Below, one piece after another: positions 1-38,200 of a DNA stretch of 38,200 bases. This DNA comes from a virus (lineage: Duplodnaviria > Heunggongvirae > Uroviricota > Caudoviricetes), in IMG/VR virus record IMGVR_UViG_2703719355_000022, positions 1 through 38,200 of that record; one strand, given 5' to 3'. Each line of letters opens with the position of its first letter. Position 1 is the first letter of the stretch. Made by a program: the position numbers and the translations under genes. The notes under the pieces are model-generated. The model saw nothing but the letters and a program-made list of their open reading frames with translations. It searched no databases and had not been told where the DNA came from.

Positions 1-124
1 TATCGAATCGTAATTATGTGCAGATGATTCGGCAGTCTATATCAGTTGTTAAAAATGACAACTTTTCGTTAACTGTAATTAAACCATCACCAGCGATAAC
101 TCTTTGCCAAGCGCCTTTGCCGCA

Positions 125-159
<35 letters not shown>

Positions 160-234
160 GTTAAATAGGCGAGTAATCTCCTGTTTAGGTTTGCCTAATA
201 TAATGCCCCCACAATAACACGAGGGGGTACAACA

Positions 235-507
235 ATGAACATCGGTAAAGCAATCATCAACTACGCAGCACGTCGCAACATGGACATTACCTTGATTGAC
301 GATGAGACCGTGGCGTTCTGGGAAGCGGATAACGATTGTGAATGGATGTTCTCCTACATGATTGGTAATGATGGTTTCCTCCACTTTAAAGGGAATGTGT
401 ATCTGCCGCAGGATATTAAAGAAGAATTACCAGCGTGCATCGATACAGACAAGAAGCTGAAAGAAGTAATCAACTTTATCGCTAAAGAGTTTATCAGCAA
501 GAAGTAA
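235..507 (+). CDS. hypothetical protein (90 aa)
   Basis: ORF with ATG at 235 preceded by GAGGGGG ribosome-binding motif; no recognisable domain. Confidence 0.5.
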   Translation: MNIGKAIINYAARRNMDITLIDDETVAFWEADNDCEWMFSYMIGNDGFLHFKGNVYLPQDIKEELPACIDTDKKLKEVINFIAKEFISKK

Positions 508-944
508 TGTCTAATTTGGCGGGTACTATTCCCGCCGATTTAAACGGAATACAGACAATGTTCAATATTATGACTCGTAAATTTGGTGAGATGACTTTCG
601 AGAAAGCTGGTGTTGCTCGTACCGAAGAAGAAGCAATGGCCTTAGTTCTGGTAGCACTGAGATCATCAACTGAGATTATCGACGCTGAATATGTAGCCGC
701 AGAAGGTGAGATTAACGAGGTTAAAGCGGTGGCTAAGGAATTAGGTGTTAAAGGTTTCCGTAAGCTGAGACTATCCCGCGAGTCATATGTAATTGGTAAG
801 CAAGGACAATACCTAGATGAGAATACCGTGATTGTTCTACTGAATAAGATTACCCGCTACGGTTGGAAGATTGAGCAATATAAAACGTGTTTCGAATTAT
901 ACGAAAAAGGTTTGCTGGATACTCTGACCATCGTTCGCGCTTAA
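507..944 (+). CDS. hypothetical protein (145 aa; true start may be ATG at 558)
   Basis: ORF whose ATG overlaps the upstream TAA (TAATG); a hairpin repeat element covers the first codons so a downstream start is possible; no recognisable domain. Confidence 0.45.
   Translation: MSNLAGTIPADLNGIQTMFNIMTRKFGEMTFEKAGVARTEEEAMALVLVALRSSTEIIDAEYVAAEGEINEVKAVAKELGVKGFRKLRLSRESYVIGKQGQYLDENTVIVLLNKITRYGWKIEQYKTCFELYEKGLLDTLTIVRA
510..536 (+). repeat. intercistronic hairpin repeat copy 1 (TCTAATTTGGCGGGTACTATTCCCGCC)
   Basis: Stem GGCGGG/CCCGCC with 7-nt loop directly after the TAA of ORF 235-507; near-identical copy at 951-977. Confidence 0.6.
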
Positions 945-950
945 TTAATT

Positions 951-977
951 TCTAATTTGGTGGGTGTAATTCCCGCC
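951..977 (+). repeat. intercistronic hairpin repeat copy 2 (TCTAATTTGGTGGGTGTAATTCCCGCC)
   Basis: Same 27-nt element with stem GGTGGG/CCCGCC, located directly after the TAA of ORF 507-944. Confidence 0.6.
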
Positions 978-1073
978 CTATTCAACCATGAAATTATTAG
1001 AGCTACTTATTCTTAGCATTTTAGCGCGTTTTTTCTCGCTGTTTATATTGTTGTTATTGTTTAGGAGAATCAA

Positions 1074-1199
1074 ATGAAACAGTTTCATGATGGTATTTCA
1101 TCTAAGACATTCAAGAAAGAATATAGCGGAGCGTGTATTAACTGGAGTGATTTAATTGGAGCGGTTGTGTTTGGTCTGGTAATTAGCATTAACTTTTAA
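1074..1199 (+). CDS. small hydrophobic peptide (41 aa, MKQFHDGISSKTFKKEYSGACINWSDLIGAVVFGLVISINF)
   Basis: Not in the ORF track (below its size cutoff); ATG at 1074 with AGGAG 6 nt upstream; C-terminal hydrophobic stretch LIGAVVFGLVISINF; followed by hairpin plus T-run at 1214-1250. Confidence 0.4.
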   Translation: MKQFHDGISSKTFKKEYSGACINWSDLIGAVVFGLVISINF

Positions 1200-1213
1200 T
1201 CTTTAATCACCTA

Positions 1214-1250
1214 GCCCCTATCGTTATAATACGCGGTAGGGGCGTTTTTG
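1214..1250 (+). terminator. putative rho-independent terminator (stem GCCCCTA/TAGGGGC then TTTTT)
   Basis: Inverted repeat 1214-1220 / 1237-1243 followed by T-run 1245-1249; the loop is large so strength is uncertain. Confidence 0.45.
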
Positions 1251-1262
1251 TTTGGAAATGGT

Positions 1263-2942
1263 ATGAAAACTAAACTGTATTCGTATATTCGCTTCTCTTC
1301 AATGAAGCAAGCGGATGGTAGTTCTTATGAACGCCAAAAGAGAACAGCCGCAGAGATAGCCGCAAAATATGACCTTGAACTGGTTACAAGCTATCAGGAT
1401 TTTGGTGTATCTGCATTCAAAGGGGCTAACAGTAGAACAGGTGCATTATCTCGTTTTCTGGATGAGATTGGTCGATCTATTCCGGTTGGTAGCTGGCTGG
1501 TTGTGGAAAACTTGGACCGTATCTCTCGCCAATCCATCATTGAAGCACAAGAGCTATTTCTCTCGATTATCCGTAGGGGAATAACTATCGTAACTGGCAT
1601 GGATGGTAAGGTCTATAGCAAGGAATCGGTTAATGCCAATCCTATTGATTTGCTATTGAGTGTCATGTTGTTTGCGAGAGCTAACGAGGAAAGCCAGACT
1701 AAGCGCAATCGTACTAACTCAAGCGCACTGATTAAGATTAAAGCTCATCAAGAAAATCCACAAAATCCGGCTGTTGCAATCGAGGAAATTGGAAAGAATA
1801 TGTGGTGGACTGATACCACTTCCGGTTATGTGTGTCCCGATCCGGTCTTCTTCCCTATTGTTCAGGAGGTTGTGGAATTACGCAGGAATGGACGGTCTAC
1901 CGCCGAGATACTGGATCACCTTAACGCGACATATACACCACCACCAGCCGCAAGTCACAAGAGGCATTCAAACTGGTCACGAGCAATGATTGAAAGGTTG
2001 TTCCATACCCGCGCTTTGATTGGTATCAAGGAAATCTCTGTAGATGGCGTTAAGTATGAGTTAAAGGATTATTACCCTCGTGTGCTAGATGACGCTGAGT
2101 TTTATCACCTTAAGAAAAGCATTGGTGTTAGAGCATGTAACTATGGAGACAAAGAAGAAGCTAAACCGATCCCCCTGCTTAGTGGTGTTAATCTGCTGAA
2201 ATGTGAACATTGCGGTTCCGCTATGGTTAAGGTGAAAGGAACTAACAAACGTCCTAACCAATATCGTTATTCATGCGATGCAATGCGCTCTAGTCGTATT
2301 GCATGTGTGCATACAAACTGGAGTTTTCGAGGTGATCAATTAGAGAAAGCTGTATTGCAATTGCTGGCTGATAAAATCTGGATTGCTGAGGATAAGGCTA
2401 ATCCGGTTCCGGCTTTGAAAGTACAGATTGATGAAATATCACGCAAGATTGATAACCTGATTACCCTTTCTGCTATGACAGGAGCAACGAAGGAGTTAGC
2501 CGACCAGATTACTACCCTCAATAGCGAGCGTGAAACACTCTACAATCAGATTAAGATGGCAGAAGAGGAAATGTATTCTGTGGACTCTCAAGGCTGGGAG
2601 AAGCTCGCAGAATTTGATTTAGAAGATGTTTATAACGAGGATCGCATTAAGGTCCGGTTTAAGATTAAGCAAGCTCTAAAACGGATCGGGTGTAGCAGGA
2701 TTGACAAATACAAAAACTTGTTTGTACTGGAATACATTGATGGTAAGACCCAGAGAGTTGTAATAGAAAATTCAAGAGGACCGAGGAAAGGCCGGATCTT
2801 CGTTGATTTGAAGACCATCAATGATAGGCAGATTCTGGAGAGTAACGGGCTTGTTTTGCATCCATGTTTAGACATGCTGACAGATAAGAACTGGAAACCA
2901 GAAGAGGAAATACCAGGTCCATTACAGGAATTTGGAATTTAA
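1263..2942 (+). CDS. large serine recombinase (integrase/resolvase family)
   Basis: N-terminal resolvase-type catalytic motif YSYIRFSSMKQ...RQ, about 560 aa, Cys-rich zinc-ribbon-like segment CEHCGS...YRYSCDAMRSSRIACVH, C-terminal coiled coil; first ATG at 1263 (track start at 1248 is TTG). Confidence 0.85.
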   Translation: MKTKLYSYIRFSSMKQADGSSYERQKRTAAEIAAKYDLELVTSYQDFGVSAFKGANSRTGALSRFLDEIGRSIPVGSWLVVENLDRISRQSIIEAQELFLSIIRRGITIVTGMDGKVYSKESVNANPIDLLLSVMLFARANEESQTKRNRTNSSALIKIKAHQENPQNPAVAIEEIGKNMWWTDTTSGYVCPDPVFFPIVQEVVELRRNGRSTAEILDHLNATYTPPPAASHKRHSNWSRAMIERLFHTRALIGIKEISVDGVKYELKDYYPRVLDDAEFYHLKKSIGVRACNYGDKEEAKPIPLLSGVNLLKCEHCGSAMVKVKGTNKRPNQYRYSCDAMRSSRIACVHTNWSFRGDQLEKAVLQLLADKIWIAEDKANPVPALKVQIDEISRKIDNLITLSAMTGATKELADQITTLNSERETLYNQIKMAEEEMYSVDSQGWEKLAEFDLEDVYNEDRIKVRFKIKQALKRIGCSRIDKYKNLFVLEYIDGKTQRVVIENSRGPRKGRIFVDLKTINDRQILESNGLVLHPCLDMLTDKNWKPEEEIPGPLQEFGI

Positions 2943-2978
2943 GCGGCCTAAATCGACGTATAACGAGCTAAAACAGTT

Positions 2979-3008
2979 AAGGGGTACAGATGTACCCCTT
3001 TTTAATTT
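2979..3008 (+). terminator. rho-independent terminator after the recombinase gene
   Basis: GGGGTAC-AGAT-GTACCCC hairpin followed by TTTTTAATTT. Confidence 0.65.
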
Positions 3009-3218
3009 AATTGCGTTAGGCAGCGTAAGCAAGTTTCATAGTAGTTTCCTCTAAAATAATAAGTTCACTACTATTTATCAGAGAAAATTGTCTTACTATT
3101 GCATTCTCTATCTGGATGTGGGTATAGGCGGGATTGAATACGGCAAAACTGAAACATTCCACTACTGCAATAAATCACTAAACAATATAAAGAATATTGC
3201 AAGTGTGGAGTGGAACTA

Positions 3219-4709
3219 ATGCAAGATATTAAAATTCATTTTCAAGATTACAGTTTCGTTAAGGTTGATTGCTCTCCTTCTATCGGAATGGAATTAAGAG
3301 ATTATTTCTCGTTTGAGGTTGAAGGGGCTAGGTTTAGCCCCCGTTACAAGTATTCTGGCTGGGATGGACGAATAAGACTGTTTACGCATGAAAACACCCT
3401 ACCAATTGGACTATTAAAAACGTTGGGTGTCTTTGTTAAAAATATGGGCTATTCAGTCTGGATTGACCCGCGATTGCTTGAGAAGGAAGATGTAACCAAA
3501 GACGCGATTAATGAATGGATTGATTCCCTAGAAGTGTATTCCGGTTCCAATAAAATCAATCCTTACTGGTATCAGCGTGAAGCAGTCTTTCTGGGTATTC
3601 ATAATCGCCGTAGAATGCTGGTTCTTCCTACCAGTGCCGGAAAGTCATTGATTGCTTGTATGCTGTCTCGCTGGTACTTAGAGCATTACACCGGAAAAAT
3701 TCTAATCATTGTTCCGACTACATCGCTAGTGGTTCAAATGAGGGATGATTTCATCGATTATAGGCTATTCCCTTATGAAGCAATTCATACAATGATGAGT
3801 GGTAGCGGGAAACATCCGGGAGATAGGCTAATCACTGTTTCAACATGGCAATCAGCTTGCAAGATGCCTCCTGAATGGTTCCGACAATATGGAATGTTGA
3901 TAGTTGATGAATCACATAAGGCTAGTGCCAAAAATATTACCAATATCATCAATGGAATGAATCATTGCCAGTTCAAAATCGGTATGACTGGTTCCCCGAA
4001 AGAATCAAAATGCCATTTAATGCAGTATGTCGGGCTTTTCGGTGATATTTCTAAGATCGTTAGCATTGACCGCCTGATGGAAGAAGGTCAAGTGACGAAA
4101 CTGAAAATCAACTGTCTTTTCCTTCGTTATACCGATGAGGAATGTAGCGCGGTTAAGGGTAGAGAATATGCGGAAGAGATCAAGTATATTACGTCTAACC
4201 CACGACGTAATAAGTTTGCTTGTAATTTGGCGCTAAAACTCGCTAAGAAGGGCGAAAACGTATTCCTGATGTTCCGCAATACTAAGCACGGAAAACTTAT
4301 GTATGATGCGTTACAGAAGGTACACGACAAGGTTTATTATATTGACGGTGGAGTTAAGACAGAAGAACGAGACGAGTTCAAAAAATTAGCGGAAGGGGAA
4401 ACAGGGATCATTTGCGTTGCATCCTATGGTGTGTTCTCTACTGGTGTTTCTATCAAGAACTTGCACCATGTTATTTTCGGGCATCCAGTTAAAGAATCAA
4501 CCATTGTTAGACAGAGTATCGGTCGTGCATTGCGCAAACATGGTTCTAAGGATATTGCTACCGTTTGGGATCTTATAGATCATCTGTGTATATTCGGTCG
4601 TAACGGAAAAATCAAGCATAAAAATTATGCGGTAAAACATGCACTTGAGAGAATCCGCTATTATTTGACCGACAAGTTCAGCTATGCAACTAAAACAATT
4701 GCTATATAA
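3219..4709 (+). CDS. uvsW: UvsW-like superfamily-2 DNA helicase
   Basis: N-terminus MQDIKIHFQDYSFVKVDCS...GWDGRIRL and motifs LVLPTSAGKS (Walker A-like), IVDESH (DExH), VASYGVFSTG, WDLIDH match my recollection of T4 UvsW along the whole length; ATG at 3219 with GGAG upstream. Confidence 0.85.
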   Translation: MQDIKIHFQDYSFVKVDCSPSIGMELRDYFSFEVEGARFSPRYKYSGWDGRIRLFTHENTLPIGLLKTLGVFVKNMGYSVWIDPRLLEKEDVTKDAINEWIDSLEVYSGSNKINPYWYQREAVFLGIHNRRRMLVLPTSAGKSLIACMLSRWYLEHYTGKILIIVPTTSLVVQMRDDFIDYRLFPYEAIHTMMSGSGKHPGDRLITVSTWQSACKMPPEWFRQYGMLIVDESHKASAKNITNIINGMNHCQFKIGMTGSPKESKCHLMQYVGLFGDISKIVSIDRLMEEGQVTKLKINCLFLRYTDEECSAVKGREYAEEIKYITSNPRRNKFACNLALKLAKKGENVFLMFRNTKHGKLMYDALQKVHDKVYYIDGGVKTEERDEFKKLAEGETGIICVASYGVFSTGVSIKNLHHVIFGHPVKESTIVRQSIGRALRKHGSKDIATVWDLIDHLCIFGRNGKIKHKNYAVKHALERIRYYLTDKFSYATKTIAI

Positions 4710-4744
4710 CAAAAAAAGCGCCCACTAGAGGCGCTTTAATTTTA
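4710..4744. terminator. bidirectional rho-independent terminator between convergent helicase and endolysin genes
   Basis: AGCGCC-7 nt loop-GGCGCT hairpin flanked by an A-run upstream and a T-rich run downstream. Confidence 0.6.
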
Positions 4745-5095
4745 TCCATGCCAGCGTGATTTTTTTGACCTGCTGTCGATGTGTGTAAAGGTTTTATATT
4801 TGCCTAAGCCGTATTGATTAGGATATTTCCCGTCAAGATAAGCATGGACAATATCAGGCGAGACGCCTTTCACTACAATATCAACCGCACGGCCTCGAAC
4901 ATGGTAGCTATTGGTTGCACCGCCTACATTCTTGTTATGAGTCGGACAACGGTTCCCGCTGTTAATAATTACTGGTTTCCCGAAGTGTTCGCGTACATCC
5001 TCAAGAATTACCAGCAGTTCAGCGTCGATAGTATCATAATCACATTTTCCGCATTTACATTTAAATTCCTTGCGAGAAAAATGCTTGCTTAACAT
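4742..5095 (-). CDS. peptidase M15-family cell-wall hydrolase (putative endolysin)
   Basis: Motifs HFSRKEF, SGNRCPTHN, SYHVRGRAVD and FTHID typical of zinc D-Ala-D-Ala carboxypeptidase-like phage lysins; first ATG at 5095 preceded by AAGGGGG (track start at 5131 is TTG). Confidence 0.6.
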   Translation of the reverse strand: MLSKHFSRKEFKCKCGKCDYDTIDAELLVILEDVREHFGKPVIINSGNRCPTHNKNVGGATNSYHVRGRAVDIVVKGVSPDIVHAYLDGKYPNQYGLGKYKTFTHIDSRSKKSRWHG

Positions 5096-5105
5096 ATTAC
5101 CCCCT

Positions 5106-5453
5106 TTAGATGTATTGCATAAGATACCCAATAAATCTGAGTCCCTTAATGTAATAAGGTGCTGTGCCTATGCATACCGCTCGTGCATCACCAATACAAT
5201 TGAAGTTGTAAGGGTTAACTACATCAATCTCCTGCCCTACACGGAAGCGGTATTTAGGACGTTTAGCGAGTGTCGCAACACAAAACACTAACCCATTACC
5301 ATCATCGCGGATCATTTGCTTGAATTGTTTATGCTTTACTCTCTTCGCCTCGTAATCAAGTGTCATTGATTCAGGGCTAATGCCATTGATAAAAATACCG
5401 GAAAGCTGGTCGACCGGATAAGTAGGAAATTCAGTGAAAATATTTTTAGCCAT
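5106..5453 (-). CDS. hypothetical protein (115 aa)
   Basis: ORF with GGGGG ribosome-binding motif 5 nt upstream of the ATG; no recognised domain. Confidence 0.45.
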   Translation of the reverse strand: MAKNIFTEFPTYPVDQLSGIFINGISPESMTLDYEAKRVKHKQFKQMIRDDGNGLVFCVATLAKRPKYRFRVGQEIDVVNPYNFNCIGDARAVCIGTAPYYIKGLRFIGYLMQYI

Positions 5454-5491
5454 GTTATACCCCCATAAGATTCTATGAGGGTATTTATGGA

Positions 5492-6097
5492 TTAAACGAA
5501 GTTGATTTTACCCATGAAGTGCTTTTTCATCTTCTTCTGGATATTCTTCTTCATCGTTTTCTCATTATCTTTCCAACTACCCATGATGTTACTACGGTCT
5601 GTTTTCTTCAACACTGCAACAAGTCGCTTCCCTAGCTTTTTCTTGTTCTTCATGTCGGCTTTAACGGATGGATCGAGAAGCAGTATTTTACCAGTCTTAG
5701 ATTTTGTGGTTACATACTTCCCTATTTTCTTACCGTTTCTGAGTTGTGGAATGTTACCAAACTGGTTAGTTCGGTCATCAGTTACAGGAACAAATTTCTC
5801 AATATTATTACCACCTTCAAAGTAATATTTTAAGTATTTTTCCTGATTCTTCATGATGAAAACACTATGGTAAGACGTTTTACCGCTTGAGCGTATCCGG
5901 TTGTATGAATTGACCGCTTTCTGTGTGAACTTGGTCGGTCGATCTATCCTTGAATTGACTTTCTTCTGCAACTTTACCCGCTCATCTATGACCGCTAAAC
6001 CCAAATCCCTATGAAAGCTATTACTAGCTTTCTGTTTCCAACTCTTGATATCTTTTTTTACTTTATCAATATTGGATGTGATTATTGGATTAGCCAT
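5492..6097 (-). CDS. hypothetical lysine-rich basic protein (201 aa)
   Basis: ORF with AGGGGG ribosome-binding motif; very Lys-rich composition; function unknown. Confidence 0.45.
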   Translation of the reverse strand: MANPIITSNIDKVKKDIKSWKQKASNSFHRDLGLAVIDERVKLQKKVNSRIDRPTKFTQKAVNSYNRIRSSGKTSYHSVFIMKNQEKYLKYYFEGGNNIEKFVPVTDDRTNQFGNIPQLRNGKKIGKYVTTKSKTGKILLLDPSVKADMKNKKKLGKRLVAVLKKTDRSNIMGSWKDNEKTMKKNIQKKMKKHFMGKINFV

Positions 6098-6098
6098 G

Positions 6099-6269
6099 TT
6101 AGCCCCCTAATAACGAAAAGACCCCCGCCAGTGTCCTGAGTAATTGTTCATCCACGGTCATAGCCGGGAGTTCAAGCCCAAAGGACGTAAGCAGAGGTCT
6201 AATTGCTACGTTATAAGTGAGGGCGATAATCAAGAGATAACCAAAATATTTCTTAAGTTTATTCTTCAT
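6099..6269 (-). CDS. small membrane protein (56 aa), possibly lysis-associated
   Basis: Internal ATG at 6269 with AAGGGGTG upstream; N-terminal hydrophobic helix YFGYLLIIALTYNVAI; no lipobox. Confidence 0.35.
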   Translation of the reverse strand: MKNKLKKYFGYLLIIALTYNVAIRPLLTSFGLELPAMTVDEQLLRTLAGVFSLLGG

Positions 6270-6288
6270 ATATTCACCCCTTTTATTA

Positions 6289-6567
6289 TTATTTTTGTCT
6301 AAGTAAATCGATAACTTGGTCAAATTTGGCGTCCATCGCAACCACTTTCTTCTCTATACCGTGTAGTGTTTGTTCCATTTGGTAAACACGTTCAGCAATC
6401 TGAGTATGGTTATTCTGCATCGTCTCAAACTTCTGGTTTAACAATGCGTCGCTGGATTCCAATTTCGACAATCTATTTTCAGTTGCTAATTGATTTCGGT
6501 GAAGTCTCCAAAGACCACCACAAATTAAGGCGATAACACCGATACCGCCATATATAATTTCAGTCAT
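6289..6567 (-). CDS. membrane protein with one N-terminal TM helix and a coiled coil (holin- or i-spanin-like)
   Basis: N-terminal IIYGGIGVIALICGGLW followed by heptad-like charged region; position between tail tip gene and lysin. Confidence 0.4.
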   Translation of the reverse strand: MTEIIYGGIGVIALICGGLWRLHRNQLATENRLSKLESSDALLNQKFETMQNNHTQIAERVYQMEQTLHGIEKKVVAMDAKFDQVIDLLRQK

Positions 6568-6672
6568 TACGCCCCCGATATTTTTATATAGTTTAATGGC
6601 AAAATTATTTAGATAAAAATAATCCCACCTAACCCAAAAGAATTAAGTGGGATTAATTATTAAAATTAAATT

Positions 6673-9600
6673 TTAAGAAACAGTAATACCAGTAGTGGCT
6701 TTTTTAGTTACCATTACTGTTAAATCACTGATCCATGTGCTAGGCGTCCAGTTGTTGATTGCGCTTGATTGCACTTCAAAGGTCAAGGTCACAGCACCTT
6801 TACCCGCTGGCATATCAATAACACCTGAGTAAAGACCAGTATTACCGCCATACGCCCTATTATACAACTCTGACCCATTCTTACGAACAATCAGGCGACA
6901 GGTGTCGTAATAGGTATTATTGTTCGACCCTTCACGCGCTCGCAATCCACCAAAACTAACAGCCGGAATAACGATTTGACGATCGAACTTGTGATCATCT
7001 TCAACGCGAACAGTGACCGTTCCCTGTGGATAACCAGCATAACCATTATCAACGTTAACATCACGATGCGGGAACTTACGTCCAATCACCTTAACGAAAT
7101 CACCCTTAACCTGAGTAGCTTCAAGCATACCCTTAATAACACAGCTAGAGTTAATCGTGACGTTGTTCAGAGTACCAGAATCAGCCGTGATATTACCTTT
7201 AACGGTAGCGTTCATGAACGTAGCGGACCCGTTCTTGTTGATATGCCATCCGGTCGATCCGTTCCAGTCGGAAGACTGGATATAGTTACCGATTTTAGCG
7301 TTATCAATTGCACCGTTTACGATCTTGGCATTGGTGATCGCGCCGTCTTGGATTTTCGCTGAATTGATCGCAGCATTGCCGATTTTAGCCGTGGTAATCG
7401 CCGCATCATTAATCTGGGCTGTACCAATTGCAGCATTACGAATCATCGCATTATCGAGATAAACCTTGTTACCTTCGATACCAAACGGGCATACTTCCGA
7501 TCCGTTCTGTGGAGCTACCGCGATTTTATCAGCATTAAAGATGATTCTCGTCGGTTGCGCCGGATCGTTGGTTGCGCTCATGTGAATACCAGCCACGCGA
7601 CCATCTGCATTAACTGCCAGATTATATTTGCTGTTAATGGTTCCTTTCAAAGCATCGATTTTTACATCTGCTTCCTGATTCACGCCAGCAATCTTGCCAT
7701 CCATTTCTACCCGAACTTGATCAATCTTGCTTGCGCTTGCTGCCTCACTGGTAGCAATTGCTTGTTTCAGGGTAGTAGCAGATGCGCTGACTTCGGATTT
7801 AATATCGCCTTTCAGTTCAGCTTTAACCTGATCAATCTTAGTGGAGCTAGCTTGCTCGCTGGTAGCAATCAGACTCTTTAAGGTATCGGCTGAGGCTTGA
7901 ACAGTTTTACCCGTCTCGGTAGTGATTTGCTTATGCATTGCATCAATTTTAGCATCGGCATTAGCGCCAGCTTGAGCAATAGCATCCGCGATAGTTTCAT
8001 CTAAGCGGTCTTGTAAACCAATCAGGTCTTCCAGTGCTTCTTTGTCCTGATCGTCCCAGCTAATTGTAGATCTCATTTGCATGAAATAAGGTTCAGACCA
8101 AACAGCATCATCCATACCGAAAATATCGTAATGTGCCGCACGAAGATAATAATCACCATCAGCCAAATCAAAGGAAGTATGGCTAACACTATTCGTGCTT
8201 ACTGCCCTTGCATCGGAGAAAGTGTTATCGGTTGCATACTGGATGATTGACCCTGCATAATCATGTTCTACGTCATCTGCCCAGCTAACAAACACACTAT
8301 TAAAGCCACCACGCGCACTAAAACCTTTCATTGGCTTATGTTGTGGGTTGATAGCCACTAAACGCGCTGGGGCGCTCTCTGAGTTGTTATAGCCCTTAGC
8401 CGATACTTCTACCGTCAGTTGACGCGAAAGGCCGTTAAACTGGTTCATATCAAGCGTATAAGTCCATGATTCAGGATCGCGGGTACGGTACTGAATAGAC
8501 TTACCAGCCTTGTTAGTCACCTTGATAATGTATGCTTCAAACAGGTCACTAAACTTGTTAGTTTCACCGTTGATCTCAACATCTAATTGTTGCTGATTTT
8601 CCCATTCGATAATCAGATCATTACCTTCGAAAGTCCCTGGCGTGCTACCCTGATTTTTGATTCGAATAACCGGAGTCGGCAATTCATAGGTAACAGTCGG
8701 ATTCTGGTTAATCAGTTCTACCCAATCGGATCGAGCGATGATACCGAAAGCACAAACTCGGTAATCGTAAGAGCGATCTTTTGCCAGTGCATTGACATTG
8801 AAGATTTGCTGTGAAGTCTGTCCCAGCTTAATCCAGTTAGGTGATCCGCTTACACGGTAATCAATCTGGAAACCATAACGGTTAAAATCTTCCGGTGCAT
8901 CCCATGTCAAAGTAACGTTTTTACCGTAAATCGTCTCGCCAGTTGCCTTAATTCTGAAATTAGTAGGCTTCTGTAATGTCATTGAATCCGGTAAACCACT
9001 TGGTCTATTGTCCGGTTTAGCCGCATAATCCAGATCTGTGTAAATCTGAGAATTATATTCTGTGGCGGTGATAGACAAAATACCAGCAATACCAGAATCA
9101 ATGCTACGCTCAATAGAGATAATACGCCAAAGTGAATTATTCAGTTTCAATTCATCGTGGGTAACGCTGATAACGTCCCAAACTTCCGCGCTGAATGCAT
9201 CGGTAGTAGTGAAGTTGATAACCTGAGTAATACGAGATTTATTTCGTTCAATGCTCGCTAATTTGTCAATCTGGTTTTCATCTTTAACAAAGCGATATTC
9301 TACGTCTTTAGCAATAATGCGCCCATCTTGACGGATAGTAGCATCATTTTCAGCATCAGCCGGATAACGTAGCATTTGCTCTGAATAGTCTAAAGATGGT
9401 TCCTGATAGATTGCGTTAATGGTATTGAAATAACCGTTAGTGCCACCTGTTTTCAGGTTAACTTTCCCCATCATTATATTGTCTTCATTGAAGGTATGTT
9501 TAACAATATCAGGAGCATCCAGTTTCAGTGTAATACGTCCAAAGGATTCAAACATTACCCCGCCGAAAGTCTGCATCAATCCGGTCAAGTTCTCTTTAAA

Positions 9601-10455
9601 GCTGGCGTTCGGATCACATGCACCGTTAGAGTGCAAATTCATCTGGCGAACTTGAGAACGTACTTTCAGGAATGAATCAACGTTAATGTTTTCAATTGGT
9701 ACTGATAAACCATATTTTTCATTTGTTAGGTAGTGGAAAATCTGGTCCACGCCGTTAGTGCTAGCCTCAATAGCATTGGTTTCAAGGTTACGAATCTTTA
9801 ATCCGCAAACGTCTACTGCTACCTGGCTATTTGGCTGGAGAATATCAACACCAGCAGCAAGAGATTTGTCATCACGACGTAACACAATACACATGGTTGC
9901 AATGCCGTTACCCTTGTAAGCATCGGTCCAGTCTGAGCCTAAATGAGTTTTTGCCAGTGACAATGCGGTGTTAGGATTCTTACCCGTGCGGAACTCGACT
10001 TCTAACACTTTACGGTATTCTTCTTTAATGTTGCCCTTATCGAGAATGCCATCACGGATCGTCATGTTTCGACCAATCAGCACGTTTTTATTATCGATGA
10101 ATAGTGCTTTGTAATGGTCAATTTCACCCTCGGCAATTGCGAAGATTTGCACTAACTTATTGTTTTCTTTCTTAGAAATTGCTTTGTAAACACAGATAGC
10201 ACCAGTTCGAGTAGTACCAAAAATAACTGGTAATACTGTTTTAGGATCGTTTGATGTTCCTAGTGTCACTGCGTTATCTGGGCTTTGTACCTTCGGTGTT
10301 TTCGGTGCGCCTACAGTGGAAGCAATCAAAGACAATGCACCAGCACCAATACCGATAGCAACAGCCGCTAATGTTGAAATTGCCGCCACGGAAGCAGCAG
10401 CCATCCCAGCCGACGCACCAGCAATAACCGCGCCGACCAATACTTCTACGCCCAT
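6673..10455 (-). CDS. tail tip central fiber / host specificity protein (lambda J-like), 1260 aa
   Basis: C-terminal ~150 aa match my recollection of lambda J (DDHKFDRQIVIPAVSFGG, VIDMPAGKGAVTLTFEV, ending GITVS); fibronectin-III-like central region; ATG overlaps the stop of the upstream gene. Confidence 0.85.
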   Translation of the reverse strand: MGVEVLVGAVIAGASAGMAAASVAAISTLAAVAIGIGAGALSLIASTVGAPKTPKVQSPDNAVTLGTSNDPKTVLPVIFGTTRTGAICVYKAISKKENNKLVQIFAIAEGEIDHYKALFIDNKNVLIGRNMTIRDGILDKGNIKEEYRKVLEVEFRTGKNPNTALSLAKTHLGSDWTDAYKGNGIATMCIVLRRDDKSLAAGVDILQPNSQVAVDVCGLKIRNLETNAIEASTNGVDQIFHYLTNEKYGLSVPIENINVDSFLKVRSQVRQMNLHSNGACDPNASFKENLTGLMQTFGGVMFESFGRITLKLDAPDIVKHTFNEDNIMMGKVNLKTGGTNGYFNTINAIYQEPSLDYSEQMLRYPADAENDATIRQDGRIIAKDVEYRFVKDENQIDKLASIERNKSRITQVINFTTTDAFSAEVWDVISVTHDELKLNNSLWRIISIERSIDSGIAGILSITATEYNSQIYTDLDYAAKPDNRPSGLPDSMTLQKPTNFRIKATGETIYGKNVTLTWDAPEDFNRYGFQIDYRVSGSPNWIKLGQTSQQIFNVNALAKDRSYDYRVCAFGIIARSDWVELINQNPTVTYELPTPVIRIKNQGSTPGTFEGNDLIIEWENQQQLDVEINGETNKFSDLFEAYIIKVTNKAGKSIQYRTRDPESWTYTLDMNQFNGLSRQLTVEVSAKGYNNSESAPARLVAINPQHKPMKGFSARGGFNSVFVSWADDVEHDYAGSIIQYATDNTFSDARAVSTNSVSHTSFDLADGDYYLRAAHYDIFGMDDAVWSEPYFMQMRSTISWDDQDKEALEDLIGLQDRLDETIADAIAQAGANADAKIDAMHKQITTETGKTVQASADTLKSLIATSEQASSTKIDQVKAELKGDIKSEVSASATTLKQAIATSEAASASKIDQVRVEMDGKIAGVNQEADVKIDALKGTINSKYNLAVNADGRVAGIHMSATNDPAQPTRIIFNADKIAVAPQNGSEVCPFGIEGNKVYLDNAMIRNAAIGTAQINDAAITTAKIGNAAINSAKIQDGAITNAKIVNGAIDNAKIGNYIQSSDWNGSTGWHINKNGSATFMNATVKGNITADSGTLNNVTINSSCVIKGMLEATQVKGDFVKVIGRKFPHRDVNVDNGYAGYPQGTVTVRVEDDHKFDRQIVIPAVSFGGLRAREGSNNNTYYDTCRLIVRKNGSELYNRAYGGNTGLYSGVIDMPAGKGAVTLTFEVQSSAINNWTPSTWISDLTVMVTKKATTGITVS

Positions 10456-10875
10456 AGATCACCCCCAAAGCGATAAGCATCGTTATAATCAATTTCGTAA
10501 ATCGGCTTGGTCGTCCAGATTCCATCTTCGGTAACGAGTCCATAGCCAGAATAATAAGGAGTCACGGAGTAATACTTACGGTTTCCTAATTTGTGATCGC
10601 GGATCAATAGGTCGCCGTCCTGTAAATCATCAGTAACTAATTTAAAATGTTCTTTGATAGGCTGGAGGATATTGGTATATCCGCTAAGTTCTTTACAGAC
10701 TTTCAAGCCTTCTTCTTTCGTTGAATATTTTTTATAAAGAGAATTATATAGGTCAGTGCCAGCGAGAATATCGATGATCTTACATGCAATTAAATTGCAA
10801 TCATTCTCGCCTTGAACGAACTCCTGACCTACTAATGAATTGATGTAATCAGTGATAAGCCTAGTTTTTAGCATG
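10446..10875 (-). CDS. tail tip assembly protein, NlpC/P60-like (lambda K-like), 143 aa
   Basis: Internal ATG at 10875 with GGAGG upstream (track N-terminus overlaps the neighbouring gene in another frame); Cys/His motifs ENDCNLIAC and GDLLIRDH; position in tail tip cluster. Confidence 0.45.
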
Positions 10876-10920
10876 TTGAATACCTCCATGCTGTTATTTA
10901 CTAGGCTTAGGGAGAAGGGA

Positions 10921-11574
10921 TTATTTCTTAGAAGAATGCCACTTGCTTTCCGCGTTCCAGCGACCCGCCCTTGAGAAGAATAGATCGTTCTCGTTTCCTG
11001 GGTATGAGCGATGAATACCATCAGAAGCATGACTACGAGCGTTTTTATCGAGAACTTCCCAGATACTATTAAGCTGGAACTCTGATTCGTTGGTACATTC
11101 TTTATCCTTGTAGTCAATAGAAATATTGATGTTATCGACTACACCACGGAAAACAGGGTAAGTGGTTTCAACCTTGCCCGTGTTGGGGTTCAAGAATACC
11201 ATTTCGATTTTCACATCTGATTTATCGAATTGCTTGTTTCGAATGAGAGTAATGTATTCTTCTCGAACGTTCGAAACGTTAACGGTGATCCCGTTGTTGT
11301 TGATTTCTTTTTCTTCGGAGTTGGAAGAAATATCAAGAAAGTCACCGCTAGCGAGATAGGTAAATCCGTTATAGTCTAAGTCAAAGTACCCATCTGTAAG
11401 CCGTAGAACGTCCCCTGACGCGGTAATCACTTCGATAATGTGAAACATCGATCCGGTGGAAAAAAGCTGCGGTAGCGTCAATCTGGTAACTTCCTGCCCC
11501 GTCTGGTCGTTGTATACCTCGATAAAGTCAATATTGGTACAGAGTTTATTAAATGCGTCTTGAATAGTAGCCAT
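10921..11574 (-). CDS. minor tail protein (lambda L-like position), 217 aa
   Basis: Translationally coupled to upstream gene (TAATG overlap at 11574); position between M-like and K-like genes. Confidence 0.45.
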   Translation of the reverse strand: MATIQDAFNKLCTNIDFIEVYNDQTGQEVTRLTLPQLFSTGSMFHIIEVITASGDVLRLTDGYFDLDYNGFTYLASGDFLDISSNSEEKEINNNGITVNVSNVREEYITLIRNKQFDKSDVKIEMVFLNPNTGKVETTYPVFRGVVDNINISIDYKDKECTNESEFQLNSIWEVLDKNARSHASDGIHRSYPGNENDLFFSRAGRWNAESKWHSSKK

Positions 11575-12170
11575 TATACATTCTCCACTAATTCAAATTT
11601 CATCTTGCCAATCTGGGCGATGTTCCAATCGATGTTTTCAGTAGTGAGAAGAAATTCACCTTCAACGTTCTGATACTTGATCACCTCACCCGCTAGGACG
11701 TTCTGACGCAAGTTAGGGAAGAGTTTCATTTCACCACCTGATTTCACGTCTTCGGTGATCGTGTAGATTTTCTTGTGGTTCTCAAACTGGATGATAGTTC
11801 CCGCTTTCAGTGTTCCGGTGAAGTTGGAGAGTCTCACCTTACGCCCACCGCGAGCAGTACCAGCAGCAGCCGTAACCATCTGGCGTACATCACCTGTATA
11901 TTTTGAAAAGTAAGACAGCGGAACAGTGAACGGACGACCAAAAAGGTGACGTGCTACAAATTCTTTTACTTCGTTAATATCCTGAGCCATGAAATTAGCT
12001 GTAAATTCTGCTTCATAGTAATGAATACCAGTAAAGCGACGCTGGAACTTACCAGAAATGGATTGCGCCTTGAAGAAAGGTTGTTTTGATTTAAGAGTAA
12101 AATCTGTGATTTTAATATTCTTGGATTTGAACATAGAAAAAGCCCCCATAGTTTTATGATTATTTATCAC
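11574..12170 (-). CDS. minor tail protein (distal tail, lambda M-like position), 198 aa
   Basis: First gene after the tape measure gene; size and position only. Confidence 0.4.
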   Translation of the reverse strand: MINNHKTMGAFSMFKSKNIKITDFTLKSKQPFFKAQSISGKFQRRFTGIHYYEAEFTANFMAQDINEVKEFVARHLFGRPFTVPLSYFSKYTGDVRQMVTAAAGTARGGRKVRLSNFTGTLKAGTIIQFENHKKIYTITEDVKSGGEMKLFPNLRQNVLAGEVIKYQNVEGEFLLTTENIDWNIAQIGKMKFELVENV

Positions 12171-12185
12171 TATGGGGGCTTTTAA

Positions 12186-14705
12186 TTACATTCTACGACG
12201 CTGGGCGTCTTCTACTGCTTGGGCAACAAGTTTCGGATGGCGTTTAATCGCTTCCATTACCATTGCATCAGAGCTATTAACGTTACCGCTAATTTGCAAA
12301 GGAGCATGTACCTCAATCGGCTGAGAGTTACCAGTGTTACCGGATTTCTGGTTAGCTAAGAAGTCTTTCAGATCGCCGTTAGTACGATCATCAACAACTC
12401 GTTCCCCTTTCTGTAACAGCCATGTACCCTCACGCGGGATGTTATCAATACCGTCATGCGCCATACCGTCAACAGAGATTGATTTCATCTGCGCAACACG
12501 AGCGATTGCAGAAGCATAGCTAGCAGCACCCATCGCAACACCCAACGGTCCAGGATACTTAGCCATAGCCTTAGTTGCGGCTTCGTGTGCGTTCATCATA
12601 CCCATTGCGATAGAAACGCCTTTCTGTGCTGCAAATAGTCCCTTAGTAACAGCGTTATTCTCTAAGCCAAATGCTTGTAACGCCTCACCAAATCCACCGA
12701 ACATATCCTGTGTATCTTGCAAGCGCATGTTATTGTATTTTAAGTCAATTTCACGCATTTTCTTTTGATGCGCTTCATTGAGTGCTTGCAGTGCTTTAAA
12801 TTGTTCAGCTTGAGGCAGTTTATCAATGTTGGCTTTATGGGTAGCGTAATCAGCATTAGCATTATCAACATCAACGGCTTTCATCTCGTCAATAGTCTGA
12901 TCACGTTCACCGAAGGAGTTAGCTAGACCACGAGATTTGATTTCTTGTAGTCCATCGGTCGCACCAGTACGGCCTTTGTAAGCATCTTCAATACGCTGTT
13001 TTTCTGCCAGATAATCCGCTAATTTGATGTTTTTATTCTGGTAGTTTTCTTCCAGATCTTTAAGGCTTTGTTCATAAACCTGTTTAGAAGCAGCCAACAT
13101 TTGCAGGGCTTCCATTGGATTTGCACCTAATACAGATTTACGGAAGTTTTCCGCGTTAGCATTAATTAGCTGGCGTCGTTTCTCTTCGTATTGTTCTTGC
13201 GTGATAATACCCTGTTTAAGAGCGTTATCTAACTTAGCAAGGTTTTCGGTAATCTGACGGTTAGAAGACGCCACAGCAGCTTGTGACGAGCTATACAAAG
13301 AGATATTGATGGCCTTCAAATCATTGTAGGCTTTTTCTCTTAATTTTTTGGCTTCGTCTGCGGCTTTCTTCGCTGCATCTTTAGCTTTCTTGGTTTCTGG
13401 ACAATCTGCGGCTGAATGCGCACCTTGCTTACATACAGGGCAAAGAGATTGAACACGGCGTTTATTCTCTTCTTCCTGTTTCTTTTTCAGTTCATCGGCT
13501 TGTGTTTGCAGTTCAGCAGCTTTGCGTTTGCGTTCTTGTTCTGCTAGATCTTCGAAGCTGGTTGCAGCACCGTTACTAACACCGCTTGCGATGGCTTCCT
13601 CTACCGCATCACCTAATCCTTGAGCGCCTTTCTTGATGTTATCGGTAGTCAATGCTGGGATTTCAAAATCAAGAAAATCGGCATCAGCACCAAACCAGCC
13701 AGCAATAGTTTTACCACCCTTGCGGATCGCATTCTGTACTTTAGCGATAATCTCGGCTAGTTTGTTGTACAGATTAATCATTGTTTCCTGTACAGTTTTA
13801 ACCGTCTTGATTATCGGGTTAATTGCTGTAAGTAGAGCATCCTTAGCTTTCTGGAATAACGGCGGGAGATTTTCGGTCACAAACTTACTAATAGCTTTCA
13901 TACTCAAATAGAAAGTAGTATTAGTAAAATCCTTGTTGAAATAATCATAGATTAAGTTGAATCCTTTCGGGAGGAACGAAAATACATCCGCGAAAGCACC
14001 CATTACCGTTTTACCTAAAGCGGTCAAATTAGAACTTGCGTTTGAATACGCGGTCGCTGTTTCTTCTGAGACATAAGCGGCTTGTTGTTGGAGCTTAACT
14101 TGATGTTCCCAATAGTCGTTTGATTCAGACAAAGCACCGATCATCTTACTGGAATCAGAAGCAATTCGTTCCATACCCGCGATAATTTCAGAATGGCTTA
14201 GTCCTGCGGCTTTAGCTTGGTAATACCACATTTCAGCAGCTTTGCGACCGCCTTCTGGATCATCGGTAAAGGCTGCATAATCCTTGATATCGCCTTTGAT
14301 CATTTTAAGCGCGGCTTGAAATTCCCCTGTGCCGTCTCGCCATGCTTCACCTAGTTTCTCGGCTGCATCCTTGTTAATATCAAGAACTTTTTCAGCATTC
14401 AGACCAAAGCCACTATAGACTTTTTCCATCTTCTGAATTTGTTCGATATTAACGCCAAATTCTTTCGACATATTGGCATATTCGATAGCCATTTTTGCGC
14501 CACCAGCAGCAAGGGCAGTAAGAGCACCCAAAGCAGCACCAGCAGCCATCCCCAATGGACCCAGCTTACCTAACAATCCACTGATAGAGCCAGTTAAATT
14601 ACCGACACCACCGGAGGCAAGACCATCAAGAATACCACTTGCTTTATCTGCGGCAGATTCAAGACCACCAGTAACGCCAGTAATATCAAATCTTAATTCT
14701 GACAT
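12186..14705 (-). CDS. tail tape measure protein, 839 aa
   Basis: Long Ala/Gly/Gln/Lys-rich predicted coiled-coil protein between chaperone-like and minor tail genes; AAGAGGT ribosome-binding motif. Confidence 0.85.
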   Translation of the reverse strand: MSELRFDITGVTGGLESAADKASGILDGLASGGVGNLTGSISGLLGKLGPLGMAAGAALGALTALAAGGAKMAIEYANMSKEFGVNIEQIQKMEKVYSGFGLNAEKVLDINKDAAEKLGEAWRDGTGEFQAALKMIKGDIKDYAAFTDDPEGGRKAAEMWYYQAKAAGLSHSEIIAGMERIASDSSKMIGALSESNDYWEHQVKLQQQAAYVSEETATAYSNASSNLTALGKTVMGAFADVFSFLPKGFNLIYDYFNKDFTNTTFYLSMKAISKFVTENLPPLFQKAKDALLTAINPIIKTVKTVQETMINLYNKLAEIIAKVQNAIRKGGKTIAGWFGADADFLDFEIPALTTDNIKKGAQGLGDAVEEAIASGVSNGAATSFEDLAEQERKRKAAELQTQADELKKKQEEENKRRVQSLCPVCKQGAHSAADCPETKKAKDAAKKAADEAKKLREKAYNDLKAINISLYSSSQAAVASSNRQITENLAKLDNALKQGIITQEQYEEKRRQLINANAENFRKSVLGANPMEALQMLAASKQVYEQSLKDLEENYQNKNIKLADYLAEKQRIEDAYKGRTGATDGLQEIKSRGLANSFGERDQTIDEMKAVDVDNANADYATHKANIDKLPQAEQFKALQALNEAHQKKMREIDLKYNNMRLQDTQDMFGGFGEALQAFGLENNAVTKGLFAAQKGVSIAMGMMNAHEAATKAMAKYPGPLGVAMGAASYASAIARVAQMKSISVDGMAHDGIDNIPREGTWLLQKGERVVDDRTNGDLKDFLANQKSGNTGNSQPIEVHAPLQISGNVNSSDAMVMEAIKRHPKLVAQAVEDAQRRRM

Positions 14706-14728
14706 ATTAACCTCTTATTCTTATTATA

Positions 14729-14760
14729 TAAAAAAGCCCCACCGATAAAGGCAGGGCTTA
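14729..14760 (-). terminator. rho-independent terminator (family AAGCCCTGCC-loop-GGTGGGGCTTTTT) upstream of the tape measure gene
   Basis: 9-bp stem with two G-T wobbles, 6-nt loop, T-run on minus strand; one of four near-identical copies. Confidence 0.6.
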
Positions 14761-14768
14761 TAATTCAA

Positions 14769-15116
14769 TTAATCTGCGGTCGCCCTTAACTTATTGACTA
14801 ACGCCGGATCAAACATGCTCAACATTGCAGCTTTGCGATCTTCTTCTTTCTTACGCTCGATTTCTTCCAGTTCTTCTTTAGTCTTGAAGATTTTCTCTTC
14901 TTTGATTAACTGGAATTGGCTAGGCTTAATTTTCTTAGCCATTTCTTTGGTCATTCCCTGAGAAGTCATATAAAGGGAATATTGAAGCATAGCGTTTTGC
15001 ATGTCATGAAATGCGGGGGATTGTGGTTCTAAGTAAGTGTCGAAAATATGCAGTGACCAAAAAAGTGTTACTGGCATATTATCCATTTCATCTTTACTCA
15101 ATCCACGCCGCATCAT
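14769..15116 (-). CDS. hypothetical protein, possibly tail assembly chaperone partner (lambda T-like position), 115 aa
   Basis: Lies in the -1 frame relative to the upstream chaperone-like gene, starts 30 nt after its stop, no ribosome-binding motif; Lys/Glu-rich. Confidence 0.35.
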   Translation of the reverse strand: MMRRGLSKDEMDNMPVTLFWSLHIFDTYLEPQSPAFHDMQNAMLQYSLYMTSQGMTKEMAKKIKPSQFQLIKEEKIFKTKEELEEIERKKEEDRKAAMLSMFDPALVNKLRATAD

Positions 15117-15145
15117 CTGGCGGAAGTAGAAAGTTAAGAGCGGGT

Positions 15146-15454
15146 TTACTTTACCGATTCTTCTACCTTACTCGGTTCCGGCATCATAGAAGCCAGAGCA
15201 ACCAGACCGATCAATTGTGCTTTAACAGTTGTGTAAAGGGCTTTAACTTGTTTAATATTAGTGAAAACTGGTTTACCGCTTTCATCTTCGATACATTTCA
15301 GAATAGTACGTTCGTCGCGGTCTTCTTTATTGTTATTCTGAATGTGCTCGTTAAATTCCTGTACGCTCATCGGACGGGCATAAAATTTAAAGCCGTTGAT
15401 TTCCATTGCTTCGCGTTTCGGGGAAAGAGCTTTCATTAAATCGTTGATATTCAT
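15146..15454 (-). CDS. putative tail assembly chaperone (lambda G-like position), 102 aa
   Basis: Small acidic protein immediately upstream of the T-like ORF and tape measure gene; position-based. Confidence 0.4.
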   Translation of the reverse strand: MNINDLMKALSPKREAMEINGFKFYARPMSVQEFNEHIQNNNKEDRDERTILKCIEDESGKPVFTNIKQVKALYTTVKAQLIGLVALASMMPEPSKVEESVK

Positions 15455-15488
15455 TTTTGTTTCCTCATTAACAATGATTACGATATAT

Positions 15489-15995
15489 TTATGTGATCTT
15501 TAAAGTCTGCTTAGTGCCAGTCTTCTTAATGTTGGTAAGGAAAGCAGCCGGAGGATTGCTTAACCAATAGTAATGAAAACCACTTTGCATACTGTTATAA
15601 GGAACAGTGACAGTAGCACCACCCAAATTAACGGTTATATTCCCCGCTCTACCGTTCTGGAGATATACAGCCATAGTAGGAGTACCGCCATTGAATTGAC
15701 CAACGATAACGCCAATCAGACGCCCTACGCCCACGTTTTCGGGGTTCTCCATAGATCCTTTACCGCGCATGTCAGTTACTGGATAGTTTGAAGCAGTCAC
15801 ACCCCAGTTATTACCCAATGAAGTAGACCACGCAGCAGTAGCTACAACCGTATCCATACCACGACCACACATCGCACTCATGTTAGCTGGGCGACTAACC
15901 TTTAATGCGTTCATTGCTGCGCTCATCCATCGTTGACCAGTTACAGAAACAGCAGATGACCCGACCCAGCCAGGCTTATTAACGACATTCGCCAT
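15489..15995 (-). CDS. hypothetical tail-module protein, 168 aa
   Basis: ORF with GGAGTAA ribosome-binding motif directly after a terminator; Gly/Ala/Ser-rich; function unknown. Confidence 0.4.
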   Translation of the reverse strand: MANVVNKPGWVGSSAVSVTGQRWMSAAMNALKVSRPANMSAMCGRGMDTVVATAAWSTSLGNNWGVTASNYPVTDMRGKGSMENPENVGVGRLIGVIVGQFNGGTPTMAVYLQNGRAGNITVNLGGATVTVPYNSMQSGFHYYWLSNPPAAFLTNIKKTGTKQTLKIT

Positions 15996-16009
15996 TTTGA
16001 TTACTCCAA

Positions 16010-16040
16010 TAAAAAAGCCCCACCATTAAGGCAGGGCTTA
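16010..16040 (-). terminator. rho-independent terminator (same family) after the tail tube gene and its extension
   Basis: AAGCCCTGCC-TTAATG-GTGGGGCTTTTTT on minus strand. Confidence 0.65.
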
Positions 16041-16043
16041 TAA

Positions 16044-16163
16044 TTAATCTTTAGCCTTGCGGCTTCGTTTAGCTGTGGCTTTCGCCGTAACTTCTTCTAC
16101 TTCTGGAATCACCACCGCTTCATGTTCCGGCTGTGGTTCCGGTTCGGGAAGTTCTTCGTTAGT
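16044..16163 (-). other. in-frame stop-free extension (39 codons) after the TGA of the tail tube gene; candidate readthrough domain
   Basis: Hand translation after TGA gives TNEELPEPEPQPEHEAVVIPEVEEVTAKATAKRSRKAKD then TAA at 16044-16046; shares 23-nt block with capsid extension. Confidence 0.45.
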
Positions 16164-16637
16164 TCATCCGGCAGTGAAGATTTGCTGTTTCAGCGGAGCA
16201 CCATCCACCGCGAAGGTAAACTCTTTGGTCACAACTTCTTCATCGCCACCGTTCATAGCAACTTTAGAAATGAAGCCGTTGAAAGCGGTGCGAATACCAG
16301 TCTGTTTTGCTGCGTCAACGTAATATTCTACTTTAATCTGAATACGAGTACCGTCTTCGGCAGCTTTGATCAGTTTTTCATGTACCGCATCGCCTGGGAT
16401 GTAGTTAACGGTCAGAGTCAGATCAGGAACGTTCAGCTTCCCTACCAGTTTACGGTTATACTGAGAAGAGAAGGATTTAACTTCTACAGTACCGCGCTCG
16501 ATACCAGTTTCAGGAAAACCAGCACACTCTTTAATTTCTTCGTATGCTTCATCAGCAAGATCGGTGTTAGTGGTATCAGCGTGATAGAACAGACTTACCA
16601 GACCACCAGTAAAAATATCTTTAAATTGTTGAGACAT
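16164..16637 (-). CDS. major tail tube protein candidate, 157 aa
   Basis: AAGGGG ribosome-binding motif; followed by a strong terminator as expected for an abundant structural gene; loose by-eye pattern similarity to the lambda V tube domain; ends in TGA. Confidence 0.45.
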   Translation of the reverse strand: MSQQFKDIFTGGLVSLFYHADTTNTDLADEAYEEIKECAGFPETGIERGTVEVKSFSSQYNRKLVGKLNVPDLTLTVNYIPGDAVHEKLIKAAEDGTRIQIKVEYYVDAAKQTGIRTAFNGFISKVAMNGGDEEVVTKEFTFAVDGAPLKQQIFTAG

Positions 16638-16693
16638 AGAATTACCCCTTAATTAAAATTGTTATTACGGGGGAACTAGTCCCCCGACTTTTA

Positions 16694-19600
16694 TTATTTA
16701 GTTGCTTTGAGTTCGGCAATCTCTTTAGTCAATGCTTCAATCTTAGCTTGATATTTGACGTCCATTTCCTGAATAGCTTTAATAATCAAGGCATTAACAG
16801 CAGAGTTAGAAATAGTCTTAATTGCTTCTGGATTTTCTGGATCTTCGGTGGATTGAATACCTACTGCTTCCGGCAATACTTCTTCCAGATCCTGAGCAAT
16901 AATACCGACTTCGCGTTTAATCACACTACGATCTTTAAGAGACTTAACTTTATCGTATGAGTAGACTTTCAGGGAGTTTACTTTCTCTAAAGCATCATCT
17001 TTTAATTCTTCCAGATTAACTTTCAGACGACGGTCCGAACGAATGTAAACATCGTTAAAGCTACCGTTACGACCTGCGGTAAAGTCACCAGCAGCGTTAA
17101 AGTCAAAGTTAGTATCATGAACATGGAGACGCACAAGAGCGTTACCGATAGTACCGCTAGGAACATGTACACCCATTGCTGCGATATGATATTTACCTTG
17201 ATGGGTTGCTTTCCATACGTTATGAGCGGAATCGGTTGATTGTTGACAGTCGACCTGAATACCAGAAGCACGATCACGCCAGCTAGCCCAACTACCACCA
17301 GCAACGCTACCACGAATAAGACCATTACCGCCACCGGATACAGTGCCCGTTTCAAGGTGAATCATCTTACCGCCGAATTTCCAGACTTCGGTTTGTTTCT
17401 CACCGCGCATACGCATAACGCCAGCATCATCGCAGTACAACAGACCCAATTCTAAGCCATTTGGATCTCTAAACCACAAATGCTTATTGCCACTGCGACG
17501 AAACTCAATATCAGCACCGTTAAGCGTGATATTACCGCCAGTGTGAATTGCTTTAGGTTTAACAGTACCGTTGATGGCAAACTCGATTAATTCAGTACCC
17601 GGACCGCCCGGTCGTTGTGTGTACCAGTGCCAACCGCTTTCGTCCGCACATTCGAATACTTGTTTACGAGCATCAGCACCCCACGCACGGATATTAAAGC
17701 TAGAAGTAGCTGTATTTTTGCCCCACGTTAATTTTCCTTCGGTAGTTAAATCCCCTCGGAAATGAGCAAGCAAACCACCAGATCCGTTACGTTCAGTGGT
17801 AAAGTGAGTTCCGCTAGTGTCCTGGAATTGCAAAACGTTATATCGGTTAGCGTTACTATTCCCCCAATGGTTAATCGTGAAAGAATCCATTGACTGATTC
17901 CCACCAGCAGAGAAAGTAAGCAATCCTTTTTCTAAGAATACGTTATTACTAAAGCGAGCAGCACGGCTATCTCTTTCAAGAATTAATGCACCTTCGTTAC
18001 CATCACCACCTAAAGTAACTTTACCATTTGTCAAATCGTAAATGAATGGTCGGTTTCCGTTCCACCCGCCCAATTTATCATTTTCGGCAGTAGAAAGAAG
18101 ATAAACTTTAGTGCCGTCATTACGCCAGAATGCACCATAATTACCGTAGATCATGCGGTAGGCGTCGCTATTCATTGAGATGAATTGAGCGTTAGTATAA
18201 ACTCGTTTTGTTCTACCAGTTGCAAGTTCGATCTGTCCGTCGATGTGGTGACGAATAGAAGTACCACCTACATCACTATACCATTCAAAAACGTTAGTAT
18301 CAGCATTACCATAACCGATCCACCCTTGACGGGTAATATCTCCAGTCCGATTATCTTGAAACGCAATATGGTTGGATTGACCAGCAGGACGCCGCAAGGT
18401 AATAACATTACTACCGCCACCTAACATCATTCGACCAGAAAGAATATTACCTTTATGAGTCCCAGCAATAGAGCTACTAGATTCAACGGTTAGAATCTCC
18501 TGAGCATCAGTGCTACCAGTAGCCAGACGATAACTGGAACCTTGAACCGTCTCATGCCAGATCATTTCATTATAGTTACTGCGGAATTTACGAATATATT
18601 TCCGACCAGTACCTTTATCATTACTTAGATGAACAATGTCATAGCTGTTTTGTGTGTTGTCGTCAAAACTCAACACACCACGTTTATTTTCTGTGTTAAA
18701 AAGAGTTACGTTGCGACCACCGATAACACCAACGGAAGGTTTAATTAACGTGGCTTCCGGCGTATCATAAACCGTCAAACTTACATAAACAGATTTCCCA
18801 TATTCGACAATAACGTTATCGGTATAACGCTGATATTTCACGTAGATATCATAGTTATCACCGGAAGTATTGACAGCAAATACCTCAAAATCTTTGTTTG
18901 TATTTCTACGGTATGCAATTACGTTAAGACCTTTAGGTCTATCGTTACCACTACGGAGAAGAATTTCTACTACATCAACTTGGTCATATGCCGTAACGTT
19001 GTAACCATTACCACCATGAATACGGAAAAACACACTACGCCCGTTTTGTGGAATTGTTGCGGTTGCCAATTTGAAATATGCAGATACGTTTTCGCTAGAA
19101 TTGGGAACAGACATAACGACGTTTTTAACAAACATCTTATCAACTTCGGCTTTGGTGTATGCACCAATCTCGCCAGGAGTCGGCTTATCACCTTCGTGAT
19201 ACATTTTATAGCTAAAGTCCTTCTGTCCTTCTCTATCAAAACCATAGGTTTCAACACGAGATCCACCAGACGCATAACGGAAAGTAAATCCGCGACCGTG
19301 CGCTTTACCGGCAGAATGAGGAACATTAAGAGTTAGATCTAAAAGACCATCTTGTTCATTAGTTCGGAAAGCACCAAAGTAATTAAGATCTCGTGATGTC
19401 TGGTCTTCCAGATAGTTAGCTGTCTTGCTTAACAGATACCCACCATGCTTAGTATTGGTATTCTTCTTGATGTAAAGAGCATCGTTGCTACCTTCAATAC
19501 CATCAATTCGACGGTTAGCGGCTGCAATCGCTGAATCAGTAGCTGATTTATTCTGGTCAACCTTGTTGTTAATGGCGGTGTGGTTGCTATTAACAGTGTT

Positions 19601-20305
19601 GGTTAAGTTGGTGATCTTCGTATCAGCATCGACCTTGTTATCGGATACAACCTTTTCGATTGCGGTCTTATTCGCCGCTACTGTCCCACTAAGGTTATTA
19701 ATTTTTGTGTCCGCGTCTTTCTTATTGGAAGTCACTGTAGCGGTTAAATTGCTAACGTTGGTGTTAGTGGTATTGACCTTGTTGTTTATTGCGGTATTGT
19801 TGTCCGCGACCGTCTTTGATAAAGCTGCGTGTTTACTATCGGCATCAGATTTATTCTGGTCGACCTTTGTGTTAATAGCGGTATGGTTGCTACTTACGGT
19901 CCCACTAAGATTATTAATTTTGGTGTCAGCATCGACCTTGTTATCACTAACCACTTTGGTCAAATTGCTAACGTTGGTATTAGTAGCATCAATGCGCTTA
20001 TTGGTCGCTGTATCTTTCGTGGTAATAGTCTGATTCAGTTCAGCTTTAGCACTAGCCAGATTATTAGCGGCCTCTTGTTTGTTGGAAGCAATAACACGGT
20101 CAGTGCTAGTTTTGTTATTGTCTACTTTCGTGTTTAAAGCATTATGACTTTCTGGGGAAACGCTGATTTGAACTACTGCGTTATTTTTGTCTTTGGTGTA
20201 AATTACATGGTCTGCCATCTGAATAGCGATTTCACCGACCTGTAATTGTTCTGGCGTTGGCTTTTTACCAGCCGTCTGTGTGCGTTTAAATTGGATAGAC
20301 TCCAT
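16694..20305 (-). CDS. tail fiber protein with C-terminal intramolecular chaperone (peptidase S74-like) domain, 1203 aa
   Basis: N-terminal tandem ~44-aa repeats (NTNVSNLT...DADTKINNLSGTV...); C-terminal segment DRRLKVNLEEL...VGIIAQDLEEVLPEAV resembles auto-cleaving chaperone domains of phage fibers. Confidence 0.8.
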   Translation of the reverse strand: MESIQFKRTQTAGKKPTPEQLQVGEIAIQMADHVIYTKDKNNAVVQISVSPESHNALNTKVDNNKTSTDRVIASNKQEAANNLASAKAELNQTITTKDTATNKRIDATNTNVSNLTKVVSDNKVDADTKINNLSGTVSSNHTAINTKVDQNKSDADSKHAALSKTVADNNTAINNKVNTTNTNVSNLTATVTSNKKDADTKINNLSGTVAANKTAIEKVVSDNKVDADTKITNLTNTVNSNHTAINNKVDQNKSATDSAIAAANRRIDGIEGSNDALYIKKNTNTKHGGYLLSKTANYLEDQTSRDLNYFGAFRTNEQDGLLDLTLNVPHSAGKAHGRGFTFRYASGGSRVETYGFDREGQKDFSYKMYHEGDKPTPGEIGAYTKAEVDKMFVKNVVMSVPNSSENVSAYFKLATATIPQNGRSVFFRIHGGNGYNVTAYDQVDVVEILLRSGNDRPKGLNVIAYRRNTNKDFEVFAVNTSGDNYDIYVKYQRYTDNVIVEYGKSVYVSLTVYDTPEATLIKPSVGVIGGRNVTLFNTENKRGVLSFDDNTQNSYDIVHLSNDKGTGRKYIRKFRSNYNEMIWHETVQGSSYRLATGSTDAQEILTVESSSSIAGTHKGNILSGRMMLGGGSNVITLRRPAGQSNHIAFQDNRTGDITRQGWIGYGNADTNVFEWYSDVGGTSIRHHIDGQIELATGRTKRVYTNAQFISMNSDAYRMIYGNYGAFWRNDGTKVYLLSTAENDKLGGWNGNRPFIYDLTNGKVTLGGDGNEGALILERDSRAARFSNNVFLEKGLLTFSAGGNQSMDSFTINHWGNSNANRYNVLQFQDTSGTHFTTERNGSGGLLAHFRGDLTTEGKLTWGKNTATSSFNIRAWGADARKQVFECADESGWHWYTQRPGGPGTELIEFAINGTVKPKAIHTGGNITLNGADIEFRRSGNKHLWFRDPNGLELGLLYCDDAGVMRMRGEKQTEVWKFGGKMIHLETGTVSGGGNGLIRGSVAGGSWASWRDRASGIQVDCQQSTDSAHNVWKATHQGKYHIAAMGVHVPSGTIGNALVRLHVHDTNFDFNAAGDFTAGRNGSFNDVYIRSDRRLKVNLEELKDDALEKVNSLKVYSYDKVKSLKDRSVIKREVGIIAQDLEEVLPEAVGIQSTEDPENPEAIKTISNSAVNALIIKAIQEMDVKYQAKIEALTKEIAELKATK

Positions 20306-20379
20306 TGAATCACCTCACTATAAAACAGGAATAAGGGAGGCGTTAACCTCCCCGCGTCATGTTTTATTTAGGAAGTGAA

Positions 20380-21213
20380 TCAATACTCCCCGAAATCGAC
20401 TCTATCAGTTTTAGCCACTGCCCCGATCTCGGCGGGAGTTGGCTTTTCATGTTCACTAAAAACCTTCACCCATCGAGATTGACCACCTTTCTGGATAGTT
20501 CGGACACGCAAACGAGGATCACCCGCAGTGGTACATGTTAGTTGCCAACCACCGTCTTCATTTGGCTGTAAATGCAATAGTGATGTATCGGATGAGAACG
20601 GGTTGCTACCAGCGGTTCCCTTGTAGGTTACGAAACGGTTTCCTGCTAATGCCTCGCTATCAATACCCCCTGTAAACGGGCTAATTCCAGCGCCTACGCC
20701 AAAGTCCCCTTGTCGAATGAGTTTTCCCTCGGTCGCTATACCCCTTGCTAGAATCCCGCCATCTGGTTCAAGTTTAAATTCCAGTGTTACAGCTTTGTTA
20801 TCTGCGCCACGGGTTTTGTGACTAGTGACATAAGCGTCATAGATGACATAGTAACCAGTGTTAGCAGCACTATAGCCAGAGTTCACAACATAGAACATAC
20901 GGAAGCGTAAAGGTGTTTTATCCTCTACCGCTTTCATCAACATTGCTTGATGTTCATCGTCAAGAACACGGTTTAATGTGAGTGTTGTCGGTTCCAGTCT
21001 ACGATAACCAGCAAGTTTCCCCGTAGCGTCCTGATCGTACTCTTCCAGAGTTTCAATCTCTGTGGATTCGGTTAGCGTAGGGAATGCTGCGACGTTCTCA
21101 ATAGAACTAAAACTAGGATCGAAAAAGTCGACCTGATTGTCTATCTGGTTAGAGATCGACACTTCAACATGTGATCCAGTGAAAATATCTAAGTTATCAT
21201 GTGTAATATTCAT
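20380..21213 (-). CDS. virion structural protein with fiber-like C-terminal motif, 277 aa
   Basis: Located between head-tail genes and the fiber gene; C-terminal HEKPTPAEIGAVAKTD motif also occurs twice in the fiber protein. Confidence 0.4.
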   Translation of the reverse strand: MNITHDNLDIFTGSHVEVSISNQIDNQVDFFDPSFSSIENVAAFPTLTESTEIETLEEYDQDATGKLAGYRRLEPTTLTLNRVLDDEHQAMLMKAVEDKTPLRFRMFYVVNSGYSAANTGYYVIYDAYVTSHKTRGADNKAVTLEFKLEPDGGILARGIATEGKLIRQGDFGVGAGISPFTGGIDSEALAGNRFVTYKGTAGSNPFSSDTSLLHLQPNEDGGWQLTCTTAGDPRLRVRTIQKGGQSRWVKVFSEHEKPTPAEIGAVAKTDRVDFGEY

Positions 21214-21222
21214 TATTACCCC

Positions 21223-21651
21223 TTAAAAACGCGCTAGATAAGAAAATTTAAGGCTAAGTGTCCCAACGATACCCCCATCACTAGAATCATCGTCATAATC
21301 GGTATTAGAAGCTACTGGAGTGATATCTGAAATAGAGAAGCCCAAATCTTTAAATCGTGGGTTATCCGGCTGAATCTGGATTATCTGGCAAATACCCTCA
21401 TGGATTTTTGTTTCATGAATCTGAGAATATAATTGCATTTCGATAACGCATTCAGCTTGCATTGCATTACCACCACGAACACGCGTATAAGTTTCATTCA
21501 TGCCAGTAATCCAACAAACCACGTCATCACTAAAGCCTTGCTGAGTTTGTTCTACGTTTAAAGCCAGACCTAGATCTTGTTCGATAATATCCTGTAAAGC
21601 ACGTTTAATCTTAAGACGTGGCATATTATTAACGGTAGCGAGCATGTGCAC
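21223..21651 (-). CDS. putative head-tail joining / tail completion protein, 142 aa
   Basis: Position downstream of capsid gene; overlaps upstream ORF by 23 nt; no motif confirmed. Confidence 0.35.
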   Translation of the reverse strand: MHMLATVNNMPRLKIKRALQDIIEQDLGLALNVEQTQQGFSDDVVCWITGMNETYTRVRGGNAMQAECVIEMQLYSQIHETKIHEGICQIIQIQPDNPRFKDLGFSISDITPVASNTDYDDDSSDGGIVGTLSLKFSYLARF

Positions 21652-21919
21652 CCCCTGCTAAAGTGATAAAGCAATCACTGGTATTGTCACCATTGCGCTT
21701 AATGTATTGAACTTTAAAACGCTGATTTTCTACAATGACAATATCACCCTGCTTTAAATCTCCCTCACGACAGAATAAGAATTCTGTTTCTGTCATTACC
21801 CCTTGTTCGTCGGTAGTAGTAATTTCATGGTAAGCACGAATTGATTTACCACCTTCCACCATAAAAACAGGAGCACTCTTAAACATTCGATTTAATTGTG
21901 ATTCTGATAATTTGAACAT
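21629..21919 (-). CDS. putative head-tail connector protein, 96 aa
   Basis: First gene after capsid gene terminator; position-based. Confidence 0.35.
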   Translation of the reverse strand: MFKLSESQLNRMFKSAPVFMVEGGKSIRAYHEITTTDEQGVMTETEFLFCREGDLKQGDIVIVENQRFKVQYIKRNGDNTSDCFITLAGGAHARYR

Positions 21920-21949
21920 AGTTACCCCCTTTTATGGAGTATTTACATA

Positions 21950-21980
21950 CAAAAAAGCCCCACCGATAAAGGCAGGGCTA
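21950..21980 (-). terminator. rho-independent terminator (same family) after the capsid gene and its extension
   Basis: TAGCCCTGCC-TTTATC-GGTGGGGCTTTTTT on minus strand. Confidence 0.65.
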
Positions 21981-21984
21981 ATTA

Positions 21985-22119
21985 TTATTTTGCTTTCGGT
22001 GGACGACCCACCTTTTTAGCTGTGGCTTTCGCCTTAACCGTCTGGGATTCTTCTTCCTGTGGTGGAATCGGATTTTCTTCCCCCAAATCGGGGGAAGGTT
22101 CAGAAGGTTCTACGTTATT
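21985..22119 (-). other. in-frame stop-free extension (44 codons) after the TGA of the capsid gene; candidate readthrough domain
   Basis: Hand translation after TGA gives NNVEPSEPSPDLGEENPIPPQEEESQTVKAKATAKKVGRPPKAK then TAA at 21985-21987. Confidence 0.45.
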
Positions 22120-24192
22120 TCAATCGCTTTTTTTCTGGACTACGGTCAGTGCGCTATGGTCCATAACAGCCCAATCCAAATCAGCCCATACACGGAAGTA
22201 CAGGTTGCCAGCCGCGCGACCTGTGGTGTCGTCGCAATCCAGTTCCAGCGATCCGAAGTCCGCAATTGCCAGAGAGCTAAAGTCACCAAACAGCATCGTA
22301 TCCTGAGCAATTACACCAGAGCCATAGATCGGACGGTTAACCAGTTTATCACCTTCTACCAGGAAGCCCGGAACGTTAGCGGCTTTCAGTTGCGCTGAAA
22401 GTTCAGCTTTAATAACACCACGAGTAGCAAATGCCAGATCAGATTCGTTAAAACCTTTGTCTGTTTGTTCAGCAACCAGTTTCAGGAACTCGGCATAGGT
22501 CCAATCAATCTGTTTAACTTTGCCAGCGTCGGTCAGGATCTTAGTCAGACCATCACGAGCGTTAGTGTTAGCAGCATTGGACAGGATCGCTTTTTCCAGA
22601 GCGATAGCACTGTGTTTCAGCATGTGCTCACCAACGATAGCACCGATGTTAGGCAGAGTGATAGCAGCCTGACGAGTTACAGGAACAATTCCATTGAATG
22701 TCTTAAGAGTCATCGGCTGTGCTGCAAACTTGATAGTACCTTCACCAGCGGATTGACCTTCTGCAACAAAACCGAAGTTTTCCAGATTGCTGGAAGTCAG
22801 AGACGGCAGAGATACCGGACCAGTTGCGTTAATGGTACGCACGCCCAATTTGCCCAGAATAGAACGTTCCATGATCATATCAACGAAGCAATCATGGCGG
22901 ATTTCTTCACCAACTACAGGTTTCAGAGATTCCATGTTCTGGCTAGCACGCAGAGCGGACGCCGGAATGAATACGGAGTTAGAACGCTGTGCACGACCAC
23001 GCGCTGCGGCTTTACGTGCTTCTTCCTGAGAATATTCAGCTTCTGCGCCAGTCAGTGCTTTACCCTCTGCGATTGCACGTACAGCTTTATTAAGATCGAA
23101 ACGAGATTCCAGAGTTTTAATGGTATCGGTCATGGTAATTTTTCCTTTAACAAAAGTTTTAGATTCGGTAGTATTTAGTGCGCGTGCTTTTTCTTTAAAA
23201 TTTTCAATAGTCACGGCACTATCTTTAATTGCGGCTTCAATTACGTCTTCGGAGATATTTAGATGTTTTCCGATAGCACGAATTTCGGCGGTATCTTCGC
23301 GAGAACGTTCAAACGGTTTTTCTTCGTCTTCAATCTTTTCTTCTTCGACTGGTTCGGATGTATTTTCCGTTTCGTCGTTCTCGTCTGTATCTTTATTTAG
23401 TTCTTCTGTTTCTTCCGGTTTAATTTCTTCTTCCGGTTCATCTTCGGAACGTTCTTCTTTTTCTTCTGGCGTTACTTCTTGCGGGTTTTCCACATCTTCG
23501 CCACTGTCAGCACTATTTCCAGAATCGGAATCAATTTCTTCATTTTCCTGTTCCTCTTTCTCTTCTTCGGAACGTTTTTCTTCATCTTCCGGTTTAATTT
23601 CTTCTACCGGAGTGTCTTTAATTTCGTCTTCCACTTGTTCACCCTCCAAAACAATCATTTCGTTGTCTGTATTTAGAGAGCGTCCAACACCCGCGTTAAA
23701 TGGATCTGCGGCACACGTTACAAGACTGCATTCGAAAGGTTGCCAGCGTGTAACGTAATAGATCCCTTTGTTAAAATCGGCTTTGCCATCAAGAACGTTA
23801 TAACCGACGCTAACTTGTGAAAGTGTTCCCTCTTTTACCTTCTCAAAGCATTCATTAGCCAGTTGGCCTACTTTGGAGAATTGGACAAGGCAACGACCTA
23901 CACGGTCTTCGTCAATACGAGCGGAGCCAGGAACAATCTTGCCGATATGAAGGTCCAGATTGTGATTAAACAGAAGACTTGCGTTAGTCTCGTTTAAAAC
24001 GGATAGATCAACCGCTGATTCATCGTGTACGAGAATCTCTTTTAATTCGACTTGCTCGCCGTCCTGATTCATGTAATAACGTGTATAAGGAGCCTCGCTT
24101 GAGAAAGCCAATTCAATAATTCGTTCGTCTTTTTCTTCGATAAAATCAGGGGTATCTACCGCAACACTACGACGGAATTGTTTTGTTGTCAT
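22120..24192 (-). CDS. prohead protease / acidic scaffold-like linker / HK97-fold major capsid protein fusion, 690 aa
   Basis: N-terminal ~170 aa resemble HK97-type prohead protease (LSQVSVGYNVLDG...WQPFECSLVTCAADPFNA); ~150-aa Glu-rich linker with internal repeats; C-terminal ~350 aa with HK97-fold capsid-like motifs (GNLYFRVWADLDWAV); ends in TGA. Confidence 0.8.
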   Translation of the reverse strand: MTTKQFRRSVAVDTPDFIEEKDERIIELAFSSEAPYTRYYMNQDGEQVELKEILVHDESAVDLSVLNETNASLLFNHNLDLHIGKIVPGSARIDEDRVGRCLVQFSKVGQLANECFEKVKEGTLSQVSVGYNVLDGKADFNKGIYYVTRWQPFECSLVTCAADPFNAGVGRSLNTDNEMIVLEGEQVEDEIKDTPVEEIKPEDEEKRSEEEKEEQENEEIDSDSGNSADSGEDVENPQEVTPEEKEERSEDEPEEEIKPEETEELNKDTDENDETENTSEPVEEEKIEDEEKPFERSREDTAEIRAIGKHLNISEDVIEAAIKDSAVTIENFKEKARALNTTESKTFVKGKITMTDTIKTLESRFDLNKAVRAIAEGKALTGAEAEYSQEEARKAAARGRAQRSNSVFIPASALRASQNMESLKPVVGEEIRHDCFVDMIMERSILGKLGVRTINATGPVSLPSLTSSNLENFGFVAEGQSAGEGTIKFAAQPMTLKTFNGIVPVTRQAAITLPNIGAIVGEHMLKHSAIALEKAILSNAANTNARDGLTKILTDAGKVKQIDWTYAEFLKLVAEQTDKGFNESDLAFATRGVIKAELSAQLKAANVPGFLVEGDKLVNRPIYGSGVIAQDTMLFGDFSSLAIADFGSLELDCDDTTGRAAGNLYFRVWADLDWAVMDHSALTVVQKKSD

Positions 24193-24235
24193 AGATCACC
24201 TTGAAAATTATTGGGGGCATTGCGCCCCCGTTGGG

Positions 24236-25759
24236 TTATTCATTTTGAGTATCAGGCGATTTTTCTTTTTCAGTCTCACCCTCACTCACTACGCATGTAT
24301 TTAGCATGTGTTTTTCTGCCTCAATTTCTTTAAAGACCTGAGACGGATCTTGACCCATTTCCATAATGACCTGAGCTTTAGACTTCAATCCGCTTTCTAT
24401 TAACAGAACTTCACTCTGAATATCTTTGATAGGTTCGATAGACGTAACGCGCGGCCTAATAATTGTCGTTGCATCCAAAATAGAATCGATCTGCGTCATG
24501 CGAACATTGATTTTTGAGTTAATTACCGCGTGACGTAAAAACGCCTCAAACAATGGAAGAATAACAGTATCAACTAAGCGATCTTGATGCGTCTTGAAGC
24601 GAGCGGATTCAATATTATGACCGAATTTTGCTGATGAGTAGTTAATAGAACTTGTATCTCCTGTAAGAGCTTGTTTAAAGCTAGACAGACCCATAGAAAT
24701 AGAAGTCAGCATTGCTTCATTGAATTTTTCGAAATCATCGCCGCCTTGAGTTGATTGTACCGTTTTAACGTCTTGCCCCGGTTCCAGTATATTGATAGTA
24801 CCTGGTTCGAAGTCAGTGATCATTGTTGGCGGTTGATAGTTTTCCGTGTCATCTTCACCAACATCAAATGAATCTTGATTTTCTTTATCGCTTGTGATAA
24901 AGGCCATACTACTTGCGTGCACGCGCTTACCGATTATTACAGTCTCGCGGAACGCTTCAAGATGAGCTATATCTTTGATTATTGGCAAGAAATCAGTAAT
25001 ACCACGTAATGCGTCGGCTGTACCAGGGATAAAGTAATGCAGCACTCTTTCCGCTGGGATTCGTACACGTTCGCCAGTAAAGGATTGAGTAAACAGGTCA
25101 CGACGCCTAAACCAATATGCAACGGGCTTTTCATCTTCATATTCGATGCCAGCGTAAACGACATTACCGTTATCTAAGGTGCGCTGATCTGACCAATCGA
25201 CACAATCCGCACCATAAATTGATACTTGCAGATCCTTACCATCTTCATGGAGTACCAGAAACGCATCACCACCCATCACGCGCTCTTTTTCCATCAACTT
25301 TAAGCATTCAAGGAAGTTAATCTTTCCGATGCGCGAGAATCGTTTCTGAGAGCTAGCCCAACGCCAAAAAGCATTCTCAATAGCGGTGTTAGTGGTTGCG
25401 TCCAGCTTTTCCCCTTTCATAACGAAGGTTCGAGGCTGTAAGCCAGTACCTACCACGGAATCAATAACGTGTTGGCAATAACGGGAGCCAATAGAGGTGT
25501 TTAACGCAAGATAACGGCCTTGATTGTATAGACGTGATGCGGACCCCTTAATCGTGCTGTTAATGCTGCCAGTGATGACATTACGCGCCATACTTCCTTC
25601 AATACGGTCGCTTTCAACCAATCCCAAAGAGCGTTTATGTAAGTCTTTGGTAAATTCTTCAATCTTGCGATCTACAAATAATTTGCGGTGCTGGCGAATA
25701 CCGATTTTCTTAACCGGATTCACGGGCATATCTTTTTTGCGTTTGAAAAAATTAAACAT
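24236..25759 (-). CDS. portal protein (putative), 507 aa
   Basis: Size and position between terminase and protease-capsid genes; no motif confirmed by eye. Confidence 0.6.
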   Translation of the reverse strand: MFNFFKRKKDMPVNPVKKIGIRQHRKLFVDRKIEEFTKDLHKRSLGLVESDRIEGSMARNVITGSINSTIKGSASRLYNQGRYLALNTSIGSRYCQHVIDSVVGTGLQPRTFVMKGEKLDATTNTAIENAFWRWASSQKRFSRIGKINFLECLKLMEKERVMGGDAFLVLHEDGKDLQVSIYGADCVDWSDQRTLDNGNVVYAGIEYEDEKPVAYWFRRRDLFTQSFTGERVRIPAERVLHYFIPGTADALRGITDFLPIIKDIAHLEAFRETVIIGKRVHASSMAFITSDKENQDSFDVGEDDTENYQPPTMITDFEPGTINILEPGQDVKTVQSTQGGDDFEKFNEAMLTSISMGLSSFKQALTGDTSSINYSSAKFGHNIESARFKTHQDRLVDTVILPLFEAFLRHAVINSKINVRMTQIDSILDATTIIRPRVTSIEPIKDIQSEVLLIESGLKSKAQVIMEMGQDPSQVFKEIEAEKHMLNTCVVSEGETEKEKSPDTQNE

Positions 25760-25768
25760 GTTAAATCC

Positions 25769-26266
25769 TTATCGAGTTAAGCGTACTTTAATCGGTGTAA
25801 TTGGTGAGTAATTGCCAGCCTTGCGCCGTTCTTGCTGAATGAGTTTTACGAGTTGTTTTTCGTAATCCTTTTTCAGTTGTTGTAAAACCGCAATTGACTC
25901 GTAGGTAAAAGAATTACCCTTTATAGTCATTGCGGATAACGCACTTTCATCATTGGCTAGGCGCGCATAGATGGTATTTTCGATTAAAGTAATCGTTTCG
26001 CGTAGATGGTCTTTTTTGGATTGTTTCTGGAATACTGGCAATACAGTTAATTCCTGCATAGAGATTAATTCATCGTCACGAGTAATAACGATGGTCATTT
26101 TTCCTTCTGGGAAGTCTAATGTTTTAATCTCGTGATTTTCCGGTGCATCATCAACCTGATATACAACGCCTTTGCTATTTCCGACCTGAATGGTTACACC
26201 CTCTTCATTCGCCAGCGTGATTTTTTCGCCTTTACGAATTACTAAGGGAATTAGTTCTAAACTCAT
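25769..26266 (-). CDS. hypothetical protein between terminase and portal, 165 aa
   Basis: ORF in packaging/head module; no recognisable domain. Confidence 0.4.
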   Translation of the reverse strand: MSLELIPLVIRKGEKITLANEEGVTIQVGNSKGVVYQVDDAPENHEIKTLDFPEGKMTIVITRDDELISMQELTVLPVFQKQSKKDHLRETITLIENTIYARLANDESALSAMTIKGNSFTYESIAVLQQLKKDYEKQLVKLIQQERRKAGNYSPITPIKVRLTR

Positions 26267-26337
26267 AATTACCCCTTATTTAATTGTTATTGGATTAACA
26301 ATATTTAGGGGGAGGCCGCCCCGAAGGACGGCATCAA

Positions 26338-28266
26338 TTAAAAGTTATTTACCCACCCACCACGACGCACAGGACGCGCCATAGGACGACGATTAGGTTT
26401 GTGATGAGTGATTGGCTTAGTTTCTTCGATTTGCTCGTTAGAATGTGATTTAGGAGCTTCTACGGTTGCTTCTGGTTCACGATTCAGCTTTTCTTTCATT
26501 GCAATGAGCTTATCCCATGACATTTTTGAAAGAACATAGCGAGAAGCCGCATAGCTATAAACCAGACAGTCGAGCGCCTCGTTTCGTGTCGCACCTGGAT
26601 TTTTTACCCAACGTGTTCCAGTAACAGTACGCTTGATGGATTCACTCAAAAGCTGATCGAGATAATCATCAGGAACGGTTTCTGATATCTCTAAACCAAT
26701 ATGAGGGTTTTCTTTCAAGTTGCGTGTTAATAGCTCACGAATAGCCGTTTTACCCACGTTAACGCCCAACATAAGCAACTCATGACCGCCCGTGGTAGTT
26801 GGTTTCACTGGAATGATTGGAGCAGTACCAGATGAACTACCTTTGATTGCGTGTAAGTTCTTCCACTTACCACCGCAAATACGGTATCCGGCTTGAGTGA
26901 ATCGACCGTTCGATGTATCAAGGAAGCTGGCGAGCATAGGAACACGATCACCCGATACAGTAGTAAATTTGGTTTTATGGAAGTTGATTAATCTGTCCCA
27001 TACAGGAGATTCATATCGTTCACAGTTATGGTCGTAAAAGCTGCGATGATCCAGAATATAAATCTTATCCTTTGCCACGCCCATGATCGTAGTTTCTGCG
27101 CGATCTAATTGCTGGTCAGTACCCGCACACAAGAAAATCACGTCATCAGGGATATTCTCGATAGAAACATCTGTTTTAAGTTCTTCCAGTTCGTTTACTT
27201 CTACTGCCGTTTCCTGATCATCGTATACAGTGCCGAGAACGGTATTATAAAAACTTTGTAAATCAAATGTTTGCCACGCTTGAGAGAAGTCAGAGACACA
27301 TGCTTTGATAGAGCTAAAAGGTGAATATAGACGGCTGATCCAGAATCCTGCTACATCACTTTCACGGGTAGCTCTCCATTCACCTTGTGCAACCGCTCTA
27401 ATGCGATCCCCTTCTGACCAATCAGTCTGGCAATGAGGACACACATAACGGGCGCTTTCAACACATGGCAGATTGCGACCATCCTGATTTTTCCACTCGA
27501 ACTTAACATTTTCCCACTCGATCACCTGGTGTTTCCCGCAATGCGGACAAGGAACAAAGAATTTACGCTGATCACTTGATAACCATTGTTGATTAATCGG
27601 TCCCAGCTTAGTGGTCGGGGTACTGGAAACGATAATTCTTGCTTCATCCCCGAAAGTGGTTGCGCGGTTAGCCGCAAGTGCAATCGGATCGCCCTCTTCA
27701 CTAGCACTGGCAGCATCACATTCATCGAGCAGAATCAACGGGCTGGTTTTTGAACGCAAGGTTGATGGGCTAGTAAGCGATACCATGTAAAGAAAATGAT
27801 TAGTCTTAAGCTGAATCTGACTATTGTTATTAACAGCGTTGCGATCATTCTTGTCGGTGATTGCTTCGCGTAATGCCGGACATGCTTCAATGGCTGGTCG
27901 GATCTTCCCGCTTAGGTACTGAGCGGTTTCCTTCGTGGTTGCTTGGCCTATGATGATATTGCTGGGATCGTTAGCTATCTTATTGAATAATATACCATTA
28001 AGGATGGAAGTTTTGCCGATCTGGGCACTTGTACAAAAAATGTACTTTTTCTTATTCTCTAAGAAAGGAGCATCAATCATGCCTTTCTGAAAGCTGGTTA
28101 ATTTAATTTTAGCGCCAGCTTGTGGTCCATCCACTAGGATCATGTTTTCCTCGCACCATTCAGATGGTAAACGCTTAATTGGCGGTCGGATATGTTTTGA
28201 TACTTCGTTAAAAATTCGCTTGAGTTTAAATTTATTTGAGAGTTTTTTCACCGTGATTATCCTCAT
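26338..28266 (-). CDS. terminase large subunit, lambda gpA family, 642 aa
   Basis: Motifs [29 protein letters not shown] and C-terminal RNEALDC recall lambda gpA; Walker A-like GKTS; first gene of the minus-strand operon. Confidence 0.9.
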
Positions 28267-28268
28267 AT

Positions 28269-28281
28269 CAACAATATGTTG
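28269..28281. promoter_or_regulatory. perfect palindrome CAACA-ATA-TGTTG in the 55-bp divergent intergenic region
   Basis: Inverted repeat between terminase start (28266) and the divergent plus-strand gene (28322); candidate operator. Confidence 0.3.
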
Positions 28282-28321
28282 TATTTAGATAAATACGGGT
28301 ATTAAGATTTAAGGGGGTTGT

Positions 28322-28924
28322 ATGCTAATTAATCAGCAACAAAGAGATGAATTAGAATTAGCCTTGTCTTGTACCGATCATGAATATCGTTTGCCAGTAA
28401 AACATAAGCACTTAAAGACTGATTACACAACATCCGGTTTTAGCCGTGAGGAAGCGAAAGAGATTTTAATAGAATTTTACCGTGATAATGGTTATACAGA
28501 CGTTCACAACTTCTTTAAGAAGCATAGAACATCACATACAGAGTTTCGGAGAGTCCGAGATTGGTTTGATTTTGATATCAAGCGTTATTATCGCATTGAT
28601 GACGGTCCTATCTATCGGTTGCAGTGGAAGCCGATCCGAGAAGTGTTGAAACAGAAGAGATTGAATCACGCAATTACACGCTATCGTAACGTGGCTTTCA
28701 AGAAAGGCTATGGTGATACAAGGGAACTATTCGTTGAACTAGCTAACGTGAAATATAGCCACTATTACAACGATCCTACAGGGTTCTTCGAAGTGCTTCG
28801 CAAGGTTGATATTAGTCGGGGTACATATTATTCACGGCTGAGGAAGTACGGGATTAAGGCAGAGTTCTTTATGTCGGTTGACGACTCACCCATGTTCAAG
28901 ATAAAATCTAAGTCCTCTAAATAA
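28322..28924 (+). CDS. hypothetical basic protein with two helix-turn-helix-like repeats, 200 aa
   Basis: AAGGGGG ribosome-binding motif; two internally similar segments (EILIEFYRDNGY...FRRVRDWF and ELFVELANVKY...YSRLRKYG); Arg/Lys/Tyr-rich. Confidence 0.4.
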   Translation: MLINQQQRDELELALSCTDHEYRLPVKHKHLKTDYTTSGFSREEAKEILIEFYRDNGYTDVHNFFKKHRTSHTEFRRVRDWFDFDIKRYYRIDDGPIYRLQWKPIREVLKQKRLNHAITRYRNVAFKKGYGDTRELFVELANVKYSHYYNDPTGFFEVLRKVDISRGTYYSRLRKYGIKAEFFMSVDDSPMFKIKSKSSK

Positions 28925-28959
28925 TATTGAGAAATCACTATTGTTTGGAGGAAACTACT

Positions 28960-29187
28960 ATGACTACTAAAGCTACTCGCGGTCGCCCTGCCCGTTTTAA
29001 CGCTGAACAGATGGCTGATATTGCCTACGCTTACTATACAGCGGATCGTGGTAAGGAAGCGAAAGAACAGATTCTTAGTGAACATGGGATCTCAATCGCC
29101 CAATTCTATAAGAATATGAAGAAGTTAGACATTAAATTCTATGTTCAGATCGGTGATGGTCAGATCGTAGAAGCAACAGGTTTTTGA
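28960..29187 (+). CDS. small DNA-binding protein with N-terminal GRP motif resembling small-terminase N-terminal domains, 75 aa
   Basis: GGAGG 7 nt upstream of ATG at 28960; N-terminus TRGRPARFNAEQMADI resembles the GRPxxYxPE start of some small-terminase DNA-binding domains; too short for a complete small terminase. Confidence 0.4.
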   Translation: MTTKATRGRPARFNAEQMADIAYAYYTADRGKEAKEQILSEHGISIAQFYKNMKKLDIKFYVQIGDGQIVEATGF

Positions 29188-29263
29188 TTCTCTTTGCCAC
29201 TCTTCGGAGTGGCTTTTTTGTATATAAAACAATCTGAGCAAAACTGCGCACATCTCCATATAC

Positions 29264-29291
29264 AAAAAGCCCCACCATTACGGCAGGGCTT
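29264..29291 (-). terminator. rho-independent terminator (same family) closing the minus-strand early operon
   Basis: AAGCCCTGCC-GTAATG-GTGGGGCTTTTT directly after the TGA at 29296. Confidence 0.6.
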
Positions 29292-29295
29292 CTAA

Positions 29296-29940
29296 TCAGA
29301 TTCCGAAGATAGCAAGGTCAATACAGTTTTCACTATCAAGCAAATCACCAAGACATTTCTTAGTCTTAGGCTTTCTAACACGCGTTTTAACGGCCTTAAT
29401 CTTAGCGGTAATGGGTTTGGCTTCCTGTACCTTGATTTTTGCTCTAATGGCCTCGGCAGCAGCCATAATTTCTTCTTCTACTCTATTTCTTTGTTCTTTC
29501 TCTCTTTGTGCTTGAAACAGTGCCAGCCTCATCCATTCTATCTTCTGGTGTTCTGGATCTGCATTAGCAAGAGCATCCTTCAAACGAAGATATTCAACCT
29601 TATCCGCATCACTCAAAGAATTATAGAAAGCAAGTTCTTTATTATTTCGTTGTTCTAGTTCCTCTTCCATACGGCGAATATCTTTGACGATCATGTAAGC
29701 GATGTTAGCACTTAATCCCATCATGATAATCAACACGGATCGCTTTCCACCTCTACCTTCAAAGACATAATCACCATCGGTCTTAGTTGGCTTTTCTTTT
29801 AATGCATCCCAACATCTAAGCAATTCCTCTTCCGCCCTCTGATATGACACCTCACATACAACAGCAACCTCGCTCAAAAGCATAGATTTAACGCTATCAT
29901 CACGCATAGCACGGGTAATATCTTCAATAGTCAGGTTCAT
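29296..29940 (-). CDS. hypothetical protein, 214 aa
   Basis: ORF downstream of the Rha-like gene; charged helical composition; no recognised domain. Confidence 0.45.
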   Translation of the reverse strand: MNLTIEDITRAMRDDSVKSMLLSEVAVVCEVSYQRAEEELLRCWDALKEKPTKTDGDYVFEGRGGKRSVLIIMMGLSANIAYMIVKDIRRMEEELEQRNNKELAFYNSLSDADKVEYLRLKDALANADPEHQKIEWMRLALFQAQREKEQRNRVEEEIMAAAEAIRAKIKVQEAKPITAKIKAVKTRVRKPKTKKCLGDLLDSENCIDLAIFGI

Positions 29941-29987
29941 AATATTCTATCCTCAAAAAGCCCCATATTTCAGGGGCAAAATAAAAA

Positions 29988-30860
29988 TTAAATTCCAAAG
30001 TGTTCCAGCGATCCGACGTTCTTACGAATCAGTGCGGCAGTATTATTGACGATTGCACGAGCATTGTTAGGCTGCGGTAATTTCAAAGTTGCTCGTTGTT
30101 CTTCTTCAATCAATCCCAATTTAACCAGCACAGGTAAACAGTCAGTTGTGAACTCAAGCTGACCATGTGCTGATTGTCGAGCGTACATGTAAGCAGGAGG
30201 AAGAACATCATAGCCGTTAGGCTTACCAGAAGCATCCAGACGACGCTCAATGTGTTTAGCCTCACACAATCCCTTAAGAATCATTTGTACCTTTGTAGAG
30301 CCTCGTTTTTCGCCCAATAAACGGGTTAAGCTGTGTGCATCAATAGCTTTACGAACATGGAGATCAACTAATTGTTGATTCTCGTGAAGCAATTGTTCTT
30401 TTTCTTCTTCAAGTTTAACCGCTTCGCGCATCCAGTCGAGCTTAGTCATCTTGCTTGCGTCTGGGAACGGATTAGCTTCTTTGTTTGCCAATTCTGTTAG
30501 TAAACGTGCGTTTTCTTCTTTCAGAATCTTCCATTCTTTAATTACACGATTACGAATCGGAGTGCTATATCCAGTGACAAGAGTCATGCAAAGTTCTTCA
30601 TTCAAATGACATACCGGATCTTTAACAACGATACCTAAGCCATTGATTTTCTCCACAAATCCAAAATTGGATTCCTGAGAAATACCCAATTCTTTATACA
30701 TCACGCGAATATCACGCAATACATGACAGTGTTTCTTTCCGGTAAACTCGGCAATCTGGAAAGAAGACATAGTTAATTCTTTTTCTACAGAGTCATTTGC
30801 AGCAACCAGAGACACAGAAGCAGTTTTAACAGCGGTATTCATTACAGAAATAGCATTCAT
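29988..30860 (-). CDS. Rha-family phage regulatory protein (antirepressor-like)
   Basis: N-terminal LTMSSFQIAEFTGKKHCHVLRDIR resembles the Rha signature; start assigned to ATG at 30860 with AAAGGGG upstream (track start at 30917 is GTG). Confidence 0.6.
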   Translation of the reverse strand: MNAISVMNTAVKTASVSLVAANDSVEKELTMSSFQIAEFTGKKHCHVLRDIRVMYKELGISQESNFGFVEKINGLGIVVKDPVCHLNEELCMTLVTGYSTPIRNRVIKEWKILKEENARLLTELANKEANPFPDASKMTKLDWMREAVKLEEEKEQLLHENQQLVDLHVRKAIDAHSLTRLLGEKRGSTKVQMILKGLCEAKHIERRLDASGKPNGYDVLPPAYMYARQSAHGQLEFTTDCLPVLVKLGLIEEEQRATLKLPQPNNARAIVNNTAALIRKNVGSLEHFGI

Positions 30861-30947
30861 AATTAAGTTCCCCTTTCGGTTTAGTGATATTGATCCTCCT
30901 AGTTCCGGCATCACCACCGGAACATTTTTATTTATGATAGAAATTTA

Positions 30948-31280
30948 TTACCAATCGATTTCTACTTGGTCTTCTTCATAATAAGGAATCGCATATTCAT
31001 AACGCCAGTTTTCGATGATTTCACGTTCTTCATTAGTAAGAAGGTGATTGCTAACTGGAGTCGCATTGTGATTACCAGCTTCGAATTGCTCGCGAACTTC
31101 CAGCATTGCATGAATACCAGTTAAAGACATCAGATCAAACGGAACATGCATACTACGGGAGATAGTTTCACGGGATACGCCCCAATCATTTTCTACATGG
31201 CTAGGGGTTACAGAAACGGTTTTGCCGGATATTTTAACAGTCCAGTCATACAGGGATTTAGTGATGGTAAATTCTTTCAT
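30948..31280 (-). CDS. hypothetical protein, 110 aa
   Basis: AGAGGA ribosome-binding motif; first gene after a strong promoter; no recognised domain. Confidence 0.45.
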   Translation of the reverse strand: MKEFTITKSLYDWTVKISGKTVSVTPSHVENDWGVSRETISRSMHVPFDLMSLTGIHAMLEVREQFEAGNHNATPVSNHLLTNEEREIIENWRYEYAIPYYEEDQVEIDW

Positions 31281-31336
31281 GTTACATCCTCTTTACAAAT
31301 CTAGGTCAAATAGGTTCAAAGTTGTCAAGTGCGATA

Positions 31337-31365
31337 ATCATAAAAAAGTCAGAAAATTTTGTCAA
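31337..31365 (-). promoter_or_regulatory. sigma70-type promoter (TTGACA-17-TATGAT) for the operon 31280 down to 29296
   Basis: -35 at 31360-31365 and -10 at 31337-31342 on minus strand; overlapped by TTGTCAA-N6-TTGACAA palindrome at 31359-31378. Confidence 0.5.
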
Positions 31366-31400
31366 TACCCCTTGACAAGACGCCAAAGGGTTGACCTAAC

Positions 31401-31868
31401 TTACAGCATGTCTAAGCCTTCATCGTAGCCGTAGAAGCCATTCTGAGAAGAGAAACAGATTGGCGCGTAGTCGTCGTCATCTTCGTCTTGTTCATCTTCT
31501 TCTGGGGCTTCCTGAGCGGTTTCTTTGCCGTAGTTAAACATTGCTTCATCCAGTTCATAGACAGTAACGAAGCTCCCCAGGTCAATGTCACCGGAACGGA
31601 CTTCAAACGGAAGATCATCACGAACAATAATTGCTGGTAGATTCTGGTACTTTAAGCGTTCTTCATCGGTGAAGACGTTAACAACAATGGTCGGCTTCTT
31701 ATTACGGCAAAACGCATACCATGCACTAGAGAAATGGGATTCATCAGAGTTGAAAAGGATGTTATAACCACGTTCACGGAACATCTTCATTAACTTGTCA
31801 TTGTGAAAGCTATCAGAATCCAGACCCAGAAGGATAAAAGGAGTAGTGGTAGTCATTTTATGGTTCAT
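31401..31868 (-). CDS. hypothetical acidic protein, 155 aa
   Basis: GAGGA ribosome-binding motif; C-terminal third very acidic (EEDEQDEDDDDY); no recognised domain. Confidence 0.45.
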   Translation of the reverse strand: MNHKMTTTTPFILLGLDSDSFHNDKLMKMFRERGYNILFNSDESHFSSAWYAFCRNKKPTIVVNVFTDEERLKYQNLPAIIVRDDLPFEVRSGDIDLGSFVTVYELDEAMFNYGKETAQEAPEEDEQDEDDDDYAPICFSSQNGFYGYDEGLDML

Positions 31869-32153
31869 AGTGGAAATCCTCTAAAAGAAAGTGAATCAAT
31901 CTAATATTATTTATAAAGAGAAAATTCTTGTTATTATGGAAAGAGTGGTCTGGTAGAGTCCAAAACTGGTCTGTACTTGAAAGGTGATTGGATTCAGTCG
32001 GGCTAGCCCTCCTTCATAGATTTGATTAAATCATCACCAAAACGAAGAAGTATCTTTATAATATAAGAATCTTTCTTTTGTAGAAATAATAATCGAACAA
32101 GATGGACGCTCCCTGAGCGTCTGCGAAGCATATCTAATTCCTTCCAGTATCAT

Positions 32154-32242
32154 CAAAGTGATCTAGAATCAGTTTGTTTTAAAGTGATTGTAATACCTTT
32201 ATCTTGGAAGTGATTTAACTACCATCTTCAAAGTGATCTTGA
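32154..32242 (+). repeat. four direct copies of AAGTGAT(Y)T spaced 24-26 bp
   Basis: GTGAT cores at 32158, 32184, 32209, 32233; outer copies are the near-identical 19-mers TCAAAGTGATCT(A/T)GAATCA. Confidence 0.6.
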
Positions 32243-32316
32243 ATCATCATGTTAAAATCCCTTCCTGAATGATTCGAAGCAGATTACTCGCGCCCCGCAG
32301 GGCGCATAATATCTTT

Positions 32317-32354
32317 GTAGGTATATTGGTTTGATGGTATGTAGGTATATTGGT
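32317..32354 (+). repeat. direct repeat GTAGGTATATTGGT x2 (24-bp period)
   Basis: Identical 14-mers at 32317-32330 and 32341-32354; preceded by palindrome GCGCCC-CGCA-GGGCGC at 32290-32305. Confidence 0.6.
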
Positions 32355-32408
32355 CTGTAGGTCTGGATCGCTTCTAAGCCCCGTCATTACTGGTTTCCCC
32401 ACTTTGAA

Positions 32409-32662
32409 ACGGGGACGGGAAAGAGACGGGGAAGGGATACCACGGGGACAGGTCGGGGATAACATGGGGATGATACGGGGACACCACGGGGAAAGCATTT
32501 AAAATCATATCCTTACATAAGAATACGCATCTAATACCGGGGATTTTACGCGGGGATGGCGGGGAAACTACCCTAATCCGGGGGATTTTGCTTCCAAAAC
32601 GGGGATGAACGCGGGGACGGTGACGGGGATACATCTTCTAAAGTGGGGATATCGCGGGGAAA
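32409..32662 (+). repeat. G-rich array of at least 16 same-orientation CGGGGA motifs, first seven largely phased at 11 bp
   Basis: GGGGA starts at 32411, 32428, 32444, 32455, 32466, 32477, 32488, 32539, 32552, 32561, 32581, 32601, 32613, 32625, 32645, 32656; flanked downstream by an AT-rich stretch. Confidence 0.8.
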
Positions 32663-32865
32663 CCTTTAAATTCATTCAAATATTTTGATAGAAAATTCTT
32701 GTATATTATTTAACCAAAAAATCATCAAAAATCGCTGTAACTTAATGATTTAAAAGGGATTATCAAAAGGTCGCCGTGCTATAATAGGTTATAAAGGTTG
32801 ATAATCATTATTCGCCATTTTCACACAAAAATTTTGATAGCCTTTTCTCGCTTGGGTCAAGTGTG

Positions 32866-32894
32866 TTGACTTCTGTCAAGGATTATTTTATACT
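32866..32894 (+). promoter_or_regulatory. sigma70-type promoter (TTGACT-17-TATACT) reading into the plus-strand early genes
   Basis: -35 at 32866-32871, -10 at 32889-32894; flanked by GTCAA/TTGAC half-sites at 32856-32879. Confidence 0.55.
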
Positions 32895-33029
32895 TTTTCT
32901 CGTTGGTAGGGGTTGAAATTTTCAAAACAGTCCCCATATAGATGATAAGCAAGATTTTCTCTCTACTAAATACATGTGAGAAATGATTGTTCACTTCTGA
33001 AAATCTCCTGATTCACTGTTAATTAATAC

Positions 33030-33058
33030 AGCACTGGTTAGATATACAGTGCTTTTTT
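33030..33058 (+). terminator. hairpin plus T-run (AGCACTG-N10-CAGTGCT-TTTTTT); terminator or attenuator
   Basis: 7-bp stem followed by six T; a similar hairpin CCACTG-N11-CAGTGG-TTTT at 33117-33145. Confidence 0.5.
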
Positions 33059-33236
33059 GGTTGAATAATGTACGAATTGATTAATTATTAATCTTCTCTT
33101 TAGCAATTCGTGCTCCCACTGATCGGATATACAGTGGTTTTACAGGGTTTTCTGAAATGACTTTTATAAATAGAAGTATCAAGGGCGAAAAGCTCTTTTT
33201 ATGAGAAAAAATAATCCACATTGTAGAGGATGTAAC

Positions 33237-33419
33237 ATGGCCAGAACTGTTAAATTTACTCGCGAGATTATGTTAGAGAAAGCAAAACGCTACTTTGAAC
33301 TGACGCCGGGAGTGAGGATTGAAGAGTGGTTTAAAAATGAAGGCATCGATAAATCAACCTTCCATAAACTCTTAAAGAAATATGAAATCAAGGTGAAGAT
33401 TGAAGCTACCGTTTGGTAA
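33237..33419 (+). CDS. hypothetical small protein, 60 aa
   Basis: ATG at 33237 with GAGGA upstream (track start 33201 has no ribosome-binding motif); basic helical protein. Confidence 0.4.
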   Translation: MARTVKFTREIMLEKAKRYFELTPGVRIEEWFKNEGIDKSTFHKLLKKYEIKVKIEATVW

Positions 33420-33518
33420 TCAACTTTGACTGAGAATTAAATTATGAAACTTTTAACCAATAAAAAAGCCCCCTTGCGGCAACAAGGAGGCTTCTACTTA
33501 ACATAAGGAATTACTACA

Positions 33519-34532
33519 ATGAAACAAAATAACTTCTCTATTACCGTTTACAGCAACACCGCAGACACCGCAAAATATCAGTACGATGCAGATATCGAAA
33601 TTCGTAACTATGGCAGCAACGAAGCCGACGAATTAACTATTGGCACTAATATTTATAAAGAAGAATCTATCGATTCTCTGTACACCACTCTCTATCATGC
33701 TGGTTCCGACTGGAAAAAAGAATACCGTGGTTTAGAGCGTAAGAAAGCTACTTTGAAAGCAATGGTTAAACCAGACCAGCGCGAAGTATATGCTATCGCT
33801 TACAAGAACGGCGACGAATCCTATGTAGTGTCTATCCTGCAAGATGAAGCTGGTAGCCTCTGGGGTAACATGATCCACGCTTCCCGCCGCGATGCTAAAG
33901 GCCGTTTCGTTAATGGTAAAGTTAAAAACTTTGCTCTGGCTTCTAGTGTTGTTGGTGCATGGTCTGATTGTGCTCACGGTGAGAAATTCAATATTTCTTT
34001 CTTCGTTTCCAACAAAGCTAAACTGAATGTTAACGCTGTTGATAAGGCAGTATGGAAAGAAACCACTAAAGAAAAAACCGTTTCCAACTACGAAGAAGAA
34101 TTACAGCAGCGTGATATTCAGATTCTGTCTGATGCGCATCGTGCTTTTGAGCAACGTCTTGCTGAGATGGAACGCAAATTCGCTATGCTGATGGAAGAAA
34201 ACATTAGTCTGAAAAAAGAAATTGAAGTTCTTGAAATCCGTGTAGAAGAACTGGAAGCAAAAGAAGTTAAAGCGCCGGAAGTTAAAGAAGTTGAAGCGGT
34301 AGCAGTAGTTCCGGCAGCTACCCAGGAAGAAGCGAAAGAAGAAAAAGAAGCACCGGAGGCGGTTACTGTTGATCAGCCGATTATCAAACCAGCGTTAACC
34401 GTAGTTTCTTGTGATATTTCTGATGCCAGCTTAAACAACCTTCTTGATGTAGAAGAAGGATATAAACCATATGTTCCAACCATTCCGGCTATGGATGAGA
34501 TGGACCGCGAATTACTTGATTTTGCAGCTTAA
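33519..34532 (+). CDS. hypothetical protein with central coiled coil and acidic C-terminal tail, 337 aa
   Basis: AAGGAA ribosome-binding motif; heptad-like region around residues 190-250; C-terminus MDEMDRELLDFAA; function unknown. Confidence 0.5.
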   Translation: MKQNNFSITVYSNTADTAKYQYDADIEIRNYGSNEADELTIGTNIYKEESIDSLYTTLYHAGSDWKKEYRGLERKKATLKAMVKPDQREVYAIAYKNGDESYVVSILQDEAGSLWGNMIHASRRDAKGRFVNGKVKNFALASSVVGAWSDCAHGEKFNISFFVSNKAKLNVNAVDKAVWKETTKEKTVSNYEEELQQRDIQILSDAHRAFEQRLAEMERKFAMLMEENISLKKEIEVLEIRVEELEAKEVKAPEVKEVEAVAVVPAATQEEAKEEKEAPEAVTVDQPIIKPALTVVSCDISDASLNNLLDVEEGYKPYVPTIPAMDEMDRELLDFAA

Positions 34533-34559
34533 TTTTTAATTTAAAAGAGGAATACTACT

Positions 34560-35561
34560 ATGAACATTTACGCAATCGACAACAAAAAACTCAACAAAGA
34601 AGAAACTGAATCACTGGTAAACGTTCGTCTGACCTCCACCTTTGACGGTGGAGTTACCGCAAACTTCAAATTCACCGATAATCTTAACGGCGGTGATTAT
34701 TATCAGGAATTGTTTTCTATTCAGAATCCCCGCGCTAAAGATTCTGAGAATGTCATTAAAGAAATCATGAAACACGGTATCAAGCTGACGGTAGAAGAAC
34801 ATACTATGATTAACAGCTTCATCAATAAAACTGGTGATCGTCTGGTTTATTCTGTGGTTGGTTATGAACTTAGTGGGTTTTACGATGAAGAGAAGAAAGG
34901 CGTTGCTATGGTTGTGATTAGCCGTGGTGGCGTCGCTACTGTCTTCGCTTTTGGTAATGTTGTTCAGGGTACGCCGAAAACATCAAACGTTTATACGATC
35001 CGCATTAAAGAAAATAGCTATTGCCGTTATAATCTGGCTTTGGTGTCTACCGACGATAACAGCGTTGAACTTAGCGACATGAAATCCTACACCTTCCCTA
35101 TCGATGTGGAAGGCAATTTAGGAAAAACTGTGTTTCAATTCTATGTGACAAAACCTAAAGTTCCAGCATGTATTGAAGACCACGACCATCAAGTTTGTGC
35201 ATATAAAGCCAATCTGGAAGCGATTAAGGCCAAAGAGAAAGCAGAGCAGGAAGAACGGGATCGCCCACGTAAAGAAGCAGAGGCACAAGCAAAACAGCTT
35301 CTAGGCCGATTTAACAGCATGAAGACTAAGATCAAGAATGCTAAAACGTGGGAAGATGCGGTTAAGTTCTATCATCAAGCTAATATTCTTTTGGTTGAAG
35401 TAGAAGAAGCGCGGGATCTGTGGGCTAGCTTAGATAAGAAGTACGCGCAACGTAGATCGCCAGCAACCTTACAGCCGATTGATGAACTGTGCAAACTTCC
35501 TAAGCCAGAAATTAAACATGAAATTAAGAAAGCAAGACCTACCCTTCGTTTGGTTGCTTAA
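34560..35561 (+). CDS. hypothetical protein, 333 aa
   Basis: AGAGGAA ribosome-binding motif; Lys/Glu-rich helical C-terminus; no recognised domain. Confidence 0.5.
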   Translation: MNIYAIDNKKLNKEETESLVNVRLTSTFDGGVTANFKFTDNLNGGDYYQELFSIQNPRAKDSENVIKEIMKHGIKLTVEEHTMINSFINKTGDRLVYSVVGYELSGFYDEEKKGVAMVVISRGGVATVFAFGNVVQGTPKTSNVYTIRIKENSYCRYNLALVSTDDNSVELSDMKSYTFPIDVEGNLGKTVFQFYVTKPKVPACIEDHDHQVCAYKANLEAIKAKEKAEQEERDRPRKEAEAQAKQLLGRFNSMKTKIKNAKTWEDAVKFYHQANILLVEVEEARDLWASLDKKYAQRRSPATLQPIDELCKLPKPEIKHEIKKARPTLRLVA

Positions 35562-35564
35562 GAC

Positions 35565-35608
35565 AATAAAAAAGGGAGTCCCCGACGAAAGAGACTCCCT
35601 TTTGATTT
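35565..35608. terminator. bidirectional terminator (AAGGGAGTC-loop-GACTCCCTT flanked by A-run and T-run)
   Basis: 9-bp stem between convergent gene blocks. Confidence 0.5.
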
Positions 35609-35869
35609 AGGATCAACACAACAAACAAATTAAGGATTCTAAGGAAATTATAATGAACACTACCGTTACATTATTCTTTAAAGCCAGAAAATAACCGCCC
35701 CCTTCGGGGCGGGAGGATTAACACTAATCTATACTTGTTATGTTTTTATGATGTATAGACCATCGACTATGAAAACACTGTACTGTATGTGTTTTTATGG
35801 CTTTTAATCGGGAATCCTCAAAGAAGACCCCCTGTTAATAACCATAAGGAGAAAAGGCAGATTACATTA

Positions 35870-36148
35870 TTATTTAGTATCCTTGTTACTTAACACAAGA
35901 AACACCAGATAAAACAGAATCAGGATAAAGCACGTTTTACCAAATCCTTCGGGGTTAACATCAAACAGAATCATAGAGATTAACGCTACCACAAAACTAA
36001 TCGCTTCGATGATAACTACGATAGCAGAATACCCGATAAACGCGCCTAAGAATAATTCGTACTTCTCTTTATTACTGTCAGAAAGACCGTAAGCGGTAAT
36101 CATGGAAAGCGCGGTAATGATTACGAGATAAGTCAGAAAAATAGTCAT
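35870..36148 (-). CDS. small integral membrane protein (three predicted TM helices), 92 aa
   Basis: GAGG ribosome-binding motif; hydrophobic segments LTYLVIITALSMITAYGL, LGAFIGYSAIVVIIEAISFVVALISMILF, CFILILFYLVFLVL. Confidence 0.4.
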   Translation of the reverse strand: MTIFLTYLVIITALSMITAYGLSDSNKEKYELFLGAFIGYSAIVVIIEAISFVVALISMILFDVNPEGFGKTCFILILFYLVFLVLSNKDTK

Positions 36149-36180
36149 TTGTATTTTGCCTCTAGTTAGACAAACATCCT

Positions 36181-36226
36181 CAAAAAATCAAATCAGAAAA
36201 ATTGGGAGGGGAGCATCTAACTCCCC
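36181..36226 (-). terminator. putative terminator after the Nu1-like gene (GGGGAG-loop-CTCCCC then U-rich tract on minus strand)
   Basis: 6-bp GC stem followed by a T-rich tract on the minus strand. Confidence 0.4.
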
Positions 36227-36278
36227 TTAGACGTTGACTCGTTCAACATCTTTCTCACTATTATTTAGTATCTAATTT

Positions 36279-36836
36279 TTACGACACATCAAATTCATCG
36301 TCTTCTTGTTCTTCTTCCGGTTCTTCCTGCTTCACTTCCTCATCTTCTGAGTATTCATCGTAGGCATCAAGATCCGGTGAAATCATAATATCCCCGATCT
36401 CATTCAAACGAGCGGAAATGATATCCTTCAATGTTTCTTTCAAAGTACGCTGATCCGTTGCAGCTTCCATAATTTTTAGAGTGTCTACCGTCGCCATCTG
36501 CATCATGGTCTGGCGTACATCACCACAAAATCCGGCTAGAACTGTTTCTACATAACCTACAGGAATCAGATCATTTAGTTCGGTGCGGTTCTTAAGTTCG
36601 ATGGCGTCCGCCTCCCCTCTCGCCTTTCTTAATCGTTCTTGTTGGATCTGCGCTTGTACATCAACTTCCCTAAGTGGGCTGATTATGTTTTCAATTACCC
36701 AGGTGATTGCTCTATCCCGTGGACAACGGCGGGTATTCGTATTATACGGAAGACCACGATCACGCCATTTCTGAACAGCCGGAAGGGAATACCCATACAT
36801 TTTAGATAATTCGGTTAAAGTTACTTCTTGCGTCAT
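36279..36836 (-). CDS. terminase small subunit, lambda Nu1-like, 185 aa
   Basis: N-terminal TLTELSKMYGYSLPAVQKWRDRGLPY and central ARGEADAIELKNR...YVETVLAGFCGDV match my recollection of lambda Nu1; ATG at 36836 with AGAGGA upstream; acidic C-terminus. Confidence 0.7.
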   Translation of the reverse strand: MTQEVTLTELSKMYGYSLPAVQKWRDRGLPYNTNTRRCPRDRAITWVIENIISPLREVDVQAQIQQERLRKARGEADAIELKNRTELNDLIPVGYVETVLAGFCGDVRQTMMQMATVDTLKIMEAATDQRTLKETLKDIISARLNEIGDIMISPDLDAYDEYSEDEEVKQEEPEEEQEDDEFDVS

Positions 36837-37169
36837 GAAACTATCCTCTGAGCTAAAAATATGCGTAATTGTATTTAGACGAAATACGCAATATAACGGC
36901 CTATAACGCAATTTAAGAAAATCCCATGTGACGGGGCGTTGAGAAGTGATTTAGCTCGTTGTAGGGCTTGTTTGGTGGCTTAACTAAACCAATTTGAAAA
37001 AGGCACAAGCGAGATTTAAACCGCGCCGGGCAAAACACGCCCTCTTTTACCACTTATCACAGCACCTTTCTGTTGTCAAGTCTTTTTTATCGAATATTTT
37101 AAATTTTTTCATCTTTTTTCTCGTGCATTCATCCGTTTTTTTCTCGGTCAAAATCAATGACTTGACCCG

Positions 37170-37197
37170 TTGACACTGATCCGGTCATCAATATAAT
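37170..37197 (+). promoter_or_regulatory. consensus sigma70 promoter (TTGACA-16-TATAAT) upstream of the lipoprotein gene
   Basis: -35 at 37170-37175, -10 at 37192-37197; GGAGG ribosome-binding motif before ATG at 37314. Confidence 0.6.
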
Positions 37198-37313
37198 CGG
37201 TCACACTTTGACCATGTAAGGTGTGTTTCAGATGTGAGGATTAACGATAGATATTTACATAAATAAAGATGTGGTTAATCCATTCATCAATTTAATTCTC
37301 TGGAGGATATTCT

Positions 37314-37886
37314 ATGTTTAAAAAGATTGGTGTTATTGCTGCGGTTGTTCTGTTATCTGGTTGTGCGTCTATGGCTGAACTTGAAAAGCGTAGTGATGGT
37401 CTTTCGGCTTATCCTGGCATCAAGTATGAACAGTTTCAGGGGTATGAGATTGTAAGTAGCTATACAACTACAAAGGCAACTCGCCCATATAACAAACTTA
37501 AAATGCAATCCTGTCTCTATGACACTGTGCGTAATGACATTATGGTGCATACTGACGCATTCAATGAGATTAAAGATTTAGAAACTGGTGGTCGTATTGT
37601 TGAACGCGCCCGTTCTAATAGTGCTATTTTTAGTGGCAACTTCGAGCAAACTATTACCTTGCGTACTATTGTAGGTGACACTCCCTATACTCAATATGTG
37701 AAGTATAAAGGTATTGCTTTACCGTCCGGTGATAAGACACAGTTCACATTTACCGGATTGAGTGTTAAGCCTAAATCTGGTGGCGAGCATCCACTATGGT
37801 CACGTAAAACAAATAGCCCAGAAGAAAGTATTAAAGAACTTGATAAGCTGGCGGATGAGATTGCCGATTGTCTTAATGATGAATAA
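37314..37886 (+). CDS. lipoprotein (signal peptide with lipobox LLSGC), 190 aa
   Basis: N-terminus MFKKIGVIAAVVLLSGCAS: basic n-region, hydrophobic core, lipobox Cys; no Asp at +2; own promoter and terminator. Confidence 0.7.
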   Translation: MFKKIGVIAAVVLLSGCASMAELEKRSDGLSAYPGIKYEQFQGYEIVSSYTTTKATRPYNKLKMQSCLYDTVRNDIMVHTDAFNEIKDLETGGRIVERARSNSAIFSGNFEQTITLRTIVGDTPYTQYVKYKGIALPSGDKTQFTFTGLSVKPKSGGEHPLWSRKTNSPEESIKELDKLADEIADCLNDE

Positions 37887-37903
37887 AGAATAACTGATTA
37901 TAT

Positions 37904-37929
37904 AGCCTCGCTAAATGCGGGGCTTTTTT
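37904..37929 (+). terminator. rho-independent terminator after the lipoprotein gene
   Basis: AGCCTCGC-TAAAT-GCGGGGCT hairpin followed by TTTTTT. Confidence 0.6.
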
Positions 37930-37969
37930 GTGTCTAAATACCATCAAGTTAATTGATGAGGAACACGAC

Positions 37970-38200
37970 ATGACCAAAGAAGAATTTTTGAAGCTGTCCG
38001 TTAAAGAGCAGAAGTCACTGGTTAACACCATGCTTAGTGAGCGTGGCTGGAAGCTGGTTGAAACAGAAGAGTATGGAACTGATTGGCATCAACGGATCAT
38101 GATCATCAATACTGGTGGTGATGAATGGCGTGATTGGTGTCTTCGTACTGTTACCCCGCTTTCCCTTGTTACTGGCGTTGGCTTTCTGGAAAGAGAGTAA
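37970..38200 (+). CDS. hypothetical small protein, 76 aa
   Basis: ATG at 37970 with GAGGAA upstream; stop TAA at the last three bases of the window. Confidence 0.4.
   Translation: MTKEEFLKLSVKEQKSLVNTMLSERGWKLVETEEYGTDWHQRIMIINTGGDEWRDWCLRTVTPLSLVTGVGFLERE

Follow-up and report, generated by a model that had tools for sequence, protein, structure and literature searches.

Two adjacent orphan genes of an Escherichia coli prophage lineage: a probable array-binding protein and a partner with an SspB-like C-terminal tail

Genomic setting of the locus

The window analysed here is a stretch of 38,200 nucleotides (IMGVR_UViG_2703719355_000022:1-38200), bounded by the split hicB gene, that represents almost the entire length of a prophage of around 39 kb inserted in hicB of Escherichia coli. 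It contains two adjacent genes on the + strand, ORF-A (33519–34532; 337 amino acids) and ORF-B (34560–35561; 333 amino acids), at exactly the coordinates given in an earlier note on this DNA; the genes are found in approximately 1% of complete E. coli genomes. Together with a small ORF of 60 amino acids they form a three-gene, sigma70-driven operon in the control region of this temperate prophage, outside the late structural block.

The best sigma70-like promoter for the operon lies at 32866–32894 on the + strand (TTGACT-17-TATACT, 10/12), and an equivalent promoter (10–12/12) is kept in every lineage between the small ORF and the repeat array described below. The small ORF (33237–33419, + strand; alternatively read as 72 amino acids from a start at 33201) is the first gene of the operon, occupies a Cro-like position and exists as two unrelated alleles whose reassortment follows neither the array motif nor ORF-A. 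Between it and ORF-A is a conserved, GC-rich hairpin (33464–33495; AAAAGCCCCCTTGCGGCAACAAGGAGGCT), the sequence of which also occurs in a Salmonella locus (L004) and which scores as an intrinsic terminator on the − strand only. The Shine–Dalgarno motifs are TAAGGA for ORF-A (33504–33509, + strand; 9 nt 5′ of the ATG) and GAGGA for ORF-B (34547–34551, + strand; 8 nt 5′ of the ATG). A strong hairpin with a 14-bp stem and T/A runs on both sides (35570–35603), located 9 nt past the ORF-B stop codon, is the terminator at the end of the operon.

The locus is situated between a TerS-like gene (36279–36911; matches to phrog_57, E = 4e-18, and to Nu1) and the TerL gene. The window encodes nothing recognisable as an initiator, primase, polymerase or CI. 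Rfam contributed no known RNA in the locus at E ≤ 0.1, and PADLOC returned no match for ORF-A, ORF-B or seven neighbouring ORFs.

Neither protein could be placed in a family by searches of Pfam, PHROGs and PADLOC, including permissive per-member scans. No match to either turned up among 50,697 phage records by megablast or tblastn, the same was true of plasmids, and sequence comparison with solved structures gave coiled-coil noise only. A fold search, which the earlier note had suggested, found no significant relative of ORF-A or ORF-B, including in the PDB. By sequence or fold, ORF-A does not belong to an initiator family (Phage_rep_O, Rep_3, RepA_N and others), and there is no similarity to SSB, Red-beta, Erf or Rad52-type proteins; ORF-A has no TerS match, and its coiled-coil segment gave only weak matches of coiled-coil type. 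The N-terminal domain of ORF-A is represented by only 4 clusters among 1.84 billion (1.84e9) representatives. ORF-B matches no NTPase family and lacks a match to the SspB substrate-binding domain (PF04386). The two proteins share the same order of secondary-structure elements, but they are not paralogues: BLASTP and hhalign (probability 0.1%) detected no similarity between them.

Codon usage and ribosome-binding sites

The earlier note had suggested that both genes use the codons of highly expressed E. coli genes. We computed CAI values against 30 ribosomal-protein, EF and rpoA genes of strain K-12, and derived z scores from a control in which codons were resampled from the phage’s own usage with the same amino-acid composition (2,000 simulations). 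For ORF-A the suggestion holds: its CAI is 0.655 (rank 2 of 33) and its z score, +7.58, is the highest in the window and was equalled in 0 of 2,000 simulations, which puts it level with the major capsid (7.25) and major tail (6.14) proteins. ORF-B has ordinary codon usage (CAI 0.492, z = 1.49). The codon signature of ORF-A is that of a very abundant protein, and the proposed abundance of both products finds support for this gene and no sign in the other.

Two further suggestions about expression did not survive comparison with the rest of the genome. The neighbouring genes are not richer in AT, as the GC content of ORF-A (0.417) and ORF-B (0.414) is close to the mean (0.411) and GC3 values (0.356 and 0.396, respectively) are similarly close to 0.393. 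Both Shine–Dalgarno motifs are genuine, falling in the top 4–5% of random 20-mers; however, at −6.2 kcal/mol (ORF-A) and −6.0 kcal/mol (ORF-B) versus a genome median of −6.0 kcal/mol, they rank only 16th and 18th of 35, and the description of them as strong was not borne out.

A repeat array upstream of the operon

The 1.3-kb gap between the divergent operons contains a repeat array (32411–32660, + strand), approximately 0.85 kb upstream of ORF-A, that comprises 16 (c)GGGGA motifs in the same orientation and in a register of around 11 bp. The motifs form two blocks separated by a spacer of 51 nt: block 1 (32411–32492, + strand) has 7 copies with a core spacing of 11 bp, and block 2 (32539–32660, + strand) has 9 copies spaced by 9–20 nt. 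Across the + strand of the whole 38.2-kb window, 16 of the 25 copies of GGGGA are within the array, at 11.7 per kb versus a background of 0.48 per kb (around 24-fold). When six related arrays were compared, 86% of the core columns were invariant versus 46% for the spacers (Fisher p = 2e-10). Other lineages, in syntenic prophages, have arrays of TTGTACA, CCTCCTAC or ATCGCAAA at the equivalent position with the same two-block architecture; across lineages, the arrays contain 13–17 copies in one orientation and in a 10–11-bp register.

An AT-rich stretch (32660–32770; up to 83% AT per 60-mer) directly follows the array. The most AT-rich 60-mers start right past the last motif in the window phage and at loci L014, L007 and L012, but not at L004 and L013, and the 60-mer directly 3′ of the array is 80–88% AT in four of six lineages. 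In the window phage, around 200 nt separate the end of the array from the operon promoter further downstream and around 450 nt separate the array from the start of the leftward gene, so that it overlaps neither predicted promoter. Salmonella lineages have additional motif copies that flank the strong rightward promoter, both upstream and downstream. In none of the six gaps is there a DnaA box (TTATNCACA or TTWTNCACA), and matches to the IHF consensus are sporadic, with no consistent site, so nothing in the gap positively marks an origin; such sites are not obligatory in phage origins.

ORF-A tracks the array motif

We compared 11 loci that fall into four motif classes (CGGGGA, TTGTACA, CCTCCTAC and ATCGCAAA). 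Without exception in the 11 loci, the N-terminal domains of ORF-A share 72% identity or more when their loci belong to one motif class and 47% or less when they do not; no other protein tracks the motif class. The TerS-like protein, Rha, p151, p74 and ORF-B do not co-vary with the motif and were ruled out as determinants of array specificity, and p200, which the TTGTACA locus (L012) lacks, separates the classes only marginally in six loci. TerL is 95% identical between L004 and L007, the motifs of which differ. The small ORF was ruled out even though it lies physically between the array and ORF-A: it is 90% identical between the window and L004, which have different motifs, and only 25% identical between the window and L014, which share one.

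This covariation indicates that ORF-A is probably a sequence-specific protein that binds to the array. Linkage over a distance of 0.85 kb might be the cause instead, but is made less likely by the small ORF, which sits between the two and does not co-vary.

Architecture and C-terminal end of ORF-A

The N-terminal domain of ORF-A (amino acids 1–185; 33519–34073, + strand) has an orphan fold and is the candidate for recognition of the array. It is followed by a coiled-coil segment (amino acids 186–250; 34074–34268, + strand), in which a long helix is predicted at residues 191–249, in agreement with the coiled coil reported in the earlier note. An acidic, Ala/Pro/Glu-rich linker, predicted to be disordered and variable in both length and sequence (amino acids 251–312; 34269–34454, + strand; pLDDT 27–37, pI 4.2), connects this segment to a conserved C-terminal peptide, KPYVPTIPAMDEMDRELLDFAA (34455–34529, + strand), which has an ssrA-like FAA end. 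The full-length protein has an acidic pI of 4.8 and its N-terminal domain a nearly neutral one of 7.7; the AF2 model is poor (pLDDT 53).

The acidic tail that had been noticed previously, ...DEMDRELLDFAA, is indeed present and is conserved in relatives, with the motif PxIPxMDE...ELL..[L/F/I]AA in 9 of the 11 loci. Endings of the form [hydrophobic]AA-COOH, such as ALAA, are degrons for the ClpX pore (PMC8512704; PMC8138137); we used ALAA and the RseA end, ...GVAA, as references for comparison. A strict ssrA-type degron on all ORF-A homologues is ruled out, as two lineages have no AA-COOH ending (L012, ...ELDALLAM; L013, ...DELLSFGQ).

The earlier note had compared this tail to the partner-binding tails of SSB and recombination proteins, and its broader reading was that both products are candidates for abundant replication or host-takeover factors. 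Spelled out, this would make them replication, recombination or host-takeover factors of an SSB- or annealase-like kind that act without sequence specificity, the acidic tail being an SSB-type tip. The very high codon adaptation of ORF-A agrees with this, as does the SSB-like layout of a disordered acidic linker before a conserved acidic–hydrophobic tip, and the tail is conserved in the manner of a docking tail. The resemblance ends there: neither sequence nor fold links the proteins to SSB or to recombination proteins, the tail lacks the SSB-type ...IPF end, the codons of ORF-B are not adapted, and strict covariation with a lineage-specific motif implies sequence-specific recognition. We give this reading very little credence; taken as a whole, the interpretation in the earlier note is partly supported.

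An SspB-like tail on ORF-B

The end of ORF-A pairs perfectly with the type of protein in the ORF-B slot across the 11 loci: DFAA occurs with a 333-residue type (B333), NIAA with B286, NGLDLAA with B306, LLAM with B364, and SFGQ at the locus that is without any B protein (L013). At L098, an N-terminal domain of the window type is joined to a C-terminal part of the L014 type, and the neighbour is B286. The O protein of phage lambda is similarly modular, as its N-terminal half goes with the iterons and its C-terminal half with P. The pairing is present in the sequences and could reflect contact between ORF-A and ORF-B; the genes are adjacent, and simple linkage may account for it.

The body of ORF-B (34560–35534, + strand; predicted model, mean pLDDT 78) has a predicted β-rich N-terminal domain with two helices (residues ~1–180) and a predicted long helical hairpin (residues 203–298), followed by a variable Lys/Pro-rich linker. 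Residues 319–333 are predicted to be disordered (pLDDT below 50) and end in the octapeptide RPTLRLVA (35535–35558, + strand), which is an in-register look-alike of the ClpX-binding (XB) tail of SspB, RPALRVVK. The proteins in this slot are only 21–43% identical, yet all end in [RK]P[TV]LR[LI]VA-COOH. All of the last eight codon columns vary in DNA, five of them only synonymously and the rest through conservative replacements, and the 12 preceding codons all change amino acids between lineages.

In 79 species of Enterobacterales, SspB ends in G[GA]RP[AS]LRVVK. The ORF-B tail agrees with it in register at five of eight positions (R-8, P-7, L-5, R-4 and V-2) and differs at two that are invariant in SspB (V-3 to L/I and K-1 to A). 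Leu(-5) and Val(-2) of the SspB tail are reportedly key contacts with the ZBD. The analytic chance of the C-terminal pattern is around 4e-7 per protein, and among the matches listed from 2,274 reading frames (40 of 50), all were SspB or proteins of the ORF-B slot. The hosts of these prophages (Escherichia, Shigella and Salmonella) carry exactly this SspB tail. A scan of IMG/VR for RPTLRLVA tails on other phage proteins found only this lineage (2 genuine of 9 matches), and no phage mimic of XB or SspB was found in the literature searched.

SspB (E. coli b3228) is the ClpXP adaptor for ssrA-tagged proteins, and its layout, in which a flexible variable linker leads to R-P-x-L-R-[V/L/I]-V-x-COOH, is shared by ORF-B; the putative cargo, ORF-A, ends in an acidic stretch and [L/F/I]AA, recalling AANDENY followed by ALAA. 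ORF-B differs from SspB in that it lacks PF04386, is twice as long, has a different predicted fold, carries the changes at −3 and −1, and is phage-encoded and confined to one prophage lineage. The XB peptide RGGRPALRVVK binds to the N-domain of ClpX, where it competes with recognition of lambda O and FtsZ (PMC3983244), and it can serve as a portable ClpX anchor (PMC12373786). The ORF-B tail appears, on the evidence of its sequence, to be a mimic of the ClpX-binding peptide of SspB, and ORF-B may bind to ClpX.

ORF-A might instead bind to the array while the tail of ORF-B, and that of ORF-A, dock on other partners, such as the host helicase DnaB, DnaK or a phage protein, the likeness to SspB being convergent or coincidental. 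The two changes at SspB-invariant positions, the lack of an SspB-like substrate-binding domain and the two lineages in which the ORF-A tail has no AA-COOH would all fit such partners. Short basic–hydrophobic peptides are also typical chaperone-binding motifs. This reading sits less well with the exact C-terminal register, which includes Leu(-5) and Val(-2), with the low chance expectation and the restriction of the listed matches to SspB and this slot, with hosts that carry the very tail that is copied, and with the SspB layout of a variable linker before a conserved terminal module. We consider docking on partners other than ClpX to be unlikely.

A candidate origin-type complex

Our preferred explanation, which we advance tentatively and at somewhat below an even chance, is that ORF-A and ORF-B form an origin-type nucleoprotein module similar to lambda O and P, in which the partner tethers host ClpX. 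The orphan N-terminal domain of ORF-A would recognise the 16-motif cGGGGA array and its coiled coil would multimerise the protein, while the acidic disordered linker would carry a C-terminal docking peptide, usually with an ssrA-like [L/F/I]AA end. Polymerisation of ORF-A head-to-tail on one face of the DNA would build a complex resembling the lambda O-some beside the AT-rich stretch. ORF-B, in the position of lambda P and of a type that tracks the C-terminal end of ORF-A, would be a rapidly diverging partner with one invariant element, the flexible C-terminal RPTLRLVA, imitating the tail that SspB uses to dock on the zinc-binding domain at the N-terminus of ClpX. ORF-B could in this way tether host ClpX, with or without ClpP, to the complex for remodelling or turnover. 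Rapid turnover, if it occurs, would explain why ORF-A needs synthesis at the level of a capsid protein.

An origin function for the array and ORF-A is suggested by analogy. As in lambda, two adjacent genes follow a small gene in the Cro position of a rightward operon, the first product co-varies in its N-terminal part with a repeated motif beside an AT-rich stretch, and its C-terminal part tracks a downstream partner, the slot for which is variable and replaceable. Lambda O is itself a ClpXP substrate, recognised through the ClpX N-domain at a site that overlaps that of the SspB tail (PMC3983244). The differences are that ORF-A has no match to Phage_rep_O or any other Pfam or PHROG family, contains a coiled coil and uses codons adapted to the level of a capsid protein; that 13–17 cores of 5–8 bp in one orientation at 11-bp spacing replace the four iterons of ~19 bp in ori-lambda; that the array is not part of the putative initiator gene, being located 0.85 kb upstream of it; and that lambda P is not known to carry an SspB-like tail.

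Many short (6–8-bp) motif copies in two clusters, with a motif that matches the specificity of the cognate initiator, are also found in SaPI Rep/ori and P4 alpha/ori-crr, the short-iteron origins of phage satellites. The arrays share this clustering and vary in motif among related elements to match the putative initiator; however, the SaPI and P4 initiators are helicase or primase–helicase enzymes with recognisable domains, unlike ORF-A, in which neither an NTPase motif nor a known domain is present. In SaPIs the iteron clusters are adjacent to rep and lie on either side of the AT-rich region. We counted the lack of a recognisable initiator, primase or polymerase in a near-complete prophage as support for an origin. 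Counted against it were the near-neutral N-terminal domain of ORF-A, its poor AF2 model, the missing fold or family match for either protein and the lack of DnaA boxes or consistent IHF sites and, for the link to ClpX as well, the SspB-invariant mismatches in the ORF-B tail, the two lineages without AA-COOH and the lineage that has no B protein (L013). A replication initiator would not usually show codon adaptation at the level of a capsid protein.

The same locus could be read as an immunity switch, with ORF-A as a repressor or regulator of the Mu c type that coats a multi-site operator and ORF-B as a ClpX recruiter that controls the stability of ORF-A, and so induction or the choice between lysis and lysogeny. 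Mu c consists of an N-terminal DNA-binding domain, a leucine-rich coiled coil and a C-terminal tail that governs its degradation by ClpXP, and it acts on multi-site operators arranged in blocks; the domain order of ORF-A and the block-wise array recall this. The array is between divergent operons, the genome has no recognisable CI-type repressor, the extra motif copies of the Salmonella lineages flank a strong rightward promoter, and covariation of a protein with its DNA site across mosaic relatives is also a hallmark of heteroimmune modules. There is a precedent in Staphylococcus aureus phages, in which the clearance of CI upon induction requires ClpX (PMC10584840). Against this, ORF-A has no sequence similarity to Mu c, which is not known to be highly codon-adapted or to have an adaptor gene of its own. 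The array, around 200 nt and 450 nt from the operon promoter and the leftward gene, respectively, overlaps neither predicted promoter, unlike the Mu operators, which overlap those of the early and repressor genes. ORF-A is also transcribed from a strong promoter of constitutive appearance, in the operon on the Cro side, and 13–17 phased sites by an AT-rich stretch, combined with capsid-level codons, are atypical of repressors. An immunity switch is in our view distinctly improbable.

A centromere-like or packaging site is very improbable. In this case ORF-A would be ParR-like or similar to a small terminase (pac/cosB), and its C-terminal peptide would capture a motor. Plasmid R1 parC has two blocks of ~11-bp direct repeats around a spacer, an arrangement that the array resembles in its two direct-repeat blocks, 10–11-bp register and ~50-bp spacer, and both ParR and ORF-A would be DNA-binding proteins with a C-terminal partner-capturing peptide. 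However, the whole prophage encodes no NTPase of the ParA, ParM or TubZ type, the element integrates into the chromosome, and ORF-A is three times larger than ParR with no sign of a ribbon–helix–helix fold. As for packaging, a DNA-binding domain, coiled coil and motor-binding tail are the generic TerS plan, and the locus is flanked by TerS-like and TerL genes; yet the phage has a separate TerS-like protein (phrog_57), neither that protein nor TerL co-varies with the motif, and capsid-level abundance would be unexpected for TerS.

Implications

Within the lambda O/P-like reading, a more specific proposal is that ORF-B is the first viral mimic of a protease adaptor, its copy of the SspB tail bringing host ClpX(P) onto the complex of ORF-A and array, with ORF-A carrying a bipartite tag made up of an acidic adaptor-binding stretch and an ssrA-like LAA. 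We regard this as possible but, on balance, somewhat unlikely. If true, the virus would encode a self-contained substrate and adaptor pair that programs both how an origin-type complex is assembled and when it is destroyed or remodelled, and competition with host substrates that depend on the ClpX N-domain could arise as a side effect.

If the interpretation is correct, two hypothetical proteins would be the specificity core of an uncharacterised lineage of temperate phages that has no recognisable replication or immunity genes, and ORF-A would provide a new domain for DNA recognition that exists naturally in four specificities (CGGGGA, TTGTACA, CCTCCTAC and ATCGCAAA). A natural viral mimic of XB, if real, would illustrate how phages engage the AAA+ unfoldases of their hosts, and would be relevant to engineered ClpX-recruiting degraders that use an XB anchor (PMC12373786).

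Genomic setting of the operon

ORF-A and ORF-B, two unannotated plus-strand genes at 33519–34532 and 34560–35561, encode proteins of 337 and 333 amino acids, just as the earlier note had called them. Both belong to an operon whose first gene is a small open reading frame upstream (60 amino acids; 33237–33419, plus strand). The region's best sigma70-like promoter, TTGACT-17-TATACT, is at 32866–32894, and a hairpin with a 14-bp stem and A and T runs at its flanks (35570–35603) starts 9 nt past the ORF-B stop codon. The ribosome-binding sites, previously described as strong, are genuine Shine–Dalgarno motifs, yet in strength they sit at the median of the genome (ranks 16 and 18 of 35). A further hairpin, AAAAGCCCCCTTGCGGCAACAAGGAGGCT, lies between the small ORF and ORF-A (33464–33495) and is identical in a Salmonella relative (L004, about 6812–6840; L-numbers denote related syntenic prophage loci) despite diverged flanking genes. 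As its U-tract is on the minus strand only, it could halt antisense transcription or act as a processing or stabilizing element for ORF-A mRNA.

The gene content of the window is that of a tailed temperate phage, including a large serine recombinase (1248–2942, plus strand), a UvsW-like helicase, tail fibres, a tape measure, a protease–capsid fusion, a portal, a GpA-type TerL, a Rha-like regulator and a TerS-like gene. In Escherichia coli RMDEC332, the halves of hicB flank the same element, so the window is essentially a whole prophage of approximately 39 kb. Insertion is inside this antitoxin gene of the hicAB toxin–antitoxin locus, leaving two annotated partial pseudogenes; Salmonella relatives occupy a different site, adjoining a PHP-domain gene. 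Related DNA occurs in 58 of 5,426 complete E. coli genomes, in every case in the chromosome, and was not found in the plasmids searched. There is no close characterized phage (the top TerL match reaches 45% identity). The TerS-like gene (36279–36911, minus strand; phrog_57, E = 4e-18, with a weak Nu1 match) and the TerL gene (26338–28266, minus strand) are around 8 kb apart with the whole regulatory region between them, an unusual split that is kept in all relatives. The major capsid protein is a 690-amino-acid fusion (22120–24192, minus strand) that matches the head-maturation protease and major head protein families. With such a fusion, a separate scaffold is probably unnecessary, and this speaks against a scaffolding role for ORF-A.

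ORF-A covaries with an upstream repeat array

A 1.3-kb gene-free gap upstream holds 16 GGGGA cores, mostly cGGGGA and all in the same orientation (32411–32660), out of 25 same-strand occurrences in the whole window. Seven copies in an 11-bp core register make up block 1, followed by a 51-nt spacer and the nine copies of block 2; an 83% AT stretch comes directly after the array. Across six CGGGGA-class arrays (63–97% identical), 86% of core columns are invariant compared with 46% of spacer columns (odds ratio 7.2, p = 2e-10). The gap and its two-block, 10–11-bp-phased layout are kept in syntenic Salmonella, Shigella and E. coli prophages, but the cores differ: CGGGGA in the window, L014, L015 and L096–L099; TTGTACA in L004 and L012; CCTCCTAC in L007 and L008; and ATCGCAAA in L013.

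To the left of the array is a second repeat set (32150–32365), with four AAGTGAT-containing units of approximately 25 nt (32149–32253), a GC-rich hairpin (about 32290–32310) and two tandem copies of TGTAGGTATATTGGT (32316–32363). L004 also has recognizable AAGTGAT-type units and the GC-rich hairpin, and this stretch may therefore be bound by a conserved factor.

When all syntenic proteins were compared across the motif-class loci, only ORF-A grouped by motif class. Across the 11 loci, the identity of its N-domain (residues 1–185) never drops below 72% within a class or exceeds 47% between classes. The TerS-like protein, Rha, the syntenic proteins p151 and p74, and ORF-B each break the class pattern. 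So does the small ORF, which is 90% identical between the window and L004 (different motifs) and 25% identical between the window and L014 (same motif). Because this reassorting gene lies between the array and ORF-A, the covariation is arguably functional and not mere linkage. Two unrelated small-ORF alleles, beginning MARTVKFTREIM and MEEKYKEILIAY (window 33237–33419; L012, L014 and L015), reassort independently of array motif, ORF-A and ORF-B.

We consider it probable that the N-domain recognizes the array. A point against this is that the N-domain lacks basic character (pI 7.7), in a protein that is acidic overall. With all cores in one orientation and spaced by the helical repeat, ORF-A could assemble head to tail along a single face of the DNA, its coiled coil assisting. 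The array might instead be a centromere or a packaging site, readings that are weakened by the lack of a motor gene and of covariation with TerS. An array and protein system with four specificities is undescribed in the literature searched.

Codon usage sets ORF-A apart

The earlier note had also read both genes as using the codons of highly expressed E. coli genes amid AT-richer neighbours. Relative to 30 K-12 genes (ribosomal proteins, EF-Tu, EF-G and rpoA), the codon adaptation index is 0.655 for ORF-A (rank 2 of 33 genes) and 0.492 for ORF-B (rank 8). Glu and Lys are abundant in ORF-A, and an AT-rich genome favours GAA and AAA in any case; to allow for this, the codons of each gene were resampled from the phage's own usage. 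ORF-A then tops the genome (z = +7.58), in the company of the major capsid (7.25) and major tail (6.14) proteins, whereas ORF-B reaches only 1.49. In GC and GC3 content neither gene stands out from the remaining genes, so the supposed contrast with AT-richer neighbours is mistaken. The earlier observation thus holds in part: ORF-A alone of the pair has the codon signature of a very abundant protein, and the proposal of two abundant replication or host-takeover factors keeps some force for ORF-A and loses its support for ORF-B.

Although the genome is approximately 41% GC, in a host of approximately 50% GC, the genes it expresses most highly use E. coli-optimal codons; strong counter-adaptation is seen in the integrase, the helicase and several small genes (z from −4.2 to −3.7). 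The leftward operon is headed by a 155-amino-acid protein with an acidic C-terminal tail (31401–31868, minus strand; z = 4.0), followed by a 110-amino-acid protein (30948–31280, minus strand; z = 3.0); neither matches any family.

The main rival to a replication role is that ORF-A is an immunity repressor resembling Mu c, with a ClpX-linked induction factor. Against this, the array does not overlap promoters, ORF-A is on the Cro side of the switch, and its codon adaptation would be extreme for a repressor.

C-terminal tails and a possible link to ClpX

The E. coli K-12 sspB product ends ...GGRPALRVVK, and across 79 Enterobacterales species this tail reads G[GA]RP[AS]LRVVK. ORF-B matches it at R-8, P-7, L-5, R-4 and V-2, in register with the C terminus, with a conservative difference at −3 and a difference at −1. 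The pattern ends 50 of 2,274 distinct reading frames (analytic chance about 4e-7), and the matches listed (40 of the 50) are all SspB orthologues or occupants of the B slot, the gene position after ORF-A. The SspB peptide RGGRPALRVVK (XB) binds the ClpX N-domain in competition with lambda O and FtsZ recognition (PMC3983244) and can be transplanted as an anchor to ClpX (PMC12373786). When IMG/VR was scanned with the ORF-B tail in back-translated form, only this prophage lineage carried it, and the literature searched held no description of a phage XB mimic. On these sequence grounds, we lean slightly towards the tail binding the ClpX N-domain.

B-slot proteins are 286, 306, 333 or 364 amino acids in length (B286 to B364) and only 21–43% identical, and every one ends in [RK]P[TV]LR[LI]VA-COOH. 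All eight codon columns of the tail vary in DNA, five synonymously only and three conservatively, and all 12 preceding codons change amino acid; this indicates selection on the peptide, not a shared DNA block. One 99%-identical ORF-B variant (P0012, a cluster of 92 member sequences) ends ...KKARPVMTPTY in place of ...KKARPTLRLVA, suggesting a frameshift close to the 3′ end, whether natural tail loss or assembly error. The slot is empty in L013 (6001–8012; ATCGCAAA arrays, ORF-A homologue P0024), where three extra plus-strand genes (343, 60 and 70 amino acids) follow the TerS-like gene.

In most lineages, ORF-A ends with a variable acidic Ala/Pro/Glu linker and then PxIPxMDE...ELL..[L/F/I]AA-COOH, a motif common to proteins just 25–34% identical overall. 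The [L/F/I]AA ending, found in 9 of 11 loci, belongs to the ssrA/RseA-type class of ClpX pore degrons (PMC8512704; PMC8138137). With endings of ...ELDALLAM in L012 and ...DELLSFGQ in L013, the shared element is an acidic ELL-hydrophobic helix, and a degron reading does not extend to every lineage.

Without exception, each ORF-A ending goes with one B-slot type: DFAA with B333 (window, L096, L097 and L099), NIAA with B286 (L098 and L014), NGLDLAA with B306 (L004, L007 and L008), LLAM with B364 (L012) and SFGQ with an empty slot (L013). L004 and L007 have unrelated N-domains (24% identical) and the same ORF-A tail and B protein, and L098 fuses a window-type N-domain (99% identical) to an L014-type C-part, plus B286. 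As the 3′ end of ORF-A adjoins the B slot, linkage alone could produce this pairing. In this arrangement the N-part of ORF-A goes with the DNA motif and its C-part with the downstream partner, a modularity also known from lambda O in relation to its iterons and to P.

Two orphan families

Both families are unannotated wherever searched. Pfam, PHROG and PADLOC hold no family for either protein, tblastn against 50,697 phage records gave no match, and neither has sequence relatives in the PDB. In word-indexed searches, 5.8 billion clusters yielded 11 relatives of ORF-A and 9 of ORF-B, all 'hypothetical' and from Escherichia, Shigella or Salmonella; when the ORF-A N-domain profile was run exhaustively with HMMER against 1.84 billion representatives, only four clusters matched. 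The AlphaFold model of ORF-A is poor (pLDDT 53), with a clear helix at residues 191–249. That of ORF-B is usable (pLDDT 78): it predicts an N-domain that is rich in beta structure and includes two helices, then a long helical hairpin, with disorder in the last 15 residues. Fold searches with both returned nothing beyond helical-hairpin or coiled-coil noise. The two proteins share an order of secondary structure but no detectable sequence or profile similarity, and kinship was rejected.

A model for the module

We propose that ORF-A would be a multimeric protein, made in abundance, that coats the array sequence-specifically, and that ORF-B would be its partner, tethering host ClpX through its mimic of the SspB tail. 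The complex is most likely of origin type, given that the genome has no recognizable initiator or repressor and that the pair sits in an O/P-like position behind a gene in the Cro position. ClpX would then remodel the complex or turn it over, and rapid turnover of ORF-A would account for its capsid-level synthesis. Initiator and transposase complexes are remodelled by AAA+ proteins in Mu (MuA–ClpX), RK2 (TrfA–ClpX) and lambda (lambda O–ClpXP). Origin function is the weakest link, as no DnaA or IHF sites support it, and we put it at somewhat below an even chance; the model as a whole is likewise tentative. If correct, the operon would be a variant of the iteron-type nucleoprotein module, one that may engage a host unfoldase in a new way.

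Follow-up and report, generated by a model that had tools for sequence, protein, structure and literature searches.

The right end of this prophage carries a lipoprotein gene between a consensus promoter and an intrinsic terminator, which raises two questions: whether these parts form a self-contained, autonomous moron, as a sequence-only reading had proposed, and what a phage lipoprotein of this kind would do in the cell envelope. Envelope-protein morons are a main route by which prophages alter the phage sensitivity and surface properties of their hosts, and most of them are without known function. The window (the whole stretch of 38,200 nucleotides that was analysed) is an Escherichia coli prophage. 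It matches, at 98.6% identity, a region by which the hicB antitoxin gene of E. coli RMDEC332 is interrupted. At the right end, the lipoprotein gene is the last prophage gene but one ahead of the truncated hicB, and a large serine recombinase (1248-2942) lies at the left end. The large terminase is of the lambda gpA type and the tail-tip protein (6673-10455) bears a lambda-J C-terminal receptor-binding domain; no close cultured relative of the phage was found, the best large-terminase match being only 45% identical. The lysis cassette occupies 4742-6567, 31 kb from the lipoprotein gene, which is also not adjacent to the receptor-binding or tail-tip genes in the window.

The individual parts of the unit are present much as that reading described them. 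The sigma-70 consensus promoter TTGACA-16-TATAAT lies on the plus strand at 37170-37197 (TTGACA at 37170-37175, a 16-nt spacer and TATAAT at 37192-37197) and is the sole 12/12 match in the 38.2-kb window, where 0.03 such matches would be expected by chance and 3 of 100 shuffled sequences have one. The predicted transcription start is near 37204, and the promoter stands 117 nt upstream of the lipoprotein gene, which is preceded by a GGAGG ribosome-binding site at 37302-37306, 7 nt before the start codon. The gene itself (37314-37886, plus strand) runs from an ATG at 37314 to a TAA ending at 37886 and encodes a precursor of 190 aa. The transcript would end at an intrinsic terminator at 37904-37930 (plus strand), consisting of AGCCTCGC-TAAAT-GCGGGGCT followed by six T residues, i.e. 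an 8-bp GC-rich stem with a 5-nt loop (dG -15.5 kcal/mol, z -3.2). Terminators also follow the homologues in four other loci, namely L002, in which the terminator is itself homologous, L011, L043 and L045.

Comparison with a prophage of the same type, integrated in ycdX in E. coli STEC1575, separates the promoter from the gene behind it. The terS-proximal intergenic region of STEC1575 is 79% identical at the DNA level to positions 36830-37216 of the window, and the perfect promoter and the inverted repeats on both of its flanks are shared between the two. The hexamers and the repeat arms are identical and the spacer between the hexamers has diverged, a pattern that is typical of a working promoter. 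Homology ends at approximately 37216, beyond which STEC1575 has an unrelated 187-aa tail-anchored protein. Because the same promoter drives this unrelated gene, it appears to belong to the cargo slot rather than to travel with the lipoprotein gene, and the point at which homology stops delimits a swappable cargo cassette at approximately 37217-37930. That a consensus promoter stays in place as the cargo is swapped is a useful detail on the evolution of the cargo slots at prophage ends. The left boundary proposed for the unit, 36912, has to be given up as well, being only the end of an over-extended, TTG-initiated reading of terS. The terS gene, which encodes a Nu1-like small terminase and is the divergent neighbour of the unit and outside it (36279-36836, minus strand), starts at an ATG at 36836. 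Upstream of it lies a conserved non-coding backbone at 36837-37140, including a patch at 37059-37120, that is kept in L002, L031 and STEC1575. Since this terS-upstream backbone is present even in L031, a locus devoid of cargo in which terS is followed by approximately 300 nt and then by a truncated ycdX, positions 36912-37140 fall outside the lipoprotein unit.

To place the slot in its wider context, a TerS profile was used, which retrieved 28 IMG/VR loci with a related TerS. The lipoprotein is missing from 27 of these, the carrier being a near-identical locus, and no promoter of at least 10/12 was present at the slot in these 27 relatives. What occupies the slot instead is a 101-aa protein, a secreted protein of 255-264 aa with an LprI domain, or a small membrane protein with an fljA-like repressor gene and a flagellin gene beside it, unless the slot is empty. 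Across complete E. coli genomes (n=5426), the lipoprotein unit was found in 1 and TerS-type DNA in 57; the TerS profile search of genome contigs gave no match. Three divergent prophages (L002, L008 and L010) keep the gene at the same place, with lipoproteins that are 50-65% identical and TerS proteins that are 50-56% identical to those of the window, and there the gene is preceded by TTGACA-16-TATAAT (12/12, L010), TTGACA-16-TACAAT (11/12, L008) or TTGACA-17-TATCAT (11/12, L002). The base composition of the lipoprotein gene (40.0% GC vs 41.6% for the window overall) provides none of the contrast looked for in a moron. The proposed autonomous moron thus holds in so far as the gene is accessory, with homologues in moron positions elsewhere, and has a consensus promoter, a strong ribosome-binding site and a terminator, but it is not self-contained, given that the promoter is resident in the slot, and no GC contrast accompanies it. 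This anatomy and the accessory status of the gene carry high confidence.

The inverted repeats shared with STEC1575 may also bear on when the promoter is used. The first, GGTCAA-N10-TTGACC (37146-37167), lies directly upstream of the -35 hexamer and both of its arms are identical in STEC1575, and the second, GGTCA-N5-TGACC (37199-37213), overlaps the predicted transcription start, again with both arms conserved. Together, the five GGTCA/TGACC pentamers within 37146-37213 form a unique cluster, and none of 300 shuffles reached five, a statistic that is only indicative as the motif was picked post hoc. No second cluster of these pentamers was found elsewhere in the window, which therefore gave no link to operators of the phage repressor. 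Conserved repeats around the promoter could mean that it is repressed under some conditions, and the quality of the promoter suggests expression in the lysogen.

A different operator had been suggested previously, namely an 8-bp inverted repeat between the promoter and the start codon. This repeat does exist, with GGATTAAC at 37238-37245 and GTTAATCC at 37274-37281, 28 nt apart, and lies together with the GGAGG in a cargo-specific 5' leader of about 110 nt (37217-37313, plus strand). An equivalent repeat, however, occurs in 7% of the 116-nt tiles of the window and in 9% of Markov-random 116-mers, the repeat would occupy approximately +35 to +78 in the transcript, a long way downstream of transcription initiation, and the homologous leaders in L002, L008 and L010 lack it. 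The leader folds no better than shuffled sequences (z -0.89) and has no match in Rfam, and RNAalifold applied to the homologous leaders returned neither a conserved structure nor covariation. On the grounds of its chance-level frequency, the folding score, the lack of conservation and the lack of an Rfam match, the repeat was rejected both as an operator and as an RNA element, and GGTCAA-N10-TTGACC and GGTCA-N5-TGACC are the better candidates for operators.

The protein has the features of an exported lipoprotein. Its signal peptide, MFKKIGVIAAVVLLSG (residues 1-16), has a positively charged N-terminal region and is followed by the cysteine of a lipobox, LLSGC, which conforms to the pattern [LVI][ASTVI][GAS]C and places the lipidated residue at Cys17 (37362-37364). 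The residues at +2 and +3 are Ala and Ser, with no Asp retention signal, and sorting to the outer membrane is predicted by the Lol rule, in agreement with the earlier prediction for this protein. The mature part is 174 aa long, about 19 kDa, and contains two cysteines, Cys67 (37512-37514) and Cys186 (37869-37871), that are invariant in the family and probably form a periplasmic disulfide linking the helix at 61-71 to the C-terminal helix. The AlphaFold model (pLDDT 88, pTM 0.82) is globular, with an amphipathic C-terminal helix, and was assigned to an alpha/beta helix-grip (TBP-like) domain resembling DUF4468 and BamC. Foldseek agrees with the helix-grip fold, a phage DUF4468 protein being the best match in a search of viral folds.

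At the sequence level, no match to the lipoprotein was found in Pfam, NCBIfam, PADLOC or the sequences of the PDB, nor was there a match in a plasmid search. Searches of the GenBank phage records by DNA and by tblastn were likewise negative for the window protein and for its homologues P0006 and P0010. The sole library match is phrog_29243 (E 1.9e-12), which is full-length, with residues 3-188 aligned to profile positions 2-200 of 202. No function is assigned to phrog_29243.

Exhaustive and profile searches of 5.8 billion proteins recovered about 20 clusters (at 90% identity) as the whole family, which is restricted to phages of enterobacteria and relatives and in which every genomic context examined is a phage or prophage. 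The lipobox cysteine is present in all 17 full-length members, and an alignment of 18 sequences retains this residue along with Cys67, Gly108 and Cys186. At +2, Ala predominates and Asp does not occur; the members P0015, P0018, P0019 and P0022 have Val, Ser or Thr there. The retention of the lipobox, the cysteines and the C-terminus among orthologues that are 50-65% identical indicates that the lipoprotein is under clear purifying selection. One further phmmer match, P0007, was discarded as spurious, being a eukaryotic transporter with low-complexity repeats.

The homologues occupy several distinct positions across these phages. HK97-like prophages of E. coli, Pectobacterium and Raoultella have the gene between the tail chaperone G/T and the tape measure. 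This slot is occupied in HK97 by gene 15, the original moron, for which a role in exclusion is proven (PMC3594210). The GC content of these homologues is 37-40% against 50-54% in the flanks, i.e. the contrast that is lacking in the window is present there, and they have a flanking promoter and/or terminator; in L043 a 10/12 promoter and a strong terminator bracket the gene. In a lambda-like tail module, the homologue P0010 is inserted between gpI and gpJ, directly upstream of gpJ, with a terminator after it. On a contig of Krischvirus, a genus of RB49-like T-even coliphages, a homologue stands exactly in place of a 63-aa ORF found in phage kaaroe, behind a promoter of the early type, TTGACA-17-TAGTAT. 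Throughout the family the gene is accessory, and it is exchanged among unrelated coliphages.

The explanation that best accommodates these observations begins with a consensus sigma-70 promoter that is a permanent resident of the slot flanked by terS and the attachment site. This promoter would drive whichever cassette is in place, here approximately 37217-37930, comprising the leader, the GGAGG, the 190-aa prolipoprotein gene and the intrinsic terminator. By established lipoprotein biology, Sec would export the precursor, which would receive its lipid at Cys17 and lose its signal peptide to signal peptidase II, and the mature part of approximately 19 kDa would adopt the DUF4468/BamC-like helix-grip fold, with Cys67-Cys186 as a probable disulfide staple. 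The lipoprotein would then act on a component of the envelope such that the lysogen or infected cell resists the adsorption or DNA entry of incoming phages. Taken as a whole, i.e. a slot promoter with a swappable cargo cassette, an outer-membrane lipoprotein and a role in exclusion, this explanation is judged to have about an even chance of being correct.

The functional part of this explanation is the more tentative one. Three contexts within the family, namely carriage by a virulent T-even phage behind an early-type promoter, occupation of the HK97 gene-15 slot and, in one phage, a position next to gpJ, argue for an envelope function that serves the phage. Carriage by a strictly virulent T-even phage in particular suggests a phage-centred role rather than lysogenic conversion, and superinfection exclusion would be the most economical phage-centred envelope function. 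The lambda J protein binds the outer-membrane protein LamB, and with a J-type receptor-binding domain in the tail tip, the receptor of this phage may also be an outer-membrane protein. Superinfection exclusion or receptor masking, which had also been suggested from the sequence, is accordingly offered as a tentative assignment that falls somewhat short of even confidence, and neither sequence nor fold searches found homology of the lipoprotein to any proven exclusion protein.

Comparison with the known systems reveals both likenesses and differences. HK97 gene 15 (Juhala et al. 2000; Cumby et al. 2012; reviewed in PMC3594210) is likewise an add-on gene with a promoter and a terminator that encodes an envelope protein, and homologues of the window lipoprotein hold its exact position with strong GC contrast. 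The gene in the window, in contrast, lies at the prophage end rather than in the tail operon and has a promoter in common with a different cargo gene, and HK97 gp15 acts by blocking DNA entry and is a small, YebO-like protein of the inner membrane, whereas the window protein is a predicted outer-membrane lipoprotein of 19 kDa with no sequence relation to it. Llp of T5, Cor of phi80, N15 and T1, and Rtp45 of Rtp are closer in kind, as phage lipoproteins at the periplasmic face of the outer membrane that are expressed early or from the prophage. The llp and cor genes sit close to receptor-binding genes, a placement that is echoed by the position of P0010 beside gpJ. These receptor-masking lipoproteins are, however, about 6-8 kDa in size, with Llp and Rtp45 at about 6-7 kDa (PMC12685063; PMC9586334), whereas the mature window protein is globular, with 174 aa and about 19 kDa, and is thus a candidate exclusion protein three times their size. 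Llp, Cor and Rtp45 had no sequence match to it and were not among its fold matches. The difference in size and the lack of homology argue against simple membership of the receptor-masking class.

A wider proposal is that the homologues constitute a new family of phage outer-membrane lipoproteins of approximately 19 kDa, with a DUF4468/BamC-like fold and a conserved disulfide, that would exclude superinfecting phages via an outer-membrane beta-barrel or its assembly machine and hop between temperate siphophages and virulent T-evens, and that this prophage lineage keeps a regulated 'expression socket' by its attachment site, a consensus promoter with an operator on either side, into which different cargo genes are placed. 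These two parts jointly are possible but doubtful. The family is nonetheless small, found in textbook moron positions and confidently modelled, features that recommend it as a tractable candidate in the search for a new mechanism of exclusion; if there were no phage phenotype, it would be one more hypothetical lipoprotein moron.

The contents of the slot could also be taken to favour a lysogenic-conversion or host-fitness factor, which would alter the outer membrane for the bacterium (for example by conferring resistance to serum or complement, by promoting adhesion, or by making the cell tolerant of colicins, of lysozyme or of type VI effectors) and have no direct anti-phage role. Such a factor would suit a cargo slot at a prophage end behind a strong, probably constitutive promoter, and the slot of related prophages holds the LprI (lysozyme-inhibitor) domain protein or adjoins the flagellin and fljA-like repressor genes, all of which are host-phenotype genes. 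There is also a precedent in lambda Bor, a moron-encoded lipoprotein of the outer membrane that is produced by the lysogen (PMC3594210), and the window protein resembles Bor and Iss as a moron-encoded prophage lipoprotein, with a predicted location in the outer membrane. Unlike the window protein, Bor has 97 aa and confers serum resistance, and the family studied here extends to a virulent T-even phage. For that Krischvirus member, with its early-type promoter, conversion would be of no obvious value. Further, the window protein has no Pfam match to the Bor or TraT families and no sequence relation to Bor, both proteins are absent among the fold matches, and the family is very rare, all of which makes a purely host-directed role unlikely.

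The fold of the model raises a further alternative, in which the lipoprotein would use a BamC-type helix-grip domain to modulate an outer-membrane machine (BAM, Lpt or Lol), thereby aiding lysis timing, vesiculation or release, or countering an envelope-based defence. The predicted location of the protein, in the inner leaflet of the outer membrane, is also that of the BamC anchor, and the lysis cassette showed no Rz1-like lipoprotein, both of which would be compatible with this role. The likeness is shared with the DUF4468 (PF14730) TBP-like proteins of Bacteroidales (PDB 4e6f and 4jhy) and with the N-terminal domain of BamC, and the UniRef label of the family member P0014 is 'DUF4468 domain-containing'. 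However, the TM-scores are low (0.33-0.5), the sequence identity is about 10% (5-13% for the comparison with DUF4468 and BamC), the Pfam model of DUF4468 has no match in the seven family members scanned, even at E values up to 1, and the fold is common to many unrelated proteins (KA1, SRPBCC and Bet v 1). As DUF4468 is without known function, the likeness says nothing on mechanism, and the modelled helix-grip fold (DUF4468, BamC N-domain, SRPBCC-like) does not point to any particular function. The gene is also dispensable in most relatives. A role in lysis as a spanin was rejected on the grounds of size, fold, position and promoter type: an o-spanin would be smaller and less globular, the protein lacks a membrane segment at its C-terminus, its gene lies outside the lysis cassette, and the Krischvirus carrier has a spanin of its own. 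Modulation of an outer-membrane machine is consequently regarded as improbable, and exclusion is retained as the preferred function.

The weakest alternative, in which the promoter would mainly serve the phage backbone (by transcription across the attachment site to the integrase after circularisation, or by activating the packaging region) with the lipoprotein as a minor passenger, would fit the conservation of the promoter and its repeats independently of the cargo, their location beside the conserved terS-upstream region and the heading of the transcript, after excision, towards the left-end ORFs and the serine recombinase, but is made highly improbable by the strong terminator directly after the gene, a second terminator ahead of the recombinase (1214-1243), the 27 relatives devoid of such a promoter and the purifying selection on the protein.

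Some smaller observations concern the periphery of the family and of the slot. The homologues have a weak match to LPAM_1, and the homologue in Orbus adjoins prophage remnants. Beyond the terminator, orf76 (37970-38200, plus strand), the last prophage gene before the truncated hicB, is without a promoter of its own. On the other side, the identity of TerS is indicated by profile matches to phrog_57 (E 5.5e-18) and Phage_Nu1 (E 1e-4, at 22.3 bits against a cut-off of 30 bits), and the gene is annotated in RMDEC332 as the terminase small subunit. The conserved non-coding region upstream of it may be a TerS-binding or cos region.

The space between the small terminase gene (terS) and the prophage end holds different cargo in different relatives. 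Upstream of terS in the related loci L021 and L023-L030, this slot carries a gene for a secreted protein of 255-264 aa with an LprI (lysozyme-inhibitor) domain, which shows that the slot gathers envelope- or periplasm-directed cargo. In E. coli STEC1575, L050 3111-3674 encodes a protein of 187 aa that is unrelated to the lipoprotein and has one membrane segment, at its C-terminus; its gene is predicted to be driven by the same consensus promoter, between the same inverted repeats, that precedes the lipoprotein gene. Just past the slot in L033-L038, upstream of terS, there is a flagellin gene together with a gene for a phase-1 flagellin repressor of the FljA type (PF03614, E 3e-64). These two genes may be either prophage cargo or host genes flanking the prophage; if they are cargo, they would switch the flagellar antigen of the host.

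At 36860-36916, which is 25-80 nt upstream of the terS start codon (ATG), there are three repeats of the ACGCAAT/ATTACGC type, and at 37009-37043 a GC-rich near-palindrome stands out in a spacer that is otherwise AT-rich. Both elements are kept in STEC1575, in L002, which carries a lipoprotein homologue, and in L031, a prophage without any cargo. They could represent a cosB-like site, to which TerS would bind, and a cos cleavage region. The large terminase gene (26338-28266) is on the same strand as the small terminase gene (36279-36836), with 8 kb between them that contains Rha-family regulators and rightward genes without assigned function, a layout that is unusual for a lambda-type terminase.

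Two adjoining rightward genes, at 33519-34532 and 34560-35561, each encode a product of approximately 335 aa with a coiled-coil, acidic, low-complexity tail, and strong terminator-like hairpins lie 3' of the pair. Searches against Pfam, PHROGs, NCBIfam and PADLOC gave neither product a match good enough to pass a family threshold. Approximately 20 copies of CGGGGA with 11-nt phasing were also observed at 32405-32670, flanked by the Rha-type regulator block on one side and rightward genes on the other. No convincing open reading frame was found in the surrounding 1.3 kb or so (31869-33200), and the array looks like iterons or a centromere.

The prophage splits the antitoxin gene hicB of the hicAB toxin-antitoxin pair, as judged from the window ends, L001 21495-21806 and L041 22824-22943, while relatives with a different recombinase target (L002, L008, L010, L031 and L050) are inserted in ycdX instead. 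For the lipoprotein homologue P0009 in one of these (L010 10001-10615), the database start is approximately 10-14 codons too far upstream; an internal Met is favoured by both a GGAGG ribosome-binding site and the alignment, and the protein is therefore 190 aa long, matching the rest of the subfamily.
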